64,000 nucleotides of DNA from Proteobacteria bacterium UBA5122 (GTDB lineage Bacteria; Pseudomonadota; Gammaproteobacteria; Tenderiales; Tenderiaceae). The DNA lies in contig DHYU01000060.1 in the NCBI GenBank assembly GCA_002415485.1, forward strand, positions 8,181 through 72,180. The letters run 5' to 3'. A model generated the notes under the pieces. It had not been told where the DNA came from, searched no databases, and saw only the letters and a list, made by a program, of their open reading frames with translations. The position numbers and the translations under genes were made by a program. This document shows positions 1 through 64,000 of this stretch, one piece after another. Position 1 is the first letter of the stretch; each line of letters opens with the position of its first letter.

Positions 1-152
1 ATGCCGACGACCTTGCGCCAGGCCTCTTCCCCGCCATAGGTGGTGATGACGCTGTCGATCAGCGCCTCTGTTGCCTCACTGGCATGGCTGATGCTGGAGA
101 ATAGGGATAAGGACAGACAAAGGCCGAGGCCGATTCGGGATAACAACTGCAT
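1..152 (-). CDS. secreted protein, N-terminal fragment (gene runs off the window edge)
   Basis: A reverse-strand ATG (complement of 150-152) opens the frame MQLLSRIGLGLCLSLSLFSSISHA/SEATEALIDSVITTYGGEEAWRKVVG. This is a typical signal peptide. The ORF is truncated by the window start, so it is absent from the ORF track. Confidence 0.35.
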   Translation of the reverse strand, partial: MQLLSRIGLGLCLSLSLFSSISHASEATEALIDSVITTYGGEEAWRKVVG

Positions 153-200
153 GGGGACTACCTGTGGTGAAAAAGGGGGTTAGTTTAACAGTGACGGCGA

Positions 201-1556
201 TTATTCGCCGCCACCGCTCTTCTTGCTGGCCAGCCGACGCAGGCGGCGGATGGAGTAGAACACGATGCCGACGACGACGGGGATGGCGAGGCCGGTGGCC
301 AGATCGGTGTTGATGCCGATGCCCGAGGCCTTCAGTGCCTTGAGGCCGTAACCGACGATGCCGAGCAGGTAGTAGCTGAGCACCACGACCGACAGCCCTT
401 CGACTGTTTCCTGCAGGCGCAGTTGCAGGCGCGCGCGGCGGTCCATCGACTTCAACACGTCGCGGGTTTGGGCCTCCAGCGTGATGTCGACGCGCGTTTG
501 CAACAAGGCCGAGGCACGGCCGACGCGCAGCGACAGGGTCTCGAGTTTGGTCTGTACCAGCTCACAGGTGCCCATCGCCGATTCCAGGCGCTGTTCGATG
601 AACTCCTGCAGCATCTGCAGGCCTTCGATCCGGATCTCACGCAGCTCGGTAATGCGGCGCTTGATGATGGCGTAGTAGGCGCGTGAGGCGTTAAAACGAT
701 GGCTGATCTCGGCCGAGATGCGTTCGATCTCGGAGGCGAGGTGGGTCAGTTCATTCAGCATCGTTTGTTCATCTTCGACGCTCTCCAGCTTGACGCCGGC
801 GGCGGTCAGTTTGGCCAGTTTGCGATCGTATTCGGCCAGCTGCGGGATCAGCTGTCGTGTGGTGGGGACCGGCAGCATCGCCAACATGCGATAGGTCTCG
901 ATTTCGAGCAGGCGTTGCACCAGGCGGCCCGCCTGACGATGGGTGAGGCCCTCGTCGTGGATCAGGATGCGAGTGAAGCCATCGCTATGAATCTGGTTGT
1001 CGCGCCAGACACTGGCGCGGCCATCGGCGACCTGGGAGCCGATGACGGAGTTGGACGCAAACAGTTTGGCCAGCTCCGGCAGCGGGCGTGGTGCTTGTGA
1101 TTGTTCGTCGAGCGCGATATGGGTGGCCGCCAGCACTTCGCCCGGCAACGAGGCCAGCCACTCTTTGGGCATGTGGGCGACGGCCGGGTCTTCAAACGGC
1201 GTGGCAAACGGCGCGCTGTGATAGAAGGTGTAGGTCGTGTATTCGGTATGACGTTCCCAGCGCAGGCGAAACATGCCGAGGTCGGCACTGAACTGTGTTT
1301 GGTGGCTGGTCGGTGGCGCAACGCCGTAGCGTTCGCACAGCTGGGCAACCCGTTGGCGTTCAAGCGTACAGTTGTTGCTATCGGAGATCAGTACCAGGTG
1401 TGAGATCTGTACCGGTGCGGTGAGCACTTCATAGGCGCCAGCGTTCAGCTCATTGTGCAGTTTGAGCCGTTTGTCGTGTTCGGCAATGCCAAACAGGGTG
1501 TTGTTCAATGGTGCCTGTGGATCCGCAGGGGTGGCGGATTCGGGGGTGTCGTTCAT
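201..1556 (-). CDS. DUF3422-family membrane-anchored protein (function unknown)
   Basis: 451-aa ORF. It has the 'FRLRWERHTEYTTYTF' block, a long coiled-coil region and two C-terminal TM helices, which matches my memory of DUF3422. Confidence 0.6.
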   Translation of the reverse strand: MNDTPESATPADPQAPLNNTLFGIAEHDKRLKLHNELNAGAYEVLTAPVQISHLVLISDSNNCTLERQRVAQLCERYGVAPPTSHQTQFSADLGMFRLRWERHTEYTTYTFYHSAPFATPFEDPAVAHMPKEWLASLPGEVLAATHIALDEQSQAPRPLPELAKLFASNSVIGSQVADGRASVWRDNQIHSDGFTRILIHDEGLTHRQAGRLVQRLLEIETYRMLAMLPVPTTRQLIPQLAEYDRKLAKLTAAGVKLESVEDEQTMLNELTHLASEIERISAEISHRFNASRAYYAIIKRRITELREIRIEGLQMLQEFIEQRLESAMGTCELVQTKLETLSLRVGRASALLQTRVDITLEAQTRDVLKSMDRRARLQLRLQETVEGLSVVVLSYYLLGIVGYGLKALKASGIGINTDLATGLAIPVVVGIVFYSIRRLRRLASKKSGGGE

Positions 1557-1715
1557 AAGACGGGTGTTTCCTTCTGTGTTGCGATGTTAGTGATATAACA
1601 GGGTGTTGAGATAGGTATGGCGGTTTCGGGCGTCAATATCAAGTCCCGGTAAGAGATTATACGTGCATTGTTACAGTGCATTGACAGGATGGATGGAAGA
1701 AAGTTCGGTCGCCCG

Positions 1716-1744
1716 TAGGCAACGGAAACTTTCCCGCCTATAAT
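1716..1744 (+). promoter_or_regulatory. candidate sigma70 promoter (TAGGCA-17 nt-TATAAT) for the ykgJ-like gene
   Basis: A perfect TATAAT lies at 1739-1744. TAGGCA lies at 1716-1721 with a 17-nt spacer, about 55 nt upstream of the ORF. Confidence 0.3.
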
Positions 1745-1796
1745 CTCCGCGCCGATTGTCCTGTCGGTTTCCCATTGGCCTTTTCTTTGCGCGTGT

Positions 1797-2183
1797 TTGG
1801 GGGTGAGGGTGAGCAATCCTTGTCTGTCGTGTGGAGCCTGTTGTGCCCATTACCGGGTGTCTTTTTATTGGTCTGAAGCGGACCCTTTTCTAGGCGGTAC
1901 TGTGCCGCCGGAGATGACGGTGCAGATTAACCAGCGCATGGTCGCCATGCGTGGCAGCGAGCGCACGCCTGCGCGGTGTTGTGCCTTGGTCGGTGAGGTC
2001 GGCACGCAGGTGCAGTGTTCGATCTATGAGCAGCGGGCGCAGGTGTGCCGCGACATCATGTATACCGGTTATAACGGGCTGCGTGAAGAAAAATGCGACA
2101 AGGCGCGCATTGCCCATGGTATGCCGCCGCTGGAGCCCGACTTCGAGCCGGAACAAACGCCACCACTGCCGAAAATCGCGTAA
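1797..2183 (+). CDS. YkgJ/UPF0153 family cysteine-cluster (putative Fe-S/zinc) protein
   Basis: N-terminal 'CLSCGACC' (CxxCxxCC) plus downstream 'ARCCAL' and 'CSIYEQRAQVC' motifs. The start is uncertain (TTG 1797, GTG 1803 or GTG 1809). Confidence 0.7.
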   Translation: MGVRVSNPCLSCGACCAHYRVSFYWSEADPFLGGTVPPEMTVQINQRMVAMRGSERTPARCCALVGEVGTQVQCSIYEQRAQVCRDIMYTGYNGLREEKCDKARIAHGMPPLEPDFEPEQTPPLPKIA

Positions 2184-2280
2184 TTTTTTAGCTGCGCCTA
2201 TTATCTCGTGTCCGTAGTTGCCCGATAGTTCGGGTGTGACACCCTTGTCATCACCGGTTATTTACGAGAGGTAGTGTATT

Positions 2281-4191
2281 GTGCCGCAATCTGATTTAAG
2301 GCAGCTGGCAATGCAGCGTTTTTCGCATCTCAATGAGGCGGAGCTGCGTCTGTTGCAAGCGATCAGTGCAGGGCAGATTGTCGATTATGCCCAGCACGAT
2401 GACGCCACGCCGCTGCTGGAGGAGCCGACGATCCGCGCTGGTCTCATCCGCTGGTTGTGTGTCGATCCGGCGGCGCGGCAGTTTGTCGATGTGCGTGGTG
2501 TGCACGTGCACGGGGCGGAGATCATCGGCCGCCTCGATCTGGCCTTCGTCTCGATTTCATTTCCACTGGCGCTGCTGCGCTGTCGCATCGAAAAGGGCAT
2601 CGACCTGACCGAGAGCGAGGTGCGGGCGATTGCGCTTGATGGCAGTAGCGTTGGACCGATTGCCGCCGCCCAGGCGCGGCTGCGCGGTTCACTCTATCTG
2701 CGTGATGGCTTTCATGCGCGCGGTGAGGTGCGGCTGCTAGGTGCCAACATCAAGGGTAGTTTGGAATGCCGCAATGCCCGTTTTGAAAATCCGGACGGTG
2801 ATGCAATCTCGGCCAACGGTGTGATGGTGCATGGCTCGGTGTTTATGGATGCCGGCTTTTACGCCCATGGCACGGTGCGTATGGTCGGTGCGTCGATCGA
2901 TCGCATGTGGATCTGTACTGGCGGCCGTTTCGTCGCGCCACGGCGCGAGGCCCTGGTGGCCGACGGCATCAGCATTGGCAGTTCCTTGATGATGGAGAAC
3001 GGCTTTATCGCCGTCGGCGAGGTGCGGTTGATGGGGGCGAGCATCCATGGTGATCTGAGTTGCCGCAGTGGCCGGATCCTGAATCGCGGTGCTGATGCCT
3101 TGTCGGCCGATGGCGTGACGATCGGCGGCTCGGCCAACCTGAATCGTGGTTTCAAGGCCGTGGGGCGGGTGCGCATGGTCGGTGGTGTGATCAAACACGA
3201 CCTGACCTGCCGCGATGCCACCTTGTTGAATCAGGACGGTGATGCGTTGGTGATCGACCGTGCCCGCATCGATGGCAATCTGTATCTGGAAGGGCGCTTT
3301 CGCAGCAACGCGGTGATCTCGCTGCGCACGGCGCGTATCCATGGCGATATGCATGTGTGGAACGCCCGCTTCACCGGCTCGGGTGTGAACGGTGTGGTCG
3401 CCGAGAATGCGCAGATCAGCGGGCGGCTGCTGTGGAAGGGGATCGGCCTGACCCCCGGCAGTGAATTGAATCTCTCACATGCCCGCATTGGCCAGTTGGC
3501 CGATGAGCGCAAGAGTTGGCCGGATGCCGGTCGCCTGCACCTGCAGGGGCTGGAATATCAGAGCATCAGCGAAGGGCCGCTGGATGCAGTGGCGCGCCTG
3601 GATTGGTTGCGGCGGCAGCCCTATGCGCCGTTCAGTCAGCAGCCCTATGAGTGGCTGGCCTCAGTGATGAAGCGCAGCGGCCACGATGAAGAGGCGATTG
3701 CGATTGCGATCGGCGGTGAAGACGATCGTCTGCGTTATGGCGAGCTGCCGCCAGTGGCACGTATGCGTCAGTGGTCGCTCAAGTATCTGCTTGATTATGG
3801 CTATCAGCCGCACTACCGCGCGCTGTTGATCGGTACGGTGTTGATGGTGCTCGGCTGGTTGCTGTTTTCCATCGGCGGTGCGGCCGACCTGATGTCGCCC
3901 ACGCGCGAGCGGGTCTACATGGATTACCAGTACATCGAACAGCGCCATGTGCCGGAGGACTATCCGGTGTTTAATCCGCTGGTCTACTCCATCGATTCGT
4001 TTATCCCGTTTATCAATCTGCACCAGGAAGAGTATTGGCTGCCGAACGCCGCCCGCAGCTGTACCTTGCTGCAGCAACAATTGCCCTGCGGCTCGGTGTT
4101 GCGGGTGTACATGTGGCTGCATATCGGCCTGGGTTGGGTGCTGGCGACCTTGTTTGCGGTCGGCCTGACCGGGTTGGTGCGTAAGGACTAG
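2281..4191 (+). CDS. tandem-repeat (beta-solenoid-like) protein with a C-terminal membrane domain, uncharacterised
   Basis: 636-aa ORF with a GTG start. It contains five ~48-aa repeats ('G.l.l..GF.A.G.VR..GA.I.G.L.C....l.N..GDAl.ADG..I'). The C-terminus has hydrophobic helices ('LLIGTVLMVLGWLLFSIGG', 'WLHIGLGWVLATLFAVGLTGLV'). Confidence 0.8.
   Translation: MPQSDLRQLAMQRFSHLNEAELRLLQAISAGQIVDYAQHDDATPLLEEPTIRAGLIRWLCVDPAARQFVDVRGVHVHGAEIIGRLDLAFVSISFPLALLRCRIEKGIDLTESEVRAIALDGSSVGPIAAAQARLRGSLYLRDGFHARGEVRLLGANIKGSLECRNARFENPDGDAISANGVMVHGSVFMDAGFYAHGTVRMVGASIDRMWICTGGRFVAPRREALVADGISIGSSLMMENGFIAVGEVRLMGASIHGDLSCRSGRILNRGADALSADGVTIGGSANLNRGFKAVGRVRMVGGVIKHDLTCRDATLLNQDGDALVIDRARIDGNLYLEGRFRSNAVISLRTARIHGDMHVWNARFTGSGVNGVVAENAQISGRLLWKGIGLTPGSELNLSHARIGQLADERKSWPDAGRLHLQGLEYQSISEGPLDAVARLDWLRRQPYAPFSQQPYEWLASVMKRSGHDEEAIAIAIGGEDDRLRYGELPPVARMRQWSLKYLLDYGYQPHYRALLIGTVLMVLGWLLFSIGGAADLMSPTRERVYMDYQYIEQRHVPEDYPVFNPLVYSIDSFIPFINLHQEEYWLPNAARSCTLLQQQLPCGSVLRVYMWLHIGLGWVLATLFAVGLTGLVRKD
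2683..3406 (+). repeat. intragenic tandem repeats, ~144 bp (48 codons) x5
   Basis: The repeat is seen at protein level, for example 'GFHARGEVRLLGANIKGSLEC', 'GFYAHGTVRMVGASIDRMWIC', 'GFIAVGEVRLMGASIHGDLSC' and 'GFKAVGRVRMVGGVIKHDLTC'. It is a coding repeat, not a CRISPR array. Confidence 0.7.
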
Positions 4192-4252
4192 CGGCTGTTC
4201 ACGCGTGCCTCCATGATGGCGCGGGCAAAAAATAGATGTATTTCCAATCTTA

Positions 4253-4282
4253 CTTAAAATATATTTTGAATATACTTTTAAG
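4253..4282. promoter_or_regulatory. AT-rich imperfect palindrome immediately upstream of nnrS (possible operator)
   Basis: In CTTAAAATATATTTTGAATATACTTTTAAG, the outer arms CTTAAAA/TTTTAAG and the inner arms TATATT/AATATA are each self-complementary, with a 1-nt offset. The element ends 12 nt before the ATG. Confidence 0.3.
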
Positions 4283-4293
4283 AGGGTTGGATT

Positions 4294-5478
4294 ATGACGG
4301 TCATCAACATCACGCCACCGGGCAAGCTGATCCCCCCTGATCGTTTATCCCTGTTTGCACTCGGCTTCCGGCCCTTTTTTGTGCTGGCGGCTTTGTCGGC
4401 GGTGGTGCTGATGCTGCTCTGGCTGCTGATGTTGGCCAATGTCGTGCCCGGCCCGGGTTACTATCCTCCGTCGCTGTGGCATGGCCATGAAATGGTGTTT
4501 GGTTTTGCGACGGCCGTGGTGGCGGGCTTTCTGCTGACGGCGGTGCGCAACTGGACCTCGGTCAACACCTTAACCGGTGGCCCGTTGATGGGCCTGGCTG
4601 CGTTGTGGCTGGCGGCGCGACTGTTACCGTTTTTGGCCGCACCGTCGTGGCTCATCGCCGTGGTCGATTTGGCCTTTCTGCCGCTGTTGGCGCTGGCCTT
4701 GTTGAAGCCGATCCTCGATAGCAAAAAAACACCGCAACTGATCTTTGTCGTGATCTTGAGCGTGATGTTCATCGCCAACCTGTTATCGCACCTGGCGCTA
4801 TTGGATGTGATCGGGCTTGCGCCGGACATCGGCATCACGCTGGCGCTGAACTGCATCTTACTGACAATCGTGATCATGGCCGGGCGGGTGCTGCCGTTTT
4901 TTATCGAACGCGGCGCGCCGGGCAGTCGGCCCAAAAAATGGCCGTGGCTGGAGCGGCTGTCGGTGGCCAGCATGGTGCTTTTTGCGTTGTTGATGGTGTG
5001 GCAGCCAGCAGGATTGGTGTTATCGGTTGTGGCCATCGCGGCGGCCTTGGCCCACGGTGTGCGACTCGCGGCCTGGGTATCGCGGCCATTGTGGGCAGTG
5101 CCATTGCTGTGGGTGTTGATCTTCGGTTATGCGTGGCTGGTGATCGGGTTTGTGATGGTGGCCTGGGCGCCAATGCTTGACATTGATACCAGTCTGGCGC
5201 GACATGCCTTTGCCGCCTCGATAGCAGTATTGAGTCTGGGCATGATGGCGCGCGTGGCATTAGGTCACACCGGCCGAGAACTCAAACCGGCGGTCATCAT
5301 CGGCTGGGCCTTCGCTGTGTTGAATGTGGCGATGGTCTTGCGTTTGCTGGCGATGATGGTTGAAACACAATGGCCGCTGTGGTTGGCGGCCATCGGTTGG
5401 ATCAGTGCGTTTGGGATTTACCTCGGCGTGTACTGGCCGATCCTGTCACGCGCGCGAGTGGATGGTCAGCCGGGGTGA
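4294..5478 (+). CDS. nnrS: NnrS family heme-copper membrane protein (NO-stress associated)
   Basis: Polytopic membrane protein of 394 aa. The 'FRPFFVLAAL', 'WHGHEMVFGF' and 'GFLLTAVRNWT' motifs are characteristic of NnrS. Confidence 0.85.
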   Translation: MTVINITPPGKLIPPDRLSLFALGFRPFFVLAALSAVVLMLLWLLMLANVVPGPGYYPPSLWHGHEMVFGFATAVVAGFLLTAVRNWTSVNTLTGGPLMGLAALWLAARLLPFLAAPSWLIAVVDLAFLPLLALALLKPILDSKKTPQLIFVVILSVMFIANLLSHLALLDVIGLAPDIGITLALNCILLTIVIMAGRVLPFFIERGAPGSRPKKWPWLERLSVASMVLFALLMVWQPAGLVLSVVAIAAALAHGVRLAAWVSRPLWAVPLLWVLIFGYAWLVIGFVMVAWAPMLDIDTSLARHAFAASIAVLSLGMMARVALGHTGRELKPAVIIGWAFAVLNVAMVLRLLAMMVETQWPLWLAAIGWISAFGIYLGVYWPILSRARVDGQPG

Positions 5479-5510
5479 GGCGCGTGCTAATGCACAAACG
5501 TCGCCAGGCA

Positions 5511-6377
5511 TTATTTCAACGGCAAGTAGACATCCGTCACCAATTCATGCTCTTCCACTCCCGGCATCAGATTGCAGTAGTGGAAAAACAGCGGAAAATC
5601 GCGCAGTTCCTCACCACTGGCGGGTAGCCAGTCGCGATACAGAGCCTGCGCAGTCGCACTTAGGTTGTGATGGGCGCCACGGTGTGTGGTCACCGCGCAG
5701 CGACCGGCGGGGATGATGCCGTTCTTCACGCCCTGTGGGTTGGCTGGGATATCCTGAGTGACCGATGTACACAAATCGAAACGAAACTGATCGGGGGCGG
5801 TGGTCAGTGGGTCATCATAGGCCAGGCCGTACATATTTGAGGTTTCGATGGGAGATAGCCCACTGGTTTTACGCCACTCGATTAATTTCATAACGCTATC
5901 GTCGACCAGCGTGGGGGATGCCCGATGTTCCAGGATGCCAACCGGGACCGCGTCAAAATACACAATGTTCACGTTCATCTCTTCGTTCCTATGGGTGATG
6001 GGCAGTTGGTATTTTTCATTCCAGGGCTGCCATTGAGGGTGAGCGCGGAACTGAGAGGGCGTCTGACTGAAGGTCTGTTTGAACGCGCGGGAAAACGACT
6101 CCGGATTTTCAAAACCGGCATCCAGTGCGATGTCGATGATCTTTTCATCCAGGTTGATTGCCAGCCGATAGGATGCGCGTTTTAAACGAATTAAGCGGAT
6201 ATACGAAAACAAACTCATGCCCATATACACCGCAAACTGACGCAGAAAGTGATACTTCGAGAAGTGAGCGATATCGCTTAACTCCTCCAAGGTCAGTGGT
6301 TCATAAAGATGTTGATCAATATGCAGCAACACGCGTTCGAATCGTTGATGATATTGCGTTGCTTGTTTGCTGTTCAC
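5511..6377 (-). CDS. AraC-family transcriptional regulator with a GyrI-like effector domain
   Basis: The N-terminus has a double HTH ('FSKYHFLRQF', 'GFENPESFSRAFK'). The ~150-aa C-terminus is a GyrI/Rob-like domain. Confidence 0.85.
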   Translation of the reverse strand: MNSKQATQYHQRFERVLLHIDQHLYEPLTLEELSDIAHFSKYHFLRQFAVYMGMSLFSYIRLIRLKRASYRLAINLDEKIIDIALDAGFENPESFSRAFKQTFSQTPSQFRAHPQWQPWNEKYQLPITHRNEEMNVNIVYFDAVPVGILEHRASPTLVDDSVMKLIEWRKTSGLSPIETSNMYGLAYDDPLTTAPDQFRFDLCTSVTQDIPANPQGVKNGIIPAGRCAVTTHRGAHHNLSATAQALYRDWLPASGEELRDFPLFFHYCNLMPGVEEHELVTDVYLPLK

Positions 6378-6467
6378 CTGTTGTCCTCACTCAGTCCGTG
6401 TTCACAGTATCTGCGAAGGCTATTGATGAATCCTGACCGGAATTGCGCTGTTATCAATATGTGGGGA

Positions 6468-7265
6468 TTAAACCGTAATCTCCTCTGCCTGTTGCAAGGC
6501 CGTTAGTACTTCAGACTTAAGCGTTTCATTGCAGGTCGCCAGCGTATAACGTGAGTCTGCACTATGCGTACGGCCATCACCATCAAACACCTCACCACCG
6601 GCCTCGCGCACGATCAATACACCCGCCAGCACGTCCCAGGGTTTGTTCGACAGGATTACGCTTACATCCAAACGCCCGGTCGCCAACCATGCAAGTTGCA
6701 CGGCGGCGGAGCCGAGCATACGCAGGCGCATGATGCGTGGCGCGAGGGTATGCACCAGGGCCAGCCGCAGTCGGTTGCGTTCAATGGCATTTGCACCGAC
6801 GGCAAAGTCGCCACAACTAACCATTGCCGTATTTAGCGAGTTTGTATCAGCAACGTGTATCCGCTGATTATTTAAATAAGCGCCTAGTCCTCGTTCAGCG
6901 ACATAACGTTCATTCAAAAACGGCAGTGAGATGCAGGCCATTGTCGCCTGACCATCCTCGACCAACGCAATGCACAGGCCACACAAGGGTACACCGCGGG
7001 CGAAGTTGATGGTGCCGTCGATAGGGTCGATCACCCAATAACGCGCTGCATCCTGTTCACCCTGCCACGCCAGTTCTTCACCCAACACCGGAATGCCGCT
7101 GGCCTCCAGCAAGGCCTTGAGCTCACGTTCTATCGCCAGATCCAGCGCGAGGGCAAAGTCCTTGTCACCCTTATCATGCAGCGCGTGTTCTTCTTTCATT
7201 CCAGTCCGCAAGCGCGCATCGGCGATGTCCGCCGCCTGTAACATCAAACCCTTTAAATCGACCAT
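6468..7265 (-). CDS. inositol monophosphatase family protein
   Basis: 'WVIDPIDGTINFARGVP' and 'WDVLAG' are IMPase signatures. I place the start at the ATG 'MVDLKG' (7265), not at the longer ORF call, giving a 13-nt overlap with the upstream gene. Confidence 0.85.
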   Translation of the reverse strand: MVDLKGLMLQAADIADARLRTGMKEEHALHDKGDKDFALALDLAIERELKALLEASGIPVLGEELAWQGEQDAARYWVIDPIDGTINFARGVPLCGLCIALVEDGQATMACISLPFLNERYVAERGLGAYLNNQRIHVADTNSLNTAMVSCGDFAVGANAIERNRLRLALVHTLAPRIMRLRMLGSAAVQLAWLATGRLDVSVILSNKPWDVLAGVLIVREAGGEVFDGDGRTHSADSRYTLATCNETLKSEVLTALQQAEEITV

Positions 7266-8152
7266 AACAATCCCATCCCGCTGAATAGCGTCACACCGTT
7301 GGCCAGCCAAATCGCCGGTCGTTGCGGTTCTTTCAAGTAGATCACACCGATCGCCGCCGTCATCACGATGTGCATCATGACGATGGTCTTCACATAGGTC
7401 ACGCCGTTATCCAGGTCCAAGGAAAGCTGTACCGCCAGTTGTTGGCAGATAAAGGCCGTCAATACCACCGCAACGTAGAACCAGATATTGCCATTGCGCG
7501 CGATGGCAGCATCCACACGTTGTCGACGCCACCACAGTAGCGGCAATAACAAGGCAACCGTGATCAGATGCCAATAGGCGGTAAACACCAAGGCACCGTT
7601 ATCCACCGCCTGTATCGCCACTCGATCCAGGATGGTTGAGAACCCAAACAAGGCGGCAGCGATACACGAATACCACACCGCACGGGTAGCATGTGCACGC
7701 TTGGTTTGAGTTTTGTTCGTTGCCGAGCTGCGCAATACAAACGAGACCGACACCACGATCAAGGCTATAAACAACAAGGCCCAACCGTTTGGTACTTCGC
7801 CATACAGCGCCCAGGTGCAGAGCATCATGAATACGGGGATGCTGGCCTGTATTGGCGTGACGATCGACAGGTCACCGTGTTTGATCGCCTCCATGTACAA
7901 CAGGCTTGCACCGATGGTCAGCACTGCGGCGGCGAAGGTCGCCAGCCAAAACTGCGATGCATTTAAAAACGTGTAATCGATAAACGGCAGCGCCGCCAGC
8001 AACAGCACGGCCGGAATCACGCGTGCATGAAACAACAAACTCCAGGAATCAATCGCCCGGCAACGGGTCTTTACCAGCAACACCTTGCCGACATTGGCCG
8101 CCATCGCCAACAGGCTCAGCAATACCCACGGTTCTAACGCCGTGTTGAACAT
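7253..8152 (-). CDS. EamA/DMT-superfamily transporter
   Basis: 299 aa with about 10 TM helices arranged as two EamA-like halves. Confidence 0.8.
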   Translation of the reverse strand: MFNTALEPWVLLSLLAMAANVGKVLLVKTRCRAIDSWSLLFHARVIPAVLLLAALPFIDYTFLNASQFWLATFAAAVLTIGASLLYMEAIKHGDLSIVTPIQASIPVFMMLCTWALYGEVPNGWALLFIALIVVSVSFVLRSSATNKTQTKRAHATRAVWYSCIAAALFGFSTILDRVAIQAVDNGALVFTAYWHLITVALLLPLLWWRRQRVDAAIARNGNIWFYVAVVLTAFICQQLAVQLSLDLDNGVTYVKTIVMMHIVMTAAIGVIYLKEPQRPAIWLANGVTLFSGMGLLWSI

Positions 8153-8155
8153 GGC

Positions 8156-8650
8156 TTAATACACCTCGACCACGTCATACGCCACACGACGGTCATTCAC
8201 CGTCAACGTAAAACCATCATCCACCTGCGAGCCCAGCAGCTTGTCACCGAGCGGCGACTGCGGCGTCACAATCGTGATGCTGCGGCCGTCGTAGTTGAAC
8301 TTCACACCACCGGCCTCCGTGCCCAGCCATAACCAACGCTGCGCGCCGTGTTCGTCTTCCAGCAATACCAGGCTGTTCAATCCCACCACCGGTTTTATCA
8401 CCAAGGCCTGCGCCGCAATCGCCTCGTAGGCATGCAGCGTCTTCGCAATCTCCTCCGCCCGCATCGCCTGCCCATGCGCCAGATACGCCGCCTCCAGGCC
8501 GCGGGTGTCGTACTTGTTCTCCGCCACACTTTCCTCGTGGGTCGCGTTGTGATGCGAATCCTCAAACGCCGCCTGCAGAGTCGCCAGGTCAGCGCGCAGC
8601 ACGGCGCAGATCTGGCGGATGATGGCAGGCTTGTCGATGGGGTGGGTCAT
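8156..8650 (-). CDS. GreA/GreB-family transcription factor (GreAB/Rnk-like)
   Basis: 164 aa. The N-terminal coiled coil carries the acidic 'ENKYDTRGLE' tip. The C-terminus is a Gre-type globular domain ('VTPQSPLGDKLLG'). Confidence 0.7.
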   Translation of the reverse strand: MTHPIDKPAIIRQICAVLRADLATLQAAFEDSHHNATHEESVAENKYDTRGLEAAYLAHGQAMRAEEIAKTLHAYEAIAAQALVIKPVVGLNSLVLLEDEHGAQRWLWLGTEAGGVKFNYDGRSITIVTPQSPLGDKLLGSQVDDGFTLTVNDRRVAYDVVEVY

Positions 8651-8918
8651 GGGGGTTGGTTTTGTGTCCAGTTGGCGTTTAATGAGTCGAATTCAGGAAC
8701 GAATATTTTAAGCCCAAATATATCGCGGTACTAACAAACATAATTGGTAAGGCGCAATGTGTGCGAGATCTAAATGTTTTGAATGAACATCGCAGCCAGG
8801 GTCATTTTGTGGCTGTGCCGAGTGCGATACTCGGATGGGATGATGACGGGATTTGTATCGGTGAGATGGCGTGGCCTTTTTAACTCGCTGCGACTTCTTA
8901 ATTATCCGTTGACCTATT

Positions 8919-8952
8919 AATGCGTTCCCACACGTTGGTGTGGGAACGCATT
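8919..8952. terminator. strong stem-loop (15-bp perfect stem, 4-nt loop)
   Basis: AATGCGTTCCCACAC-gttg-GTGTGGGAACGCATT. It begins 5 nt after the stop of the minus-strand OmpA-like gene, but the U-rich tail (TTTGTTTT) is on the plus strand. Confidence 0.45.
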
Positions 8953-8956
8953 TGTT

Positions 8957-9886
8957 TTAGGGCGCTACCTTCGGCAGTTCGTCGGAGAGGATGTCCAGGT
9001 TCGGCTGCATGATGATTTCGATGCGGCGGTTGAGCTGGCGGCCTTCTTCGGTTTCGTTGTCTGCGCGGGGGCGGAATTCACCATAACCCGCAGCGGAGAT
9101 GTTTTCCGGCAGTACGTTCTTCGAGGTCAACAGGTGCACGACCGACAGGGCGCGGGCGGTGGAGAGTTCCCAGTTGCTGGGGAAGCGTGCGGTGTTGATG
9201 GACTTGTTGTCGGTATGTCCTTCCACCTGGAAGCGTCGGTCATTGAACTGACTGAGTACCGCGGCAAGCTGGCTGAGGGCCTTGCTGCCTTCGCTATTGA
9301 GGGTGGCGCTGCCGCTTTCAAACAGGATGTTGTTGGGTAGGTTGATGACGATGCGGCCCTGTTCGATGCTGACGGTGAGTTGGCCGCCGTCGATCATGTC
9401 TTTCAGGCGGTCGATGAATTCGGCGTAGATCTCGTTGCGGCGTTGGGTCTCTGCTTCAATGCTCTTGAGTGCGGCCAGTTGCGCCATGGAGTCTTGAAAG
9501 CCTTGCTGCATGGTGTGTTGTTTGGCCTCCAGGTCGGCCAGTTCCCGATGGGCGGTGTCGACCTGTTGTTTGGTCTGCGCCAGTTCCTGTTCGGTCTTTT
9601 TGATCTTGGCCCAATTGCGCGTTAACTCATCTTCGGCCATGGCGTTGTTGAGCCGGGATTGTTCTAGGTCTTGCTCTTTCTGTTTGATCTCGGCCTGGAT
9701 GCGCGCAATCTCTTGTTCGCTCTCCTTGAGCTGCAGTTGGTTACGGGCGATTTCATCTTGGGCGTTATACAAAGACGCTTGCAGTTCATCCTTCTCGGCC
9801 ACCGCGGCCTCGAACTTGCCGCTGGAGACGCAGGCCGATAGCAGCATGACAGGAAGGATGGCGGCAATACGCATGGGGGTGTTCAT
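8957..9886 (-). CDS. OmpA/MotB-domain lipoprotein with a long coiled coil
   Basis: It has the lipobox 'LLSAC', then ~150 aa of heptad-rich sequence. The C-terminus is an OmpA-like peptidoglycan-binding domain ('VEGHTDN', 'NWELSTARA', 'NRRIEI'). Confidence 0.8.
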   Translation of the reverse strand: MNTPMRIAAILPVMLLSACVSSGKFEAAVAEKDELQASLYNAQDEIARNQLQLKESEQEIARIQAEIKQKEQDLEQSRLNNAMAEDELTRNWAKIKKTEQELAQTKQQVDTAHRELADLEAKQHTMQQGFQDSMAQLAALKSIEAETQRRNEIYAEFIDRLKDMIDGGQLTVSIEQGRIVINLPNNILFESGSATLNSEGSKALSQLAAVLSQFNDRRFQVEGHTDNKSINTARFPSNWELSTARALSVVHLLTSKNVLPENISAAGYGEFRPRADNETEEGRQLNRRIEIIMQPNLDILSDELPKVAP

Positions 9887-10048
9887 AGAATCCTCACAAT
9901 GGAATATGTGTGAAAAAGGGGAGGGGCGATGGAGATGTCCAAACGCCTCGGCGGATATCTATCACAATCCGTTGAGGATAGCATCAGGCTGGAGGGCGGA
10001 ACGGGTGTTTTTTTTGTGTGTGGCGTAGTTGTTAAACAGACACGCACC

Positions 10049-10079
10049 AAAAAACCGCCCACTGAGGCTCGGTGGGCGG
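10049..10079 (-). terminator. rho-independent terminator of pyk
   Basis: On the minus strand the sequence reads CCGCCCAC-loop-GTGGGCGG followed by TTTTTT. It lies 9 nt after the pyk stop. Confidence 0.7.
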
Positions 10080-10087
10080 TCGGCAGG

Positions 10088-11554
10088 CTAGATCGTCAAT
10101 ATCTTCATCACTGGTTCGTTTCTGCTGGGGTCTTCGTTGAAGCCGGAGACCAGCAACACCGTGTGGCCCTTTTGCGTGAGCCTGACCTGGGCGTTGATGG
10201 TTTCGCATAGCTGGCGCCAGTTGTGGGTGTCGGGTTCGTCGACGAGCACCGGCACGACGCCCCAACTGAGGGCCAGCTGGCGGTTGACGGCGCTGTTGGA
10301 GCAGATGCCGATACACGGCGCGACCGGACGGCTGGCGGAGATGATGCGCGCGGTGGTGCCGGAGCGGGTGGGGATGAGGATGCCTTGCAGTTTCAGGTTG
10401 TGGGCGAGGTCGAGGGTGGCACTGGCGACGGCGACGCGAATCGGCATGATGCTGTTGTGGTCGTGGCAGAGGTTGCTTTCGCCGAAGATGCCTTGTCGCC
10501 ATTGGTGGGCCTCGATCTCGCGCAGGATGCGGTCCATGGTCTCGACGGCCATCACCGGGTGTTTGCCGGCGGCGGTCTCGCCGGAGAGCATGACGGCGTC
10601 GGCGCTGGACATGGCGGCGTTGGCGACGTCGCCGACCTCGGCGCGGGTGGGCCGTGAGTTGGTGATCATCGATTCCAGCATCTGGGTGGCGACGATGACC
10701 GGGCGGTTGTGTTGGCGTGCGAGTTTGATCAGCCGTTGTTGCAGCAGTGGTACCTGTTCTGCGGGCACTTCGATGCCGAGATCGCCACGGGCGACCATGA
10801 TGGCGTAGGAGTGCTGCAGAATGGCGTCGATGTTGGCGACGGCCTCGGGTTTTTCGATCTTGGAGATGATGGCGATGTTGGCGCCGTGTTGTTCAAGGAA
10901 GTATTTGAGGCGCAGCACGTCTTCGTGGGTGCGGACAAAACTCAGGGCCAGAAAGTCGGCCTGCAGTTCGATCGCCAGCGCGGCGTCGTGTTGATCCTTT
11001 TCGGTGAACGAACGGGTGCTGAGGTGTGAGTCGGGCAGGTTCATGCCCTTTTTGTTTTTGAGCACGCCGCCGTGCACGACGCGGCAGTGGATGTCGCTGC
11101 CTTCGATGTGCAGGGCGGTCAGTTCGAGGTTGCCGTCATCGAGCAGGATGCGTTCGCCGGGTTTTATGTCGTGGTATAGCTCGTGGTATTGCGAGGGGAT
11201 CAGGCCGGGGCGACCGATGACATCTTCGCAGGTGACGATGACATCGCTGCCGTCGGGCAGCTCGATCTGACCGTCTTCAAATTTGCCGACGCGGATCTTG
11301 GGGCCGCACAGGTCCATGATGATGGCGATGTGTTTTTGGCAGCGGGCGGCGACGTCGCGCACCATCTGCACGCGGGCGCGGTGTTCCTCCGGCTCGCCGT
11401 GCGACATGTTGATGCGGAAGGCGTTGGCGCCGCTGCGGATCAGGCGTTCGATGACCTCGGGCGTATCGCTGGCCGGGCCGAGCGTGGCGATGATTTTGGT
11501 GCGCCGCCAGCGCAGCGCGGCTTCTTGTTCTTTTTCCTGTGTCTGTTCGCTCAT
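10088..11554 (-). CDS. pyk: pyruvate kinase
   Basis: 'RRTKIIATLGPAS', 'FRINMSHG' and 'MVARGDLGIE' motifs. I chose the ATG at 11554, which is preceded by GAGGGAG. Confidence 0.9.
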   Translation of the reverse strand: MSEQTQEKEQEAALRWRRTKIIATLGPASDTPEVIERLIRSGANAFRINMSHGEPEEHRARVQMVRDVAARCQKHIAIIMDLCGPKIRVGKFEDGQIELPDGSDVIVTCEDVIGRPGLIPSQYHELYHDIKPGERILLDDGNLELTALHIEGSDIHCRVVHGGVLKNKKGMNLPDSHLSTRSFTEKDQHDAALAIELQADFLALSFVRTHEDVLRLKYFLEQHGANIAIISKIEKPEAVANIDAILQHSYAIMVARGDLGIEVPAEQVPLLQQRLIKLARQHNRPVIVATQMLESMITNSRPTRAEVGDVANAAMSSADAVMLSGETAAGKHPVMAVETMDRILREIEAHQWRQGIFGESNLCHDHNSIMPIRVAVASATLDLAHNLKLQGILIPTRSGTTARIISASRPVAPCIGICSNSAVNRQLALSWGVVPVLVDEPDTHNWRQLCETINAQVRLTQKGHTVLLVSGFNEDPSRNEPVMKILTI

Positions 11555-11694
11555 TGTGCGGGCTCCCTCGGGTGAATCGGCTGAATGCTGCATACAGTAG
11601 CGGCAACTGGCCGCCTGAATCTATGGTCGGTGACAAATTTTATGGTTTCTTTGTTGCAGGTAGTGCGCTCTGGCCTGGGTGGTATGATCCAGAT

Positions 11695-12522
11695 ATGACG
11701 GCGTGGATGACATATCTGAAACACTTGGGCTGGCTGGCGCTGATGCTGCTGATCGGCGGCTGCGCCAATCACAGTCAGTTTATTGCCGCCGAGCCGGTGT
11801 TGCCGCTGGATGCCAATAGCATCGTGCTGATCTATAACCACGGCTCCGGGCAGGAGTTCAGCCACGATCAGTGCCGCCCGAATGGTTTGACGACGCCGCG
11901 GGTGGTAAAGCAGTTGGCGCAGGCGCGCATCGCAGAGCGGCCTGTGGTGGTGTATGGCCTGTGCTTTCAGCGCTGGGGTGATTATCGCCATCACGACCGC
12001 GAGGGTGAACCGAAGGTGGTGAAGCGGGCCAAGGCGATCGAAGAGACGGTGCGCCGTTTTCAGCAACAGGGCATTGCGCCGGGGCGGATCTTTTTGGTCG
12101 GCCACTCGGCCGGGGCCTGGGCATCGTTGCTGGTGGTGCGGCGGGCCGAGGTGGTGGTGGCAGGGGTGATCGGTTTTGCGCCGGCCTTTGCCGGGCCGGC
12201 GGCGAATCGCAGTGAAGGTTGGCTGGCCTTGCGTGAGGCGCAGGTGGAATATTTGATGCAGGCGCCGCAGATCGAGGCGCTGATCTACGCCTTCGAGGGC
12301 GATGCCTTTAATCCGCCCGAGGCCTTGGCGTTTTTACAGGAGATCGATGGGGTGCAATTGCGGGCGCTGGCGGCGGATGAGATCGACGGCCGGCCTTGCG
12401 GCGGCCTATGGGGTGGCAACAGTCATCGCACGGCGTTTGATGATTGTTTTGCCGACACACAGTATGAGCAGATCGTCGACTATATCGAGTCGCGGCTGAG
12501 GAGGGATGATGGAGGTGTATAA
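11695..12522 (+). CDS. alpha/beta-hydrolase lipoprotein
   Basis: It has a signal/lipobox 'LMLLIGGCANH' and the nucleophile elbow 'GHSAGAW'. I placed the start at the in-frame ATG at 11695. Confidence 0.6.
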   Translation: MTAWMTYLKHLGWLALMLLIGGCANHSQFIAAEPVLPLDANSIVLIYNHGSGQEFSHDQCRPNGLTTPRVVKQLAQARIAERPVVVYGLCFQRWGDYRHHDREGEPKVVKRAKAIEETVRRFQQQGIAPGRIFLVGHSAGAWASLLVVRRAEVVVAGVIGFAPAFAGPAANRSEGWLALREAQVEYLMQAPQIEALIYAFEGDAFNPPEALAFLQEIDGVQLRALAADEIDGRPCGGLWGGNSHRTAFDDCFADTQYEQIVDYIESRLRRDDGGV

Positions 12523-13969
12523 CCTGCGCCAGCGGATCGGCCTGGGCCTGGGGCCGTTGTTGTGTCTGCTGCTGTTGCTGTTGCCAACACCCGAGGGCAT
12601 GAGCGCCAGCGCGATGGCGGTGGCGGCGGTAACGCTGTGGATGGCGACGTGGTGGATCAGCGAGGCGATCCCGATCCCGGCGACGGCGCTGTTGCCGATT
12701 GCCTTGTTTCCGTTGCTGGAGGTGATGCCGACGGCGAAGGTGACGGCGGCCTACGGCAATCATCTGATCTTTCTGTTTATGGGCGGCTTTTTGATTGCGG
12801 TGGCGATCGAGAAGTGGAATCTGCACAAACGCATCGCGCTGCATACGGTGCGCCTGATCGGTGTGACGCCGAATCGGGTGATCCTTGGATTTATGATTGC
12901 GACTGCGTTTTTGTCGTGCTGGATCAGCAATACCGCAACGGCGATGTTGATGGTGACGATCGGCATGGCGGTGTTGCGCCAGTTGAGCAATCAACCGGCC
13001 AATGATGGCGGCGAGTCGGTGCAGGGCAGTGCGTTTGGTACGGCGCTGATGTTGGGCATCGCCTATGCGGCATCGATCGGCGGTGTCGCGACGCTGATCG
13101 GCACGCCGCCGAATGCGATCCTGGCCGGTGTGGTCGAGAAACAATACGGTTACACGATCGGCTTTGGGGAGTGGATGTTGTTCGCGGCGCCGTTGTCGGT
13201 GGTGATGTTGGCGTTGACCTGGTTTTATCTCACGCGCTTTGCGTTTCCTAACGATATGCCAACCTTGCCGGGCGGGCGCAAAGTGATCACTGAACAGCTG
13301 CATGCGCTGGGGCCGATGAGCCGTCAGGAAAAACAGGTATTGGCGGTGTTTATGTTCGTGGTCTGCGCGTGGTTGTTTCGTGGGCTGTTGGATGTGGCGT
13401 GGTTGAGCGAGGTGACGGATTCGAGTGTCGCGATCATGGGCGCCTTGCTGTTGTTCATGATCCCGGCCGATTGGCGCAAGGGTGAGTTTCTGCTCGATTG
13501 GCGCACGGCGGTGAAGATCCCGTGGGACATCATTCTGTTGTTCGGTGGTGGCTTTGCCTTGGCCGCTGGCTTTGCCGCCAGCGGGCTGACTGAGTGGATG
13601 GGCACACAGCTCGAATTCCTGCAGGGTGCACCGTTGCTGGTGTTGGTGCTGGCGGTGGTGGCGCTGGTGATCTTTCTGACGGAGGTCACGTCGAACACCG
13701 CCACGGCATCGTTGTTGCTGCCGGTGATGGCGGGTTTTGCGCTGGCGACGGATTCACCGCCGCTGGTGCTGATGGGCGCTGTGGCGCTGGCGGCCTCGTT
13801 TGCCTTTATGCTGCCGGTGGCAACGCCGCCGAATGCCATCGTGTTTTCCAGTCGGCAGGTGACCATTCCGCAGATGGCCAAGGCGGGCTTGTGGTTGAAC
13901 CTGATCGGCATCGTGTTGATTACGGCGTTTGTGGTGTATCTGTTGCCGTGGTTTTTGAAATTGAATTGA
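12506..13969 (+). CDS. DASS/SLC13-family Na+-coupled anion symporter
   Basis: 487 aa, polytopic. It has the duplicated 'SNTAT(A)' hairpin motifs ('WISNTATAMLM', 'EVTSNTATASLL') and 'GTPPN/ATPPN'. Confidence 0.85.
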   Translation: MMEVYNLRQRIGLGLGPLLCLLLLLLPTPEGMSASAMAVAAVTLWMATWWISEAIPIPATALLPIALFPLLEVMPTAKVTAAYGNHLIFLFMGGFLIAVAIEKWNLHKRIALHTVRLIGVTPNRVILGFMIATAFLSCWISNTATAMLMVTIGMAVLRQLSNQPANDGGESVQGSAFGTALMLGIAYAASIGGVATLIGTPPNAILAGVVEKQYGYTIGFGEWMLFAAPLSVVMLALTWFYLTRFAFPNDMPTLPGGRKVITEQLHALGPMSRQEKQVLAVFMFVVCAWLFRGLLDVAWLSEVTDSSVAIMGALLLFMIPADWRKGEFLLDWRTAVKIPWDIILLFGGGFALAAGFAASGLTEWMGTQLEFLQGAPLLVLVLAVVALVIFLTEVTSNTATASLLLPVMAGFALATDSPPLVLMGAVALAASFAFMLPVATPPNAIVFSSRQVTIPQMAKAGLWLNLIGIVLITAFVVYLLPWFLKLN

Positions 13970-13973
13970 GTGG

Positions 13974-15161
13974 ATGCGTATGTCGATCCTGGATGCACAA
14001 TTTGTCTTGCCCGATTATCGCGGTCGCAGTCTGGTCAATCTGATGGCCTCGATCAAGGCGGCGCGTAGCGGTGAGCAAGGATTTTATGATGTGTTGAACG
14101 ATCTGCCGCTGGCGACGTTGCGCGATGCGCAGAATGTAGTGCTGCTGATGATCGATGGTCTGGGTTACGACTATTTATGTTCACAAGGCAAGGGCAGTGA
14201 GATACACGCCGCACTGCGCGGCAATATGCACGCGGTGGCGCCACCGACGACGGCGAGCGCGGTGTCGACCTTTCTCACCGGCGATGCGCCGCAACAGCAT
14301 GGTGTGACGGGCTGGTTCACGTGGATGCGCGAGCTGGGCAGTGTGGTCACCGTGCTGCCGTTTCAATTGCGTGCTGGACGTTGCAGTCTGGACGCATCAC
14401 CGCTGACGCCGCGGCAGTTGTTTGGTCATCGCCCCATCTTTGATCTGCTGGAAGACGAATGCTATTCACTGATGCCGGACTGGTTGTCGGAATCGGCATT
14501 CAATCGTGATCACCTGGGCAAGGCCCAATTGATATTGCATAAAGGGATCGATGATTATTTTGCCAAGGTGGTGGAGACGGTGCAGTCGTCCAGTGCGCGT
14601 AAATACATCTATGCCTATTGGCCCAGCTTTGACGCGATTGCCCATGACTCGGGTGTGGCGAGCAAAAAAACAGCGGAACATTTCGCCCGTTTGGATGAGG
14701 GCTTCGCCAAATTGCAGCAGGCGCTGAGTGGTACAAACACCTTGCTGCTGTTGACGTCGGATCACGGCTTTATCGATACCACGGCGGAGAGCCGGTTGCT
14801 GATCAATGATCACCCAGCGCTGCTTGATTGTTTGCAATTGCCGTTATGCGGTGAGCCACGTATGGCCTACGCCTATGTGCGTGACAACAGGCACCAGTGC
14901 TTTGTTGATTATGTGCAGGCGCATCTGGCTTTTGCGGTGGATTTACATAAGGGGGAGGAATTAATCGCCCTCGGTATGTATGGTCTGGGTGTGCCTCATC
15001 CTGAATTGCATGCGCGTGTGGGCGATTATGTGATGGTGATGAAAGATCAATATATCTTGACCCAGACCCTGCCAGGCGAGCGGGGAATGAGCATGATTGG
15101 TCAGCACGGGGGCTTGAGTGCGGCCGAAGTAGAAGTGCCTTTGGTGATGACTGTTTGCTGA
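13974..15161 (+). CDS. alkaline-phosphatase-superfamily nucleotide pyrophosphatase/phosphodiesterase-like enzyme
   Basis: It has 'LLMIDGLGYD', a nucleophile region 'PPTTASAVSTFLTGDAPQQHGVTGW' and 'LLLTSDHGF'. Confidence 0.75.
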   Translation: MRMSILDAQFVLPDYRGRSLVNLMASIKAARSGEQGFYDVLNDLPLATLRDAQNVVLLMIDGLGYDYLCSQGKGSEIHAALRGNMHAVAPPTTASAVSTFLTGDAPQQHGVTGWFTWMRELGSVVTVLPFQLRAGRCSLDASPLTPRQLFGHRPIFDLLEDECYSLMPDWLSESAFNRDHLGKAQLILHKGIDDYFAKVVETVQSSSARKYIYAYWPSFDAIAHDSGVASKKTAEHFARLDEGFAKLQQALSGTNTLLLLTSDHGFIDTTAESRLLINDHPALLDCLQLPLCGEPRMAYAYVRDNRHQCFVDYVQAHLAFAVDLHKGEELIALGMYGLGVPHPELHARVGDYVMVMKDQYILTQTLPGERGMSMIGQHGGLSAAEVEVPLVMTVC

Positions 15162-15460
15162 CAAACACAAGCTGTCTATATCGTTGTTAGTGTCATCAAT
15201 ATCCATATTCAAATTCATTAAATGTCCTTGGTTTTTCTATCTAGTCTGTAGTGTTGGATAGGTACTGATACATTGCCGGTATAACCCCTATTTAAACATC
15301 TAAAAACCATGGCGGAATTTTTAAGTTGTTGCTTTTATAAGGGGTGTTTTGACTGGGCTGCTCTCTCAAAAAACATAGGAATTTTCTGGATAAAGTGTGA
15401 CTGTGATGCGCCGTTATCCTGAAAGTGTTTTGTCCTATTTTCATCAAAAAGACCGCATAA

Positions 15461-16300
15461 TTGATTATGAAAAAAAACATCCTAAGGAAGGTGATCTTGT
15501 GCGCTGTAATGTTGGCTTGGATGCCGGCAATTTTGCATGCGAACGAACAGGTCTATACCGTGGGTGTTGTGCCTCAGTTTGAGGCGAAGCGCACCCATGA
15601 AATATGGCGCCCAATACTGGATAAGATCGAAGACGAGACTGGGTTGAAACTCACGTTGATCGGCGCGCCGACAATCCCTGTCTTTGAGAAAGAATTTGCT
15701 GAAGGGGCCTTCGACTTTGTTTACATGAATCCATATCACATCCTGATGGCAAATGAATCCCAAGGTTATCTGCCATTGGTACGGGATGTGGGGCGCAAAC
15801 TGAATGGTGTGTTGGTCGTCAGGAAGGGGAGCTATGCCTCGCCGGAGCAATTGGATGGAAAGGTGATTGCGTTTCCAGCACCTAATGCACTTGGTGCATC
15901 GTTAGTGATGCGTGCCGATTTAGAGAATCTGTTTAACATTAAATTTCAACCGCAATATGTAAAGACGCATAGCTCAGTGTATTTGAATGTCGCGCTGGGT
16001 AGGGCTGAGGCTGGTGGTGGTGTGCAAAAGACATTATCTCAACAGCCACGTCATGTCAGAGATGCATTGGAAGTGATCTATGAAACCCGAAAAGTTGCCC
16101 CTCATCCGTTTAGCGTCCATCCTCGTGTCAGTGACGACGTGAGTCACCGTGTTCAAGCAGCTCTATTAAATATAAGTAGAACAGACTCGGGGCGAGAGTT
16201 GCTGAAAGAAGTTCCTATACGTGAGATAGGTGTGGCGAGTCTGGAAGATTATTTCCCGATTCGGGAGATGGGCCTGGAGCGCCTTTATGTTAATGAGTGA
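15461..16300 (+). CDS. PhnD-family (phosphonate/phosphite-type) periplasmic binding protein, no cognate ABC permease or ATPase nearby
   Basis: It has a signal peptide. 'YTVGVVPQF' and 'LDGKVIAFPAPNALGASL' follow the PhnD-like pattern. It sits directly upstream of a histidine kinase. Confidence 0.75.
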   Translation: MIMKKNILRKVILCAVMLAWMPAILHANEQVYTVGVVPQFEAKRTHEIWRPILDKIEDETGLKLTLIGAPTIPVFEKEFAEGAFDFVYMNPYHILMANESQGYLPLVRDVGRKLNGVLVVRKGSYASPEQLDGKVIAFPAPNALGASLVMRADLENLFNIKFQPQYVKTHSSVYLNVALGRAEAGGGVQKTLSQQPRHVRDALEVIYETRKVAPHPFSVHPRVSDDVSHRVQAALLNISRTDSGRELLKEVPIREIGVASLEDYFPIREMGLERLYVNE

Positions 16301-16327
16301 TGAGTATTTATATTTATTAGTTGAATT

Positions 16328-18064
16328 ATGAGTGTAAACGCTAAAATTCTGTTGCCGATAATTCTCGGTTTTATTGCGATCACCAGTATCGTCCATCTTT
16401 GGTGGGGGCCGGCGCTGATGGAGCGCGAGCGTGAGCGGCTGATTCATAATAATAATATGTCGATTTCCATGTTGCAGGCACCTGTTTCGCACGCCCTTAT
16501 GTCGGGTGATCTGGCAGAGGTGTATAGTTTGTTAAATGAAGTGAAGAACCTGCATGGCGATGATGTCGCGCAAGTACATCTGGTTGATGCCAAGGGGGTA
16601 AGGATATATCCATTCAAGGAGCAGGAGCCTTTATTTGGAGAGTTTTATATCGCAATGGATTTCCCTCTCGAAAATTATACGTTTCCGGTTGGTCTGTTGA
16701 CGGTAGTATTTGATATTGAATCAGATCTTAAGACGGAGCTTAAAAGTATTCAAAGGCTGGAAATATACATCAGCAGCATTATGGGGTTGATCGCACTATT
16801 TTCAGCGGTTTGGTTTAACGCCTATATTCGCCGGCCATTGCTGCGACTACAGTGTGCGGCGACTCAAATGGCCAATGGTGAGTTTAATGTAAATCTCCAA
16901 CCAGGAAAGAGCTATGGGGATGAAATTTCAGTACTGACTGATGCGTTCTTGACGATGCGGGACAATCTGTCCGTTGCCTATGATGATCTGAATAGTGCGG
17001 CACAAAATGCGAGGGATAACGAGCTCAGGCAGCGTACTATTTTAAGTAACGTGGCAGATGGTATTTTGTTGGTCGATGAGAAAAAGAGAATCGTTTATGT
17101 CAACTTGTCCGTTGAGCGTTTGTTTCAGTTGGATAGAGATTCTCTTATCGGTCAGCAGTTCGATCTATTGTTTGCCGAGCCATTGGCGTTAAATTTAGTT
17201 GTGCGTGGATATGAAGGACAGACATTTGAGTCGATGGGGGTGCGGAGTGGAGCGGAGACTTTTCCCTTGGAGCTATCGGCAAACTCGGTGGAGATCGATG
17301 GTGAGCGTGTGTTTGTTGTCATTCTGCGGGATATTAGCGAGCGTAAGCGTGTCGATAAAATGAAATCGGAATTCGTATCTACCGTGAGTCATGAGTTGCG
17401 TACGCCGTTGACCTCGATGCGAGGGGCGTTGTCATTGATGAAAGGTGGAGTGGTCGGTGTTTTGCCGCCCGAGGCACAGAAGTTGGTTGAACTTTCCTCG
17501 CGCAATGCAGAAAGATTGTTGTTTTTAGTCAATGATATTCTCGATATGCAAAAGATCGAGTCTGGTGAGATGGAGCTGCATAGCGTTGACGTTGATGTGT
17601 CTTCGATATTGCGCCAGGCGGCGGAAGACTGTGCAGGTTATGCAAAGCAGTGTTTGGTGGTGTTTGATATCCAGGATGAATGTTCCGCACGGGTGCAGGC
17701 CGATCCAGATCGTTTGATGCAGGTTGTCGTAAATCTGTTGTCCAATGCCGCCAAGTTTTCCCATGAAGGGGGTGTTGTTGAGATCGGGTGTCGTCAATTG
17801 AATGCAGAAGTCCAAATCTATGTCCGTGATTATGGTAGTGGTATTGATGAGGCATTTTTGCCACGCTTGTTTGACAAGTTTACCCAGGGGGATTCATCCG
17901 ATTCGCGCCATGCAGAGGGTACCGGTTTGGGTTTGGCCATTACGAAGGTGCTCGTAGAGAAACAATGTGGGCGGATTGAGGTCGAGACTCAGGTGGGTGT
18001 AGGTAGTACGTTTTATCTGTATTTCCCTATCATGGTTGAGAAACAACGCGCACTATCGCCTTAA
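16328..18064 (+). CDS. sensor histidine kinase (TM - sensor - TM - HAMP - PAS - HisKA - HATPase_c)
   Basis: It has the H-box 'VSHELRTPLTS', the N/G boxes 'LLSNAAKF' and 'GTGLGLAI', and two TM helices flanking a ~130-aa sensor domain. Confidence 0.9.
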   Translation: MSVNAKILLPIILGFIAITSIVHLWWGPALMERERERLIHNNNMSISMLQAPVSHALMSGDLAEVYSLLNEVKNLHGDDVAQVHLVDAKGVRIYPFKEQEPLFGEFYIAMDFPLENYTFPVGLLTVVFDIESDLKTELKSIQRLEIYISSIMGLIALFSAVWFNAYIRRPLLRLQCAATQMANGEFNVNLQPGKSYGDEISVLTDAFLTMRDNLSVAYDDLNSAAQNARDNELRQRTILSNVADGILLVDEKKRIVYVNLSVERLFQLDRDSLIGQQFDLLFAEPLALNLVVRGYEGQTFESMGVRSGAETFPLELSANSVEIDGERVFVVILRDISERKRVDKMKSEFVSTVSHELRTPLTSMRGALSLMKGGVVGVLPPEAQKLVELSSRNAERLLFLVNDILDMQKIESGEMELHSVDVDVSSILRQAAEDCAGYAKQCLVVFDIQDECSARVQADPDRLMQVVVNLLSNAAKFSHEGGVVEIGCRQLNAEVQIYVRDYGSGIDEAFLPRLFDKFTQGDSSDSRHAEGTGLGLAITKVLVEKQCGRIEVETQVGVGSTFYLYFPIMVEKQRALSP

Positions 18065-18115
18065 TCGACATCACTTGATCCGCTGTCATAGTGGGTATAT
18101 GGATGCCGGTTCTAC

Positions 18116-18129
18116 ATCGATATATCGAT
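18116..18129. promoter_or_regulatory. perfect 14-bp palindrome ATCGATATATCGAT upstream of the sigma54-activator gene
   Basis: The sequence is exactly self-complementary and lies 72 nt upstream of the ATG at 18201. Its function is unknown. Confidence 0.3.
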
Positions 18130-18200
18130 TTCGGTTGAGATTTTCCTGGTATCGCCTTTAACATCTGTGCTCATCAGCAGTCAGTGAGAGTGCGTGTTAC

Positions 18201-19985
18201 ATGTCGATGAATTCCCCGAGCTCAGGCCAAATCAGGTCGGATGTGTTTGATACACGGAGTGCCAGCTGGTGCACTGATATCCAGCTATGTTTGCAGGATT
18301 ATCGTGGTGAGGGCTTGTTTTCGTGCCTGGCCGCTGCCCAGGCGGTAGGTGAACGGATTGAGGCCTTGTTATCCGTGCATTCTCAGATCTTGATCGCACA
18401 TCGAGCCGCCTTGGCGGGCCAGACATCCAGCTTTGAATACGTGTTGGACGGTGATGTGTTGTTGTTGGCGGTAATGCCATTGCGCTCTGGAGATGCCATT
18501 ACCGGTACCCATGCGGTAGCACTTGATATCAGTGCCTATAAATCTGCCGAGCGTGAACGGGCCTGGTTGCAGCATCAAACCGAGTTGATTCTGAATGCGG
18601 TGGGTGAGGGCATCTACGGCATCAATGCCAATGGCAAGGCGACGTTTGTGAATCCGGCGGCCGAGCGCATGACCGGCTGGAGCGCGGAAGAGACCATCGG
18701 CAATAATATCCATTACATGCACCACCATAGTCGTCCGGATGGTTCGCCGTACCCGCATACTGAGTGCCCGATCTATCACGCCGTGCATGATGGTGAGGTG
18801 CATCATTGTGTCGATGACGAGGTGTTCTGGCGCAAGGACGGCAGTTCATTTCCGGTAGAGTATTCCAGTACGCCGATCTATGACGGTGAGTCTTTGGTTG
18901 GTGCAGTGGCGGTATTTAAAGACATCAGTGAACGCAAGCGGGCCGAGGCTGAATTGATGGCGGCGTTTCGTGAGGTAGAGCGCTTAAAAGAGCAGCTTCA
19001 GGAACAGAACGTCTATCTGCAGGAAGAGATTCGCCAGGATCACAACTTTGGTGAGATCGTCGGTGAATCGTTTTCAGTGCAGGCGATGTTGCGCAAGATC
19101 CGTCAGGTGGCGCAGACCGATGCCACGGTGCTGGTGCTCGGCGAGAGTGGTACCGGCAAGGAGTTGATCGCGCATGCGATCCACGACAATAGCCTGCGTC
19201 GCGATAAGGCGCTGATCAAGGTCAATTGTGGTGCCATTTCTGCGGGGCTGGTCGAGAGTGAGTTGTTTGGTCATGAAAAGGGTGCGTTTACCGGCGCAGC
19301 CAGTCAGCGCAAGGGGCGTTTTGAGTTGGCCGATGGTGGCACCTTGTTTCTCGATGAGGTCGGCGAGTTGCCGCTCGAGACACAGGTTAAACTGCTGCGG
19401 GTATTGCAGGAGCATGAGTTTGAGCGCGTCGGTAGTGGTGAATCGATTCGCGTCGATGTACGCATCATTGCGGCGACCAATCGTGACCTGGCCAAGGAGG
19501 TTGCGGCAGGCAAGTTTCGTGAAGACCTGTTTTATCGCTTGAACGTATTCCCCATCGATGTACCGGCGCTGCGTGATCGCAGCGGTGATGTGCCGATTTT
19601 GGCGCGGCACTTCTTGGCACAGGCGGCCCGGAGGTTTGGTAAACCGTTTAGCGGCTTTAAGGCAGGCAGCCTGGATGCGCTGCAACAATATCCCTGGCCC
19701 GGTAATATCCGTGAACTGCAAAACGTGATCGAACGGGCCGCGATTCTGGCCGATACGGCCCTGGTCGACGTTACTGACTTGCTGCCACAGACGCCGGTGG
19801 CGACGCGCAGTGTGTTGGCCTCATTGGAGGATGTGGAGCGTCATCATATCCAGCGTGTGTTGGCGCATACCGGCGGTGTGATTGCCGGGCCCAAGGGCGC
19901 GGCACTGATTCTGGGCATGCACCCGAATACGTTGCGTTCGCGTATGGTGAAGCTGGGGATTTCGTCCGGTGGCGGGGATATTTGA
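18201..19985 (+). CDS. sigma54-dependent transcriptional activator (PAS - AAA+ - Fis-type HTH), no receiver domain
   Basis: It has Walker A 'GESGTGKE', the 'GAFTGA' sigma54-contact loop, a C-terminal HTH, and a PAS domain with a His/Cys-rich patch ('[23 protein letters not shown]'). Confidence 0.9.
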
Positions 19986-20068
19986 TCGGTGTGATTCGTT
20001 TTTAAGTTTGCCGCCGAGCCGTTCAACTGCTCAGCAACCTTGTCCAATGACTTTCATATTCATTCGCC

Positions 20069-20088
20069 ATTCCCGCCTGTGCGGGAAT
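20069..20088. terminator. short stem-loop between convergent genes
   Basis: ATTCCCGC-ctgt-GCGGGAAT. There is no clear U-tract. Confidence 0.35.
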
Positions 20089-20125
20089 CACGTTGCGCAT
20101 TATTGATCGGCGTTTCCCTGTTGGA

Positions 20126-20890
20126 TTACTTTGTGAACGTCAGCGTGATGCTGCCGAGGCCACCGTATTCCAGTGTGAACTCGTGATCAGGCAAGACCTC
20201 ATGTACTCCTGCAAATGAACCGGTGATGACGACCTGTCCGGCCTCAATGCCGATGCCACGTTCGCGCAGAAAGTTGGCCAGCCACAGCACGGGCAGAATC
20301 GGGCCTTGATTCGGATGTGTGCCCTTGAAGGTCTTGGTTCCGCCCTGGCTCAGAGTGAACTCGATCCCGGTTGCATCAATGGCCTTTGCCTTCGGAATCT
20401 CCGGGCCGAGGTACAGGCCCTGGTTGAAGAGGCAGTCGGCCAGGTTTTCCAGATAGCTGATCTCTTCCGTACCGGCATATCGGTTTTCGATCAGTTCGAG
20501 CGCCATGTGGGTGCTGCCGATGGCGGCGATGATTTCATCATCACTGTATGCGCTGTCGCGTGGGGGCAGGGCATGGGCAAAACGAAAGCCGATCTCGGGC
20601 TCGATTCGGCAGACGCCTTTTTCCAGCCGGATCGGGCAGGGGGATAGGCGATGTACGTCATCGGAGAAGATTGGCGCCACGTTCAGTCGATCACCGGCCG
20701 GTAATACAGTCTTCCAGCCACCGACACGCGCACCTCTGATCTCGCTCATGATCTGAATGCTGGCCTGTTGGATTTTTAGTGCGTCTTGCGTCGTCTCTGG
20801 CCGCAGCTGTTGCGGCAGGCGGTCTCGATTACTGGTGTGGCGGCGGTTGATCAAATATACGGCGGCGGTGTTGATGTGGTCGGTATTCAT
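20126..20890 (-). CDS. 2-keto-4-pentenoate hydratase family enzyme (FAH fold)
   Basis: The similarity runs over the whole length (for example 'GWKTVL', 'IEPEIGF', 'VVITGS'). I chose the ATG at 20890, which is preceded by GAGGA. The longer ORF call has no RBS. Confidence 0.75.
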   Translation of the reverse strand: MNTDHINTAAVYLINRRHTSNRDRLPQQLRPETTQDALKIQQASIQIMSEIRGARVGGWKTVLPAGDRLNVAPIFSDDVHRLSPCPIRLEKGVCRIEPEIGFRFAHALPPRDSAYSDDEIIAAIGSTHMALELIENRYAGTEEISYLENLADCLFNQGLYLGPEIPKAKAIDATGIEFTLSQGGTKTFKGTHPNQGPILPVLWLANFLRERGIGIEAGQVVITGSFAGVHEVLPDHEFTLEYGGLGSITLTFTK

Positions 20891-21106
20891 CTGGAGATCA
20901 TCCTCGGCGATAAGGCGCGCCATGTTACCGCTGCTGTGATTGGAATTAAAACATCTCAATCGATCGCTATTCCCTTTTCTGTGTCTAGGGTTGTTCCGTA
21001 GGCGCAGTGGTCACGATATTTCGTGGCAGTACGAAATGCCGTGTCATATTTTGTTGGCCTTGTCGCGGTGATCCCTTTTTGTCCATCGATAACCAACTGT
21101 AATCCT

Positions 21107-21268
21107 TTGGAATATCTCGTTCTCGATGTGGTTGGCACGCTGTTTGATACAGCCTCGGTACATGCGTTGAATTGCGTATGTGTTTGTAAGAGAAGTTACC
21201 GTAAGTCCGACGGTCATTCACATGACCACCCAGGCGGTCCTGTCCGAGTCTCAATGCCGCCGATTTAA
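21107..21268 (+). pseudogene. possible remnant of a HAD/haloacid-dehalogenase-type hydrolase gene
   Basis: The frame encodes 'LEYLVLDVVGTLFDTASVHAL', which matches HAD motif I of the DxYGTLFD type. The remaining ~30 codons show no similarity, and the frame stops right at a terminator. Confidence 0.3.
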
Positions 21269-21298
21269 ACGGGGACCAGATTGTCCCCGTTCTTTTTT
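21268..21298 (+). terminator. rho-independent terminator with no intact upstream plus-strand gene
   Basis: AACGGGGAC-cagatt-GTCCCCGTT followed by C-TTTTTT. Confidence 0.7.
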
Positions 21299-21331
21299 GA
21301 CGGGTAACGCGCATTGACGAGAGGAGGATGT

Positions 21332-21754
21332 ATGAGTCGGGTGATGGTGCCGCGCAAAACCGACTGGGGGCGTTTGCTGGTGGCGATGGCGGTGGGTTGC
21401 GCCATGATCCATTTCGGTGGCGTGCTGTTGGATGTGCGCCTCGAGTATTACTACGGTCTCGATACGTTTAACTGGTTTTGGGGCTTTCAACTCTATCTGG
21501 TGCCGTTCATCACTGGGGTGGTGATCGGTTTGATCTATGGCTATGGCGCGAAGTGGATCGCGCACTTCCCGCCGTTGATTGTACTCACACTGTGCATTCT
21601 GGAGACCATGTATCTGCGTGGCCTGCCGGAGGATACCTTGATGACGCCGCTCGGCTGGTGGGGGTTTTTCGTGATTCTGGCGATGGAGTTTTGTGCCTTC
21701 GGTGGCGTGATTGGTGAGTTGTACAACAAGCGGTTTGGTTATCACCGTTATTAA
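21332..21754 (+). CDS. small 4-TM membrane protein, uncharacterised
   Basis: The ATG at 21332 is preceded by GAGGAGGA. The protein has four hydrophobic helices and is aromatic/Gly-rich. Confidence 0.5.
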   Translation: MSRVMVPRKTDWGRLLVAMAVGCAMIHFGGVLLDVRLEYYYGLDTFNWFWGFQLYLVPFITGVVIGLIYGYGAKWIAHFPPLIVLTLCILETMYLRGLPEDTLMTPLGWWGFFVILAMEFCAFGGVIGELYNKRFGYHRY

Positions 21755-21792
21755 AAAAATAAAGATGTTGTTTGTAGTCTGGGGGAGTGTGA

Positions 21793-22776
21793 GTGCCTAA
21801 ACGTACGTTTTTGCTTTGGTTGCTGTGGGTGATGGTGGCTGTGTGGGTGTATTTCTCGTTCTACGACGATACCGATGTCTGGTCGTTTGTTGAGCATGAT
21901 CAGAGTCGTATGACCTGGTTGATCATCGGCATGTTTGTCTTTGGTGTGCTGTTGAGCTTGGTCTTGTGTATTCGAGTATCGTTGGAATCGGCGCGTTGTT
22001 CTGCGGTCACTGCAATGGCGCGGGATGGTGGTTTGTTTGCACTCAAGCTGGATCGGCCACGGCGCAAGGTCGATCGTTTTTTTCGTGCCTTGCGTACCAC
22101 CATTAATGGTGATGGTCAGGCCGATATCGACCAACTCCTACGCACGGAGTTTGCCGCCTATGAGCGCAGCAGCAACAACGTGGAACTGATCGGCACCTTA
22201 CTAGTAACGATGGGTCTGATCGGTACCGTGATGGGCCTGACGTTGACGCTGGCGGGCCTGACCGGTTCACTCGATGCGCTGGGGCAGGATCAGGAAGAAA
22301 TGCTCAACAGTCTGCGCCAGGCCATGGGCGGGATGAGTACTGCGTTTTACACCACATTACTGGGGGCTGTCCTGGGCGGCATTTTGTTGCGGGTGTTTGC
22401 GCAGATCACGCTCAATGGCATTGAGGATGTCTACGACAAGATGATGCAAACCTGCCTGGTGTATTGCTCTGCCGATTATAAAAAAGATATTTCGGCTGAC
22501 GTGCGTGCACTGAATAAAGAACTGGAAATCCTGGATACCAAGATTCAATACCTGCAGACCAGTTTTGTCGGTTCGGCCCATGCCTTCAGTTCCTTTCGTG
22601 ATGAGGTGCGTCGTTTAACGGTAGGTGATCAGGGCAACGAGGGTGAGTCGTTGCAGGCCTTGATTACCCAGCATCGTCAATACTGCGACACACTGCGTGA
22701 AGAGATGCGTTTGGTGTATGCACTGAACCGGCCGTGGTGGGTACGCTTCATGAGTCTGCTGCCGGGAGGCAAATAA
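21793..22776 (+). CDS. MotA/TolQ/ExbB-family proton-channel-like protein with a C-terminal coiled-coil tail
   Basis: GTG start after GGGGAG. The topology is TM1-TM2-loop-TM3-TM4. It has the family signature pair 'MGLIGTVMGL' and 'GMSTAFYTTLLGAVLGGILLRVF', then a heptad-rich tail of ~120 aa. Confidence 0.6.
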   Translation: MPKRTFLLWLLWVMVAVWVYFSFYDDTDVWSFVEHDQSRMTWLIIGMFVFGVLLSLVLCIRVSLESARCSAVTAMARDGGLFALKLDRPRRKVDRFFRALRTTINGDGQADIDQLLRTEFAAYERSSNNVELIGTLLVTMGLIGTVMGLTLTLAGLTGSLDALGQDQEEMLNSLRQAMGGMSTAFYTTLLGAVLGGILLRVFAQITLNGIEDVYDKMMQTCLVYCSADYKKDISADVRALNKELEILDTKIQYLQTSFVGSAHAFSSFRDEVRRLTVGDQGNEGESLQALITQHRQYCDTLREEMRLVYALNRPWWVRFMSLLPGGK

Positions 22777-22777
22777 G

Positions 22778-23560
22778 ATGCTGGCGCGGCGTAGGCGGGG
22801 CACGGCCAATGTGCACGAGAGTTTTTCGGATGTGGCCTTGTTGATGCTGGCAACCTTTGTCTTTTTGCTGGTCGCGATCATTATCACTGCGCGCATGCAA
22901 GAGGGCGACAACAGCCCGTTGTTGAAGCAGAACAATGCCGACATGGCCGAAACTATCAAAAGTCTGCAAGCCGAGAACGAACGTTTATACGCAGAGCGCG
23001 AGCAGCAGTACACGGTGGATGCAGAAGAACAGATCGATGAAGTGTTGAAGATGGTGGGCTTGGATTCAGCCAGTGGGCGTAAAGACTTTGATGTCTTCAT
23101 CAATGGCCTCAAGGATATTCCCGGTGACGATATTCATTTGGTCATCGATGCCACTGGTTCCATGCATGGCGCGGCGACATTCATGGTGCCGCTGCTGCGC
23201 GTGATTGTGATTCGCACCGGAAAAAAAATGGCGGCGCTGACCTGGTTTTCAGACAACACCTCAGAGACGTATACCGGCAGCATGGGAGAGGTGTTCGATA
23301 GTTTTATGAATGGCGCGCCGTTTTTTGGCAGTGATGAAACCATAGGTGCGGCCTTTACGCGGGTAGGTGAGATGTCGCCCGTGCCAGGGGCCTACATCAT
23401 GCTGGGTGACGAGCCATCGGATGATGATATCTACTACGACAAGATAGAGGCGCCAGTCTTTCCCATCGCGATTGGACGCTCTGATCCCAATACTCACTGG
23501 GAATACGGGCAGTTGGCCGAGAAGACCGGCGGCAAATTGTTACAACTGAGATTCGAGTAG
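22778..23560 (+). CDS. MotB/ExbD-like membrane anchor fused to a coiled coil and a vWA/MIDAS-like domain
   Basis: The start is 1 nt after the upstream stop and has a GGGAGG RBS. The Arg-rich N-terminus leads into a TM with Asp at its cytoplasmic end ('SFSDVALLMLATFVFLLV'). It then has a coiled coil and 'HLVIDATGSMHG' (DxTGS MIDAS-type). Confidence 0.6.
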   Translation: MLARRRRGTANVHESFSDVALLMLATFVFLLVAIIITARMQEGDNSPLLKQNNADMAETIKSLQAENERLYAEREQQYTVDAEEQIDEVLKMVGLDSASGRKDFDVFINGLKDIPGDDIHLVIDATGSMHGAATFMVPLLRVIVIRTGKKMAALTWFSDNTSETYTGSMGEVFDSFMNGAPFFGSDETIGAAFTRVGEMSPVPGAYIMLGDEPSDDDIYYDKIEAPVFPIAIGRSDPNTHWEYGQLAEKTGGKLLQLRFE

Positions 23561-23565
23561 TTACG

Positions 23566-23994
23566 ATGCGAAACAGATACTGGTCCATAATATTGGTGAT
23601 GATTTTTGGCGGGATTGTGGGCACAGGCTGCACCGAGTTTCCAAAGGAAGAAAATGCGAAACTCACAGCTAGCCAGTTTTTCCAGATGAGGCGCGATGGG
23701 AATATTGAAGAAGCATTGAATATGTTTCGCAAAGAGGCCGAGCGCCCGGGATATTGGCGGTCTCATCTGGAACATATAGAGCAGCAGCTCGGTGTGCCCG
23801 TGGCCTACGAGTTAAAATACGTGGTGGCCAATACCCGTTATCGAAGTCGAATTTTTACCCTGGACTATTCAGTGCATTATCCGAACAAACGTATCGCAAC
23901 CGAAACTTTGACCTTGTTTAACGACGGCGAAGACATGCGTCTGCAAGTGATCGCCCACGAGATCATTGCGCCGGATTTTAAATCGCTTTATTAA
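23566..23994 (+). CDS. small lipoprotein, uncharacterised
   Basis: It has the lipobox 'IVGTGC'. It is 142 aa, lies 5 nt after the upstream stop, and is AT-richer than its surroundings. Confidence 0.5.
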   Translation: MRNRYWSIILVMIFGGIVGTGCTEFPKEENAKLTASQFFQMRRDGNIEEALNMFRKEAERPGYWRSHLEHIEQQLGVPVAYELKYVVANTRYRSRIFTLDYSVHYPNKRIATETLTLFNDGEDMRLQVIAHEIIAPDFKSLY

Positions 23995-25241
23995 GCCTCA
24001 TTCTTCACCATCGCCGCGGCAAAGAAGCCATCGGTTTGATGCAGGTGCGGATAGAGTTTGAGATAGTCGCCCATCTCCAGCTCGACCTTGGGCAGCGCCT
24101 CTGCAACGGGTAGCAGACGAAAGTCCGGGTGTTTGGCCAGAAAGGCCTGCACGATGTCTTCGTTTTCCTCTTGCAATAAAGAACAGGTGGCGTAGACCAA
24201 ACGACCGCCGGGCTTTAATAAATGCGCAGCCGATTCCAGGATTGAGGCCTGTTTGACATTTAATTCGGCGACAGCCTTGGCGGACTGGCGAAATTTCAGA
24301 TCAGGATTGCGGCGCAGTGTGCCCATGCCGGAGCACGGCGCATCAATCAGCACGCGATCAATCTTGCCATTGAGGCGTTTGATGCGCATGTCGTGTTCGT
24401 CGTTGATCAGGATGGTGGAGATATTCGATACGCCTGAGCGCTTCAAACGGGGCGATAGATTTTTCAGGCGTTTTTCTGCGACATCCAGCGCGTAGACGCG
24501 GCCACGGTTGGCCATCGCCGAGGCCAACAATAATGTTTTGCCACCGGCCCCGGCACAGAAGTCGACGACCATCTCGCCACGCTTGGCGCCGACCAACAGA
24601 CCGAGCAGTTGGCTGCCTTCGTCCTGCACCTCCAGCTGGCCATCCACAAATAGCGGGTGATCTTTGAGCTGTACCTTCTTGCCGAGTCGGATGCCGATTT
24701 CGGAATAGGGCGTTGCCTCGGCGTCGACGCCTTCGTCGGCGAACTGGGCCAGGATCTTTTTACGTTTACCCTTGAAGGTGTTGACGCGCAGATCGAGCGG
24801 TGCCGCCTGTTGCAAGGCCTGGCCGAGTGCGATGAGGTCGGCCTCCGGCCAGTCCAGTTTGTCGATCACCCACTGCGGCAGCTCGGCCTGTTGCGAAAGG
24901 CTCAGCGCCGGTGTGCGGCCCTTGAGTTCGGTGGCCAGGGTTTGTTCCTTGTCGTTCAGCAGTTCGCTGATCTCGCGCAGGTTGTGGCCGCGCAGGCGCA
25001 GCAGTGCGGCAATGGCCAGATTGCGTGGTGTCGGCTGGCTGGGTTCGAGGATGGCGCACAGCCAGTAATAGCGGCGCAGCACGGCATAGACCGTCTCGCT
25101 GATCAGTTGGCGGTCACGTGCCCCCAGCTTGCGCTGCTGGCGGAAGAAGGCCGACATCACAGCGTCGGCAGGGTGTTCAAAGCTCAGGACCTGGCTCAGG
25201 GCCTCGATCAGGCCGTGGAATTGTGGGGTGGTGATCGCCAT
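23991..25241 (-). CDS. RsmB/NOP-family rRNA cytosine-C5 methyltransferase
   Basis: It has an N-terminal NusB-like domain, the SAM motif 'VVDFCAGAGGKT', and the catalytic 'DAPCSGMGTLRRNPD' and 'LVYATCS' motifs. Confidence 0.85.
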   Translation of the reverse strand: MAITTPQFHGLIEALSQVLSFEHPADAVMSAFFRQQRKLGARDRQLISETVYAVLRRYYWLCAILEPSQPTPRNLAIAALLRLRGHNLREISELLNDKEQTLATELKGRTPALSLSQQAELPQWVIDKLDWPEADLIALGQALQQAAPLDLRVNTFKGKRKKILAQFADEGVDAEATPYSEIGIRLGKKVQLKDHPLFVDGQLEVQDEGSQLLGLLVGAKRGEMVVDFCAGAGGKTLLLASAMANRGRVYALDVAEKRLKNLSPRLKRSGVSNISTILINDEHDMRIKRLNGKIDRVLIDAPCSGMGTLRRNPDLKFRQSAKAVAELNVKQASILESAAHLLKPGGRLVYATCSLLQEENEDIVQAFLAKHPDFRLLPVAEALPKVELEMGDYLKLYPHLHQTDGFFAAAMVKNEA

Positions 25242-25410
25242 CGGGAATCGTTTCGCAGTCGGACAGGAGGCGCATTATCGCCGATTCGGGGCGGCGGCCC
25301 AAGGCCGATTCTGGGGGGGAGGCCTGAAATCCGTATCGCCCCTCTGTTTTGCCGGCGATTCAGGCTATAATTGCGCCCCTTTCCCCTAACCTATTTCTGA
25401 GATCTCGTTT

Positions 25411-26643
25411 ATGCCCAACAAACAAGACATCAAAAAAGTCGTCCTGGCCTACTCCGGTGGTCTGGATACCTCCATCATCGCCAAGTGGCTGCAAGTGGAA
25501 TACAACTGCGAAGTTGTGACCTTCACCGCTGACATCGGTCAGGGCGAAGAGCTGGAGCCTGCCCGCGCCAAGGCCGAGGCGATGGGCATCAAGGAGATCT
25601 ACATCGAAGACCTGCGTGAAGAATTCGCGCGTGATTTCGTCTTCCCCATGTTCCGCGCCAATGCGATCTATGAGGGCGAGTACCTGCTCGGCACCTCGAT
25701 TGCACGGCCGCTGATCGCCAAACGTCTGGTTGAGATCGCGCAGATGACCGGCGCGGACGCCATTTCACACGGCGCGACCGGGAAGGGTAACGACCAGGTG
25801 CGTTTTGAGATGGGCGCCTATGCGCTGATGCCGGGCGTGCACGTGATTGCACCGTGGCGTGAGTGGAGCCTGAGCTCGCGTGAATCGCTGATGAAGTATG
25901 CCGAAGAACACGGCATCCCGATCGATTACAAAAAACAAAGCAAAAAATCGCCATACTCGATGGACGCGAATCTGCTGCACATCTCCTATGAAGGTGATCA
26001 GCTGGAAGATCCATGGGTCGAGGCCGAGGAAGACATGTGGCGTTGGACCGTGTCGCCAGAGGCGGCGCCTGACAAGGCCACCTATGTCGAGCTGACCTAT
26101 CAGCGTGGTGACATCGTCGCCATCAACGGCCAGGCCATGTCGCCGGCGCAGGTGATGGAATATCTGAACAAGGTGGGCGGTGAGAACGGTATCGGTCGCG
26201 CCGACATCGTTGAAAATCGTTATGTGGGCATGAAGTCTCGCGGCTGTTATGAGACCCCTGCGGGCACGATCATGATCAAGGGCCATCGCGCGATTGAATC
26301 ACTGACACTGGACCGTGAAGCGGCGCACCTGAAAGATTCGATCATGTCCAAGTACGCCGAGCTGGTCTACAACGGTTACTGGTGGTCACCTGAGCGCCGT
26401 ATGCTGCAATCGCTGATCGATGCCTCACAAGAGAACGTGAATGGCGAAGTGCGTCTGAAACTGTACAAGGGCAATGTCTACGTTGCCGGCCGCAAGTCTG
26501 ACACCGATTCGTTGTTTGATGTGCGCATTGCGACCTTCGAAGACGATGCCGGCGCCTATGATCAAAAAGACGCGGCAGGCTTTATCAAGCTGAACGCCCT
26601 GCGTCTGCGTATCGCAGCGCGTAAGCGTGGCAACCGTTCATAA
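25411..26643 (+). CDS. argG: argininosuccinate synthase
   Basis: '[11 protein letters not shown]' and '[17 protein letters not shown]' motifs. Confidence 0.95.
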
Positions 26644-26661
26644 GAGTTTGGAGTAAAGAAC

Positions 26662-26970
26662 ATGGAATATAAAAACGCGACCATCAAACATCAGGCCAAT
26701 GTCTATCACGATGGCAAGGTTACCAGCCGTTCCATTGTCACCGCTGAAGGTGAGATGAAGACACTGGGCATCATGTTGCCCGGTACCTTCCGTTTCTCGA
26801 CCGGTGCGCCGGAAGTGATGGAAGTGACCCAAGGCAGCTGCCGCGTCAAATTGGCCGATAGCCAGGACTGGAGCGAGTATCAATCGGGTGAAAGCTTCGA
26901 CGTGCCCGGTAACTCACACTTTGATATCGAAGTGGATCAGATCCTGGATTACATCTGTCACTTTAAATAA
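26662..26970 (+). CDS. ppnP: pyrimidine/purine nucleoside phosphorylase PpnP (DUF1255)
   Basis: 102 aa. The '[13 protein letters not shown]' and 'GIMLPG.F.F.T..PE.MEV' pattern is typical of PpnP/YaiE. Confidence 0.85.
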
Positions 26971-27064
26971 AATTTTTACCGCCAAGGCCGCGAGGTCGCA
27001 CGAAGAAAAAGAGATTTTACTTTGTGTGTCTTCGTGGCCTTTGTTGTTTTTAAAGGAGCTATTT

Positions 27065-27448
27065 ATGCGCTTACTGCACACTATGGTCCGCGTTGGCAAT
27101 TTGCAAACGTCGATCGAGTTTTATACTGAAGTTTTGGGTATGCGCCTGCTAAGGCAGAAAGACTATCCCGATGGCCGTTTTACGCTGGCCTTTGTCGGTT
27201 ACGGTGAAGAGGCGGATACCGCCGTGATTGAACTGACGCATAACTGGGATACCGATCGTTATGACCTGGGTAATGGTTATGGCCACATCGCGATTGGTGT
27301 CAGTGACATCTACGCCATGTGTGATGAGATCAAACGCCGTGGTGGCAACGTGACGCGCGAACCGGGGCCGATGAAACACGGCAGCAGCGTGATTGCGTTT
27401 GTGACGGACCCGGATGGTTACAAGATCGAACTGATCCAGCGCGCCTAA
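27065..27448 (+). CDS. gloA: lactoylglutathione lyase (glyoxalase I)
   Basis: '[13 protein letters not shown]' and '[11 protein letters not shown]' motifs. The in-frame ATG at 27065 is preceded by AAAGGAG. Confidence 0.9.
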
Positions 27449-27451
27449 GGG

Positions 27452-28702
27452 CTAATCACTCCACTTCATCCACGCGATCCAGGCAAAGAAGGCGATTGTT
27501 ACGCCGAGCAGGAGCTTGCTCGGCCAGCGATTGGCATGTACTCCCAACCAGTCGCGCTTGCTATTCATGATCAGCAGCGCGATCGCGAGTAGCGGCAAGA
27601 ATGCGGCGCCGATGATGCCGTAGAACTGTTGCATCTGTTTAAAGCTGACCATCAAACCGAGCATTGGGATGGTCGCCATCGCGATCAGGTAGCCGCGATA
27701 GGGCCAGGCTTGGGTGTCGACGTGGCTGCGACCTTGTTTGCAGATAAACAGTCGATAAACGTCGGCAAACAGATAAGGCACGGCCTGTAGTACGCCGAGC
27801 AGGCTGCTAAATACCGCACCAAAGGCTCCGAGCAGAAACAGCCAGCGGCCAGTTTCGCCCAGCGGCGCTTCGAGTGTGTTGGCGAGGTTGATCAATAAAC
27901 CTGCACCCTTGCCACTGAGTTCGAGGTGACTGCCGATGATGACCATGGCCAGACCGAACAGCGCGGTGAGCGCATAGGCGGTGGTGAGGTCGATGCGGCA
28001 GGTGCGGATGTGTTCGGCTGAGTTGCGACCTTTTTCGCGTATCCAATAGCCGTAGCAGAGGATGGTGAGCGTGCCGCCGACGCCGCCGATCAGTGCGATG
28101 GTCCAATTGATGCCCTTGCCATCTGCATCAGGAATGCTCGGGATGGTGAGGCCTTGTAGCACGGCGCCCGTGCCGGGCCAGAGCAAAATCGCAGTGGTGA
28201 CCACGATGACAAACATCACGGCGATACAGGCGGCCATGACCTTTTCAAATAATTTGAAACCTCCGAGCAAGACCATCGCCAGCGCGATGAGGCTGCAACC
28301 GATGCCGAAGATGACCTTGGCCTGTGATGCATCGTCAAAGATGGGGATCATCGCGTGTAGTGTGACGCCGCAGGCGCTCATGATGGCGGAGCTGACGAAG
28401 AACGACCACAGCAATAAATAGGGCAGGAACAACCACGCGAACACCGGCCCCAGTTTTTGCGCCAGGCCTTCGAGCAGCGTTTGCCCCGTGGCCAGTTGCC
28501 AGCGGGCCAGGCCTTCGGTCAGCACCAGTTTAAATACGCTGCCAACGACGACGGCCCAGAGGATGGCGACGCCGAGATGGCTGCCGGCAAAGCTGGCGGT
28601 GGCAAGGTCACCGGCACCAACGCCCGTGGCGGCGATGAGGATGCCGGGCAGAATGATGGCGAGGATGCTGGGTGATTGAGTGGATGTGTTGCTGTTGGTC
28701 AT
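27452..28702 (-). CDS. NRAMP-related divalent-metal transporter (non-canonical)
   Basis: About 11 TM helices and the 'GVGAGDLATASFAGSHLG...LTEGLARWQLATG' pattern. No canonical DPGN motif is seen. I chose the ATG at 28702, which is preceded by GGAG. Confidence 0.75.
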   Translation of the reverse strand: MTNSNTSTQSPSILAIILPGILIAATGVGAGDLATASFAGSHLGVAILWAVVVGSVFKLVLTEGLARWQLATGQTLLEGLAQKLGPVFAWLFLPYLLLWSFFVSSAIMSACGVTLHAMIPIFDDASQAKVIFGIGCSLIALAMVLLGGFKLFEKVMAACIAVMFVIVVTTAILLWPGTGAVLQGLTIPSIPDADGKGINWTIALIGGVGGTLTILCYGYWIREKGRNSAEHIRTCRIDLTTAYALTALFGLAMVIIGSHLELSGKGAGLLINLANTLEAPLGETGRWLFLLGAFGAVFSSLLGVLQAVPYLFADVYRLFICKQGRSHVDTQAWPYRGYLIAMATIPMLGLMVSFKQMQQFYGIIGAAFLPLLAIALLIMNSKRDWLGVHANRWPSKLLLGVTIAFFAWIAWMKWSD

Positions 28703-28735
28703 GAGCGGCTCCAAGAGTCGATGCAATGAGCTGCG

Positions 28736-28999
28736 TCACGTGTCCTGAGTTTTGTTTGCTTCTGCGATGCGTTGTTTGATCTTGTTTTTGGCCGCGTCGG
28801 ACAAACAGTCGTCGCAGTGGTGGTCGATGTGTTGTTCCAGCTTGGGCCCGATTTTGCGAAACAGCTGCATTTGCTGGGTAAAGTTGGTGCAGTTCTTACA
28901 GATGAACAGGTGCAGGCGCAGGCTGAGGCGCTGTATTACGCTCAGTTTGCGATCGAGTTGTTGTGAGATAAGGGCGGAGGCCTCTTTGCAGTTGAGCAT
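28736..28999 (-). CDS. soluble zinc-binding anti-sigma factor (zf-HC2/ZAS)
   Basis: 87 aa with no TM helix. It has an HxxxCxxC motif ('HLFICKNC'), an N-terminal Cys and an extra 'HHCDDC'. It lies directly downstream of the ECF sigma gene. Confidence 0.7.
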   Translation of the reverse strand: MLNCKEASALISQQLDRKLSVIQRLSLRLHLFICKNCTNFTQQMQLFRKIGPKLEQHIDHHCDDCLSDAAKNKIKQRIAEANKTQDT

Positions 29000-29008
29000 G
29001 ATTCCCCC

Positions 29009-29581
29009 CTATGTCTTTGCGGTGCCAAACCAGTTCAGGTCCAGGCATTCACGCAGATGCATGCGCATGCGCGACAGCATGGTCCACAGGTTATTGGTCG
29101 AGCTCAACTCCATTTCCTGACAGATGCGATCGCTGTCGAGGCCGTCGAGTTCGCGCAGGATAAACAGGGTCGCCATGCGTTTGGGTAGTTTCTCGACGCA
29201 CTGATTCAGTGTCTGCCAGAACTGTTGCTGGTCGAGGCTGGCGTCCGGGTTGTTCCAGCGGTCGATGTCGAATTTCCAGTGACCGGTGCCGTCGAAGCTT
29301 TCTTCGATGATGTCATCAAAGCCGATCTGGTCTTCATCGTGGGCGCGTTCGCGCACGGCCTTGCGGATGTGATCAACGATCTTGTTCTTGAGTATGCTGA
29401 TCATCCAGGTCTTTTCCGAGGCGTTGCCAGCAAAATTGTGCTGGGCCTTGAGCGCTGCCAAGAATGTTTCCTGCACCATTTCTTCGGCCAGCATCTCATC
29501 GCGCAGCCGATAATTGGCATGGCGAAACAAGATGTCGCCATACTTGTCGAGCCAGGTGTTGGGATCGGAAAGTGTATGCAT
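29009..29581 (-). CDS. ECF (group IV) sigma-70 family sigma factor
   Basis: It has region 2 ('EEMVQETFLAAL') and region 4 ('FILRELDGLDSDRICQEMELSSTNLWTMLSRMR'). Confidence 0.9.
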   Translation of the reverse strand: MHTLSDPNTWLDKYGDILFRHANYRLRDEMLAEEMVQETFLAALKAQHNFAGNASEKTWMISILKNKIVDHIRKAVRERAHDEDQIGFDDIIEESFDGTGHWKFDIDRWNNPDASLDQQQFWQTLNQCVEKLPKRMATLFILRELDGLDSDRICQEMELSSTNNLWTMLSRMRMHLRECLDLNWFGTAKT

Positions 29582-29605
29582 GGGGGTGCATGCTATCAGC
29601 CTTTA

Positions 29606-31033
29606 TCATCCGCGCAAACCGAAGATTCGTTTGATCCATTTTTTCGCGTTGGGCGTGAGGCCTTCCTTCATACGCGCATCGGCGACGCGACGATTGATCT
29701 GCGCCAGCGTCGGGTAGATGTGGATCACGCTCGACAGGTCGCTGGCCTTCATGCCCTTGGCGATGGCGAGCACGTATTCGTGGATCAACTCGCCGGCATG
29801 GGGGCCGACGATGGCGGCGCCCAATAACTTGCCTTTGGGCGTGGTGATGATCTTGGCGAAGCCCTCGGTGGTGCCGTCGGCACGGGCGCGGTCCATGTCC
29901 TGAAACGGAAAGGCGTAGACGCGATGCTCGATGCCCTGGTGTTTGGCCTCGGTCTCCGACAGGCCGACACGCGCCAGCTCGGGGTCGCTGAAGGTTGCCC
30001 AGGGCACGTTTTGGGTCTGTGCCTTTGCCGGCAGGCGGAAGATCGCATTGCGCAGCACGACGCCGGCGTGGTGCTCGGCCATGTGGGTGAACTGATGGCC
30101 GCCGACCACATCACCTGCGGCGTAGATGTGTTTTTGGCTGGTGCGCAGACGGGCGTCGGTGACCAGCCGGCCATCCTGTAGTGCGACGCCAGCGGCCTCC
30201 AGGCCCAGCTGCTCGACATTGGGTCTGCGACCGGCGGCGATCAGCAGTTTGTCGGCGCGGATGGTTTTGCTGGCGCCGTTGGCGTCGGTGAGCTGTAACT
30301 CGATCACGCCGTGGCTATCCTGGACCTGCTCGGGGCTGTGGTTCAGCAATAATTCGACGCCTTCCTCGCGCAGCCGTTCGGCCACCACGGCGGCCATGTC
30401 GGCGTCTTCCTTGGGCAGGATCTGTGGGCCGCGTTGCACCAGATAGACCTTGCTGCCGAGACGGCTGAAGGCCTGGGCCAGTTCGACACCGATCGGGCCG
30501 CCGCCGAGCACGATCATGCTGTCGACATTGTCGCGCAGATCGAAGACCTGCTCGTTGGTCAGGTAATCGACCGAGTCGATGCCAGGGATGTCCGGGATCG
30601 CCGGCCGGGAGCCGGTGGCGATGACGAAGCGTTTGGCCGTGATGTCGCGGCCGTTGACGTGAAAGGTGTGTGGATCGGTGAAACGCCCGGCGCCGAGAAT
30701 GACATCGACACCGAGGCTGCGGAAACGCTCGGGGCTGTCGTGAGGCTCGATGGTCTTGATCACATCGGCGACCCGCTCCATCACCGGCCCCAGCTGGGGG
30801 CTGATGGGGCTGGCCGGCAGGGCGTAGCGGCCGGCATCGCGGATGGTATGGGCTACTTTGGCCGATTGCAGCAGGGTTTTGCTGGGGACGCAGCCGTAGT
30901 TGAGGCAGTCGCCGCCCATTTTATGCTTCTCGACCAGCGCCACCTTGGCCCCCAGCGTGGCCCCCCCGGCGGCGACCACCAGCCCGGCGGCGCCGCCGCC
31001 GATGACGCAGATGTCGAATACTATTTTAGGCAT
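29606..31033 (-). CDS. FAD-dependent pyridine nucleotide-disulfide oxidoreductase (Lpd/MerA-like core)
   Basis: It has 'DICVIGGGAAG' and the redox-active 'GGDCLNYGCVPSK'. The C-terminus has a dimerisation-domain 'HIYPT' motif. There is no HMA domain and no C-terminal Cys pair. The ATG is at 31033. Confidence 0.85.
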   Translation of the reverse strand: MPKIVFDICVIGGGAAGLVVAAGGATLGAKVALVEKHKMGGDCLNYGCVPSKTLLQSAKVAHTIRDAGRYALPASPISPQLGPVMERVADVIKTIEPHDSPERFRSLGVDVILGAGRFTDPHTFHVNGRDITAKRFVIATGSRPAIPDIPGIDSVDYLTNEQVFDLRDNVDSMIVLGGGPIGVELAQAFSRLGSKVYLVQRGPQILPKEDADMAAVVAERLREEGVELLLNHSPEQVQDSHGVIELQLTDANGASKTIRADKLLIAAGRRPNVEQLGLEAAGVALQDGRLVTDARLRTSQKHIYAAGDVVGGHQFTHMAEHHAGVVLRNAIFRLPAKAQTQNVPWATFSDPELARVGLSETEAKHQGIEHRVYAFPFQDMDRARADGTTEGFAKIITTPKGKLLGAAIVGPHAGELIHEYVLAIAKGMKASDLSSVIHIYPTLAQINRRVADARMKEGLTPNAKKWIKRIFGLRG

Positions 31034-31147
31034 GGATTGATTCCCTTCAGGTATACTTAGCAAACGTAGGTTATTTCCATCTTGGTCGATCGTACTGCAT
31101 AAACCTTACAGTGCGTTTCGGTGTTTGCAACATTTTGAGGTAGTACT

Positions 31148-32341
31148 ATGGATGAACTGACAAAGTCTAAAGCTCGGTTCGATAATAGTGGGCTTTGGTC
31201 TTATCTGCAGGCCATGGCCGATGCCAATGCCTCGGATTTGTTTATTACCGTTGGCAAACCTCCATGTTTTAAAGTGGATGGTCGGGTTGTTCCCTTCAGT
31301 ACTCAGCCCTTGACCTCAGATCAGGTCAACAAACTCGCCTTTGCCACCATGAGCCTGGAGCAGGGCGATGAGTTTCGGCGAGAGCTTGAGTCCAATTTTG
31401 CAATTAGTCGACCGGGTATCGGCCGTTTCCGGGTCAATGTGTTCAGGCAGCTGAACGAGACGGGGCTGGTCGTGCGGCGGATCAAGGATGCGATTCCAAC
31501 CTTGGCAGAGCTGGGCCTGCCGGCAAGTGTTGAGTCGCTCGCCATGGCCAAGCGTGGGCTGGTCATTTTTGTGGGGGCGACAGGGGTGGGTAAGTCGACC
31601 TCCCTCGCAGCGATGGTGGGGCATCGTAACCGCAGCAGCGAAGGGCATATTGTCTGTGTTGAAGATCCTGTGGAATTTGTTCATCACCATGCGGGCTGTA
31701 TCGTCACGCAGCGAGAGGTCGGTATCGATACCCATTCTTATGAACATGCACTGCAGAACATGCTGCGCCAGGCACCGGATGTGGTCATGATCGGTGAGGT
31801 GCGTAGCCGCGAGACGATGGAGCATGCGATCACCTTCGCTGAAACAGGCCATCTGGTGTTGACTACCTTGCATGCCACCAATACCAATCAGGCATTGGAC
31901 CGGATCCTCAACTTTTTCCCCAGTGATCGCCGTCAGCAATTGTTGATGGATCTATCCCTGAATCTGAGGGCTATTGTTGGGCAGCGGCTGCTGCCAGCAG
32001 TGGCCAGCAATGGCCGTAAGCTGGCGGTGGAGTTGATGCTGAATTCACCCTATATCGCTGATCTCATTTTGCGTGGCGATATCCCGTCCATTCGTGAGGC
32101 GATGAAAAAATCAACGTTGCAGCAGATGTGTACGTTTGATGATTCTATCCATGCATTGTATGAGGCCGGTGAGATCACTGCCGAAGATGCGGTGCATTAC
32201 GCGGATTCGCCGAACAATCTGCGACTGATGATCAAGTTGGGGCGGCGTTTTAATCCGGAGGCTGAGCTATTGCGCGGGCAGATGGTGGAACGTGGAGACA
32301 GTGCTGCCCGTCATTACCCGCAGCGACATACACATTCGTAA
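31148..32341 (+). CDS. pilU: PilT/PilU-family type IVa pilus retraction ATPase (PilU-like)
   Basis: It has 'ASDLFITVGKPPCFKVDGR', Walker A 'GATGVGKST', Walker B 'VVMIGEVR' and the His box 'GHLVLTTLHATN'. Confidence 0.8.
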   Translation: MDELTKSKARFDNSGLWSYLQAMADANASDLFITVGKPPCFKVDGRVVPFSTQPLTSDQVNKLAFATMSLEQGDEFRRELESNFAISRPGIGRFRVNVFRQLNETGLVVRRIKDAIPTLAELGLPASVESLAMAKRGLVIFVGATGVGKSTSLAAMVGHRNRSSEGHIVCVEDPVEFVHHHAGCIVTQREVGIDTHSYEHALQNMLRQAPDVVMIGEVRSRETMEHAITFAETGHLVLTTLHATNTNQALDRILNFFPSDRRQQLLMDLSLNLRAIVGQRLLPAVASNGRKLAVELMLNSPYIADLILRGDIPSIREAMKKSTLQQMCTFDDSIHALYEAGEITAEDAVHYADSPNNLRLMIKLGRRFNPEAELLRGQMVERGDSAARHYPQRHTHS

Positions 32342-32346
32342 CGCTT

Positions 32347-32373
32347 GCGCCCTTGTATCCAGGGGCGCTTTTT
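32347..32373 (+). terminator. rho-independent terminator of pilU
   Basis: GCGCCC-10 nt-GGGCGC followed by TTTTT, 6 nt after the stop. Confidence 0.7.
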
Positions 32374-32578
32374 CATCCGAGTAGTCTCTACACTACGACC
32401 TTCCTTTACCAGACATCCCCTGATGTAAATTTTTTTTAACATTCCATGAGGGGATCCGTCGTGGATCAGCGCTTATCACAGTAAGGGCAACATCTGAGTT
32501 CGAAAATCTCTCGAAGCAGGTGTTGGTGATCTGGACAAAAGCGGCCAAATTCGAAGACACGGCTTTGGCGGATACGGG

Positions 32579-33379
32579 GTGAATATAATGAACACGGGGA
32601 TGATGAAAGGCGTAACACTGGCGTTTGGATTGGCATTGTCATCGGTGGCCAGCGCCGGGCAGATGTTGTGGGTCGGTGATGAACATGGAAACCTGGGCAC
32701 GGTTGATATCGCAACCGGCGCGGTAAATGTCATCGGTAACATGGGAACGGCGATGACGGACATCGCCTTTGACAATCATGGCAATCTCTACGGCATCACG
32801 TTCAACTCGCTGTTTAGGATCGATACCGCCACTGCAGGCATAACCCATATCGGTCAGCATACGCTGGGGGTGGGGGCAAAGAATTCTCTGGAATTTGGTG
32901 CCGACGGCACGCTGTATGCCGCGAGTGACGCCTTGTATTCACTCGATGTAGGCACTGGCGCAGCCTCACGCATCGGTAATGGGGGGGCGGCATATCAATC
33001 ATCGGGTGATCTGGCCTTTGTCGGCGGTGATATGTATCTCAGCTCGGCCGGTATCTCCGACAGCCTGATGCGCGTGGATGCAGCAACGGGGGTGGCGACA
33101 TTGATCGGTGATTTGGGCTTTAACGCCGTCTATGGTCTGGCCACTGATCTGGAAAACAATCTCTGGGGACTATCCGGTACAAGCATTCTGTCGATCAACA
33201 CCCTCACTGGTGCGGCTTCTTTTGTGTTGGATTATGCCGGTTCCGGCCTCGGCCAGGCCTGGGGTTCGGCCTTCTTTGAAAGACCTGGCACTGTGCCAGA
33301 ACCATCTGCCTTGTTGATGATGAGCGCAGGGCTGCTGGGCCTGGGTTACATGCGCAAGCGTAAAACACTCTCCGTTTAA
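32579..33379 (+). CDS. PEP-CTERM-anchored repeat (propeller-like) protein
   Basis: It has a signal peptide, then about five repeats of 'L..ID..TG.a..IG'. The C-terminus is 'VPEPSALLMMSAGLLGLGYMRKRK', a PEP-CTERM sorting signal. Confidence 0.75.
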   Translation: MNIMNTGMMKGVTLAFGLALSSVASAGQMLWVGDEHGNLGTVDIATGAVNVIGNMGTAMTDIAFDNHGNLYGITFNSLFRIDTATAGITHIGQHTLGVGAKNSLEFGADGTLYAASDALYSLDVGTGAASRIGNGGAAYQSSGDLAFVGGDMYLSSAGISDSLMRVDAATGVATLIGDLGFNAVYGLATDLENNLWGLSGTSILSINTLTGAASFVLDYAGSGLGQAWGSAFFERPGTVPEPSALLMMSAGLLGLGYMRKRKTLSV

Positions 33380-33464
33380 ACAGCATCGTGTGTGTCCATA
33401 GTCGCGGCGGATATCCGCTGCCTGGATACGCACGCCCTAAAAAAGCTTATAGAGGATAAATCAA

Positions 33465-34637
33465 ATGTCCATTTTCAAATTATCAGCGCGGGATCTCAAT
33501 GCGGTTGTGCTGGGTATCACGCTGTCGTTGGCGGCAGCACCGGGTGTGTTGCTGGCACAATCGGTAGACTTCGATGGTGACGGCATTCCTGATGTGGTGG
33601 ATATCGATGACGATAACGACGGCATACTCGATATCGATGAAGGCGGCGGTGCGCGTGACACCGATGGTGATCTCTTTGATGACTCACGTGATTGGGACAG
33701 CGACGGTGATGGCATCTTTGACGTGGTCGAGGCCGGCGCGAATGGCCCCGCCTTGGACCTGAATCAGGATGGCATGATCGACCTGTCATTCCCCGTCGGC
33801 GCCAATGGTCTGGCCAATTTCATCGAGATCGGTGATGAATCCGGCTTGGTGGATTACAACGGCGATGGCGTTTCAGATCTGCCACGGCAGACCGATCGCG
33901 ACGAAGTACCAGACTTTGTCGATCTCGATTCGGATAACGATACCGCTCTCGACTTCACTGAATCCGGCGGCAACAGTTTGCTGCCTGTTGATAGCGATGG
34001 CGATGGCGTCGCTGATTACCGTGACCTTGATTCCGATAACGACGGCATCCCGGATATCCGCGAAGTGAAGGGTGTGATGGATAACTCTATTTTTGTCATC
34101 GATCCGATCCTGGATGTGAATGTCGATGGCCTGGATGACAACGTGGCTGCGTCACCTTCACCGGTGCCTGACAGCGAGCTGGATGGCACACCGGATTACC
34201 TCGATCTCAATTCTGACAACGACCCCCTAAATGACGTGATTGAGGCCGGTTCGGTCGATGTCGATGGCGACAATGTTGTTGATGGCCAGGTGGATCTGAA
34301 TGGCAACGGTTATCACGATTACTTTGAGGTGTTACCGCTGCCGGTGCCTGATGTCGACAGTGATGGCATTGAAGATTTCAGAGAGCCGAATGGTGATGCT
34401 CCACCACCGCCGCCATGTGTGCATAACTGTGAAGACACTGAGGTGCCAGTTGATACAGGGACGCACTCTGCAGCGAAAAACAATGTTCAAACGGGTTTGG
34501 AAGGTGTAGGTGGTTGCAGCGTCAATCCGAATGCAGCATTTGATCCATTATTGCCATTGATGACGAGCATGTTATTGCTACATGCGTTCAGACATCGTAT
34601 CGCCAGCGTTGCGCGCAAGCTGATCAAAGGAAACTAA
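33465..34637 (+). CDS. thrombospondin type-3-like Ca2+-binding repeat protein with a C-terminal hydrophobic sorting-like tail
   Basis: It has many 'DxDxDGxxDxxD' units ('DFDGDGIPDVVDIDDDNDGILDIDE', 'DSDNDGIPD'). The tail is 'GGCSVNPNAAFDPLLPLMTSMLLLHAFRHR'. Confidence 0.75.
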   Translation: MSIFKLSARDLNAVVLGITLSLAAAPGVLLAQSVDFDGDGIPDVVDIDDDNDGILDIDEGGGARDTDGDLFDDSRDWDSDGDGIFDVVEAGANGPALDLNQDGMIDLSFPVGANGLANFIEIGDESGLVDYNGDGVSDLPRQTDRDEVPDFVDLDSDNDTALDFTESGGNSLLPVDSDGDGVADYRDLDSDNDGIPDIREVKGVMDNSIFVIDPILDVNVDGLDDNVAASPSPVPDSELDGTPDYLDLNSDNDPLNDVIEAGSVDVDGDNVVDGQVDLNGNGYHDYFEVLPLPVPDVDSDGIEDFREPNGDAPPPPPCVHNCEDTEVPVDTGTHSAAKNNVQTGLEGVGGCSVNPNAAFDPLLPLMTSMLLLHAFRHRIASVARKLIKGN

Positions 34638-34639
34638 TC

Positions 34640-35734
34640 ATGAAGACCTCAAACGTAAAAACTTCTTTGTCGGCCCTGAGCCTGGCGTTGGGTATCGGTT
34701 TAGCGCTGCCTGTGGCCGCCAGCTCGGATATGAATGGCAATGATCTGCCTGCCTGGTACGGTGGCCTGGGGATCGGTGTGTCCAACCTGGAGCCGGACAC
34801 CAACAACAGCGGTTATAGCCTGGATGATACGCGTGATACTGGCTGGCGCCTGTTCCTGGGCTATGACCACAGCGACAAACTCAGCTTTGAAGGTTATTAC
34901 TCTGATCAAGGCGAAGTAACCTTGGCCTCCAATGGCAGCATCGCCTATCAGGACTTTGGAGCCGGTGCGCTTTATCGTTTTATCGGTGGTAACTATGATC
35001 GCCAAGGTGTGGATGTCTTCGCCAAGGCAGGCTTAGGCTTTATGAAGAACAGTAGCGACATCCATTATGAGCGTGTTAATGATCATCACGTCTATTTTGG
35101 TGCCGGTGTTGCCTATGCCTTAAACGAGCGTTACACCTTGCGCGCCGATGTCGATCTGTATGACAAGGACTCGCAGTTCTACACCATCAGCATTGCGCGT
35201 TATTTTGGTGAACACAAAAAGACGGCCTATCGTGTCGTCGAGCCTAAACAGGAACAATTGGCTATCGTGGTGGAGCCACGTGAACCGGTGATGCCGCCAG
35301 TGATGCCACCAGAAGAACCCAGCGTAGAGGTGAAAAATGCGGACTGTTTGAATGCAATCTCCAGCGCTGCTTTAAGCACGGATGGTTGTGTGTTGACGCT
35401 GGAGAATATCAATTTTGAATTTGATTCGGCCGAGTTGAAGAACAATGCCAAGAACCTGCTCGATGACCTGGCGCAAAAGCTTCGCCCCAGTGCCAAGTAC
35501 AAGCTGAATGTGTCGGGCCATACCGACATCATCGGTTCGCGTGAATACAACCTGGGGCTATCGCAAAACCGTGCCCAGTCAGTGAAAGGTTATCTGGTCG
35601 ACAATGGCATCGAAGGTTCGGAGATCGCAGTTGAGGCGCATGCCTTTGATATCCCGGTCGCCGATAACAGCAGTGCCTATGGCCGCGCCAAGAATCGTCG
35701 TGTTGAAGTGAAGATTATTGAGCTGGTCGAATAA
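34640..35734 (+). CDS. OmpA-family outer-membrane protein (beta-barrel + Pro-rich linker + OmpA domain)
   Basis: It has a signal peptide, alternating beta-strand pattern, the linker 'PVMPPVMPPEEP', and a C-terminal 'VSGHTDIIGSREYNLGLSQNRA...NRRVEV'. Confidence 0.85.
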   Translation: MKTSNVKTSLSALSLALGIGLALPVAASSDMNGNDLPAWYGGLGIGVSNLEPDTNNSGYSLDDTRDTGWRLFLGYDHSDKLSFEGYYSDQGEVTLASNGSIAYQDFGAGALYRFIGGNYDRQGVDVFAKAGLGFMKNSSDIHYERVNDHHVYFGAGVAYALNERYTLRADVDLYDKDSQFYTISIARYFGEHKKTAYRVVEPKQEQLAIVVEPREPVMPPVMPPEEPSVEVKNADCLNAISSAALSTDGCVLTLENINFEFDSAELKNNAKNLLDDLAQKLRPSAKYKLNVSGHTDIIGSREYNLGLSQNRAQSVKGYLVDNGIEGSEIAVEAHAFDIPVADNSSAYGRAKNRRVEVKIIELVE

Positions 35735-35770
35735 GACGCTGCAATGGCCGGATGCGTGAGCAGGTGTCGT

Positions 35771-35806
35771 AAAAAAAAGGGGGGATGTTTTACATCCCCC
35801 CTTTTT
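35771..35806. terminator. bidirectional rho-independent terminator
   Basis: A8-GGGGGGATGT-ttt-ACATCCCCCC-T5. It lies between the convergent OmpA-family and decarboxylase genes. Confidence 0.75.
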
Positions 35807-35849
35807 CTATTTGCATCATCAATGATGTAGTGTGGGTCAGTGAACTCAA

Positions 35850-37091
35850 TCAACGACTCGTGTCGGCAGTAAAGAGCAGACGCTCGTAAAACTGGCCGCG
35901 CATACAGTGATTGGAGCTCATGGCCGATGCATAACCCCCGGCGTTGAGGAAGACCAGGTAGTCACCCTCTTCCATGGGCGGTAGCTCGACCTCTTCGGCC
36001 CAGATATCCAGCGCCTCGTTGATGTTGCCGGCGATGGTGACCTTGCCAGTGGCGCCGGGACGCAGGCGACAAGGGGTGGGTTCGCAGGGCAGGCGATAGA
36101 AGGCAGGCTCAAGGGCCAGGTTAAATCCGCCATTGACGCCGATAAAGTCCACCTGCTGTTTGCGTTCCACGGTGTTGACCTGCAGCACCAACACGCCGCT
36201 GTCCTTGACCAGAAAGTCTCCAGGCTCAACACAGACCTCAAGGTTGCGTGGCGCGAAGTGTTTTTTCAGGATGTCTGACCAGTGCTGCAGGTCCAGTGGG
36301 CTGTCGGTCAGCACATGGGGCAGGCCGAGGCCACCACCGATATTGACGCTGCGCACGGTCTCCAGCTGATCAACAAACCACGTGCAGTCGCCGACGATCT
36401 CGTCCCACAGCGGCAGCTGCGGCGCCAGATAACCGATGCCGACATGGAAGTGGATGCGTTCTATGGTCATGCCGTGCTGCTGTGCCTCGGCACAGGCCTC
36501 GGCGAAGTGTTCACGGTAGATGCCAAACTTGGTGGTCTTGCGGCCACTGTATTGCAGCAACTGGTTATTGCCGTAGCCGACCCCTTTGCCGGGGTTGACG
36601 CGCAGACCGATGCGACGCCCTGGGCAACGCTGCCCCAGGCGGCGGATCGTGCTGATGGAGTCACAATTGATCAGTACTGCCGGGAGACGCGCCAGGATGT
36701 CCAGATCCTCGTTCGAGACCGAGGTCGCGGTAAAGGAGATATCCTCCTCCCGAAAGCCACAGGCCAGGGCGTGCTGTACTTCGGCAGGTGAGCAGGCATC
36801 AATGCCACACAGGCCGCTGTTGCGCATCATGCTCAACAAGGGGGTAAAACGGTTCGCCTTCATCGCGTAAAAAACGCGGTGACGTAAACCGGTCGCGCTC
36901 AAGGCCCCTAGCAGCGTGTGCAGTTTCGCCAATACCCGGTCGCCGTTATAAAAAAACGATGGCGTGCCGTGCGCGGTGGCCAGCATCTGCAGGCTGTGCC
37001 CGGCCAGTGTGAGATCACCGTTGTCGGCATAGTGCAGGTCCGTCCGCTGCCACCAGAAGTCGGCTGTAGGATGGTTTAAGACGGTGTTCAA
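35850..37091 (-). CDS. PLP-dependent group IV decarboxylase (diaminopimelate/ornithine decarboxylase-like)
   Basis: It has 'GTPSFFY', the PLP-lysine region 'VFYAMKANRF', 'GGGLG', and a C-terminal 'CMRGQF'-type segment. I infer a TTG start at 37091 that overlaps the SET stop (TTGA). Confidence 0.8.
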   Translation of the reverse strand: MNTVLNHPTADFWWQRTDLHYADNGDLTLAGHSLQMLATAHGTPSFFYNGDRVLAKLHTLLGALSATGLRHRVFYAMKANRFTPLLSMMRNSGLCGIDACSPAEVQHALACGFREEDISFTATSVSNEDLDILARLPAVLINCDSISTIRRLGQRCPGRRIGLRVNPGKGVGYGNNQLLQYSGRKTTKFGIYREHFAEACAEAQQHGMTIERIHFHVGIGYLAPQLPLWDEIVGDCTWFVDQLETVRSVNIGGGLGLPHVLTDSPLDLQHWSDILKKHFAPRNLEVCVEPGDFLVKDSGVLVLQVNTVERKQQVDFIGVNGGFNLALEPAFYRLPCEPTPCRLRPGATGKVTIAGNINEALDIWAEEVELPPMEEGDYLVFLNAGGYASAMSSNHCMRGQFYERLLFTADTSR

Positions 37092-37567
37092 CGTTTTAGA
37101 CCCTTCAGGTATGCGAGGCCTTCCTCGTTCACCAGCTCCTTGCGGCCAGTGATCCAATGGCGGCAGCTGCCGGAGCCACACAGACAGGCAAACTGTTTGA
37201 ACAGAACATCCTCAGTGGCGGCATAGTCCATGCTCAATACCGCTTCGGGTTCAATGTTGTCCAGCGCCCACACTTCCAGTGTCTGCATGTCGACAAAGAC
37301 ATTGGGTGAGCACGAGTGGGCCAGATAGCCGACAAACTGCTCATCCAGCAAATGGATATTGGAGTTGATTTGCAGGGTGTGCTGGGTGCGGTAGGGTAGA
37401 ACCGTCCCCGAGAAACGGGCAATCAATTCACCACGTGGGTGCCCACGCCGAGAGTAAACGGCCTTGCCCTTGCCGTTTTCACGTTCTTCAACGATAAATT
37501 CTGAGGCGGGTGAGGGACTACAGTCTTCTTCCTCTTCTGCTTCGATTTCGAAACGCGATGCTGCCAT
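37088..37567 (-). CDS. SET-domain protein (putative lysine methyltransferase)
   Basis: 'AHSCSPN' matches NHSCxPN, 'SMDY' carries the catalytic Tyr, and 'CLCGSGSC' matches the post-SET CxCxxxxC. The N-terminus is acidic. Confidence 0.75.
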   Translation of the reverse strand: MAASRFEIEAEEEEDCSPSPASEFIVEERENGKGKAVYSRRGHPRGELIARFSGTVLPYRTQHTLQINSNIHLLDEQFVGYLAHSCSPNVFVDMQTLEVWALDNIEPEAVLSMDYAATEDVLFKQFACLCGSGSCRHWITGRKELVNEEGLAYLKGLKR

Positions 37568-37890
37568 GATTGTTCAGACTCCTTATGGGTGATTGTTTGA
37601 CAACAAAACTTCGTGCTATTTGCCAGATAATACGAAGAAGTGCAATTGGAAAATGATATGCAGATGCAATTTATAACATCCTGAGGGTTGTAGGGGTACT
37701 TTAGTGTCCGGGGGACAGGAATGGTGCCGTTGGGCAGATTCGATCAGGGGTGGGGGTGAGAGAAGTCCAAGGCCATGTTTTTAAATGGATTTTTTATATC
37801 CTGGCAAAACAAGGAAGATCGTCGGGCTGTCCATTCGTCAATAAACCCAGCTTTTGGATTGGTATTGGTGGGGATCTTCCACGTAGGCGT

Positions 37891-38472
37891 TTAGTGAAAT
37901 ACTAACTGCGCTGTATATTGAGAGGTGTCGGTCATCCACTGTTGTAACAAGTCTTCAGATTTGCCTTCAAAACACCCAGGTTGCCATTCCTCGCGCGCCA
38001 GGCGGCACGCGATCTTCCAGTCTTCCAACAGGGGCATGGTGGCGATTACGTCCGACGGTAGCCCTGGCAGCATGATGCGTGAGGGTTCGGCCTTAAATGG
38101 AAAGGGCTTGTCGCTTTGTAGAATGACGAGTGCTGGGCGTTGTTGTTGGGTCTTGAGCAGGCGGCAGGTGTAGACGGCGTCGGCGATGCCGAGTTGTTTG
38201 CCGAGGATGACGGTGTTGTTGGCGTCTACAGGTGGTTGCCAATCGGTGTTGGGTTGCTGTGTTAAATCCAGTGTTTGGCCTGCGGATGGCAGTGCCTGTG
38301 GCCCGTTGGCATAGAACAATAGATCCAGTTCGTGTGTGCGTGCCGCCATGATCGCGCCCTGGCCGAGCTCGCCACAAAAGCGGCTGCCGGGTGGAGGCGG
38401 GGTGTCGGTGAATGTGACGGTGAGTTGCCACTGACCTGCGCCGAGGTCAGTGGCGTGGATGACTTCCATCAT
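37891..38472 (-). CDS. hypothetical protein at the end of the pyr operon
   Basis: 193 aa from the ATG-ATG at 38472, which is 10 nt after the pyrC' stop. It has only a faint ferredoxin-reductase/PyrK-like flavour ('VILGKQLGIADAVYTC') and nothing I can name. Confidence 0.5.
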   Translation of the reverse strand: MMEVIHATDLGAGQWQLTVTFTDTPPPPGSRFCGELGQGAIMAARTHELDLLFYANGPQALPSAGQTLDLTQQPNTDWQPPVDANNTVILGKQLGIADAVYTCRLLKTQQQRPALVILQSDKPFPFKAEPSRIMLPGLPSDVIATMPLLEDWKIACRLAREEWQPGCFEGKSEDLLQQWMTDTSQYTAQLVFH

Positions 38473-38482
38473 CGCGTTACGA

Positions 38483-39766
38483 TCATTCGCCGTGGAGTTG
38501 GTAGACCAGCCGGCCACCGACCAGGGTGTGGGTGACGCGGCCCTTTAGTTCCCAGCCGAGGAAGGGCGTGTTGTGGCCGCGGCTTTGAATGGTGTCTTTG
38601 CTCAGCTCCCAATACTGCTCCGGGTCGACGATGGCGATGTCGGCGGCGCGGCCGATGCCGAGCGTGCCGGCCTCCAGGCCGAGGATCTGCGCCGGGGCGC
38701 AGGTGACCTTGGCGATGGCGCTGCTGAGGCTGAGGTTGGCCTCGTCGGCCAGACGCAGTGTCAGCGGCAACAGGGTTTCGAGGGCCGACATGCCGGTCTC
38801 GGTCTCGCTGAACGGCACCAGCTTGGCGTCGGCCTCGTGCGGTTGGTGATCGGAGCAGATGGCGCTGATCACGCCGCGTTGCAGGCTTTGGCGCAGGCCC
38901 TGCATGTCACGCTGACTGCGCAGCGGTGGCCGCAGATGGCATTGGCTGTTGAATTCGCCCACGTCCATGTCGGTGAGGAACAGTTGATGTGCGGCGACAT
39001 CTATCGTCACCGGCAGACCATCGAACTGGGCGCGGCCGACCATCTGCACGGCCTTGGCCGATGACAGGCGACAGAAGTGGGCGCGCACACCGGTGTCGGC
39101 GATCAGGGCCAGGTCGCGGGCGACGGCGACGGTCTCGGCGGCCTCGGGGATGCCGGGCAGGCCGAGGCGGGTGCTGATCGCGCCTTCATGCATGCAGCCA
39201 CCGGCGGCGAGGTTGTCATCCTCGGCGTGGAGGAAGACGGTCAGGCCAAAGGTGGCGGCGTATTCCATCATCCGTCGTTGAACCTGATGGTCCTTGAACG
39301 GCGCGTAGCCGTTGCTGACACCGACACAGCCTGCCGTTTGCAGCGCGGCCATCTCGCTCAGGAGGTTACCTGCCAGTTCCTGCGTCGCGGCGCCGATGCA
39401 GACCACGCGCGCCCGGCCGATGCGTTCGCTGCGCAGGCGGATCAGCTTGACCACGGCCGGGGTATCGATCACCGGATCGGTATCCGGCGGGCAGGCCAGC
39501 GTGGTGATGCCCGCGCTGACGGCAGCCTGGATCTCGGAGGCGAGGGTCGCCTTGTATTCATAACCGGGTTCGCGCAGGCGGGCGGCGAGGTCGACCAGAC
39601 CGGGGATGATCAGCTGGCCGCTGGCGTCGATGGTCTGCTCGGCCGTGAAGTCGGCAGGCGCAGCGCCGAGGGCGACGATGTTGCCGTCGCGGATGTGCAG
39701 GGCATCGATGCGGTCGATGTCGTTGGCCGGATCGATGATGCGGCCATTGAGGATGGAAATATTCAT
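38483..39766 (-). CDS. pyrC': dihydroorotase-like protein, probable non-catalytic PyrC'
   Basis: It has the amidohydrolase fold, but the metal-binding 'DxHVHLREPG' reads 'DLAARLREPG', so both His residues are lost. Its start overlaps the pyrB stop (TAATG). Confidence 0.85.
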   Translation of the reverse strand: MNISILNGRIIDPANDIDRIDALHIRDGNIVALGAAPADFTAEQTIDASGQLIIPGLVDLAARLREPGYEYKATLASEIQAAVSAGITTLACPPDTDPVIDTPAVVKLIRLRSERIGRARVVCIGAATQELAGNLLSEMAALQTAGCVGVSNGYAPFKDHQVQRRMMEYAATFGLTVFLHAEDDNLAAGGCMHEGAISTRLGLPGIPEAAETVAVARDLALIADTGVRAHFCRLSSAKAVQMVGRAQFDGLPVTIDVAAHQLFLTDMDVGEFNSQCHLRPPLRSQRDMQGLRQSLQRGVISAICSDHQPHEADAKLVPFSETETGMSALETLLPLTLRLADEANLSLSSAIAKVTCAPAQILGLEAGTLGIGRAADIAIVDPEQYWELSKDTIQSRGHNTPFLGWELKGRVTHTLVGGRLVYQLHGE

Positions 39767-40746
39767 TAGGCCTCACCTCCGGTCGGTTGCGCGACGGTGC
39801 CCAGGCACATCGACATCACCGCCATGCGCACGGCGATGCCGTGGGTGACCTGTTGCAGGATCACCGACTGCGGCCCATCGGCGACGCTGGATTCAATCTC
39901 GACGCCGCGGTTGATCGGCCCCGGATGCATGACGATGGCGTCGGGTTTGGCCCAGGCCAGCTTCTCTTCGGTCAGGCCGTAGAGATTAAAGTATTCGTGT
40001 TCGCTCGGCAGCAGCGCGCCAGACATACGTTCGTTTTGCAGGCGCAGCATGATGACGACATCGACATCCTTCAGCCCGGCCTTCATGTCGTGATAGACGT
40101 GTACGCCGAGGGCCTCGACATCCTTTGGCAGCAGCGTCTTCGGTGCAATGACGCGCACCTCGTTGACGCCGAGCGTGGTCAGCGCGTGGATCTGCGAACG
40201 GGCGACGCGCGAGTGCAGGATGTCGCCGACGATGGCCACGTTCAGCGGATAAAAATCCCCCTTGCAGCGACGGATGGTGAACATGTCGAGCATGGCCTGT
40301 GTCGGGTGGGCGTGACGGCCGTCACCGGCATTGACGACGCTGACATGCGGCGCGACATGTTTGGCGATGAAGTGCGCGGCGCCGCTCTCTTCGTGACGCA
40401 CGATGAACATGTCGCAGTGCATGGCCTGCAGGTTGTGCAGCGTGTCGAGCAGGCTCTCGCCCTTTTTGGTCGCCGAGGACGCGATGTTCAGATTCAGCAC
40501 GTCGGCCGACAGGCGCTTGGCCGCCAGCTCGAAGGTGGTGCGGGTGCGGGTGCTGGCCTCGAAGAACAGATTGACGATGGTCTTGCCGCGCAGCAGCGGC
40601 ACCTTTTTCACCGACTGGTCGGTGACCGTGGCCAGCGACTCAGCGGTGTCGAGGATGTCGACCAGCATCTGGCGCTTAAAACCCTCAATGGTTAAAAAGT
40701 GGCGCAGGCGGCCTTGGGCGTCGAGTTGGATATTGGTTCGCCTCAT
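39766..40746 (-). CDS. pyrB: aspartate carbamoyltransferase catalytic subunit
   Basis: 'STRTRTTFE', 'HPTQ' and 'HPGP' motifs. Confidence 0.95.
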
Positions 40747-40770
40747 CGCGTGTGGATCCTTTGGGCTGGT

Positions 40771-41283
40771 TTATTTTTTCTGTTTTTCCACAATGGCCAG
40801 GCTCAGCGGCTCCGGCCCTTTCAGTTTAATGGTCTCGTTGTCGTTGAGCGTGACCTCGGTGCCGACGACTTGCGCCTCGATCGGCAACTCGCGGCCACCA
40901 CGATCGACCAGCACCGCCAGCGTGATGCTGGCCGGGCGGCCGTAGTCGAAGATCTCATTCAACGCGGCGCGGATGGTGCGGCCGGTGTAGAGCACGTCGT
41001 CGACGAGGATGATGTGGCGGTCGTCGAGGTTGATCGGCAGATGCGAGGGTTTGACCTGCGGGTGCATGCCGATGCGGGTGAAGTCATCGCGGTAAAAAGA
41101 AATATCGAGGTGACCGAGTGCTTCTTCGATGCCCAGGCGCTGATGCAGTTGTTCGGCGATCCAGACACCGCCGCTATGGATGCCGATCATGGCCGGGTTG
41201 GTGATGCCGTTGTCGCGCATATGCGCGCGCAGTTGCTGTTCCATCGTCTCCAGCAGCGGGTTGATGGCGATTTCTTGAGTCAT
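40771..41283 (-). CDS. pyrR: bifunctional pyr operon regulator / uracil phosphoribosyltransferase
   Basis: 170 aa with the PRPP-binding loop 'IILVDDVLYTGRT'. Confidence 0.9.
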   Translation of the reverse strand: MTQEIAINPLLETMEQQLRAHMRDNGITNPAMIGIHSGGVWIAEQLHQRLGIEEALGHLDISFYRDDFTRIGMHPQVKPSHLPINLDDRHIILVDDVLYTGRTIRAALNEIFDYGRPASITLAVLVDRGGRELPIEAQVVGTEVTLNDNETIKLKGPEPLSLAIVEKQKK

Positions 41284-41378
41284 GCGGATATCCTTGCCCG
41301 TCGACTGGGGGCGCTCACGAAAAGTGGCGGTATTGTAGCGTTTTTTGTGTCGCCGGTCAGGGGCAAACGCGAGGGTGA

Positions 41379-41801
41379 TTAACGATGGAGCCAGGTTTGC
41401 AGGATGACGCAGGCGGCGACTTGATCGATGGCGGCCTTGGCGCGGCCTTTTTTCAAACGGCCGCTGCGGCGTTGTTCGCCGATCATCTCCTCGGCGGCGA
41501 GGGAGGAGAGTCGTTCGTCGATCAACTCCACCGGCAGCCCGCTGCGGTTGCCCAGCTCGGTGGCAAAGGCGCGGGCGGCGGCGGACATCTCGTGTTCCGT
41601 GCCGTCCATGTTCATCGGCAGGCCGACGATCAACAGTGCCGGTCGCCAGTCGCGGATCAGTCGCTCGATGCGTGGCCAGTCGGGGCCTTGTGCGGTGATG
41701 GCGACGGTGTCGAGCGGGTTGGTGCTGCCCATCAATTCTTCGCCGCTGGCGACGCCGATGCGTTTGCGGCCGTAGTCAAAGCCGAGCAGGGTGCGGGACA
41801 T
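41379..41801 (-). CDS. ruvX: Holliday-junction resolvase-like nuclease RuvX/YqgF
   Basis: 'LLGFDYGRKRIGVA' and 'DERLSS' motifs. Confidence 0.9.
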   Translation of the reverse strand: MSRTLLGFDYGRKRIGVASGEELMGSTNPLDTVAITAQGPDWPRIERLIRDWRPALLIVGLPMNMDGTEHEMSAAARAFATELGNRSGLPVELIDERLSSLAAEEMIGEQRRSGRLKKGRAKAAIDQVAACVILQTWLHR

Positions 41802-41812
41802 GCGGGGGTGTC

Positions 41813-42373
41813 TTAGGCGTGGCCGACGTGGTCGGACAGAAACTGTAGATCGATGCCAAGCAGGCTGGCGGCTGCCTGCCAGCGCTGATCATTGGCCAGG
41901 TCGAAGATGATGTTGCCGGTCGCCGGGCAGCTGAGCCAGGCGTTGTCGGCGATCTCCTGCTCCAGCTGGCCCGCCTCCCAACCGGCATAACCGATCGCGA
42001 TCAGGTGTTTGTGCGGACCGTTGTGGTGGGCGATGTCAGAGAGGATGTCGCTGGAGGTGGTGATTGCGACCTCGTCCGAGATCACCATCGTCGCCGTCCA
42101 GATGCGCTCCGGGCTGTGCAGCACAAAACCGCGCTCCTGCTGCACCGGGCCGCCGAAATAGATCGCACGCCCGTTGACGGCGGGGTCTTCGGACTTGATG
42201 TCGAGCTGGTCGAATACCTCGCCCAGTTCCACGTCCAGCGGTCGGTTGATCACCACCCCCATCGCCCCCTGTTCATCGTGCTGACAGATGTAGGTGACGG
42301 AATGATAAAAGTTCGGATCGTCGAGCTGCGGCATCGCGATCAGAAAGTGATTGGTTAGATTGATGTTGTCCAT
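41813..42373 (-). CDS. YqgE/AlgH family protein
   Basis: 'NHFLIAMPQLDDPNF' and 'GGPV' motifs, 186 aa. Confidence 0.9.
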   Translation of the reverse strand: MDNINLTNHFLIAMPQLDDPNFYHSVTYICQHDEQGAMGVVINRPLDVELGEVFDQLDIKSEDPAVNGRAIYFGGPVQQERGFVLHSPERIWTATMVISDEVAITTSSDILSDIAHHNGPHKHLIAIGYAGWEAGQLEQEIADNAWLSCPATGNIIFDLANDQRWQAAASLLGIDLQFLSDHVGHA

Positions 42374-42418
42374 GCGTCCAGTATCGGTTGGATTGGGGGT
42401 GGGGGCAAGGCGGATTGC

Positions 42419-43315
42419 TTATCCCCCCCCAAACTCATTGCCTGAAGTAAACCGCCACGTGCGGGTGATGCTCAACACATCTGTGTCCTCTCTCATCTCT
42501 GCTGGCAGGGGTGAGAAGGGCGCGGCGCGGCGGACGATGCCGATGGCGGCGTCGTCAAGCAGTTTGCGGCCGGAGCTGCGCAGCAGGATGATGTCGCGCA
42601 CACTGCCGTCGTGGTTGATGAGTACTTCCAGGATCAGGCTGCCGGAGAGATTACGGCGTTTGGCTTCTTCTGGGTAGTACATGTTGCCGATGCCTTCGAT
42701 CTTGCGCTGCCAGGTGTCATAGTAGGCGGCATCACGAAAGCTCTTGGTGCTGGCACTGATGCGGTGTACGCGTTCGCGTTTGGAATACAGTTCCATCGAC
42801 TGAGCAATCTCGGCCTCGAGGCGGGCGATCTCCTGACCGCTGGCGATCAGTTGCGCGCTGCTGGGGCGCTCTGCCGCTTCCGGTTGAGCTTCGGCCTGGC
42901 GCTGCAGTTTGAGATCGGCCTGGTAGCTGGTCAGGCGCTCATCCGGTTTAGGGGTCGGTCGCGAGTCTGTTGCGCTGTCCATCGACAGTGCCGCATCCTT
43001 GCCATCGACCGGCATCGGCAGCGCGTTGTCCTGATTGCTGGGGCGGGCCTTGTCCTGTGTGGTGCCGCTGCCGCTTTGATCATGCAGACCGAGATAGTCT
43101 GCTTCGTCTGGCACGTCGTTGTTTTCACGTTCGACCAGGATCACATCCAGCGTCGGTGCGGTGGTGCTGTTGGTCAGGTCTTCAAAGTCGAAGGTGATGC
43201 CGAGGATGACGATGGCGTTGAACATGATCGACAGAAACAGCGTGAACGTCAGCCGGTCGCGGGCGGTGACGCGCGGGCGTTCGTGGGTGGGCTGTGTGGT
43301 CGCGGTGGTGTTCAT
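42419..43315 (-). CDS. TonB-family energy transducer (stand-alone)
   Basis: It has an N-terminal TM anchor, a long low-complexity linker and a C-terminal TonB fold ('YPEEAKRRNLSGSLILEVLINHDGSV'). Confidence 0.7.
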   Translation of the reverse strand: MNTTATTQPTHERPRVTARDRLTFTLFLSIMFNAIVILGITFDFEDLTNSTTAPTLDVILVERENNDVPDEADYLGLHDQSGSGTTQDKARPSNQDNALPMPVDGKDAALSMDSATDSRPTPKPDERLTSYQADLKLQRQAEAQPEAAERPSSAQLIASGQEIARLEAEIAQSMELYSKRERVHRISASTKSFRDAAYYDTWQRKIEGIGNMYYPEEAKRRNLSGSLILEVLINHDGSVRDIILLRSSGRKLLDDAAIGIVRRAAPFSPLPAEMREDTDVLSITRTWRFTSGNEFGGG

Positions 43316-43845
43316 GGGTTCAGCTTTTCGGGAATCCTGTTCAAGACATGTTGCGCGATTATACCGCTGACCAGCCCAAAGACGACGGCCATCGTCATCA
43401 ATACCGGCAATAACTGAAACAGACCCGCGTGCGGGATGAACAGCGTATAGGCCAACCAGAACTGGGCAAACATGTGCGCCATCGCCGCCACGATACTCAG
43501 ACCAATCGGGCCGAGCGCCCAGACCGGCTGTGCATCACTGATGCGTTTGGCAACGTAGAGTATGGCGATGCTGGCGCAGGCACCGGCGAGGCTGAGGGCA
43601 AAGGCCGGTGATAAAAAGGTGCCGATCAATAACGAACCTACCAACACGCGCAGGATCGCGACCCAGGCGGCGGTGCGCCAACCAAACTGAATCAGACAGA
43701 TGATGGTGATCACATTGGCCAGACCGGGCTTAACGCCGGGGATGGGGCTGGGCAGCGCACTCTCGGCGATATGGATCGCAATCGCCAGCGCGGTGAGCCA
43801 GGCGATGAGGTGGTCTTGGCGTGTGGTTTGTAGGGTGAGCTTCAT
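43312..43845 (-). CDS. Gx-transporter family membrane protein (HepT component-I-like)
   Basis: It has five TM helices and the 'ALAIAIHIAESALPSPIPGVKPGLANVITI' pattern. Its stop overlaps the tonB-like start by 4 nt. I chose the ATG at 43845. Confidence 0.55.
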   Translation of the reverse strand: MKLTLQTTRQDHLIAWLTALAIAIHIAESALPSPIPGVKPGLANVITIICLIQFGWRTAAWVAILRVLVGSLLIGTFLSPAFALSLAGACASIAILYVAKRISDAQPVWALGPIGLSIVAAMAHMFAQFWLAYTLFIPHAGLFQLLPVLMTMAVVFGLVSGIIAQHVLNRIPEKLNP

Positions 43846-43946
43846 GCACAGACGGTCGGCCGGAATTAGCTCAAAGCATAGCACGCGGGGTGCGCGCCGG
43901 GGGTGGGCTTGTTATATTGCCTGCCATTGGTGAAGGGTGAACAGGT

Positions 43947-45275
43947 ATGTCGGAAAACAGTGCACAGGTATGGACGGCGCGACGCGGATATCCCGCCCGC
44001 AAACATTTCAATTCTCACAGTGCAGACAGCGATTTTCAGCGCGACCGCGCACGGGTGATCCACTCGGCGGCGTTTCGGCAGCTGCAATCCAAGACCCAGG
44101 TGCTCGGTATCGGCGAGAGTGATTTTTATCGCACGCGGCTGACCCATTCGCTGGAGGTGGCGCAGATCGGCTCCGGCATCTGTGAACGCCTGCGCGAGCG
44201 TTATCAGGTCGATGACGCAGTCTTTGCTTGGCTCCCATCGATGAGCCTGATCGAGGCCGTGTGTCTGAGTCACGACCTCGGTCACCCCCCCTTCGGCCAC
44301 GGCGGCGAAGTGGCGTTGAATTACATGATGCGCGATCACGGTGGCTTTGAAGGCAATGGCCAGACGCTGCGCATCATCAGTCGCCTCGGTGAATATTCAT
44401 TGGAACACGGCCTCGACCTGACGCGGCGCACCAAACTCGGCGTGCTCAAGTATCCGGGCCTGCATGGCGCGCTGGCCCACTATGCATCGACCAGCGAGGT
44501 GGATAACAGCAACCTCGATGCCTGGATACCGCCCAAGTGCATCCTCGATGCCGAGGCCGACGTGCTTGATTGGATTCTGGAACCATTCAGCGCTGCCGAC
44601 CGTCAGCGTTTTCAAACCTATGAGCAACGCAGCGGCAAACACAGCCGCACGCTGTATAAATCCTTTGATACCTCGATCATGGATATCGCCGACGACATCG
44701 CCTACGGCGTGCATGACCTGGAAGATGCGCTCGCCATGCGACTGGTGGACTTCAAACAGTGGCAGCAGGAGGTTGTGGTCGCGCTCGGTGATGCTGGGAT
44801 CGAACAGATCGGTGGCAAAGAGATTGGTTTCTATAGCGACAATCTATTCTCCGGTCAGCACAAGGCACGCAAACATGCGATCAGCAACCTGGTGAATTAT
44901 TTCATCGCCCACATAGAAGTCGTGCAGCGTGATGAGTTCGAACATCCTTTGTTGAAGCTGAAAGCGCAGATGCAGGCCCCCGCCGGTGAAGTGCTGGCCT
45001 TGTTGAAAGACTTTATCTTCCGCCGTGTCATCAAACGGCCCGAGGTGCAGGCCTTCGAATACAAGGGGCAGATGATGATTTTGAAACTGTTCGATGCACT
45101 AGCGGATAACCCCATGCGTCTGTTGCCGGAGGAGTGGCAGGAGATGTATCGCGAGGCGGATAACAAACAGCGTGTGTTGTGTGATTACATGGCGAGTATG
45201 ACGGATAGCCAGGCGACGAAGTTATATCATCGGTTTTTTACGCCGAGTATGGGGTCGGTGTTTGATAGGATTTGA
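43947..45275 (+). CDS. dGTPase-like deoxynucleoside triphosphate triphosphohydrolase (HD domain)
   Basis: 'FQRDRARVIHSAAFRQLQSKTQV', 'RLTHSLEV' and 'HDLGHPPFGH' motifs. Confidence 0.9.
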   Translation: MSENSAQVWTARRGYPARKHFNSHSADSDFQRDRARVIHSAAFRQLQSKTQVLGIGESDFYRTRLTHSLEVAQIGSGICERLRERYQVDDAVFAWLPSMSLIEAVCLSHDLGHPPFGHGGEVALNYMMRDHGGFEGNGQTLRIISRLGEYSLEHGLDLTRRTKLGVLKYPGLHGALAHYASTSEVDNSNLDAWIPPKCILDAEADVLDWILEPFSAADRQRFQTYEQRSGKHSRTLYKSFDTSIMDIADDIAYGVHDLEDALAMRLVDFKQWQQEVVVALGDAGIEQIGGKEIGFYSDNLFSGQHKARKHAISNLVNYFIAHIEVVQRDEFEHPLLKLKAQMQAPAGEVLALLKDFIFRRVIKRPEVQAFEYKGQMMILKLFDALADNPMRLLPEEWQEMYREADNKQRVLCDYMASMTDSQATKLYHRFFTPSMGSVFDRI

Positions 45276-45390
45276 TCGATTTTCAATGTAGGGTGGATTA
45301 GAAACGTTGTTTGGTTTGTAATCTATCGGAGACGATGTGTGCAATGATTTCTCATCTATATGATGAGGTTAGTTTGATTGGTGTTTGTAT

Positions 45391-45837
45391 TTATCGATAT
45401 TGTGAATTGGATGCAAGTATTTCAGATTTTTCGTCCATCAATTTTTTAAACGTGTTATATGCCTCGATAAGGTCATCAGAAATGCTTGGGTTTGATCTTG
45501 ATTGTTCACTAAATGAATTATAGAAGTCTGTAGTCTTTCCAATATAAACATCACCCATTCCATCATCGAATTGGTCTGAGGTTATATCAACAATGTTTCC
45601 TTTTACTTCAAGCCAGCCGTGAGAACGGCCGTCTCTTTTGCCACAAACATACTCAATTCCTTCGATTCCATTATTGTTTAAATAAAGCGCAAGCATGTCG
45701 CTTGTGTTTCCGCATGCGCCACTGGGAAAGTGGCCAAAATAGATGGGGCTTAAATCATTATGGTGTTCTTCCATGATAGTTCTTGCTCTTGTCGCAATAT
45801 TTTTAATGACATCAATGATCATAAGGCCTTGTCTCAC
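45391..45837 (-). CDS. orphan AT-rich ORF, minimal transglutaminase-like Cys-His-Asp domain
   Basis: 'GACGNTSDMLALYLNNNGIEGIEYVCG...SHGWLEV...IVDITSDQ' follows the GxC...H.W.E...D order of transglutaminase-like cysteine peptidases. The start is GTG 45837 or ATG 45822. The region is much AT-richer than its flanks by eye. Confidence 0.45.
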   Translation of the reverse strand: MRQGLMIIDVIKNIATRARTIMEEHHNDLSPIYFGHFPSGACGNTSDMLALYLNNNGIEGIEYVCGKRDGRSHGWLEVKGNIVDITSDQFDDGMGDVYIGKTTDFYNSFSEQSRSNPSISDDLIEAYNTFKKLMDEKSEILASNSQYR

Positions 45838-45870
45838 ATCTAGTTATGTTTCAGGCAAGTGAGTGGGTAG

Positions 45871-46050
45871 CTCCGATTAGCGTAGCGTAATCGGAGGAAT
45901 GAAAACAGTCTGTATCGCTGCCGCGATGCAGGATTTGGAACCGGGTCTCGGCCCGGCGGCCGAAGTACTTTTTCTTGCGCGGCCAAGAAAAAGTACTCAA
46001 AAAGAAGGCCGCCCAGCGACTTGTTCAATGAGCATAAGGCGCTCATTGAA
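45871..46050. repeat. cluster of perfect stem-loops (REP/MITE-like palindromic units) in non-coding DNA
   Basis: There are four perfect hairpins. (1) CTCCGATTA-8 nt-TAATCGGAG at 45871-45896. (2) TCGGCC-cggc-GGCCGA at 45948-45963. (3) AGTACTTTTTCTTG-cgcggc-CAAGAAAAAGTACT at 45964-45997. (4) TTCAATGAGC-7 nt-GCTCATTGAA at 46024-46050. Weaker ones follow up to ~46200. Confidence 0.6.
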
Positions 46051-46249
46051 TTCCCTGCGCTTCTCGTGGTTTGCGGCGTGCGCAAAGTCGCAAACTGCGC
46101 TCCACCGCGCACTTGTCCCGCTGACCACTGCGATGCTCGGCTGCGTCGAACGGGATTGTTTAAACGCATTTTTATGATGCGCTTGGCGGCGCATGATATG
46201 GAAGGCTTTTCTTTGTGGGCCTTTGTGACCTTAGCGGTTTAATCCCAAG

Positions 46250-46621
46250 CTAAAAATTCACCGCATCAAACCGTGCATCGCGGCCGATGACTTGCACGGT
46301 GACGCCGTTGGGTAGGCAGGCGGCGATTTGGCCGTCTTGGTTTAGCCAGCCGGTGTGGATGCATTGTTTGCCTTCGCAAGGGGAGTGGATGAAGCGTACT
46401 TGGGCGTCTTTGATTTCGATGATGCTGTCGCCGAGTGGGCCTGCGATGTGTATCTGTTGGTCGTCGTATAACGAGTAGTATTGCGCGTCTTGGTGGGCGG
46501 CGCGGATGACGATTTGTTCGCCGTGGCTGGCGTTGCCCCAGTAGTGCAGGTAGAGCATGGGCAGGAGCAGTAATGCGCCTGCGATGACGATCATGTCCCC
46601 ACGACTGAGCTGCACGTTCAT
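46250..46621 (-). CDS. NusG domain II-containing protein (DUF1312)
   Basis: It has an N-terminal TM helix and 'VRFIHSPCEGKQCIHTGWLNQDGQIAACLPNGV', the typical Cys-x-x-x-Cys core. Confidence 0.7.
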   Translation of the reverse strand: MNVQLSRGDMIVIAGALLLLPMLYLHYWGNASHGEQIVIRAAHQDAQYYSLYDDQQIHIAGPLGDSIIEIKDAQVRFIHSPCEGKQCIHTGWLNQDGQIAACLPNGVTVQVIGRDARFDAVNF

Positions 46622-47697
46622 GGGCTAACGTTTACCTCGTGCGGCAGGCCGTCTTCAAAATGCACGCGTGCCTGCATCTTGGGCGTCATGTGGATGATGC
46701 CGGATTCGTCGATGAGCATGGCGTGGTCGATCTGCATCTGTTTGGCGATGCGTGGCCAGTCGTGTACGCCGGCGATGAAGAGTGCGGTGGCGGCGGCGTC
46801 GGCGGTGGTGGCGTCTGTGTGAATGATGGTGACGGAGCTGACGCCGCGTGCGGGGTGGCCGCGTTGTGGGTCGATGATGTGGTGGTAGCGTTGGCCGTGG
46901 TATTCGAAATACCGTTCGTAGTCGCCGGAGGTGAAGACGCTTTCATCGCCGCTGACTTCGATGGAGGCGATGACGCCGGGTTTGCGTGGATGACGGATGC
47001 CGATGCGCCATGCCTGGCCGTGTTTGTCGCCGATGGCGCGCAGGTCGCCGCCGGCGTTGACGATGGCGTTGTCGATGCCCATCTCGCGCAGGATACGAAT
47101 CGCTTCATCGACGGCATACCCCTTGGCGTAACCGCCGACATCGAGCTGCAGTTGCGGGTTGCTGCTGGAGAGTGTGTTGCCCGTGAGTGTTAGCTGTGCC
47201 ATGGATGGGGCGTGTTGCAGGAAATTTTTAATGGCTTGTTCGGAGGGCGGCGGATCGGCCGGGCGTTCGTCGCTGTGAAAGCCCCACAGGCCGATTAGTT
47301 TGCCGGCGGCGGGGTTGAAGCGCTGTTCACTTTGCGCGGCGAGCTGGATGCCGCTGGCGATGAGTGCGCGTTGTTCGTCGCTCAGTTCGACCGTTTGCCC
47401 GGCCTGCAGTTGTTGGTTGAGCTGGCTGAGTTTGCCGGCTTGCCATGCGTGCCAGTCGTGATGAATCTGCTCCATACGGACACTGATTTTTTTGACGGCC
47501 TCTTCGGTTTGTTGTTTGTCTGCGCCGTAGAGGCTGAGGTCAATCAGGGTGCCGAGGGCGAGGAATTGTTGTTGCTGCACGCTGGGCTGTGGTTCACAGC
47601 CGCTGCCGATGATCAGCAGCAGGCTGCACAACACGACAGTGCGCAGAGTTGTCAGGCGTTGGCGAATGGATGGCATCGAGGGCATGTGTCTGATCAC
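46618..47697 (-). CDS. apbE: FAD:protein FMN transferase ApbE (lipoprotein)
   Basis: It has the lipobox 'IGSGC', 'DVGGYAKGYAVD', 'VNAGGD' and 'TSGDYERYF...HHIIDP'. Confidence 0.9.
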   Translation of the reverse strand: MIRHMPSMPSIRQRLTTLRTVVLCSLLLIIGSGCEPQPSVQQQQFLALGTLIDLSLYGADKQQTEEAVKKISVRMEQIHHDWHAWQAGKLSQLNQQLQAGQTVELSDEQRALIASGIQLAAQSEQRFNPAAGKLIGLWGFHSDERPADPPPSEQAIKNFLQHAPSMAQLTLTGNTLSSSNPQLQLDVGGYAKGYAVDEAIRILREMGIDNAIVNAGGDLRAIGDKHGQAWRIGIRHPRKPGVIASIEVSGDESVFTSGDYERYFEYHGQRYHHIIDPQRGHPARGVSSVTIIHTDATTADAAATALFIAGVHDWPRIAKQMQIDHAMLIDESGIIHMTPKMQARVHFEDGLPHEVNVSP

Positions 47698-47757
47698 GGC
47701 GATAAACAGCGGTGAATATAGTCTGATTACGATGTCGACGAGGATGTTGGTCTTCGT

Positions 47758-48711
47758 CTAGCGCGCCTTGAGCTTCTTTTCGATGCAGTCCATCAATTCA
47801 CCTGCGATATCGAGTTCGAACTGTTTATCGAGTTCGCGGATGCAGGTGGGGCTGGTGACGTTGATCTCGGTGAGGTAGTCGCCGATGACGTCGAGGCCGA
47901 CGAAGTAGAGGCCCTTTTTCTTCAGTGTGGGGCCGACCTGTTGGCAGATCCAGCGGTCGCGCTCGGTCAGCGGCCGGCCTTCGCCGCGGCCGCCGGCGGC
48001 GAGGTTGCCGCGTGTTTCACCACTGGCGGGGATGCGCGCCAGTGCGTAGGGCATGGGTTCGCCGTCGACCATCAGGATGCGTTTGTCGCCATGCACGATC
48101 TCAGGGATGTAGCGCTGGGCCATGATGTATTGCTGGCCGTTGTTGGTCAGGGTCTCAAAGGCGACGCTGATGTTGGGGTCGCCGAGGCGCAGGCGAAAGA
48201 TCGACATGCCGCCCATGCCTTCGAGTGGTTTGATGATGATGTCTTGGTGTTCATCCAGAAAGCTGCGCAGTTGTTTCATGTCGCGGCTGACCAGCGTGGC
48301 GGGGCAGCATTGCGGGAACCACGCGGTGTAGAGTTTTTCGTTGGCGTCGCGCAGGCTTTGCGGTTTGTTGACGACGAGCACGCCGTCGGCCTCGGCCAGC
48401 TCCAGCAGGTAGGTGGTGTGGATGTACTGCAGGTCGAGCGGTGGATCTTTGCGCATCAGGATCACGTCGAGTTCGCTCAGCGGGCGTGGATCGGGTTCGC
48501 TGAGGGTGAACCAGTCGTGTGGATTATCGCGCACCTCGAGCGGTCGTTTGATCGCCTGCACCTTGCCATCGCGCAGGAAGATGTCCTTTTGCGTCATGTA
48601 ATACAGTTGCCAGCCGCGTTTCTGGGCGGCGAGCAGCATGGCGAGGGTGGAGTCCTTGTGCGGTTTGATGGACTGGATGGGGTCCATGATGACGCCGAGT
48701 TTGACGGTCAT
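47758..48711 (-). CDS. gshB: glutathione synthetase
   Basis: Prokaryotic GshB over its full length ('MDPIQSIKPHKDST', 'DKRILMVDGEP', 'LTEINVTSP'). Confidence 0.95.
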   Translation of the reverse strand: MTVKLGVIMDPIQSIKPHKDSTLAMLLAAQKRGWQLYYMTQKDIFLRDGKVQAIKRPLEVRDNPHDWFTLSEPDPRPLSELDVILMRKDPPLDLQYIHTTYLLELAEADGVLVVNKPQSLRDANEKLYTAWFPQCCPATLVSRDMKQLRSFLDEHQDIIIKPLEGMGGMSIFRLRLGDPNISVAFETLTNNGQQYIMAQRYIPEIVHGDKRILMVDGEPMPYALARIPASGETRGNLAAGGRGEGRPLTERDRWICQQVGPTLKKKGLYFVGLDVIGDYLTEINVTSPTCIRELDKQFELDIAGELMDCIEKKLKAR

Positions 48712-48720
48712 ATCGATTCT

Positions 48721-50028
48721 CTATGCGGTTGCGTGTTTATGGGCGGCGATTTCGCGGGCGGCGGCGAGTAGCGCCAAACGGGCAATCACGCCATAGGCGT
48801 AAAAACGGTTGGGGTTGGCGTCGGGCGCCTTGCTTTGATCAGGCATGTTGCACGATTCGGCAAAGGCCAGCGGTTCAAAGTGCATGCCGGGGGCGTTGAG
48901 GTTTTCGTTGGGGCCACGGCGGGTGTGGACGCGGTAAAAACCGCCGACGACGAAGTGATCGATCATGTAGACCACCGGTTCGGCCACGGCCTGATCGCTG
49001 CCCCAGGTTTCAAATGAATAGACGCCCTCTTGCATGATGACCTGGCTGACGGCCTGACCGCCCTTGGAGGCCGACATCTTGTTGCGTTGTTTGCGGTTGA
49101 GTTCGCGCACCTCATCGACCGATTGCACCATCATGATGCCCATGCCGTAGGTGCCGGCATCGGCCTTGATGACGACGAAGGGTTTGTCGGTGAGGCCGTA
49201 TTCGTCGTATTTGGCCTGGATTTCTTCCAGCAGGCGGCTGACGTGTTTGACCAGGCAGTCGCCCCCCTCCTGGGTCTTGAAGTTGATCTTGCCGCAGTGG
49301 CTGAATTTTGGATTGATCAGCCACGGGTCGATGTCGATCATCGATGCAAACTCATCGACCACGCCGTTGTACTGCGCAAAGTGGCCGGACTTGCGGCGGT
49401 TGGCCCAGCCCAGTTCCAGTGGCGGCAATACCGGTTGCGTGAGGCCTTGCAGGATCTCGGGGATGCCGTCGGAGAGATCGTTGTTGAGCAGGATCATGCA
49501 CGGTTCGAAGTCTTCGATGCTGATGCGGTCTTCATCGCGGCCGATCGGTGCCAGTTGCAGCTGGCGGCCAGAGGGCAGGTCGAGGGTCATGGTCTCGGCG
49601 AGATCCGCGATCAGCGAGCCGATGCGCACGTTGTAACCGGCATTGGTGATCATGTCGCGTAGTGTGGCGATGTTTTCCAGATAAAACAGGTTTCGAGTGT
49701 GGTTTTCTGGGATCAGCAGGATGTTGCAGGCCTTGGGCATCTCACGTTCGAGGATCGACTGGATGGCCTGGGTGCACAGCGGCATGAATGATGGATTCAA
49801 GTTATTGAATCCTGCAGGAAAAAGATTGGTGTCGACCGGCGCCAGCTTGAAACCGGAGTTACGCAGATCCACCGAGGTGTAGAACGGGGCAGGTGTCAGC
49901 AGCCATTGTTTGCGGAACCAGGTCTCGATCTCGGCCTGATGCTCGAGAAAGTGGCTTTCTATTTCCAATAGGGGACCAGTCAGCGAGGTCGTTAAATGCG
50001 GAACTGCGTGTAAATGCTCGATAGCCAT
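48721..50028 (-). CDS. gshA: glutamate-cysteine ligase, short (Acidithiobacillus/Neisseria-type) family
   Basis: 'PFYTSVDLRNSGFKLAPVDTNLFPAGFNNL' matches my memory of this GshA family. I chose the ATG at 50028 ('MAIEHLH'). The upstream extension would overlap the divergent gene. Confidence 0.8.
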   Translation of the reverse strand: MAIEHLHAVPHLTTSLTGPLLEIESHFLEHQAEIETWFRKQWLLTPAPFYTSVDLRNSGFKLAPVDTNLFPAGFNNLNPSFMPLCTQAIQSILEREMPKACNILLIPENHTRNLFYLENIATLRDMITNAGYNVRIGSLIADLAETMTLDLPSGRQLQLAPIGRDEDRISIEDFEPCMILLNNDLSDGIPEILQGLTQPVLPPLELGWANRRKSGHFAQYNGVVDEFASMIDIDPWLINPKFSHCGKINFKTQEGGDCLVKHVSRLLEEIQAKYDEYGLTDKPFVVIKADAGTYGMGIMMVQSVDEVRELNRKQRNKMSASKGGQAVSQVIMQEGVYSFETWGSDQAVAEPVVYMIDHFVVGGFYRVHTRRGPNENLNAPGMHFEPLAFAESCNMPDQSKAPDANPNRFYAYGVIARLALLAAAREIAAHKHATA

Positions 50029-50109
50029 GATCTGCTCGTGGTCTGAAATAGGGGCTAATCTTATCTCAAAAGTATTGGCCGGGGTTAGGCCCTTGATCTT
50101 ACGCATGGG

Positions 50110-51438
50110 ATGGACGATAGACTCCATATGAATTGGGATATCCACAAAATGGTCGGACGCCGATTGTTGCTGGCGGCATTATTGCTGTCGCCGCTGTTTG
50201 GCGGACTGGTGGCATGGTTGGAGCTGCATCGGATCGATCATCTGGTGCTGGACCTGATCGACCGTGAGGCGGTGTTTGAACAGGAACTGGTGGATAGTCT
50301 GGAATCTCCCAATCTGGACGAGATCGGGCGATTTCAGGACAAGGCCGTGTTTCTGACCGAACAGCACTTCGTGATGATTGATGTCTATGACGCTGAAGAA
50401 AACCACGTCGCGGTTGCTGTAGGCAAGGACGATGCTTGGGTGCATGACTTTTTTGAGAAGCGGCACCACGCCTTTCCACTCGACCGCACGCTGCACTACG
50501 AACGGTTCTACATCCAGGATCGATTTTTCATGCAGGTCTTAAAGCCGTTATGGCATAGCAATGGCCAACTTGTGGGTTATTTTGAGGGCGTCTATGAGGT
50601 CGATCACGATGTGGTCGAACAGATTGAGGCGCGCATCGTGCAGGGCGTGTTGATGGCGGTCGGCGGGATCTTTTTGACCTCGTTGTTGTTGTATCCGGTG
50701 ATTGTCTTTCTCAATCGTCAACTCATCTGTTTTGCGCGTGATGTGTTTCAGGCCAACGTCGAGATGCTGGAGGTGATGGGCAGTGCGATCGCCAAACGCG
50801 ATTCCACCACCGACAGCCACAACTATCGGGTGACGCTGTATTCGCTGCGCATGGGCGAGCACCTGGGGATGTCGTCGTCACAGCTCAGGGATTTGGCGGC
50901 GGGGGCGTTTTTGCACGATGTCGGCAAGATCGGTATTCGCGATGCTGTGCTGGACAAGCCGGGCAAGCTTACCGAAGACGAAATGAAACATATGCGTGAG
51001 CATGTGCTGCTGGGACTGGATATCGTTGATAAGGCGAAGTGGTTGGCCGGGGCGCGCGATGTGATTCAGTTTCATCACGAGAAATACGATGGTAGTGGTT
51101 ATCATCAGGGACTCAAGGGGGAGGAGATCCCGCTGCATGCACGCATCTTTGCCATCGTTGATGTGTTCGACGCACTGACCAGCGAACGGCCGTATAAAAA
51201 GGCGATGTCGGTGGCGCAGGCCTTGTCCATCCTGGAAGAGGGGCGCGGCAGTCATTTTGATCCGGCGCTGTTGGATCGATTCGCGTTGTTGGCGGATCAC
51301 CTATACGAGCGTTACGGCTGCGCCAAGTACAGCACGCTGACGCGGCGGCTGGCCGTCGATGTACGGCGCTATTTCTTTGATACAGGCTTGACCTGTTCGG
51401 CGACGTCTAAGCGAGGTCGCCCCACAGCGTCTGAATAG
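50110..51438 (+). CDS. membrane-bound HD-GYP-type c-di-GMP phosphodiesterase (GYP reads GYH)
   Basis: It has TM - sensor - TM, then 'HDVGKIGI' and 'FHHEKYDGSGYHQGL...DVFDALTSERPYK'. The exact start is uncertain. Confidence 0.85.
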   Translation: MDDRLHMNWDIHKMVGRRLLLAALLLSPLFGGLVAWLELHRIDHLVLDLIDREAVFEQELVDSLESPNLDEIGRFQDKAVFLTEQHFVMIDVYDAEENHVAVAVGKDDAWVHDFFEKRHHAFPLDRTLHYERFYIQDRFFMQVLKPLWHSNGQLVGYFEGVYEVDHDVVEQIEARIVQGVLMAVGGIFLTSLLLYPVIVFLNRQLICFARDVFQANVEMLEVMGSAIAKRDSTTDSHNYRVTLYSLRMGEHLGMSSSQLRDLAAGAFLHDVGKIGIRDAVLDKPGKLTEDEMKHMREHVLLGLDIVDKAKWLAGARDVIQFHHEKYDGSGYHQGLKGEEIPLHARIFAIVDVFDALTSERPYKKAMSVAQALSILEEGRGSHFDPALLDRFALLADHLYERYGCAKYSTLTRRLAVDVRRYFFDTGLTCSATSKRGRPTASE

Positions 51439-52138
51439 CACTGAGTGCGGTCAGGCCTGCGGTCTCGGTGCGCAACACCCGTGGCCCGAGGCGTATGCCG
51501 TGAAAGCCGTGCCGGATCGCCAGTTCGATCTCCTCATCACTGAGCCCGCCTTCGGGGCCCATCAATAACGTGATCTCGCCGCTGGGGCGATCCAGATTAT
51601 GCAGATTGTGCGCTGCCGTGGGGGCGAGCACGAGGCGATGTTCTCCCGCGGTGTTCGGCAACCAGTCGGCCAATGTCTGGGCCGCGTGTACATGTGGGAC
51701 TTGATTGCGGCCACACTGCTCGCAGGCGCTGGCGGCCACGCCCTGCCAATGTTCGATTCTCTTGTCGAGGCGGTCGCCATCGAGTTTGACGCCGCAGCGT
51801 TCGCTGAACAGCGGCACGATCGCGTTGACCCCCAGCTCGACAGCCTTCTGAATGGTGTAGTCCATCTTGTCACCACGGGAGATGCTTTGTGCCAATACGA
51901 TGCGCAGTGGTGATTCACATTCATGGGAGCGATGCGCACCTACCCGTGCACTGGCACGTTTGCGATCGACCTGTTCGAGGCTGGCGCTGTATTCACCGCC
52001 CTGGCCGTTGAAGAGGATGATGTCGGCGCCGTCTTTGAGGCGCAGTGCGCGCACCACGTGGTTGAAGGCGTTGTCGTCGAGCGTGACGATGGCGCCTGGG
52101 GTTAGATCGATGGCGAGATAGATTCGCGGGATGCGCAT
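51407..52138 (-). CDS. rsmE: 16S rRNA (uracil1498-N3)-methyltransferase
   Basis: It starts 'MRIPRIY' at 52138 and has the 'LLMGPEGGLSDEE' and 'LGPRVLRTETA' motifs. The 61 upstream codons of the ORF call are Arg/Pro junk. Confidence 0.9.
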   Translation of the reverse strand: MRIPRIYLAIDLTPGAIVTLDDNAFNHVVRALRLKDGADIILFNGQGGEYSASLEQVDRKRASARVGAHRSHECESPLRIVLAQSISRGDKMDYTIQKAVELGVNAIVPLFSERCGVKLDGDRLDKRIEHWQGVAASACEQCGRNQVPHVHAAQTLADWLPNTAGEHRLVLAPTAAHNLHNLDRPSGEITLLMGPEGGLSDEEIELAIRHGFHGIRLGPRVLRTETAGLTALSAIQTLWGDLA

Positions 52139-52146
52139 GCGTAGTC

Positions 52147-53499
52147 CTAGTCCTGGGTGGCGAGGTGGATGCCGTCGGTTGCGACGCGGGCGAGGAAGTC
52201 GATCTGCTCGGGTTCGATCACGTAGGGCGGCATGAAGTAGACGACATTGCCCAGCGGTCTGAGTAGCGCGCCTTGGCTCAGTGCGTGTTGGTACACGCGC
52301 AGGCCACGGCGCTGTTGCCACGGGAAGGGTTTGCGTGTGGCCTTGTCCTCGACCATTTCAATCGCCAGTACCATGCCGCGGTGGCGGATCTGGCCGACGT
52401 GCGGGTGATCCTGCAGGTGGGCAGTTGCACGGGCCATGTGCGCGGACAGCGCCTGGTTTTTTTCGATGATGTCGTCGCTGGCGAAGATGTCGAGTGTCGC
52501 CAGTGCCGCGCTGCAGGCCAGCGGGTTGCCGGTGTAGCTGTGCGAGTGCAGGAAGGCGTTGAGTTTTTCGTAGTCGTCGTAAAAGGCCTGGTAGATCTTG
52601 TCGTGGGTCATGACCCCGGCCAGCGGCAGGTAACCGCCGGTCAGCCCCTTGGACAGGCACATGAAGTCGGGTGTGATGCCGGCCTGTTCACAGGCGAAGA
52701 GGGTGCCGGTGCGGCCGAAACCGACGGCGATCTCGTCGGCGATCAAATGGACGTTGTGGCGGTCACAGGCCTCACGCAGCAGCTGCAGATAACGCGGGTG
52801 GTACATGCGCATGCCGGCGGCGCATTGAATGAGCGGTTCGACGATGACGGCGCAGGCCTGGTGGGCGTGTTGGGCCAGTGCCAGTTCCATAGGTGCGAAC
52901 ATGCGTTCGGCGTAGGCGATCTCGTCTTCACCGGGCTCCATGTGGAAGGTGTCGGCGCCGGGCACAGTGATGGCCTCCATCAACAGCGGGCCGTAGGTCG
53001 ATTTGTAGAGGCTGACATCGCCGACGGCCAGCGCGCCGAGCGTCTCGCCGTGGTAGCTGTTGGCGAGGGTGATGAACTTGGTCTTTTGCGTTTGGCCAGA
53101 GTTGAGCCAGTAGTGAAAGCTCATCTTGAGTGTGGCCTCGATGGCGGCCGAGCCGTTATCGGTATAAAAGCAGCGATTGAGGCCGGGTGGCGTGATCGCG
53201 ACCAGCCGCTCGGAGAGTTCGATGATCGGCTCGTGGCTGAAGCCACCGAGGATGACGTGTTCCAGTTGATCGAGCTGGGCCTTGACGCGCGCACTGATGC
53301 GCGGGTTGTTATGGCCGAACAGATTGACCCACCACGAGCTGACGGCATCGAGATAACGCTTGCCGTCGAAGTCTTCCAGCCAGACGCCCTCGCCGCGTTT
53401 GATCGGGACCAAGGGCAGCCATTCGTGGTCTTTCATCTGGGTGCACGGATGCCAAAGGACATTGAGGTCGCGTTCGATAAGGGTGGCATTGAGGCTCAT
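52147..53499 (-). CDS. bioA: adenosylmethionine-8-amino-7-oxononanoate aminotransferase
   Basis: 'LWHPCTQM', 'IADEIAVGFGRTG' and 'LSKGLTGG' motifs. ATG at 53499. Confidence 0.9.
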   Translation of the reverse strand: MSLNATLIERDLNVLWHPCTQMKDHEWLPLVPIKRGEGVWLEDFDGKRYLDAVSSWWVNLFGHNNPRISARVKAQLDQLEHVILGGFSHEPIIELSERLVAITPPGLNRCFYTDNGSAAIEATLKMSFHYWLNSGQTQKTKFITLANSYHGETLGALAVGDVSLYKSTYGPLLMEAITVPGADTFHMEPGEDEIAYAERMFAPMELALAQHAHQACAVIVEPLIQCAAGMRMYHPRYLQLLREACDRHNVHLIADEIAVGFGRTGTLFACEQAGITPDFMCLSKGLTGGYLPLAGVMTHDKIYQAFYDDYEKLNAFLHSHSYTGNPLACSAALATLDIFASDDIIEKNQALSAHMARATAHLQDHPHVGQIRHRGMVLAIEMVEDKATRKPFPWQQRRGLRVYQHALSQGALLRPLGNVVYFMPPYVIEPEQIDFLARVATDGIHLATQD

Positions 53500-53639
53500 G
53501 GTTAGACTCGGGCTCGGGATAGGAATCGGGTTTTTCGTGGTCAAAAGCGCTATAGTGTACCGCCGCCATGATAGGGGATTCGGCGGTGAATGACGAGGGC
53601 AGGCGCCAGTGCGCTAAAATACGCCGACAGTAGATTGGA

Positions 53640-55454
53640 ATGTTTGGGATCGTGTTGAAGATAAAGGCATTAGGACTGTTGTTCGTGTTGGCGCTGAGCG
53701 GGCTGGCGGGGTGCAGTCGTGAAATCGACAACAGTGACGAACATATCATTCCGCCCAGCAGTGATGCCTTTGTCGACAACATCCTGCTCTCGGTCGGTAA
53801 ATTGGATCAGGGCTTTGCGCTGCGTACCCGTGAATATACGGCGTTGGTTGATTATCTGACGACGTCGATACAGATCATCCCCGTCTATCGCGACAAAGAC
53901 GGTGAGGTCACGGTCGAGGGACAACTGGTTGCACATCGGCAGCCCAGTCAGCTGTTGCCACTGAAGGTCGGTAACAACACCATCAAGATGCGATCGTTGT
54001 CTGCGGACCGGCGCAATCACATCGATTATGAAATTGTGATCACCCGCCAGAATGCAACAACCTTTGCCGATGATGCCTATTTCAAGGCGTTGAACGCCGG
54101 TGCAGATGACCAGTTTGGGTATAGTCTGGCGCAGTCGGGTACGACCATGGTGGTTGGGGCGTATCATGAAGACAGTGGTGTAGGTGGGGTCAATAACAGT
54201 GGCGCCGATAACTCGGCATCGGCCAGCGGCGCGGTGTATGTCTTCGACGATGGTGGTGGCGATTGGATACAGCAGGCCTATATCAAGGCACTGGAGACAG
54301 GCGTCAATGATCACTTTGGTTATAGCGTCGCGATTGACGGCAATACGTTGGTGGTCGGCGCACCGGGCGAGGCCAGTGGGGTGGTGGGCGATCGTTTTGA
54401 CAATTCTGCACCGGCGACAGGTGCCGCCTATGTGTTTACCCGCACTGATAAGAACTGGACACAGCGTGCCTATTTGAAGGCTTCGAATATGGGGCTGAAC
54501 GATAATTTTGGCTGGAATGTTGCGATCGATGGCGATTGGATTGCCATTTCTGCCATTGGTGAAGACAGTGCGGCCAGAGGTATCAATGGCGAACAAACGG
54601 ATGATTGCGGTGGCACCAATCTCAATTGTGCGACGGACAGTGGTGCGGTCTATCTGTTTAAGCGCAGCTTCGCCAATAGCCAAGATACGGTGGGGGTGTG
54701 GACGCAGCAAGCCTACATCAAGGCATCAAATACTGCGGCGACAGATCGTTTCGGTTATCGGCTGGCGATGGATGATACCAATTTGATCGTCGGTGCACCC
54801 AATCAGGACACCACCAACACTGATAGCGGTGCAGCCTATGTGTTTGTCAGGTCTGGTGATCAGTGGTCACAGCAGGCCTTTCTCAAGGCGGCAGTCGCAG
54901 ATGCGAGTGATCAGTTTGGCAGTAGTGTCGATATTTGGCAGCACCGCGCGGTGATAGGCGCAGTGGGTGAAGATGGTGCGGTGGTCGGGATCAATCAGGA
55001 CCCGAACGACAATGCCGCAGCCGAGAGCGGCGCGGTGTATGTCTTTAATCGTAGTGGCAGCACCTGGTCGCAGCATTCTTATATCAAGCCGAAGGTTGTT
55101 GGGGCGGGCGATCAGTTTGGCTACAGCGTGTCTTTGGATGTTGATGTGCTGTTGGTAGGCGCACCGTATGAAGATAGTTTTGATGTCGGCATTAATGGTA
55201 ATGCCACGGATAATACGCGTGCGGACAGTGGTGCTGGATATCTCTTTCTTGAGAGCAGCAATGCCTGGGCACAGCAGTTTTATCTCAAACCCTTGCGCGT
55301 AGATAGCCAGGATTTCTTTGGCGGAGCAGTCGCTGTGCATAGCGGCGTCGCTGCGTATGGTTCTATTGGCGAGGCCAATGATCAGGTCGGTATTGATCGC
55401 ACGGTGATCAATAATAATCTGTCGCTCTCAGGAGCGGTATATACCTTCCGCTAA
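53640..55454 (+). CDS. lipoprotein with a cadherin-like beta-sandwich domain followed by an FG-GAP/integrin-alpha-like repeat propeller
   Basis: It has the lipobox 'LSGLAGC', an N-terminal 'LSVGKLDQGF...YEIVITR' module, and about 7-8 repeats of 'D.FG.SVA..G..l.VGA..ED....G......DNSa..sGAVYVF.....W.QQAY.KA'. Confidence 0.75.
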   Translation: MFGIVLKIKALGLLFVLALSGLAGCSREIDNSDEHIIPPSSDAFVDNILLSVGKLDQGFALRTREYTALVDYLTTSIQIIPVYRDKDGEVTVEGQLVAHRQPSQLLPLKVGNNTIKMRSLSADRRNHIDYEIVITRQNATTFADDAYFKALNAGADDQFGYSLAQSGTTMVVGAYHEDSGVGGVNNSGADNSASASGAVYVFDDGGGDWIQQAYIKALETGVNDHFGYSVAIDGNTLVVGAPGEASGVVGDRFDNSAPATGAAYVFTRTDKNWTQRAYLKASNMGLNDNFGWNVAIDGDWIAISAIGEDSAARGINGEQTDDCGGTNLNCATDSGAVYLFKRSFANSQDTVGVWTQQAYIKASNTAATDRFGYRLAMDDTNLIVGAPNQDTTNTDSGAAYVFVRSGDQWSQQAFLKAAVADASDQFGSSVDIWQHRAVIGAVGEDGAVVGINQDPNDNAAAESGAVYVFNRSGSTWSQHSYIKPKVVGAGDQFGYSVSLDVDVLLVGAPYEDSFDVGINGNATDNTRADSGAGYLFLESSNAWAQQFYLKPLRVDSQDFFGGAVAVHSGVAAYGSIGEANDQVGIDRTVINNNLSLSGAVYTFR

Positions 55455-55457
55455 AGA

Positions 55458-56894
55458 TTAAAACGTGGGTGCGATGGTGCGGGCGTATTGCTCGAGCTCA
55501 TCCAGGATTCGGTGATCGCTGGCCGTGATCTCGTCTGCCTGTCTCAAGTGGTTTACTTCACAGAAAAATTCTTCCAGGGTCAGGATGCCTTTGCCTTTTT
55601 CGGTCAGGCGTTGGGCGCGGTATTCCTGCCATTGTGCCTGTTCGGCAGGTGACAGGGTTTCCGGATAGCTGCGGCCGCGCATGCGGAACAGGAGTTCTTT
55701 GAGGCGGGCATCTTCAAAGGTGGCAGGATAATTCGCCAACTCGTCAGGGCTGAGGCAGTGGACCTCAAGCATGCGCTGACGATCATGATCACTGAAGAAG
55801 GGGCCGCCGTAGAGCATCTGGTCCGGATCGGTGCGCGGTTCGAACTGGGTCTCGGAGAATACCTTTTGAATCTTCTTTGCCAGACCTGGTTGGCTCTTGA
55901 TCATGTCGAGATGGGCGCGGCAGACGTTGAGATCGATGCCATAGCGTTTGGCGGCCTTGGCGTCGATGGTCATGAATGGAGCGATCACCGGGCACTTGTT
56001 GGCATGCACTGTTTTGAGCGGGATGCGTTCAACGCCATCGGGCAGGTCGTCGTTGCTGGTGAAGATGCGCTCGTGGATCTTGGTCGGGTTGAGATTGATC
56101 AGGTCTTTGGGGTCGACGCTGAGATCGTAGACGATGATGCCGTTTTTGTTGGTCGGATGCGCGGCCACTGGCACGACGACCGCCATGTTGCCCTTCTCGA
56201 CCGGATACATGCCGGAGATGTGCAACACCGGTTTTTGTTCACGCAGATCCAGCAGTTTGAAGATCTTGTTCTTGCTGCGATTCTCGAAGGCGAAGTCGAA
56301 CAGCTTGGGTTGTTTGTCTTTGATCAGCTTGGCGACGGCGATGGTGGCGTAGACATCAGACAGCGCATCATGTGCCGAGGCATGGCTGATGCCGTTGGCC
56401 ACGGTCAGGTCCTCAAGGCGCACACTGGGGCGGCCTTCTTCGGTGGTCGGCCACTCAATGCCTTCCGGTCGCAGCGCGCGCGTCATGCGCACGATATCGA
56501 GCAGATCCCAGCGTGAGCAACCGTTCTGCCACTCGCGGGCATAGGCGTCGTGCAGATTGCGGTAGAGCGTATAACGGGTGAACTCGTCGTCGAAACGCAG
56601 ATTGTTATACCCGAGCACGCAGGTGTTGGGTTGCGCGAATTCGGCATTGATACGGCGGATGAACTCGGCCTCCGGGATGCCCTTGGCCAGTGCCTTTTGC
56701 GGCGTGATGCCGGTGATCAGGCATGAGGTCGGGTTGGGGATGAAATCGTCGGCCGGTTTGCAGTACATCATCAGCGGTTCGCCAACGATGTTCAGATCCA
56801 TGTCGGTGCGGACACCGGCAAACTGCACCAGACGGTCGGTCATGGGATTGAGACCAAAGGCCTCGTAGTCATACCAATAGAAGGTCGCAGTCAT
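55458..56894 (-). CDS. sbcB: exodeoxyribonuclease I
   Basis: 'FYWYDYEAFG' and 'AHDALSDV' are DEDDh motifs. ATG at 56894. Confidence 0.9.
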   Translation of the reverse strand: MTATFYWYDYEAFGLNPMTDRLVQFAGVRTDMDLNIVGEPLMMYCKPADDFIPNPTSCLITGITPQKALAKGIPEAEFIRRINAEFAQPNTCVLGYNNLRFDDEFTRYTLYRNLHDAYAREWQNGCSRWDLLDIVRMTRALRPEGIEWPTTEEGRPSVRLEDLTVANGISHASAHDALSDVYATIAVAKLIKDKQPKLFDFAFENRSKNKIFKLLDLREQKPVLHISGMYPVEKGNMAVVVPVAAHPTNKNGIIVYDLSVDPKDLINLNPTKIHERIFTSNDDLPDGVERIPLKTVHANKCPVIAPFMTIDAKAAKRYGIDLNVCRAHLDMIKSQPGLAKKIQKVFSETQFEPRTDPDQMLYGGPFFSDHDRQRMLEVHCLSPDELANYPATFEDARLKELLFRMRGRSYPETLSPAEQAQWQEYRAQRLTEKGKGILTLEEFFCEVNHLRQADEITASDHRILDELEQYARTIAPTF

Positions 56895-56956
56895 CGGCAG
56901 GTTCGCGTTGTTGAATCCATGTGTTGCGACTGTATCACATCGTTGCAAACAGGGGG

Positions 56957-57463
56957 CTATTCAGTCGGGCCCATGTATTCAAATTGTCGCAGCTGTTGCC
57001 GGATGTAGTCGAATACGTGCTGCATGCCAGGTGGGCCGTAGGCCTCGACGGAGACTTTGTCGCTAAATTTCCCGTTTTCCTTGATGCGGACATACATCAA
57101 TAGGGGAATCTTGTGATTGGTGGACAATTGCTTGAGGTGATTGACGGTGCGGGTCGGCAGCTTGGAGCCCGCCGGGACCACCTTGATGGCGTGGACGCCG
57201 CTGTTGGGGTCAATGATGCCATTGGCGATGGCCTTGGAACGATCCGGGCGCATCCAGTCCGGAAAGGCCTCAGGATTGATCAGCCACAGGCATCTGAAAT
57301 TACGGCATACCTCGGGGCGTTCGTCGTAGCAGTTACAGCCTTGGTCGGTGATATGGGGGCAGGCGCGACCTGGATACATGTCGGTGTCGAAGATTTTGGC
57401 GCGCAGCCAGCCCTGGCAGCAGGCTGTGCAGTCACCACATGAGCGTTGAGGTGTGTCTGACAT
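56957..57463 (-). CDS. YkgJ/UPF0153-like cysteine-cluster protein (second copy in the window)
   Basis: 'CGDCTACCQGWL', 'CPHITDQGCNCYDERPEVCRNFRCLW' motifs. I chose the ATG at 57463, which is preceded by AGGGGAAG. Confidence 0.6.
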   Translation of the reverse strand: MSDTPQRSCGDCTACCQGWLRAKIFDTDMYPGRACPHITDQGCNCYDERPEVCRNFRCLWLINPEAFPDWMRPDRSKAIANGIIDPNSGVHAIKVVPAGSKLPTRTVNHLKQLSTNHKIPLLMYVRIKENGKFSDKVSVEAYGPPGMQHVFDYIRQQLRQFEYMGPTE

Positions 57464-57652
57464 GTCTTCCCCTGTTGTTTTATTTGTTGCTTGCATGCTA
57501 GCACATTAATCTGCTGCGGCAGATGATCAACAATCTCAAGTTGAGGATGTATTGACGGGGACTTTACCGGCTGAACGAAGGTACTTCGGTTAGAATTGAC
57601 AGTGTTGGTTGAGTTTGTATTTTGTGGTCTCGCACAGAGAGTAAATGATTAT

Positions 57653-58513
57653 ATGTTGAGTTATCGTCACGCGTTTCATGCGGGTAATTTTGCCGATGTG
57701 CTGAAGCACATGGTGCTGGTGACATTGATCCAGTCGCTGCGGCGCAAGGAAACGCCATTTTTTTATCTGGATACCCATGCCGGGATTGGCAGTTACGATC
57801 TGCAGGCGGCGATGGCGCGCAAGACGGCCGAGTGGCAGGCGGGGATCGGTGTGATCTGGCAGGCGGGAGATGCACCCCCTGTCGTGGCGGATTATCTGGC
57901 CCAGGTGCGTGCGTTTAATGGTGAGGGTGAGTTGCGTCGGTATCCCGGCTCGCCGTTGCTGGTGCGGCCCTTGTTGCGCGACAAGGATCGCATGCGGTTG
58001 TGTGAACTGCACCCGCGTGACATTGAACAGTTACAGCAGGTGTTTCAAGGCGAGCGACGGGCGCAGCTGGCGCGTGAGGATGGGTTTGCCGCGCTCAAAT
58101 CTGCCCTGCCGCCACCGCAGCGGCGCGGCCTGGTCCTGATCGATCCGCCGTATGAAGTAAAGACGGACTATCAAACCGTCGCCGATGCACTGCAGCAGGG
58201 GCTCAAGCGTTTCGCGACCGGGATGTATGCGGTGTGGTATCCGGTAGTGGATCGCGCCCAGATCGAGCGGATGCTGCGGCGTATCCGTGATGTGGCGGCC
58301 GACGGCGGTGCCAAGTCTGTATTGGTGGTCGAACAGTGTCTGCGCCCGGACGAGCAGATGGGCATGAGTGGCAGCGGCATGGTGGTCATCAATCCGCCGT
58401 GGCAGTTTGATGAGCAGATGCGCGCGGCGCTCGATTGGTTGCTACCGCGTTTGAGTGAGGACGGGCAGGGCGTCAATCGTTTGCAGTGGCTGATGGCTGA
58501 GGCGGCTGGGTAG
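57653..58513 (+). CDS. rlmJ: 23S rRNA (adenine2030-N6)-methyltransferase
   Basis: It starts 'MLSYRHAFHAGNFADVLKH' and has 'LIDPPYE'. Confidence 0.9.
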   Translation: MLSYRHAFHAGNFADVLKHMVLVTLIQSLRRKETPFFYLDTHAGIGSYDLQAAMARKTAEWQAGIGVIWQAGDAPPVVADYLAQVRAFNGEGELRRYPGSPLLVRPLLRDKDRMRLCELHPRDIEQLQQVFQGERRAQLAREDGFAALKSALPPPQRRGLVLIDPPYEVKTDYQTVADALQQGLKRFATGMYAVWYPVVDRAQIERMLRRIRDVAADGGAKSVLVVEQCLRPDEQMGMSGSGMVVINPPWQFDEQMRAALDWLLPRLSEDGQGVNRLQWLMAEAAG

Positions 58514-58901
58514 CAAACGCAAGCCGACCGATACCGGCCTGTTGCAGCTCACTCATGGTGGCGGCGATGTCCTGATAGTGGGTGTAGGCGTCGGCATTAA
58601 AACGCACGACGAGATTGGGTTCGCTGCTGAGCCGGGCCTGCAGCTGCGTAATCAACTGTTCGCTGCTGACCGGCTGCTGTTCGAGCAATAGCCGACCGTC
58701 GGCGGTCAGCGTCAGTTCGGCCACCTGCGGCACCTGCATCGGCGGCGCGGCGGCCTGCGGCAGATTGACGGCCAGCGCCTGCGGCAACACAGGGGCGAGC
58801 AGGATAAAGATCACCAGCAGCACCAGCATCACGTCGACCAGCGGCGTGACGTTGATTTCTGATAAGGGCTCGTCGTGGTTGTTGAGTGGACCGGCGCTCA
58901 T
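58473..58901 (-). CDS. exbD: ExbD/TolR-family biopolymer transport protein
   Basis: 'INVTPLVDVMLVLLVIFIL' with the conserved Asp. 142 aa. Confidence 0.85.
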   Translation of the reverse strand: MSAGPLNNHDEPLSEINVTPLVDVMLVLLVIFILLAPVLPQALAVNLPQAAAPPMQVPQVAELTLTADGRLLLEQQPVSSEQLITQLQARLSSEPNLVVRFNADAYTHYQDIAATMSELQQAGIGRLAFATQPPQPSATAND

Positions 58902-59551
58902 GCGGTCTGTGTCTCCAGTTTGGCTGCGGTCAGCGGTGCCGGGTGATTGCTGAGCAGGTGTGGTTTGCGCAGCAGGGCCTTGGCGTTGATCTCGATTAGT
59001 GTGTGTAGTTTACGCAGACGTCGCACCAGCAGGTTGTAGCCGATGACGGCCGGGATGGCGGCGAACAGGCCCATCGCGGTGGCGGCCAGCGCCTCGCCAA
59101 CGGGACCGGAGATCATATCCAGTGACACGCCCTGGCTGGCGTCCATCTTTTGCAGTGCCAACATGATGCCCCACACGGTGCCGAGCAGGCCGATGAACGG
59201 CGCGCTGTTGCCGATGGTGGCGAGGATGGTCAGGTGATTCTCCAGTTCCAGCCGTTTGCGGATGAACAGGTCCTGCCAGGTGTCGCTGCGGTGATCGTCA
59301 TCGGTCTGTAACAGCAGCTGGGCGGTCAGTACCGAATCGGCCGCGGGCAGCCTGCCCTGTGGTTGGCGCAGGAACTGTTCACATAGCTGCTCTTGTTTGC
59401 CCAGACGTTGAAACAGCAGGCTCTTGTAGATGATGACCACCCACGACAGCAGCGACAGCGTGATCAGCGTGAAGAACACGCCTTTGACGACGATGTCGGC
59501 CTCGCCCCACCAACTGAACCAGATGGACGAACTGTGTATGGCATTGCTCAT
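58898..59551 (-). CDS. exbB: ExbB (MotA/TolQ/ExbB proton channel)
   Basis: 'APFIGLLGTVWGIM' and 'GEALAATAMGLFAAIPAVIGYN' motifs. It overlaps exbD by 4 nt. Confidence 0.85.
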   Translation of the reverse strand: MSNAIHSSSIWFSWWGEADIVVKGVFFTLITLSLLSWVVIIYKSLLFQRLGKQEQLCEQFLRQPQGRLPAADSVLTAQLLLQTDDDHRSDTWQDLFIRKRLELENHLTILATIGNSAPFIGLLGTVWGIMLALQKMDASQGVSLDMISGPVGEALAATAMGLFAAIPAVIGYNLLVRRLRKLHTLIEINAKALLRKPHLLSNHPAPLTAAKLETQTA

Positions 59552-59566
59552 GATGGACTCCGTTAT

Positions 59567-60292
59567 TTAATCGTTGAGGGCGAAGCGGATCGGCACTTCG
59601 ACCGTGGCGGCGATGGCGATGCCGTTGTTGGCGGCGGGCACAAAACGCCATTTTTCGACGGCGCTGCGGGCGGCTTGATCGAGCACACCGTGGCCGGAAC
59701 TCTGTTTGACGGCGACGTTCTTCGCCTCGCCGTGGGCGCTGACCAGGACTTCCAGCAGGACTACGCCTTCCAGTTTGCGCCGCCGCGCCGAGTGCGGGTA
59801 GTGCGGTTTGGCGTTGTTGAGATAGGCCGCGTCGCTGCGCGGTGATTGCATGGGTTCGCGTATCGTGGGGGCGGCCTCTGTCACCGCCGCCACGGATGGT
59901 GAAGAAAAGGCCTCTTGCGCCACCGTGGCGACCGTTGTCTGCTCGACCTGAGGATCTGGAGGTTCCATACGGGGTTCGGGTGCAGGGCTGGGTTGTACGG
60001 TTTGTTCGACCACCGGCTCGGGTATGAGTGGTTCCGGTGGCGCGGGTTCAAGAGGCAAAACAGGTTCCGAAACCGGGGGCGGCGGCGCGACGGTGGGCTG
60101 ACTGGGCAGTGCCGTAGGCGGCGGTGGTGTGTTGGCCGCCAGCATCACCATCTCGAAGCCGAGAGGGCCGTCATCAAGGTGTGGTGTCTTGGTGGGGGCC
60201 GACAGCAGGCCGATGGCGACGGCGCTGTGTACCACCAGCGCCGTCGTCAGACTGAGGCCAAGCCAAATCTGTTTGTCGCGTTGCCCAATCAT
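59567..60292 (-). CDS. tonB: TonB energy transducer
   Basis: It has a TM anchor, a Pro-rich spacer ('PPPPTALPSQPTVAPPPPVSEPVLP') and a C-terminal 'YPHSARRRKLEGVVLLEVLV'. Confidence 0.8.
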   Translation of the reverse strand: MIGQRDKQIWLGLSLTTALVVHSAVAIGLLSAPTKTPHLDDGPLGFEMVMLAANTPPPPTALPSQPTVAPPPPVSEPVLPLEPAPPEPLIPEPVVEQTVQPSPAPEPRMEPPDPQVEQTTVATVAQEAFSSPSVAAVTEAAPTIREPMQSPRSDAAYLNNAKPHYPHSARRRKLEGVVLLEVLVSAHGEAKNVAVKQSSGHGVLDQAARSAVEKWRFVPAANNGIAIAATVEVPIRFALND

Positions 60293-60301
60293 GACCCTAT
60301 G

Positions 60302-61018
60302 CTATTGCGTGCGAAACACCAGGTTGGCGGTGACGGATTTCTCATCGGCGTCCGGGTGATTGTCGAGCGCATAGCGGTGGTAGGCGGCGATGTAGTGTTT
60401 GTCCACCGCGGCCAAGGGCAGACTGGCGCGGCCGTGTTGGTCTGTTTTGTACGTGTTGTCGTCACCGTGGACTTCGATCACGGCCTCGGCCAGTGGTTTG
60501 CCGTTGTACAGCACTTGCACGGGCAGGATGTCGCCGGCCTTGGCGGTGAGCGGGTTGCTCAGTGGCACGATCTCCATGCTCAGGCCGACCGGTTGTTTGA
60601 ACTGTTCGTTCCAGCCGAGCAGGTTCTTGTTGTACTTCAATGAGTGAGACGCGCTGTCATATTTTTTGAAATGGCTTTTGGATTGATTTTCCCAGGTGTC
60701 GGCGTCGATCTTGGTCCAATAGCCGTTGTCGTATTCGATGGTGATCATCGCCGCGGCCTGACGTGGTTTGACGGTCATGCGGTTGTCACTGACCTTGGTC
60801 TCGGTGTTGATGCTCTTGCCCTTTAGGTCGTAGGCGCTGATCTGTTTGACCTTGGCGGGGTCATAGGTTTCTGGTTCACCCATGTGGCCATAGACCAGGG
60901 GCAGGGCAGCGTCGCTGGGACCGGCCTGATCGGTGGCGAGCCAGACGTCGTGGGCCTGTGCGATGTTGGCGCTGAGGCCGAGGGCGGCGGCGATGAGGTA
61001 CGGGGTTGATCTGTTCAT
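60302..61018 (-). CDS. DUF4198 periplasmic protein (metal-uptake accessory, possibly Ni/Co-type)
   Basis: It has a signal peptide ending 'AQAHDVWL' and an all-beta pattern. It is located between a TonB-dependent receptor and tonB. Confidence 0.65.
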   Translation of the reverse strand: MNRSTPYLIAAALGLSANIAQAHDVWLATDQAGPSDAALPLVYGHMGEPETYDPAKVKQISAYDLKGKSINTETKVSDNRMTVKPRQAAAMITIEYDNGYWTKIDADTWENQSKSHFKKYDSASHSLKYNKNLLGWNEQFKQPVGLSMEIVPLSNPLTAKAGDILPVQVLYNGKPLAEAVIEVHGDDNTYKTDQHGRASLPLAAVDKHYIAAYHRYALDNHPDADEKSVTANLVFRTQ

Positions 61019-61072
61019 GTGTCGATTCCTTGTTCTATGTAGCCCCCGCAGTGCGGGGGCGAGACGTGATGT

Positions 61073-63139
61073 TTAGTAGTTGAGGGCGACGCCCATCGTG
61101 TAGTTGGTGCCGGGGGCGGGCGCGTAGTTACGCGTGCCGTAACCGGCCCAGATCGCCTCGGCGTAGTCTTCGTCGGTCAGGTTGTTGATGTCGAAGTACC
61201 AACGCAGGCTGCGGCCCTGGTCGTAACGGGTGTTGTAGAAGACACCGGCGTTGATCAGGTCGTAACCGGCATAGGTGTCGGTGTTGTTGTCATTGAGGTA
61301 GGACTCACCCAGTTGCCGCCAACTGACACGACCGCCCCAGCCTTGCTCAGGCGCATATTTGAGGCTCAGCGTGGTGATGGTGTCTGGCAGGCCGGTCAGT
61401 TCTTTGCCGACAAGGCTGCTGTCGGGATTGCTGAGGATCTCGGTGTCGTGGAAGGCCGTGATCAGGCCGAGCTCCAGGTGCTCGATCGGTGTGTAATAAC
61501 GCACTTCGGCCTCAAGACCGGCGCGGCGGGTCTCGCCGACATTTCGGAAGCTGCCGGAACCGACCGGGTCTTCGAGGATCTCGTCGGAGCTGTCGAGGAT
61601 GTAGTAGGCGGCGTCGAACAACCAATCCTGATGGCGGGTGATCGTCGCACCGACTTCGTATTGCCAGTATTCAACGGTGTCGACGTTCAAGGTGGCGTCG
61701 TATTTGGCCTCGCCGTCAGGCAAGGCAAAGCCGTTGCTGATGCTGGCGCGGGCGTCGATGCCGTCGCTGAGGGTGGAGCGCAGGCCCAGCTTGGGGCTGA
61801 CGTGGTCGTAGTCCTGCAGATTGTTATTGCTTGGTGTTTTCGTAGGATCGTTGTTGGCATAGCTGCCGCCGAAGCTGTCATAACGCAGGCCGAGCACCGG
61901 GCGGAATTTGGGGCTCAGTTGCCAGTCGGCCTGGCCGAAGACCGACAGTGTATCGATGTCGAACAGGCGGTCTTGCGTCTGGGCGGTGCGTACACGGTTG
62001 CTGGTGCTCCAGCGTTTCCATTCAGTCTCTTCATTGTATTGCTCGATGCCGGCGACCCAGTGCACGGGCGCGCCGCTGAGCATGTGGCTGCCATTGAGGC
62101 TGGCGCCGAGGGCGAGGACGTCACGGTCGTAGAAGCGTTCGCTCTGACCACCGGCGGTGTAGCCGAACTTGGCAAAACGGGTGAACTCGTTTTGGGTGCC
62201 GTAGGTGAACAGCAGCAGTTTGAGCTGGTTGTTGATCATGTGGTTGAAGTCGAGGCGCTGGGCGTAAAAACGCTTTTCGCCGCCGTCGGCCTCAGCATTG
62301 ACGGATTGCTGGTGGCGACGGCCTTTATCGTTGAACTGGTCTTCCGGGATGTAGCCGGGGGCATCCCATTGGCCGGCGTGTGCGCGCAGCGAGACAGCGA
62401 TGTCGGACTTGGGTGACAGCTCATAACCGATGCGGCCGGCAACGGTGTTTTTGGTGTAGGCCGAGTTGTCACGCCAACCTGCGGTGTCGTAGGCCTGCAC
62501 GGCAAAGTTGGTCTCGACGGGGCCGAACTGGCTGCCTGCGGCGACCTGGGTGTCGAGGGTGCCATAGGAGCCGGCCGAGACGTCGATGGTTTGGTATTCG
62601 CCGCCCTTGCGGGTGGTGAAGTCGAGTACGCCGCCGCGGGCATAGTTGCCGTACAGGGCGGAGACCGGGCCTTTGTGTACGGCCAGTTGTTGCAGCTCCA
62701 GCGGGATGATGATGTTGGTGTCGGCATAGCCGTCAGCGTGCGATTCGCCCTGGTTAAGGCTGATGCCGTCGAGGCTGACGCCGGCATCGCTGCCGTGGCC
62801 GCCGCCGGTGAAGCCGCGGATGGTGAAGGTGTCGGCGACGCCGCCCTGGCGGTAGGCGCCGATGTCGACGCCGGGCACTTTTTCAATCAGGCGCAGTGGT
62901 TGTTCCAGGCGCTCGCTGTGGATGGTATCGGCGTCGATCACGTTGACGGTGAAGGCCCCATCGGCGGCCGAAATGGCCTCGCCTTTGACGGTGATCTCGC
63001 CCAGACGGTTTGTCTCGGCATGGGCGATGCCTATGCTGCCAGGCAGCAGGCCCGCGATCAGGCAGGTCAGCACTTTTCTTCGGCTCGGCGCGAGGCGTGC
63101 GGCTGGGGGATTCAGGGGCAGCAGGGTACGTCGGGTCAT
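61073..63139 (-). CDS. TonB-dependent outer-membrane receptor
   Basis: It has a signal peptide, a plug ('ITVKGE', 'IRGF') and a 22-strand barrel pattern. The C-terminus ends in an aromatic residue ('MGVALNY'). Confidence 0.9.
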   Translation of the reverse strand: MTRRTLLPLNPPAARLAPSRRKVLTCLIAGLLPGSIGIAHAETNRLGEITVKGEAISAADGAFTVNVIDADTIHSERLEQPLRLIEKVPGVDIGAYRQGGVADTFTIRGFTGGGHGSDAGVSLDGISLNQGESHADGYADTNIIIPLELQQLAVHKGPVSALYGNYARGGVLDFTTRKGGEYQTIDVSAGSYGTLDTQVAAGSQFGPVETNFAVQAYDTAGWRDNSAYTKNTVAGRIGYELSPKSDIAVSLRAHAGQWDAPGYIPEDQFNDKGRRHQQSVNAEADGGEKRFYAQRLDFNHMINNQLKLLLFTYGTQNEFTRFAKFGYTAGGQSERFYDRDVLALGASLNGSHMLSGAPVHWVAGIEQYNEETEWKRWSTSNRVRTAQTQDRLFDIDTLSVFGQADWQLSPKFRPVLGLRYDSFGGSYANNDPTKTPSNNNLQDYDHVSPKLGLRSTLSDGIDARASISNGFALPDGEAKYDATLNVDTVEYWQYEVGATITRHQDWLFDAAYYILDSSDEILEDPVGSGSFRNVGETRRAGLEAEVRYYTPIEHLELGLITAFHDTEILSNPDSSLVGKELTGLPDTITTLSLKYAPEQGWGGRVSWRQLGESYLNDNNTDTYAGYDLINAGVFYNTRYDQGRSLRWYFDINNLTDEDYAEAIWAGYGTRNYAPAPGTNYTMGVALNY

Positions 63140-63177
63140 GCGTCTAGTCTCCTTACGGGCGTGTTTATTAATCTGAT

Positions 63178-63203
63178 GTTACGAATTAAAATTTTCGTGT
63201 TAC
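63178..63203. promoter_or_regulatory. AT-rich repeat element upstream of the receptor gene (possible metalloregulator operator)
   Basis: GTTACGAA-ttaaaatt-TTCGTGTTAC. It has an ACGAA/TTCGT inverted repeat and a GTTAC direct repeat, 39-64 nt upstream of the ATG. It matches the Fur consensus only weakly (~10/19). Confidence 0.2.
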
Positions 63204-63355
63204 TTTTTGAAGGCGCGAATCGTAGCACTAAATAAATAAACGTGCCACATGCAAGAAATAAAATCTGGGTTTGAATATGTGGTGGGAGGCGAATGCGAGG
63301 CGCTTGGGCTACACTGCCGGAAGATTTGGTTGCTGTGCGACACAGGAGGTGTGTG

Positions 63356-64000
63356 ATGTTGAGGGTGGTGGGGTGTTTGATCGGGATGTCGTTCGCCTGC
63401 ATGGTTCAGGCGGGGCCGGAGTTGAGTGGAACGCCCCAGGAGCTGAGTCAGTATCTATTGGATCAAAAACAGATAGTGAGTCTGTCGGCGATGGCGCAGG
63501 AGGTGGTGGAGGTCGATACGGCGATCGTGGCGCTGAGTGTCCATACCAAACACAGTCAGTTGGATCGGGCCTTGACCGACAATGAGCGTGTGCGGCGCGA
63601 GATCCGGCAGAGCCTGCAGGGTGCGGGGATAGAAGAGGCGAGTATTCAGGCATCACGTTTTTCGTCGACGCCGAATTACAGCTGGTACAAAGACAAACCC
63701 TCGAGCTATGAGATCAGCAATGAAATCAAGGTCACGATCAGCGATGAGACCCAGTTGCGGGCCATCGCCGGCCTGGTGGATACGCGTAAAGAGGTCACTC
63801 TGGGCGCGACGGAGTTTAAAGACTCCAGCGAAGAGGCGAATGAGCTGAAGGTGTTGCAGCGGGCACTGGCCAAGGTCGAACAGAAAAAGGCGCTGTACGA
63901 GCGTGAGCTGGGTATCAAGCTGGTGCCGGTGCGTGTGTTGGAACAGCATGTGTATGCACAGCCGGTGATGCGTCAGCGTGCGTCACAGCAAGAAATGATG
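63356..64000 (+). CDS. SIMPL/DUF541-like periplasmic protein, C-terminally truncated by the window end
   Basis: The ATG at 63356 follows AGGAGG. It has a signal peptide 'MLRVVGCLIGMSFACMVQA'. The frame stays open for all 215 codons to position 64000. The alternating pattern resembles BP26/SIMPL proteins. It is absent from the ORF track because no stop falls inside the window. Confidence 0.55.
   Translation, partial: MLRVVGCLIGMSFACMVQAGPELSGTPQELSQYLLDQKQIVSLSAMAQEVVEVDTAIVALSVHTKHSQLDRALTDNERVRREIRQSLQGAGIEEASIQASRFSSTPNYSWYKDKPSSYEISNEIKVTISDETQLRAIAGLVDTRKEVTLGATEFKDSSEEANELKVLQRALAKVEQKKALYERELGIKLVPVRVLEQHVYAQPVMRQRASQQEMM

Follow-up and report, generated by a model that had tools for sequence, protein, structure and literature searches.

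The locus comprises four open reading frames on the plus strand of the window, by which we mean the whole stretch of 64,000 nucleotides that was analysed. The first of them, g1 (21332-21754), codes for 140 aa counted from its ATG and has four predicted transmembrane (TM) helices; its mechanical ORF begins at a TTG at 21314. It is followed by g2 (21793-22776, 327 aa, GTG start), the A subunit of the MotA/ExbB/TolQ family, by g3 (22778-23560, 260 aa), the proposed B subunit, and by g4 (23566-23994, 142 aa), a small lipoprotein. The gaps between the four genes are 38, 1 and 5 nt, and GGGAGG is located 8 nt ahead of the g3 ATG. An earlier note on this DNA had given positions for the four frames and their gaps, for several peptides, for D18 (nt 22829) and for the motif DATGS (nt 23147-23161), and all of these proved correct. 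Because 638 homologues of g3 and 492 of g2 exist, and because both genes are paired across loci, we regard g2 and g3 as genuine genes and not as chance ORFs.

The membership of g2 in the MotA/ExbB/TolQ family is established by Pfam and by its fold, as the earlier note had assumed. The Pfam profile MotA_ExbB (PF01618) matches g2 with an E-value of 1.1e-10 and 41.8 bits at a cut-off of 22.9, and it is present in all 120 g2 homologues among those listed. The AF2 model has four TM helices and a helical tail, with the channel helices TM3/TM4 encoded at nt 22183-22401 and the cytoplasmic tail, a helical hairpin, at nt 22468-22773. This tail is approximately 100 aa long and its hairpin is conserved. 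A Foldseek comparison to the PDB gave 50 best matches that are nearly all ExbB, TolQ, ZorA, PomA or MotA chains, the best E-value being modest (4e-3) and the probability of the top match 1.0. T145, T183, T187 and T188, located in TM3/TM4, are invariant in the g2 alignment. By comparison of motifs, GxxGTVxG in TM3 together with the Thr in TM4 presumably resembles the pore ring of ExbB and TolQ.

The beginning of g3 is MotB/ExbD-like, in agreement with the first reading of the sequence, as it combines a basic N-terminus, a single TM helix and an invariant Asp. The Arg-rich N-terminus precedes a transpore helix with D18 (nt 22829-22831), and the TM helix comprises residues 12-41 in the AF2 model (pLDDT 76.6). 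An alignment of 40 sequences, the N-termini of which are rich in R/K, shows no variation at E14, F16, D18 and in the TM helix, and the equivalent of D18 is also kept in 21 sequences of a sister family. Profile matches of the N-terminus stay below threshold: MotB_plug (PF13677) was detected in 15 out of 40 members with a best E-value of 0.017, and ExbD (PF02472) in 9 out of 40 with a best E-value of 0.014. The MotB-like chain 8vvi_A was weakly matched (E 0.27), and a short N-terminal g3 profile had no match in the PDB.

According to the AF2 model the TM helix is followed by a coiled coil (aa 47-79), a helical neck (aa 82-113) and a C-terminal domain (aa 118-260, nt 23129-23557). A Pfam search with this domain of the window protein returned no match, VWA profiles included, and VWA_4 was found in 5 out of 40 family members as a weak match (E>=0.046). 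The top 41 Foldseek matches of g3 are all vWA domains; VWF-A2 was matched with an E-value of 1.7e-5 (target-normalised TM-score 0.55-0.59), and further matches are TFIIH p44/p34, MDN1 MIDAS, Ro60, NorD and CMG2. The residues of the predicted MIDAS, D124/T126/S128 in D124-A-T126-G-S128 (nt 23147-23161), T188 and D211, are invariant across the alignment and occupy the canonical places in the model, i.e. after beta1, before alpha3 in the alpha2-alpha3 loop and after beta4. The motif departs from DxSxS by a Thr in place of the first Ser. The sister family possesses the canonical DGSGSM and is matched by Pfam VWA (PF00092/PF13519). Since it can be aligned to the g3 family over 204 columns (hhalign, E 5e-12), the assignment gains transitive support; the partner A subunits of the sister family in turn match g2 with an E-value of about 7e-15. 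The C-terminal domain of g3 thus has a genuine, though cryptic, vWA fold in the structural model, and a predicted metal site. An OmpA-like peptidoglycan-binding domain or a domain with the ExbD fold was not found in g3, so that the proposed replacement of these domains by a vWA/MIDAS domain is borne out by the Foldseek matches and the invariant MIDAS residues.

Ion-driven motors with 5:2 stoichiometry power flagella, TonB-dependent uptake, Tol-Pal, gliding and the T9SS, and Zorya. The pair shares with MotA/MotB and PomA/PomB the A subunit with four TM helices, the gene order A then B, and in g3 the basic N-terminus, the one TM helix and the essential-type Asp. In a sequence-profile search, moreover, no solved sequence came closer to g2 than MotA in the region of the cytoplasmic loop and TM3, where the g2 motif ARxGG(L)xAL aligns to the R90 region of MotA. 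One might thus regard the pair as a divergent stator of the flagellum or of another motility system, which in our view is very improbable. In contrast to the flagellar stators, g2 does not have the conserved FliG-interacting charge pair, with the position aligned to MotA E98 being variable in the g2 alignment, and g3 does not have the OmpA-like domain that binds peptidoglycan. The NCBIfam models MotA and MotP reach approximately 20 bits on g2 with cut-offs of 237-394, and the neighbourhoods of the pair contain no flagellar or gliding genes. ExbB and TolQ provide the best fold matches for g2, but they have three TM helices instead of four, and ExbD and TolR have a periplasmic fold of their own. 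In these systems the force is passed on by TonB or TolA as a third component, and none is present at the g2-g3 locus.

The conserved unit is smaller than the four-gene cassette that had been implied. In 86 out of 89 fetched loci g2 is located directly upstream of g3, and the other three end at a contig edge, so that the pairing holds in 86 out of 86 testable loci. The junction is a 1-nt gap in the window and a 4-nt overlap in Tenderia. A single g3-type gene occurs in all 89 loci, and tolR, exbD or motB were not found near the pair. In contrast, g1 adjoins g2-g3 in no loci but those of the clade nearest to the window (L004, L006/7, L092 and L093), and its homologues in 78 other loci lie within COX1/FixO/FixP/cytochrome c/FGE-sulfatase operons; g1 is therefore a lineage-specific addition of the Tenderia subclade. 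The lipoprotein g4 is weakly DUF4019/DUF3887-like, with weak DUF4019 matches in 9 out of 13 members, and its lipobox Cys is invariant in the g4 alignment. Lipoproteins of this kind adjoin the pair in 18 out of 90 loci (the window counted), mostly on the opposite strand in convergent orientation, and g4 is accordingly a facultative neighbour. Functionally, the unit consists of the two genes g2 and g3, and a four-gene unit with g1 and g4 is not supported.

The pair is present in 165 species-level genomes, all of them MAGs and nearly all labelled Gammaproteobacteria (Tenderiales-like). The family is narrow, with 31 representatives at E<=1e-3 among 1.84 billion cluster representatives. The flanking housekeeping genes are syntenic with relatives at 90% and 64% identity, and we found no plasmid or phage relatives of the pair. 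The locus is syntenic chromosomal DNA and neither an island nor a defence locus, which argues against its earlier description as accessory DNA with a possible role in defence.

This bears directly on the idea of a Zorya-type anti-phage system, in which a ZorAB-like motor would sense a perturbation of the envelope and signal through the tail of the A subunit. Like ZorA, g2 combines a MotA-family channel with a helical, coiled-coil cytoplasmic tail, and the top matches of g2 in PADLOC (E 2e-9) and NCBIfam (E 4.7e-5) are ZorA models; in addition, the sister-family locus L090 sits amid integrase, Fic and transposase genes. However, the ZorA likeness that had been pointed out before is limited to the channel helices, the NCBIfam match reaches 22.6 bits with a cut-off of 100, as indeed every score stays under its family cut-off, and the tail of about 100 aa compares to several hundred residues in ZorA. 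ZorB binds peptidoglycan, and g3 matches no ZorB model in PADLOC. There are no genes like ZorC, D, E, F or G at the locus and no defence island, and PADLOC reported zero system-level matches, as had been expected. The pair is vertically inherited amid housekeeping genes in the 165 species, and its expression is constitutive and very high. The below-cut-off ZorA match, the missing ZorB match, the missing effectors and the syntenic context largely refute a Zorya-type defence function, and we consider it most unlikely.

The region 20960-21331 had been read as gene-decay debris, but it carries conserved, putatively regulatory elements. Two palindromic boxes, CACGATATTTCGTG and ACGAAATGCCGTGTCA (21012..21046), are invariant blocks in a three-genome alignment of the window, L004 and Tenderia L006, and they are probably an upstream activator sequence. 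They are followed by a sigma-54 type -24/-12 promoter, TGGCAC-N5-TTGAT (21133..21148, +), with one mismatch to TGGCAC-N5-TTGCW; the -24 and -12 elements are kept in the three genomes and the spacer is variable. Further upstream the gene of an enhancer-binding protein with PAS, sigma-54-interaction (AAA+) and HTH domains is located at 18201..19985 (+; Pfam Sigma54_activat E 2.6e-74, PAS, HTH_8). A gene for this protein is also found upstream of the cassette in L004 and Tenderia L006, and it is probable that the protein activates the g1-g4 operon.

Expression could be followed in the one member having transcriptomes, Ca. Tenderia electrophaga on an oxygen-reducing cathode. The orthologues of g1, g2, g3 and g4 have logCPM values of 11.7, 13.0, 12.0 and 10.1, compared to 10.8 for EF-Tu, 12.4 for Cyc1 and 13.7 for the main cytochrome oxidase. 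The transcripts of the orthologous operon are thus above EF-Tu and as abundant as those of the main terminal oxidase, with a g2:g3 mRNA ratio of approximately 2:1. This level makes the g2-g3 pair a prime puzzle for the physiology of bacteria that oxidise electrodes and minerals. An entire clade of uncultured chemolithoautotrophs, Gammaproteobacteria living on electricity and minerals, has the pair as a fixed trait, and we judge it likely that it serves these organisms as a core envelope machine with heavy expression and not as a defence system.

The earlier note held that no stator-family machine uses a vWA output; this has to be revised, as the class was already predicted, on paper only, in 2025. 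"TPH-vWA" proteins are described in section 8 and Fig. 4c-d of PMC12204202 (Origin and Evolution of Bacterial Periplasmic Force Transducers, Mol Biol Evol 2025) as dimeric partners, predicted in silico, of TolQ-like pentamers with unknown function, and their architecture was modelled there by AF3 as a 5:2 complex. The set was seeded from Idiomarina, termed tolQ-like and "predominantly found in heterologous pairs" of vWA genes. Compared by this published description and not by sequence, g3 is likewise a membrane-tethered vWA protein beside a MotA/TolQ-family gene, without tolR, exbD or motB, and it has a TolR-like transpore helix with a conserved Asp. It differs in that all 89 loci possess a single vWA gene instead of a heterologous pair, that g2 is MotA-like with four TM helices and an extra cytoplasmic tail of 100 aa, and that the family is narrow. 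New here are the expression and the recurrent presence of cbb3-oxidase or cytochrome genes near the pair. New output domains on 5:2 motors each uncovered new energy routes across the envelope, and in the g2-g3 family the usual wall anchor is predicted to be swapped for a metal-dependent adhesion (vWA) domain. With two genes of 327 and 260 aa the pair is a compact case for a structural test of the vWA force-transducer idea.

We consider it reasonably probable that g2 and g3 are the subunits of an ion-driven, probably proton-driven, 5:2 membrane complex of the MotA/MotB type. By analogy, a pentamer of the g2 protein with its four TM helices would encircle the transpore helices of a g3 dimer, with the invariant Asp18 of g3 as the ion carrier. 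The g3 protein would then run on into the periplasm as a coiled coil of about 30 residues, a helical neck and a compact vWA domain whose MIDAS is complete. As g3 ends in such a domain, we propose that its periplasmic end grips the carboxylate ligand of a partner via a bound metal ion, instead of binding peptidoglycan by an OmpA-like domain or TonB/TolA by an ExbD fold. Ion flow could rotate the g2 pentamer relative to the g3 dimer, and the work might reach a partner in the periplasm or envelope that the MIDAS holds or, with the vWA head as anchor, be passed on through the cytoplasmic hairpin tail of g2. In the Tenderia-like subclade a lipoprotein and a 4-TM protein, the latter recruited from cbb3-type oxidase operons, accompany the pair, in an operon that is probably driven by the sigma-54 promoter under the PAS-domain activator. 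Several observations do not fit such a motor easily: the MotB_plug match of g3 as its best B-subunit sequence match is non-significant, the first MIDAS Ser is replaced, the Foldseek E-values of g2 are modest, and mRNA above EF-Tu is odd for a motor normally present in few copies. Moreover, a ligand or partner co-conserved with the pair in all lineages was not found in the loci.

Some of these observations could also be accommodated by a static envelope tether or an ion-gated scaffold that performs no rotary work. Such an abundant inner-membrane anchor would use MIDAS binding to tie the membrane to some structure of the periplasm or the outer membrane, with the Asp/Thr pore acting solely as a sensor of the PMF or as a gate. 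An mRNA level as high as this is commoner among structural proteins, the periplasmic stalk, made of helix 47-79 and a neck, is short, and a universally linked cytoplasmic or periplasmic partner is missing. We nevertheless consider a tether rather unlikely, since the Asp of g3 and the Thr residues in TM3/TM4 of g2 are fully conserved in more than 100 sequences, which argues for selection on ion translocation. To our knowledge the characterised members of the MotA/ExbB/TolQ-type family are all energy transducers, which also counts against it.

A rival reading starts from the neighbouring genes, which might hint at a specific task of the motor. In 32 out of 90 loci, and in 26 out of 55 if only loci of at least 9 kb are regarded, genes related to cbb3-type oxidases lie no more than 5 kb from the pair. 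They come in at least three different arrangements: 25 loci have a truncated CcoN together with Cyc1-like cytochromes and a thioredoxin-like lipoprotein, 6 loci have a CcoG-like polyferredoxin, and the third arrangement involves g1, the family of which otherwise lies inside COX1/FixO/FixP operons. The pair could accordingly represent a proton-powered periplasmic remodelling machine for the respiratory chain. Its vWA head would take hold of a c-type cytochrome or of a subunit of a cbb3-type oxidase from the periplasm, which lacks ATP, and the motor would mechanically power the insertion of cofactors, assembly or turnover. This would make it a counterpart of the cytoplasmic MoxR-AAA+/vWA pairs NorQ/NorD, CoxD/CoxE and CbbQ/CbbO, in which a vWA/MIDAS adaptor likewise has an energy-using partner; in contrast to these the g2-g3 locus has no AAA+ gene, and the energy would be ion flow and not ATP. 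The membrane-anchored vWA proteins BatA and BatB, which also occur in Tenderiales, are similar to g3 in their anchoring, but the TM helix of g3 is MotB-like and not a Bat-type anchor. NorD is among the Foldseek matches of g3, and both the PAS-domain activator and a transcript level like that of the terminal oxidase and Cyc1 on the oxygen-reducing cathode would suit a respiratory function. Against this, NorD ranks only 18th amid generic vWA domains, about half of the loci are without a cbb3-type neighbour, and the Tenderia pair is approximately 0.9 Mb away from the cyc1/ccoN cluster. Every neighbourhood pattern is limited to a single sublineage, and a handful of ancestral rearrangements may therefore be all that lies behind it. 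We therefore give the remodelling function a small chance. If true, it would service the electron-uptake chain of electroautotrophs and of iron or sulfur oxidisers, represent a new job for the stator superfamily, and explain mechanical chaperone work without ATP.

A further observation concerns the leader of 143 nt, which has no match to Rfam families. Between the promoter and g1 there is a terminator-like GC-rich hairpin with a T-run (21268..21300, +), absent from Tenderia in the three-genome alignment. It is the top site of the scan, and folding of the leader gave z = -3.3.

The four co-directional ORFs described in the earlier note were found where it had placed them, and they are real genes, with 638 homologues for the third and 492 for the second. 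They lie on the forward strand as g1 (21332-21754, 140 aa from an ATG behind AGGAGG), g2 (21793-22776, 327 aa, GTG start), g3 (22778-23560, 260 aa) and g4 (23566-23994, 142 aa). The intergenic gaps of 38, 1 and 5 nt and the GGGAGG ahead of g3 were borne out, and the quoted motifs as well as the positions of D18 and DATGS in g3 are correct. Pfam, NCBIfam, PADLOC and PHROGs searches with all four proteins provided a family for g2 alone.

This family confirms g2 as a MotA/ExbB-like A subunit, with 41.8 bits against Pfam MotA_ExbB (curated cut-off 22.9), and the g2 homologues listed all possess PF01618. The AF2 model (pLDDT 76.6, 34 homologues as input) shows four TM helices, followed on the cytoplasmic side by a tail with helices at 233-276, 287-311 and 315-322, and nearly all of its best 50 Foldseek matches in the PDB are A subunits from 5:2 motors of solved structure, namely ExbB, TolQ, ZorA, PomA or MotA. 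By sequence profile the closest solved chains are MotA, over the cytoplasmic loop and TM3. The likeness to ZorA that had been suggested holds only for the channel helices, to which the matches of the NCBIfam and PADLOC models of ZorA and of flagellar MotA/MotP are restricted; these matches stay far below the cut-offs. Invariant in the g2 alignment are GLIGTV(M)GL in TM3 and TAFYTTLLGA in TM4 (T145, T183, T187, T188). Just past TM4, on its cytoplasmic side, comes a CxxxC that is nearly invariant (CLVYC; C221, C225; 22453-22467 in the window) and would amount to ten cysteines in the putative pentamer, and a PWW-x-R motif is conserved at the C-terminus (aa 314-320). It is conceivable that these motifs represent a metal or redox site.

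The homologues of g3 (E≤1e-3) are all about 260 aa long and 50-90% identical. An alignment of 40 of them reveals an R/K-rich N-terminus and invariance of E14, F16 and D18 as well as of a large part of the TM helix. The proposed MotB/ExbD/TolR-like N-terminus is thus upheld by its charged end and the aspartate, while the sequence matches remain sub-threshold, if recurrent: over the 40 members Pfam reports MotB_plug in 15, ExbD in nine and VWA_4 in five. A 43-column profile of the N-terminus had no match in the PDB, and the full profile returned coiled-coil noise and one weak MotB-like chain. Pfam does not detect a vWA domain in g3 of the window. The AF2 model (pLDDT 76.6) contains a TM helix (12-41), a long helix (47-79), a helical neck (82-113) and an alpha/beta domain (118-260), for which Foldseek returns vWA domains, VWF-A2 first (E 1.7e-5), followed by TFIIH p44/p34, the MDN1 MIDAS domain, Ro60, NorD and CMG2/ANTXR. 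The MIDAS set D124-x-T126-x-S128, T188 and D211 is invariant in the family and has the canonical layout in the model, its three parts being placed behind beta1, ahead of alpha3 and behind beta4. This is in agreement with the vWA-like domain claimed before and with the UniRef name of the Tenderia orthologue, "VWA domain-containing protein".

In a species scan with one genome per GTDB species, relatives of g3 occur in 165 species, all of them MAGs and nearly all labelled Gammaproteobacteria (Ca. Tenderia, Chromatiaceae, Thiotrichaceae, Ectothiorhodospiraceae). The gene g2 lies directly 5' of g3 in 86 of 89 loci, the remaining three being cut by a contig end. This constancy is confined to the pair, and the conserved four-gene cassette assumed earlier has to be given up: g1 stands beside the pair only in the closest relatives (loci L004, L006/L007, L092 and L093; g3 identity to the window 90% in L004 and 64% in L006/L007, Ca. 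Tenderia electrophaga), and a g4-like gene is the neighbour of g3 in 18 loci, in most of them with opposite orientation. The g4 family consists of lipoproteins with an invariant lipobox Cys and weak DUF4019/DUF3887 matches; the TPR matches of the g4 profile in the PDB are spurious single-helix ones. In 21 loci without a g4-like gene, all of one sublineage, the gene directly 3' of g3 on the same strand codes for a polytopic membrane protein of 496 aa that matches no Pfam family (e.g. L003:6892-8818), and in about 12 of the 21 it is followed by ApaG (DUF525). A bacterial dynamin-family gene (Dynamin_N, E 2.6e-15) was observed close to the pair in seven loci (e.g. L046:58-2130); these belong to the lipoprotein-type sublineage, and in the loci shown the gene is upstream of g2.

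The locus is vertically inherited core DNA and not an island. Close relatives have the flanks of the window, with a PAS/sigma-54 activator upstream and argG, Ppnp and glyoxalase downstream; in distant relatives the pair sits among gltBD, hemE, mpl and coaBC. A tblastn search of plasmids and phages with g3 gave no match. The earlier interpretation as accessory DNA is at odds with these flanks and with this search, a defence island was rejected on the same grounds, and we consider a defence system, one of the outputs proposed before, very unlikely.

The family itself is narrow. When 1.84 billion cluster representatives were searched exhaustively with the g3 profile, only 31 reached E≤1e-3: a single full-length cluster (50% identity), a number of fragments, and a few proteins that are distant. 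Two of the latter, P0148 and P0149, start with YESFSDLIFATMAIF, followed by a coiled coil, and have a canonical VDGSGSM. They belong to a sister family of 22 proteins, several with Pfam VWA matches. In hhalign this family aligns to the g3 alignment along 204 columns, within which both the Asp helix and the MIDAS fall (probability 97.5%, E 5e-12). Directly upstream of two sister vWA genes lie MotA-family genes with LLITLGLIGT and TAFYTTLLGAVLGG as in g2; their products match the g2 alignment with E ~7e-15 but do not have the long tail of g2. As the sister family has a homologous A + B pair, the module is, judged by these comparisons, older than the family of the window. The sister pairs, with canonical DGSGSM, head operons of five to six more unknown genes (L090:4105-9979, L091:4165-10181) for a zinc-ribbon/Pro-rich TM protein, a Gly-zipper protein and coiled-coil proteins, in which Pfam reports merely Gly-zipper and coiled-coil signals. 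The L090 operon sits amid integrase, Fic, transposase and methyltransferase genes.

The statement that no stator machine employs a vWA output is not supported: on the basis of genomes and AF3 models, a 2025 article in Mol Biol Evol (PMC12204202) has described vWA proteins tethered by a TM helix. Their genes are tightly associated with tolQ-like ones and have no tolR/exbD partners. A TolR-like transpore helix bears their conserved Asp, and the article proposes these proteins as the dimer inside the pentamer; their function is given as unknown and phenotypes are not reported. Compared by description, the g2-g3 family fits this concept, and the architecture is therefore already published as a prediction. 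Unlike the published set, it has one vWA gene instead of a heterologous pair; its A subunit is MotA-like with four TM helices and carries an extra tail on the cytoplasmic side; its taxonomic range is very narrow; and one subclade has added sigma-54 control, g1 and g4. The family does not show the features that define flagellar stators, Ton/Tol or Zorya. A flagellar stator, for which the NCBIfam MotA/MotP matches also stay far below the cut-offs, was rejected, and a role in motility is highly improbable. We consider it rather probable that g2 and g3 form a 5:2 ion-driven complex. The g2 pentamer would enclose g3, whose Asp18 would carry the ion, and the coiled-coil stalk would hold two MIDAS-competent vWA heads in the periplasm. 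The motor could then pull or turn a MIDAS-bound envelope partner; alternatively the vWA head might serve as the anchor and the g2 tail as the output.

Expression values are available for Ca. Tenderia electrophaga in Table S3 of a biocathode metatranscriptome (PMC5371394). Here the orthologues of g1 to g4 (Tel_04580 to Tel_04595, L006:4571-7212) have logCPM values of 11.7, 13.0, 12.0 and 10.1, compared to 7.7 for the neighbouring regulator, 10.8 for EF-Tu, 10.5 for ATP synthase beta, 10.3 for a triheme cytochrome reported to rank with the most highly expressed genes, 12.4 for Cyc1 and 13.7 for the main cytochrome oxidase. The first three thus exceed EF-Tu and ATP synthase beta, g4 lies below both, and the g2:g3 mRNA ratio is about 2. 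Measured against EF-Tu, Cyc1 and the oxidase, the operon ranks with the most strongly transcribed loci of Ca. Tenderia electrophaga in these data. Its response to electrode potential is not significant there (FDR 0.26-0.6), and the article does not discuss it. A Tenderiales preprint does not mention the genes, and a full-text literature search for the Tenderia locus tags returned no paper.

A respiratory lead arises from g1, whose family is broad (160 metagenome loci). Outside the Tenderia subclade its homologues are a regular member of cbb3-like oxidase operons (L096-L171, e.g. L126:7-5681, L109) in the order COX1, FixO-like, FixP_N-like, FixS/Q-like, cytochrome c, g1-like, FGE-sulfatase-like. 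This context suggests that g1 may be a small oxidase-associated membrane subunit or assembly factor. Near the pair itself, truncated CcoN, Cyc1-like cytochromes and a thioredoxin-like lipoprotein occur in 25 loci, mostly divergent upstream, and a CcoG-like polyferredoxin 3' of it in six. In total, a cbb3-linked gene lies no more than 5 kb away in 32 of 90 loci, and in 26 of the 55 loci that span 9 kb or more. These neighbours form at least three arrangements, each lineage-bound, and the link is therefore suggestive and no more. An analogue of the NorQ/NorD-type remodelling machines that runs on protons, works in the periplasm and serves cbb3 and the cytochrome chain would be compatible with such neighbours; we regard it as unlikely. 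The pair is a worthwhile experimental target for its strict conservation, its respiratory neighbours and its extreme expression level in an electroautotroph.

The region upstream of g1 (20960-21331), earlier taken for gene-decay debris, is by its conservation a predicted control region. An alignment of 20960-21340 with its counterparts in L004 and Tenderia reveals two invariant palindromic boxes (CACGATATTTCGTG / ACGAAATGCCGTGTCA; 21012-21046) and a sigma-54 -24/-12 promoter TGGCAC-N5-TTGAT (TGGCACGCTGTTTGAT; 21133-21148), both elements of which are kept in the three genomes while the spacer between them varies. The adjoining gene (18201-19985) encodes an activator with PAS, sigma-54-interaction and HTH domains. 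Between this gene and its presumed binding sites we observed a 277-aa ORF (20126-20959, minus strand) with a weak FAA-hydrolase match below the cut-off (E 0.0017), absent from the spacer of L004 and L006. The leader from promoter to g1 (21158-21300) has a stable predicted fold (z = -3.3). At its end is a strong hairpin resembling a terminator (21268-21291, to 21300 with its T-run), which has a looser form in L004 and is absent from Tenderia. Rfam returned no family for the leader region, which could represent a sigma-54-dependent small RNA or an attenuator. Sigma-54 control is not a general feature, as none of the 78 loci scanned has such a promoter within 500 nt 5' of g2; it is thus specific to the g1-containing subclade, where the promoter lies further upstream of g1.

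What the first reader, a model, noticed from the sequence alone, without database searches (positions are those of the whole stretch)
35850..37567. SET-domain methyltransferase translationally coupled to a DAP/ornithine-decarboxylase-like PLP enzyme
The 159-aa protein has the SET hallmarks. 'AHSCSPN' matches NHSCxPN, 'SMDY' carries the catalytic Tyr, and 'CLCGSGSC' matches the post-SET CxCxxxxC.

Its TGA stop (37088-37090) overlaps a TTG (37089-37091). That TTG gives the downstream decarboxylase a normal-length N-terminus, with ~35 aa before 'GTPSFFY'. The alternative ATG at 37181 would add 30 codons of out-of-frame SET sequence. A TTGA overlap implies a two-gene operon.

The bacterial SET proteins I know of are mostly host-targeting effectors or nucleoid-protein methylases. 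Pairing with a group IV decarboxylase suggests a small-molecule pathway instead, such as methylation plus decarboxylation of a basic amino acid or polyamine precursor. It could also mean SET modification of the enzyme itself. I know of no described pathway with this pair.
Basis: partly seen in the sequence, partly recalled or inferred. Interest (0 to 1): 0.65.

Follow-up and report, generated by a model that had tools for sequence, protein, structure and literature searches.

The report
BurB/BurI-type DMSP synthesis gene pair
This two-gene operon most likely methylates methionine and then decarboxylates the product, the first two steps of a known bacterial route to the marine sulfur compound DMSP; the route is known, but reviews place its methyltransferase only in Burkholderia, and here it sits in an uncultured bacterium and in many other lineages.

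Summary
A 159-aa SET protein (37567-37088, minus strand) ends in a TGA that overlaps the TTG start of a 413-aa fold-type III PLP decarboxylase (37091-35850).

The pairing is not incidental:
- 59 of the 80 best related genome loci keep the two genes adjacent on one strand.
- The median junction is a 4-nt overlap.
- Fused proteins exist in both domain orders.

The pathway is already described.
- The SET protein matches crystallised BurB, the Burkholderia methionine S-methyltransferase (E 1.4e-37; model TM 0.84, rmsd 1.0 Å), far better than any histone methyltransferase.
- The decarboxylase is 52% identical to B. thailandensis BurI, the S-methylmethionine decarboxylase.
- It is not LysA. It scores below the NCBIfam lysA cut-off. 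Both arginines that bind the distal carboxylate of diaminopimelate are replaced by Asp and Glu across the family.
- Related operons add BurD-like aminotransferase, BurE-like aldehyde dehydrogenase, SAM synthetase, SAH hydrolase and a homocysteine-synthesis gene.

Best reading: Met → S-methylmethionine → DMSP-amine, then probably DMSP. This is a new member of a known kind. Reviews up to 2026 call burB Burkholderia-restricted, so its breadth appears unreported. No activity has been tested.

The parts
37568..37890 (-). Upstream intergenic region (323 bp, AT-rich), the presumed promoter and leader of the operon. It holds a conserved element AATTGCAC-N17-TGGCAAATAGCAC at 37646..37614, and an AGGAG ribosome-binding site about 10 nt before the SET ATG.
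   Evidence: Sequence read. The motif is shared with L001, L002 and L003 in the alignment. There is no Rfam match and no sigma-70 consensus. The function of the element is not established.
37088..37567 (-). SET-domain SAM-dependent methyltransferase of the BurB family (159 aa), predicted to be an L-methionine S-methyltransferase that makes S-methylmethionine.
   Evidence: PDB BurB 9L4T/9L4V at E 1.4e-37 over residues 14-158. AF2 model pLDDT 87.8. Foldseek top hit 9L4V with TM 0.84, rmsd 1.0 Å, 46% identity. BurB H72, T73, H93 and Y124 and the four Zn-type Cys are conserved.
37088..37091 (-). TTGA junction: the SET stop (TGA) overlaps the decarboxylase start (TTG). This arrangement fits translational coupling.
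   Evidence: The same 4-nt overlap appears in the gene calls on three records. The median junction is -4 nt across 46 related loci, by heuristic start assignment.
35850..37091 (-). Fold-type III (Orn/DAP/Arg decarboxylase family) PLP enzyme of the BurI/SMMDC family (413 aa), predicted to be an S-methylmethionine decarboxylase that makes DMSP-amine.
   Evidence: Pfam PF02784 + PF00278. 52% identity over 405 aa to B. thailandensis P0302, E 4e-144. 51% to the pseudomallei-group protein that sits in the bur cluster. LysA equivalog score 217 against a cut-off of 298. Changes R271D, R307E and C342N relative to E. coli LysA.
35772..35808 (.). GC-rich hairpin flanked by A and T runs: a bidirectional intrinsic terminator shared with the convergent OmpA-like gene. 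It ends the two-gene operon.
   Evidence: RNA fold of the minus strand gives -29.3 kcal/mol, z = -5.2, and 0 of 200 shuffles fold as well. The simple terminator scan missed it.

Best explanation
The operon encodes the first two enzymes of the methylation pathway of dimethylsulfoniopropionate (DMSP) synthesis.

- Step 1 (inferred by homology): the SET-domain enzyme transfers a methyl group from SAM to the sulfur of free L-methionine, giving S-methylmethionine (SMM).
- Step 2 (inferred by homology): the LysA-like PLP enzyme decarboxylates SMM to DMSP-amine (3-dimethylsulfoniopropylamine). Acidic residues sit where LysA has the two arginines that hold a carboxylate, which fits a cationic side chain.
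- Step 3 (inferred, weaker): an aminotransferase and an aldehyde dehydrogenase encoded elsewhere in the genome convert DMSP-amine to DMSP. Related genomes encode these two enzymes in the same operon.

The overlapping stop and start, and the fused versions in other organisms, suggest the two activities are made in fixed proportion.
For: SET protein:
- BurB is by far the best solved relative (E 1.4e-37, against about 1e-3 for histone methyltransferases).
- The structure model superposes on BurB-SMM-SAM at TM 0.84 and rmsd 1.0 Å. The best other SET structures reach TM 0.65 or less.
- BurB is a Met-specific S-methyltransferase (PMC12542666).

Decarboxylase:
- It is 52% identical to B. thailandensis BurI.
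- It is 51% identical to the pseudomallei-group orthologue that lies between the KARI-like and AMP-binding genes of the bur cluster.
- A burI deletion mutant accumulates SMM (PMC7496086).
- BurI and SMMDC are cited as the bacterial SMM decarboxylases (PMC11464771).
- Not LysA: it scores below the lysA equivalog cut-off. In 58 homologues from SET-containing loci, R271 is D/T/E in 57, R307 is E in 57, and C342 is N in 57. The PLP lysine and E343 are kept. The two arginines bind DAP's distal carboxylate (PMC8277567).

Linkage:
- 59 of 80 loci are adjacent on the same strand.
- The median junction is -4 nt.
- SET-DEC and DEC-SET fusion proteins both exist.

Pathway context in relatives:
- Class III aminotransferase in 23 loci, aldehyde dehydrogenase in 15 and MetK in 13.
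- The aminotransferase and dehydrogenase are 53-57% identical to those in bur-like clusters.
- The Desulfopila operon reads SAH hydrolase, methyltransferase, MetK, DEC, SET, aminotransferase, ALDH, homocysteine-biosynthesis enzyme. De novo homocysteine supply fits stoichiometric consumption of methionine.
Against: - No enzyme of this clade outside Burkholderia has been assayed.
- The window SET is only 44-46% identical to BurB.
- In a simple NJ tree without support values it falls in a different clade from BurB proper.
- BurB binds Met mostly through main-chain atoms, so side chains cannot confirm substrate specificity.
- BurB H138 (adenine contact) is Leu here, and R42 and R133 are Lys.
- Acidic residues in the decarboxylase pocket would equally suit an ammonium side chain (Lys or Orn).
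- The window has no BurD/BurE-type aminotransferase or aldehyde dehydrogenase. Its only class III aminotransferase (52147-53544) is 26% identical. DMSP as the end product is therefore unproven.
- Whether this organism has a separate lysA could not be checked beyond the 64-kb window.
Confidence: 0.8

Rival explanations
1. One reading: the SET enzyme N-methylates a basic amino acid (Lys, Orn, DAP or Arg) and the decarboxylase then makes a methylated diamine or polyamine precursor.
For: - The decarboxylase pocket has acidic residues at LysA R271 and R307 and keeps E343. This would suit a cationic nitrogen as well as a sulfonium.
- Canonical SET enzymes methylate lysine nitrogen.
- The aminotransferase plus aldehyde dehydrogenase seen in related operons would also fit diamine catabolism.
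Against: - The nearest characterised SET enzyme is Met-specific BurB, with a 34-orders-of-magnitude better E-value than lysine methyltransferases.
- All four enzymes of the extended operons are 44-57% identical to BurB, BurI, BurD and BurE.
- A homocysteine-biosynthesis gene in the Desulfopila-type operons is explained by Met consumption, not by N-methylation.
Confidence: 0.07
2. The module stops at DMSP-amine (or SMM). The sulfonium amine itself would be the functional product, for example a compatible solute or polyamine analogue, and no DMSP is made in this organism.
For: - About two thirds of the pair-carrying loci, including this window, have no BurD/BurE-type genes within the flanks examined.
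- The two-enzyme core is what gets fused.
Against: - In B. thailandensis, burD and burE deletion mutants still make the downstream product, attributed to housekeeping enzymes. Absence of dedicated genes therefore does not block DMSP formation.
- The flanks examined were only 6 kb.
Confidence: 0.15
3. The decarboxylase is the organism's ordinary lysA and its position next to a SET gene is incidental.
For: - Databases name close homologues 'diaminopimelate decarboxylase'.
- E. coli LysA is the best solved relative (E 7e-38).
- No other lysA-like gene lies in the window.
Against: - It scores below the lysA equivalog cut-off (217 vs 298 bits).
- It is only about 30% identical to E. coli LysA, against 52% to BurI.
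- Both distal-carboxylate arginines and the CES cysteine are replaced family-wide.
- The adjacency is conserved in 59 of 80 loci, and fusions exist.
Confidence: 0.02
4. The SET protein is a protein-lysine methyltransferase that acts on the decarboxylase or another protein.
For: PGAP names homologues 'SET domain-containing protein-lysine N-methyltransferase'. The SET hallmarks are present.
Against: - It is a minimal 159-aa SET with no peptide-binding accessory domains.
- The best structural match is BurB with free SMM bound in a sealed pocket.
- Similarity to histone methyltransferases is marginal.
Confidence: 0.03

Closest known systems
BurB / BurI of the Burkholderia thailandensis bur (malleicyprol) cluster
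   Same: - Same two protein families: a SET-domain Met S-methyltransferase and a LysA-like PLP SMM decarboxylase.
- 44-46% and 52% identity respectively.
- Same diagnostic decarboxylase motifs (EPGD, LEPAFY, GNINEALD).
   Different: - In Burkholderia the genes are separated by other genes: burI follows a large PKS gene, a KARI-like gene and a 493-aa ORF in L085.
- They sit in an NRPS-PKS cluster that uses DMSP as a building block.
- Here the genes overlap, form a stand-alone two-gene operon among housekeeping genes, and have no megasynthase, aminotransferase or dehydrogenase nearby.
Four-enzyme DMSP pathway of Streptomyces mobaraensis (MSMT, SMMDC, DMSPAAT, DMSPADH)
   Same: Same reaction sequence. 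Its SMM decarboxylase is reported 48% identical to BurI, so it belongs to the same decarboxylase family.
   Different: The methyltransferase there is described as mmtN-type in PMC9135737, not clearly SET. I could not obtain the sequences, so this was not tested here.
MmtN-dependent methylation pathway (Novosphingobium and others) and the plant MMT/SDC/DOX/DDH pathway (Spartina)
   Same: Same chemistry: Met to SMM to DMSP-amine to DMSP-aldehyde to DMSP.
   Different: - MmtN has no detectable similarity to BurB.
- The plant SDC is an ornithine-decarboxylase-like enzyme, and an amine oxidase replaces the aminotransferase.
- The two Sphingomonadales homologues I looked up (Rhizorhabdus, Novosphingobium album) turned out to be paired with SET genes, not mmtN.
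Diaminopimelate decarboxylase LysA
   Same: Same fold and the same PLP-binding residues: K54, H191, E268 and Y378 equivalents.
   Different: - The distal-site arginines are replaced by Asp and Glu, and Cys of the CES motif by Asn.
- It scores below the equivalog threshold and is about 30% identical.
Protein-lysine SET methyltransferases (histone KMTs, bacterial effectors)
   Same: SET fold, an NHSC-like motif, the conserved Tyr, and post-SET cysteines.
   Different: - Only marginal sequence similarity (E about 1e-3) and TM 0.65 or less.
- No substrate-peptide domains.
- The nearest relative acts on a free amino acid's sulfur.

Membership tests
BurB family (SET-domain L-methionine S-methyltransferase) | SET fold with post-SET cysteine cluster | tested here: met
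   AF2 model pLDDT 87.8. The top three Foldseek hits are BurB chains, TM 0.82-0.84. C86, C128, C130 and C135 are invariant.
BurB family (SET-domain L-methionine S-methyltransferase) | Full-length sequence similarity to BurB clearly above that to protein-lysine methyltransferases | tested here: met
   BurB E 1.4e-37 over residues 14-158. The next hits are histone KMTs at E 1e-3 to 9e-3.
BurB family (SET-domain L-methionine S-methyltransferase) | Residues that contact SAM or are needed for activity in the BurB crystal structures (R42, H72, T73, H93, Y124, R133, H138) | tested here: inconclusive
   H63, T64, H84 and Y115 are identical. R42 becomes K33 and R133 becomes K124 (conservative). H138 becomes L129 (not conserved). 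Met contacts in BurB are main-chain, so they are uninformative.
BurB family (SET-domain L-methionine S-methyltransferase) | Met to SMM activity with SAM, and no activity on other thioethers or amines | not testable with these tools
   Needs an enzyme assay.
BurI / SMMDC family (S-methylmethionine decarboxylase) | Fold-type III PLP decarboxylase with an intact PLP site | tested here: met
   PF02784 + PF00278. The K78 (PLP lysine), H216, E289 and Y387 equivalents are conserved.
BurI / SMMDC family (S-methylmethionine decarboxylase) | High full-length identity to genetically characterised BurI, and shared family-specific motifs | tested here: met
   52% over 405 aa to B. thailandensis P0302. 51% to the bur-cluster protein P0176. 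EPGD, LEPAFY and GNINEALD are shared.
BurI / SMMDC family (S-methylmethionine decarboxylase) | Genomic linkage to a Met S-methyltransferase gene | tested here: met
   4-nt overlap here. Adjacent in 59 of 80 loci. Fusions in both orders.
BurI / SMMDC family (S-methylmethionine decarboxylase) | SMM decarboxylase activity | not testable with these tools
   Needs an enzyme assay.
Complete DMSP methylation pathway (four enzymes) | DMSP-amine aminotransferase (BurD-like) and DMSP-aldehyde dehydrogenase (BurE-like) present | tested here: not met
   Neither is in the 64-kb window. The only class III aminotransferase is 26% identical. They are present in 23 and 15 related loci respectively. The rest of this genome was not available.
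Diaminopimelate decarboxylase (LysA, TIGR01048) | Score at or above the curated equivalog cut-off | tested here: not met
   216.9 bits against a cut-off of 297.9.
Diaminopimelate decarboxylase (LysA, TIGR01048) | Two arginines that bind the distal carboxylate of DAP, and the Cys-Glu-Ser motif | tested here: not met
   R271 becomes D292, R307 becomes E328, and C342-E-S becomes N358-E-A. The role of the arginines is taken from PMC8277567.
Protein-lysine SET methyltransferases | Specific similarity to a characterised protein KMT, or a peptide-binding groove or accessory domains | tested here: not met
   Only marginal hits. The Pfam SET score is below the gathering score. It is a 159-aa single domain.

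The most novel reading that the evidence does not exclude
The overlapping (and in some organisms fused) SET-decarboxylase module may be a self-contained pathway whose physiological product is DMSP-amine rather than DMSP. DMSP-amine is a sulfonium amine that could act as an osmolyte or polyamine analogue. The module is carried by sulfur-oxidising Gammaproteobacteria, sulfate reducers, Azospirillaceae, Sphingomonadales, Myxococcota and Planctomycetota. Under this reading, burB-type genes mark an overlooked pool of organosulfonium producers in sulfidic sediments and soils.
Probability: 0.2. Interest if true: 0.65.

Novelty: new member of a known kind. Interest (0 to 1): 0.42.

Why it matters
- **Literature gap.** DMSP is a major organosulfur compound and the precursor of dimethyl sulfide. 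Surveys of who makes it rely on marker genes. Recent literature treats burB as confined to Burkholderia: 'only in some Burkholderia' (2022), and 'reported exclusively in B. thailandensis' and 'narrow range of bacterial taxa' (2026).
- **What was found here.** A burB-burI type pair sits in an uncultured bacterium and in at least 59 species-level genomes. Many are cultured sulfur oxidisers, sulfate reducers and soil Alphaproteobacteria. The pattern scan confirmed 310 relatives of the SET protein in all.
- **A concrete consequence.** One carrier is a lucinid-clam symbiont, Ca. Sedimenticola endophacoides (L001). A 2025 preprint searched other lucinid symbiont genomes without BurB among its query proteins and found no DMSP synthesis genes.
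- **If the enzymes act as predicted.** Marker-gene surveys of sediments underestimate potential DMSP or DMSP-amine producers.
- **Annotation.** Homologues are currently named 'protein-lysine N-methyltransferase' and 'diaminopimelate decarboxylase'. Both names are probably wrong.

Tried and rejected
- **Riboswitch or leader RNA upstream of the operon.** An Rfam scan of 35500-38600 at E ≤ 1 gave only sub-threshold chance hits on the terminator hairpin.
- **Promoter and terminator scan.** It found no sigma-70 promoter and missed the obvious hairpin. Folding the hairpin directly confirmed it.
- **Second lysA in the window or in any fetched locus.** None found. This cannot settle whether the genome has one.
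- **MmtN pairing in Sphingomonadales.** I expected Sphingomonadales decarboxylase homologues to be paired with mmtN, which would have been independent evidence for SMM as substrate. The two I could look up (Rhizorhabdus, Novosphingobium album) are paired with SET genes instead. One look-up (P0189) found nothing on record.
- **First literature search.** It was too generic and gave nothing, as did the search on pathway abbreviations.
- **SET as SAM aminocarboxypropyl donor.** I considered, from memory of microcin C MccD/MccE, that the SET enzyme might use SAM as an aminocarboxypropyl donor with the decarboxylase finishing an aminopropylation. I dropped this once the BurB and BurI matches appeared.
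- **Sigma-54 promoter.** The conserved TGGCAAATAGC element has the wrong GG-to-GC spacing for a sigma-54 promoter, so I rejected that reading.
- **S. mobaraensis methyltransferase.** I did not claim it is a SET protein, because the sources disagree.
Full report
**1. The observation**

On the minus strand, an ATG at 37567 opens a 159-aa ORF that ends with TGA at 37090-37088. A TTG at 37091-37089 overlaps that stop (sequence ...AAA CGT TGA AC...) and opens a 413-aa frame ending at 35850. A GAAGGG stretch lies 10 nt upstream of the TTG.

Gene calls on three records of this sequence (ENA, NCBI and Logan assemblies) all give 159 aa and 413 aa with a 4-nt overlap.

Small corrections:
- The far-upstream alternative start at 37181 is GTG, not ATG.
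- 41 residues precede GTPSFFY.
- Pfam's SET model scores only 20.4 bits, below its 22.4 gathering score.

A 37-nt GC-rich hairpin with flanking A and T runs (35772-35808; -29.3 kcal/mol, z -5.2) separates the decarboxylase from the convergent OmpA-like gene. A 323-bp AT-rich region lies upstream of the SET gene. The unit is therefore a two-gene operon set among housekeeping genes (pyrR-pyrB-pyrC' on one side; OmpA-like and PEP-CTERM genes on the other).

**2. Is the pairing conserved?**

A pattern scan of one genome per GTDB species confirmed 310 relatives of the SET protein, of which the best 80 loci were kept.
- In 59 of the 80, a homologue of the window decarboxylase (47-72% identical) lies next to the SET gene on the same strand.
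- It usually lies downstream. In Desulfocapsaceae and Thiorhodococcus it lies upstream.
- With a heuristic start assignment, the SET-stop to decarboxylase-start distance has a median of -4 nt in 46 loci. 29 loci overlap, and 44 are within 30 nt.
- Single polypeptides carrying both domains exist in both orders: SET-DEC (P0112, P0128, P0166, P0384) and DEC-SET (P0340).

**3. What the SET protein is**

- Against all PDB sequences the best match is BurB (9L4T/9L4V), E 1.4e-37 over residues 14-158. Histone methyltransferases follow at E about 1e-3.
- An AlphaFold2 model (pLDDT 87.8) superposes on BurB-SMM-SAM at TM 0.84 and rmsd 1.0 Å with 46% identity. Other SET domains reach TM 0.65 at most.
- BurB is the SET-domain enzyme of Burkholderia thailandensis that S-methylates free L-methionine to S-methylmethionine (SMM). 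It is inactive on MTHB and MMPA (PMC7496086, PMC12542666).
- BurB residues H72, T73, H93 and Y124 and the four cysteines are identical in the window protein and throughout the family. R42 and R133 are Lys, and H138 is Leu.
- BurB holds Met through main-chain atoms, so sequence alone cannot prove substrate identity.

**4. What the decarboxylase is**

- It has the two Pfam domains of the Orn/DAP/Arg decarboxylase family.
- Its best solved relative is E. coli LysA, at about 30% identity.
- It scores 217 bits against the 298-bit cut-off of the NCBIfam lysA equivalog.
- It was aligned with E. coli LysA and 57 other homologues from SET-containing loci. The PLP lysine, H191, E268, E343 and Y378 are kept. 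R271 is Asp, Thr or Glu in 57 of 58. R307 is Glu in 57 of 58. C342 is Asn in 57 of 58.
[quoted passage not shown] The DAP site is therefore dismantled and made acidic, as expected for a cationic side chain.
- Searching with the decarboxylase of a bur-like cluster (Aquabacterium, L043) retrieved the Burkholderia proteins. One of them, P0176 (pseudomallei group), lies in the order PKS, KARI-like, 493-aa ORF, decarboxylase, AMP-binding. That is the bur cluster position of burI.
- The window protein is 51% identical to P0176 and 52% identical to the B. thailandensis protein over 405 residues. It shares the EPGD, LEPAFY and GNINEALD motifs.
- A burI deletion mutant accumulates SMM, and BurI and SMMDC are cited as the bacterial SMM decarboxylases.

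**5. Wider context**

- In 23 of the 80 loci a class III aminotransferase accompanies the pair. An aldehyde dehydrogenase does so in 15, and SAM synthetase in 13.
- These aminotransferases and dehydrogenases are 53-57% identical to those in bur-like clusters (L055 B. ubonensis, L043, L069). The bur-like clusters also carry a BurA-like NRPS-PKS upstream.
- Desulfopila sp. IMCC35008 has SAH hydrolase, a class I methyltransferase, MetK, decarboxylase, SET, aminotransferase, aldehyde dehydrogenase and a homocysteine-biosynthesis enzyme in one run.
- This is the full enzyme set for Met to SMM to DMSP-amine to DMSP-aldehyde to DMSP, together with SAM recycling and homocysteine-biosynthesis genes that could feed methionine supply.
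- A homocysteine-synthesis gene makes sense if methionine is consumed as a substrate. It is not needed if only SAM's methyl group is spent. This favours Met over a basic amino acid as the substrate.

**6. Mechanism proposed**

- SET: SAM + L-Met gives SAH + SMM.
- Decarboxylase: SMM gives CO2 + DMSP-amine.
- Both steps are inferred from about 45-52% identity to characterised enzymes and from gene context.
- Conversion to DMSP by unlinked enzymes is a weaker inference. The window lacks BurD/BurE-type genes. However, B. thailandensis burD and burE mutants still make the downstream product.
- The alternative that DMSP-amine is the end product is kept as a rival and as the novel case.

**7. Rivals**

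- LysA plus an incidental neighbour is effectively refuted (sections 2 and 4).
- N-methylation of Lys, Orn, DAP or Arg is not excluded by the acidic pocket. It is disfavoured by the BurB, BurI, BurD and BurE correspondence and by the homocysteine gene.
- Protein methylation has no support.

**8. Comparison with what is known, and novelty**

The pair is a member of the BurB/BurI system, so the pathway is known. It differs in genomic setting. It is a stand-alone, overlapping two-gene operon with no megasynthase, in an uncultured bacterium. The closest relatives of both proteins are from Ca. Sedimenticola endophacoides and Chromatiales MAGs.

In the searchable literature, burB is described as present 'only in some β-proteobacterial Burkholderia' (PMC9135737). 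[quoted passage not shown] The structural paper gives no distribution analysis.

The breadth seen here covers cultured Thiorhodococcus, Desulfosarcina, Desulfopila, Desulfobulbus, Desulfatibacillum, Desulfoluna, Niveispirillum, Rhodocista, Aerophototrophica, Rhizorhabdus and Novosphingobium. It also covers MAGs of Myxococcota, Planctomycetota and Chthoniobacteraceae. This breadth appears not to have been reported.

Caveats:
- In a simple NJ tree without support values, BurB proper groups with bur-like clusters and with stand-alone Pseudomonas and Pandoraea SET genes. The decarboxylase-adjacent SET genes form other clades.
- Not every one of the 310 relatives need be a Met methyltransferase.
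- A 1.84-billion-protein scan gave 230 representative clusters at E ≤ 1e-10.

**9. Verdict**

It is wrong on the substrate and on the claim that no such pathway is described.
- This is a new member of a known kind. Interest is moderate, mainly because it points to a much wider distribution of burB-burI than the field currently states, and because it offers many cultured organisms in which that can be tested.

Noticed in passing
P0315, P0316, P0323 (from; not in the window): Trypanosomatid proteins carry three to eight tandem BurB-like SET stretches each: Trypanosoma brucei (1449 aa, 6), Leishmania (1479 aa, 8) and Strigomonas (960 aa, 3). They average about 32-35% identity to the window protein and are the top-scoring hits in the 1.84-billion-protein scan. 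Their function is unknown to me.
   Followed up: partly
P0407 (Brevibacillus laterosporus NRPS, 4765 aa), residues 4651-4759: A non-ribosomal peptide synthetase has a C-terminal stretch 42% identical to the window SET protein. Pfam did not call a SET domain there.
   Followed up: no
window 37614-37646 (minus strand); L001, L002, L003 upstream regions: A conserved element ATTGC-N17-TGGCAAATAGCG lies about 45 nt upstream of the SET start codon in the window and its three closest relatives. It matches no Rfam family and neither the sigma-70 nor the sigma-54 consensus. It is possibly a promoter or operator.
   Followed up: partly
L086 6650-9197 (Rhizorhabdus dicambivorans); L087 5603-8224 (Novosphingobium album): In Sphingomonadales the SET-decarboxylase pair directly follows a STAS-domain gene and an RsbW-like kinase gene (HATPase_c_2). 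Rhizorhabdus also has a SpoIIE phosphatase nearby. This hints at partner-switching stress control.
   Followed up: no
L047-L054, L061-L079 (Pandoraea, Pseudomonas): About 20 SET homologues (47-53% identical) have no decarboxylase within 6 kb. The Pseudomonas ones sit beside a beta-carbonic anhydrase. In the NJ tree they group nearer to BurB proper than the window protein does. Their role is open.
   Followed up: partly
window 31000-38000: This stretch has GC 0.50-0.56, against 0.62-0.67 on both sides. It holds a T2SSE-type ATPase (31148-32341), a PEP-CTERM protein (32579-33379), an Asp-rich 390-aa protein with no Pfam hit (33465-34637), an OmpA-like protein (34640-35734) and the SET end of the operon. 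It is possibly acquired DNA.
   Followed up: no
L003, L004 (MAGs labelled Desulfobulbaceae): Their SET and decarboxylase are 72-74% identical to the window's and cluster inside the gammaproteobacterial clade. This suggests either recent horizontal transfer or mis-binned contigs.
   Followed up: no
window 37891-38472 (minus strand): A 193-aa ORF lies between the dihydroorotase-like gene and the operon. It has no Pfam family and was called as a gene in two assemblies.
   Followed up: no
window 52147-53544 (minus strand): A class III aminotransferase (465 aa, PF00202) is the only candidate in the window for DMSP-amine transamination, but it is just 26% identical to the cluster-encoded aminotransferases.
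   Followed up: partly
L001 1647-3295 (Ca. Sedimenticola endophacoides MAG): A lucinid-clam symbiont genome carries the pair at 72% identity. A 2025 preprint that did not list BurB among its query proteins found no DMSP synthesis genes in the lucinid symbiont genomes it examined, which were different species.
   Followed up: partly
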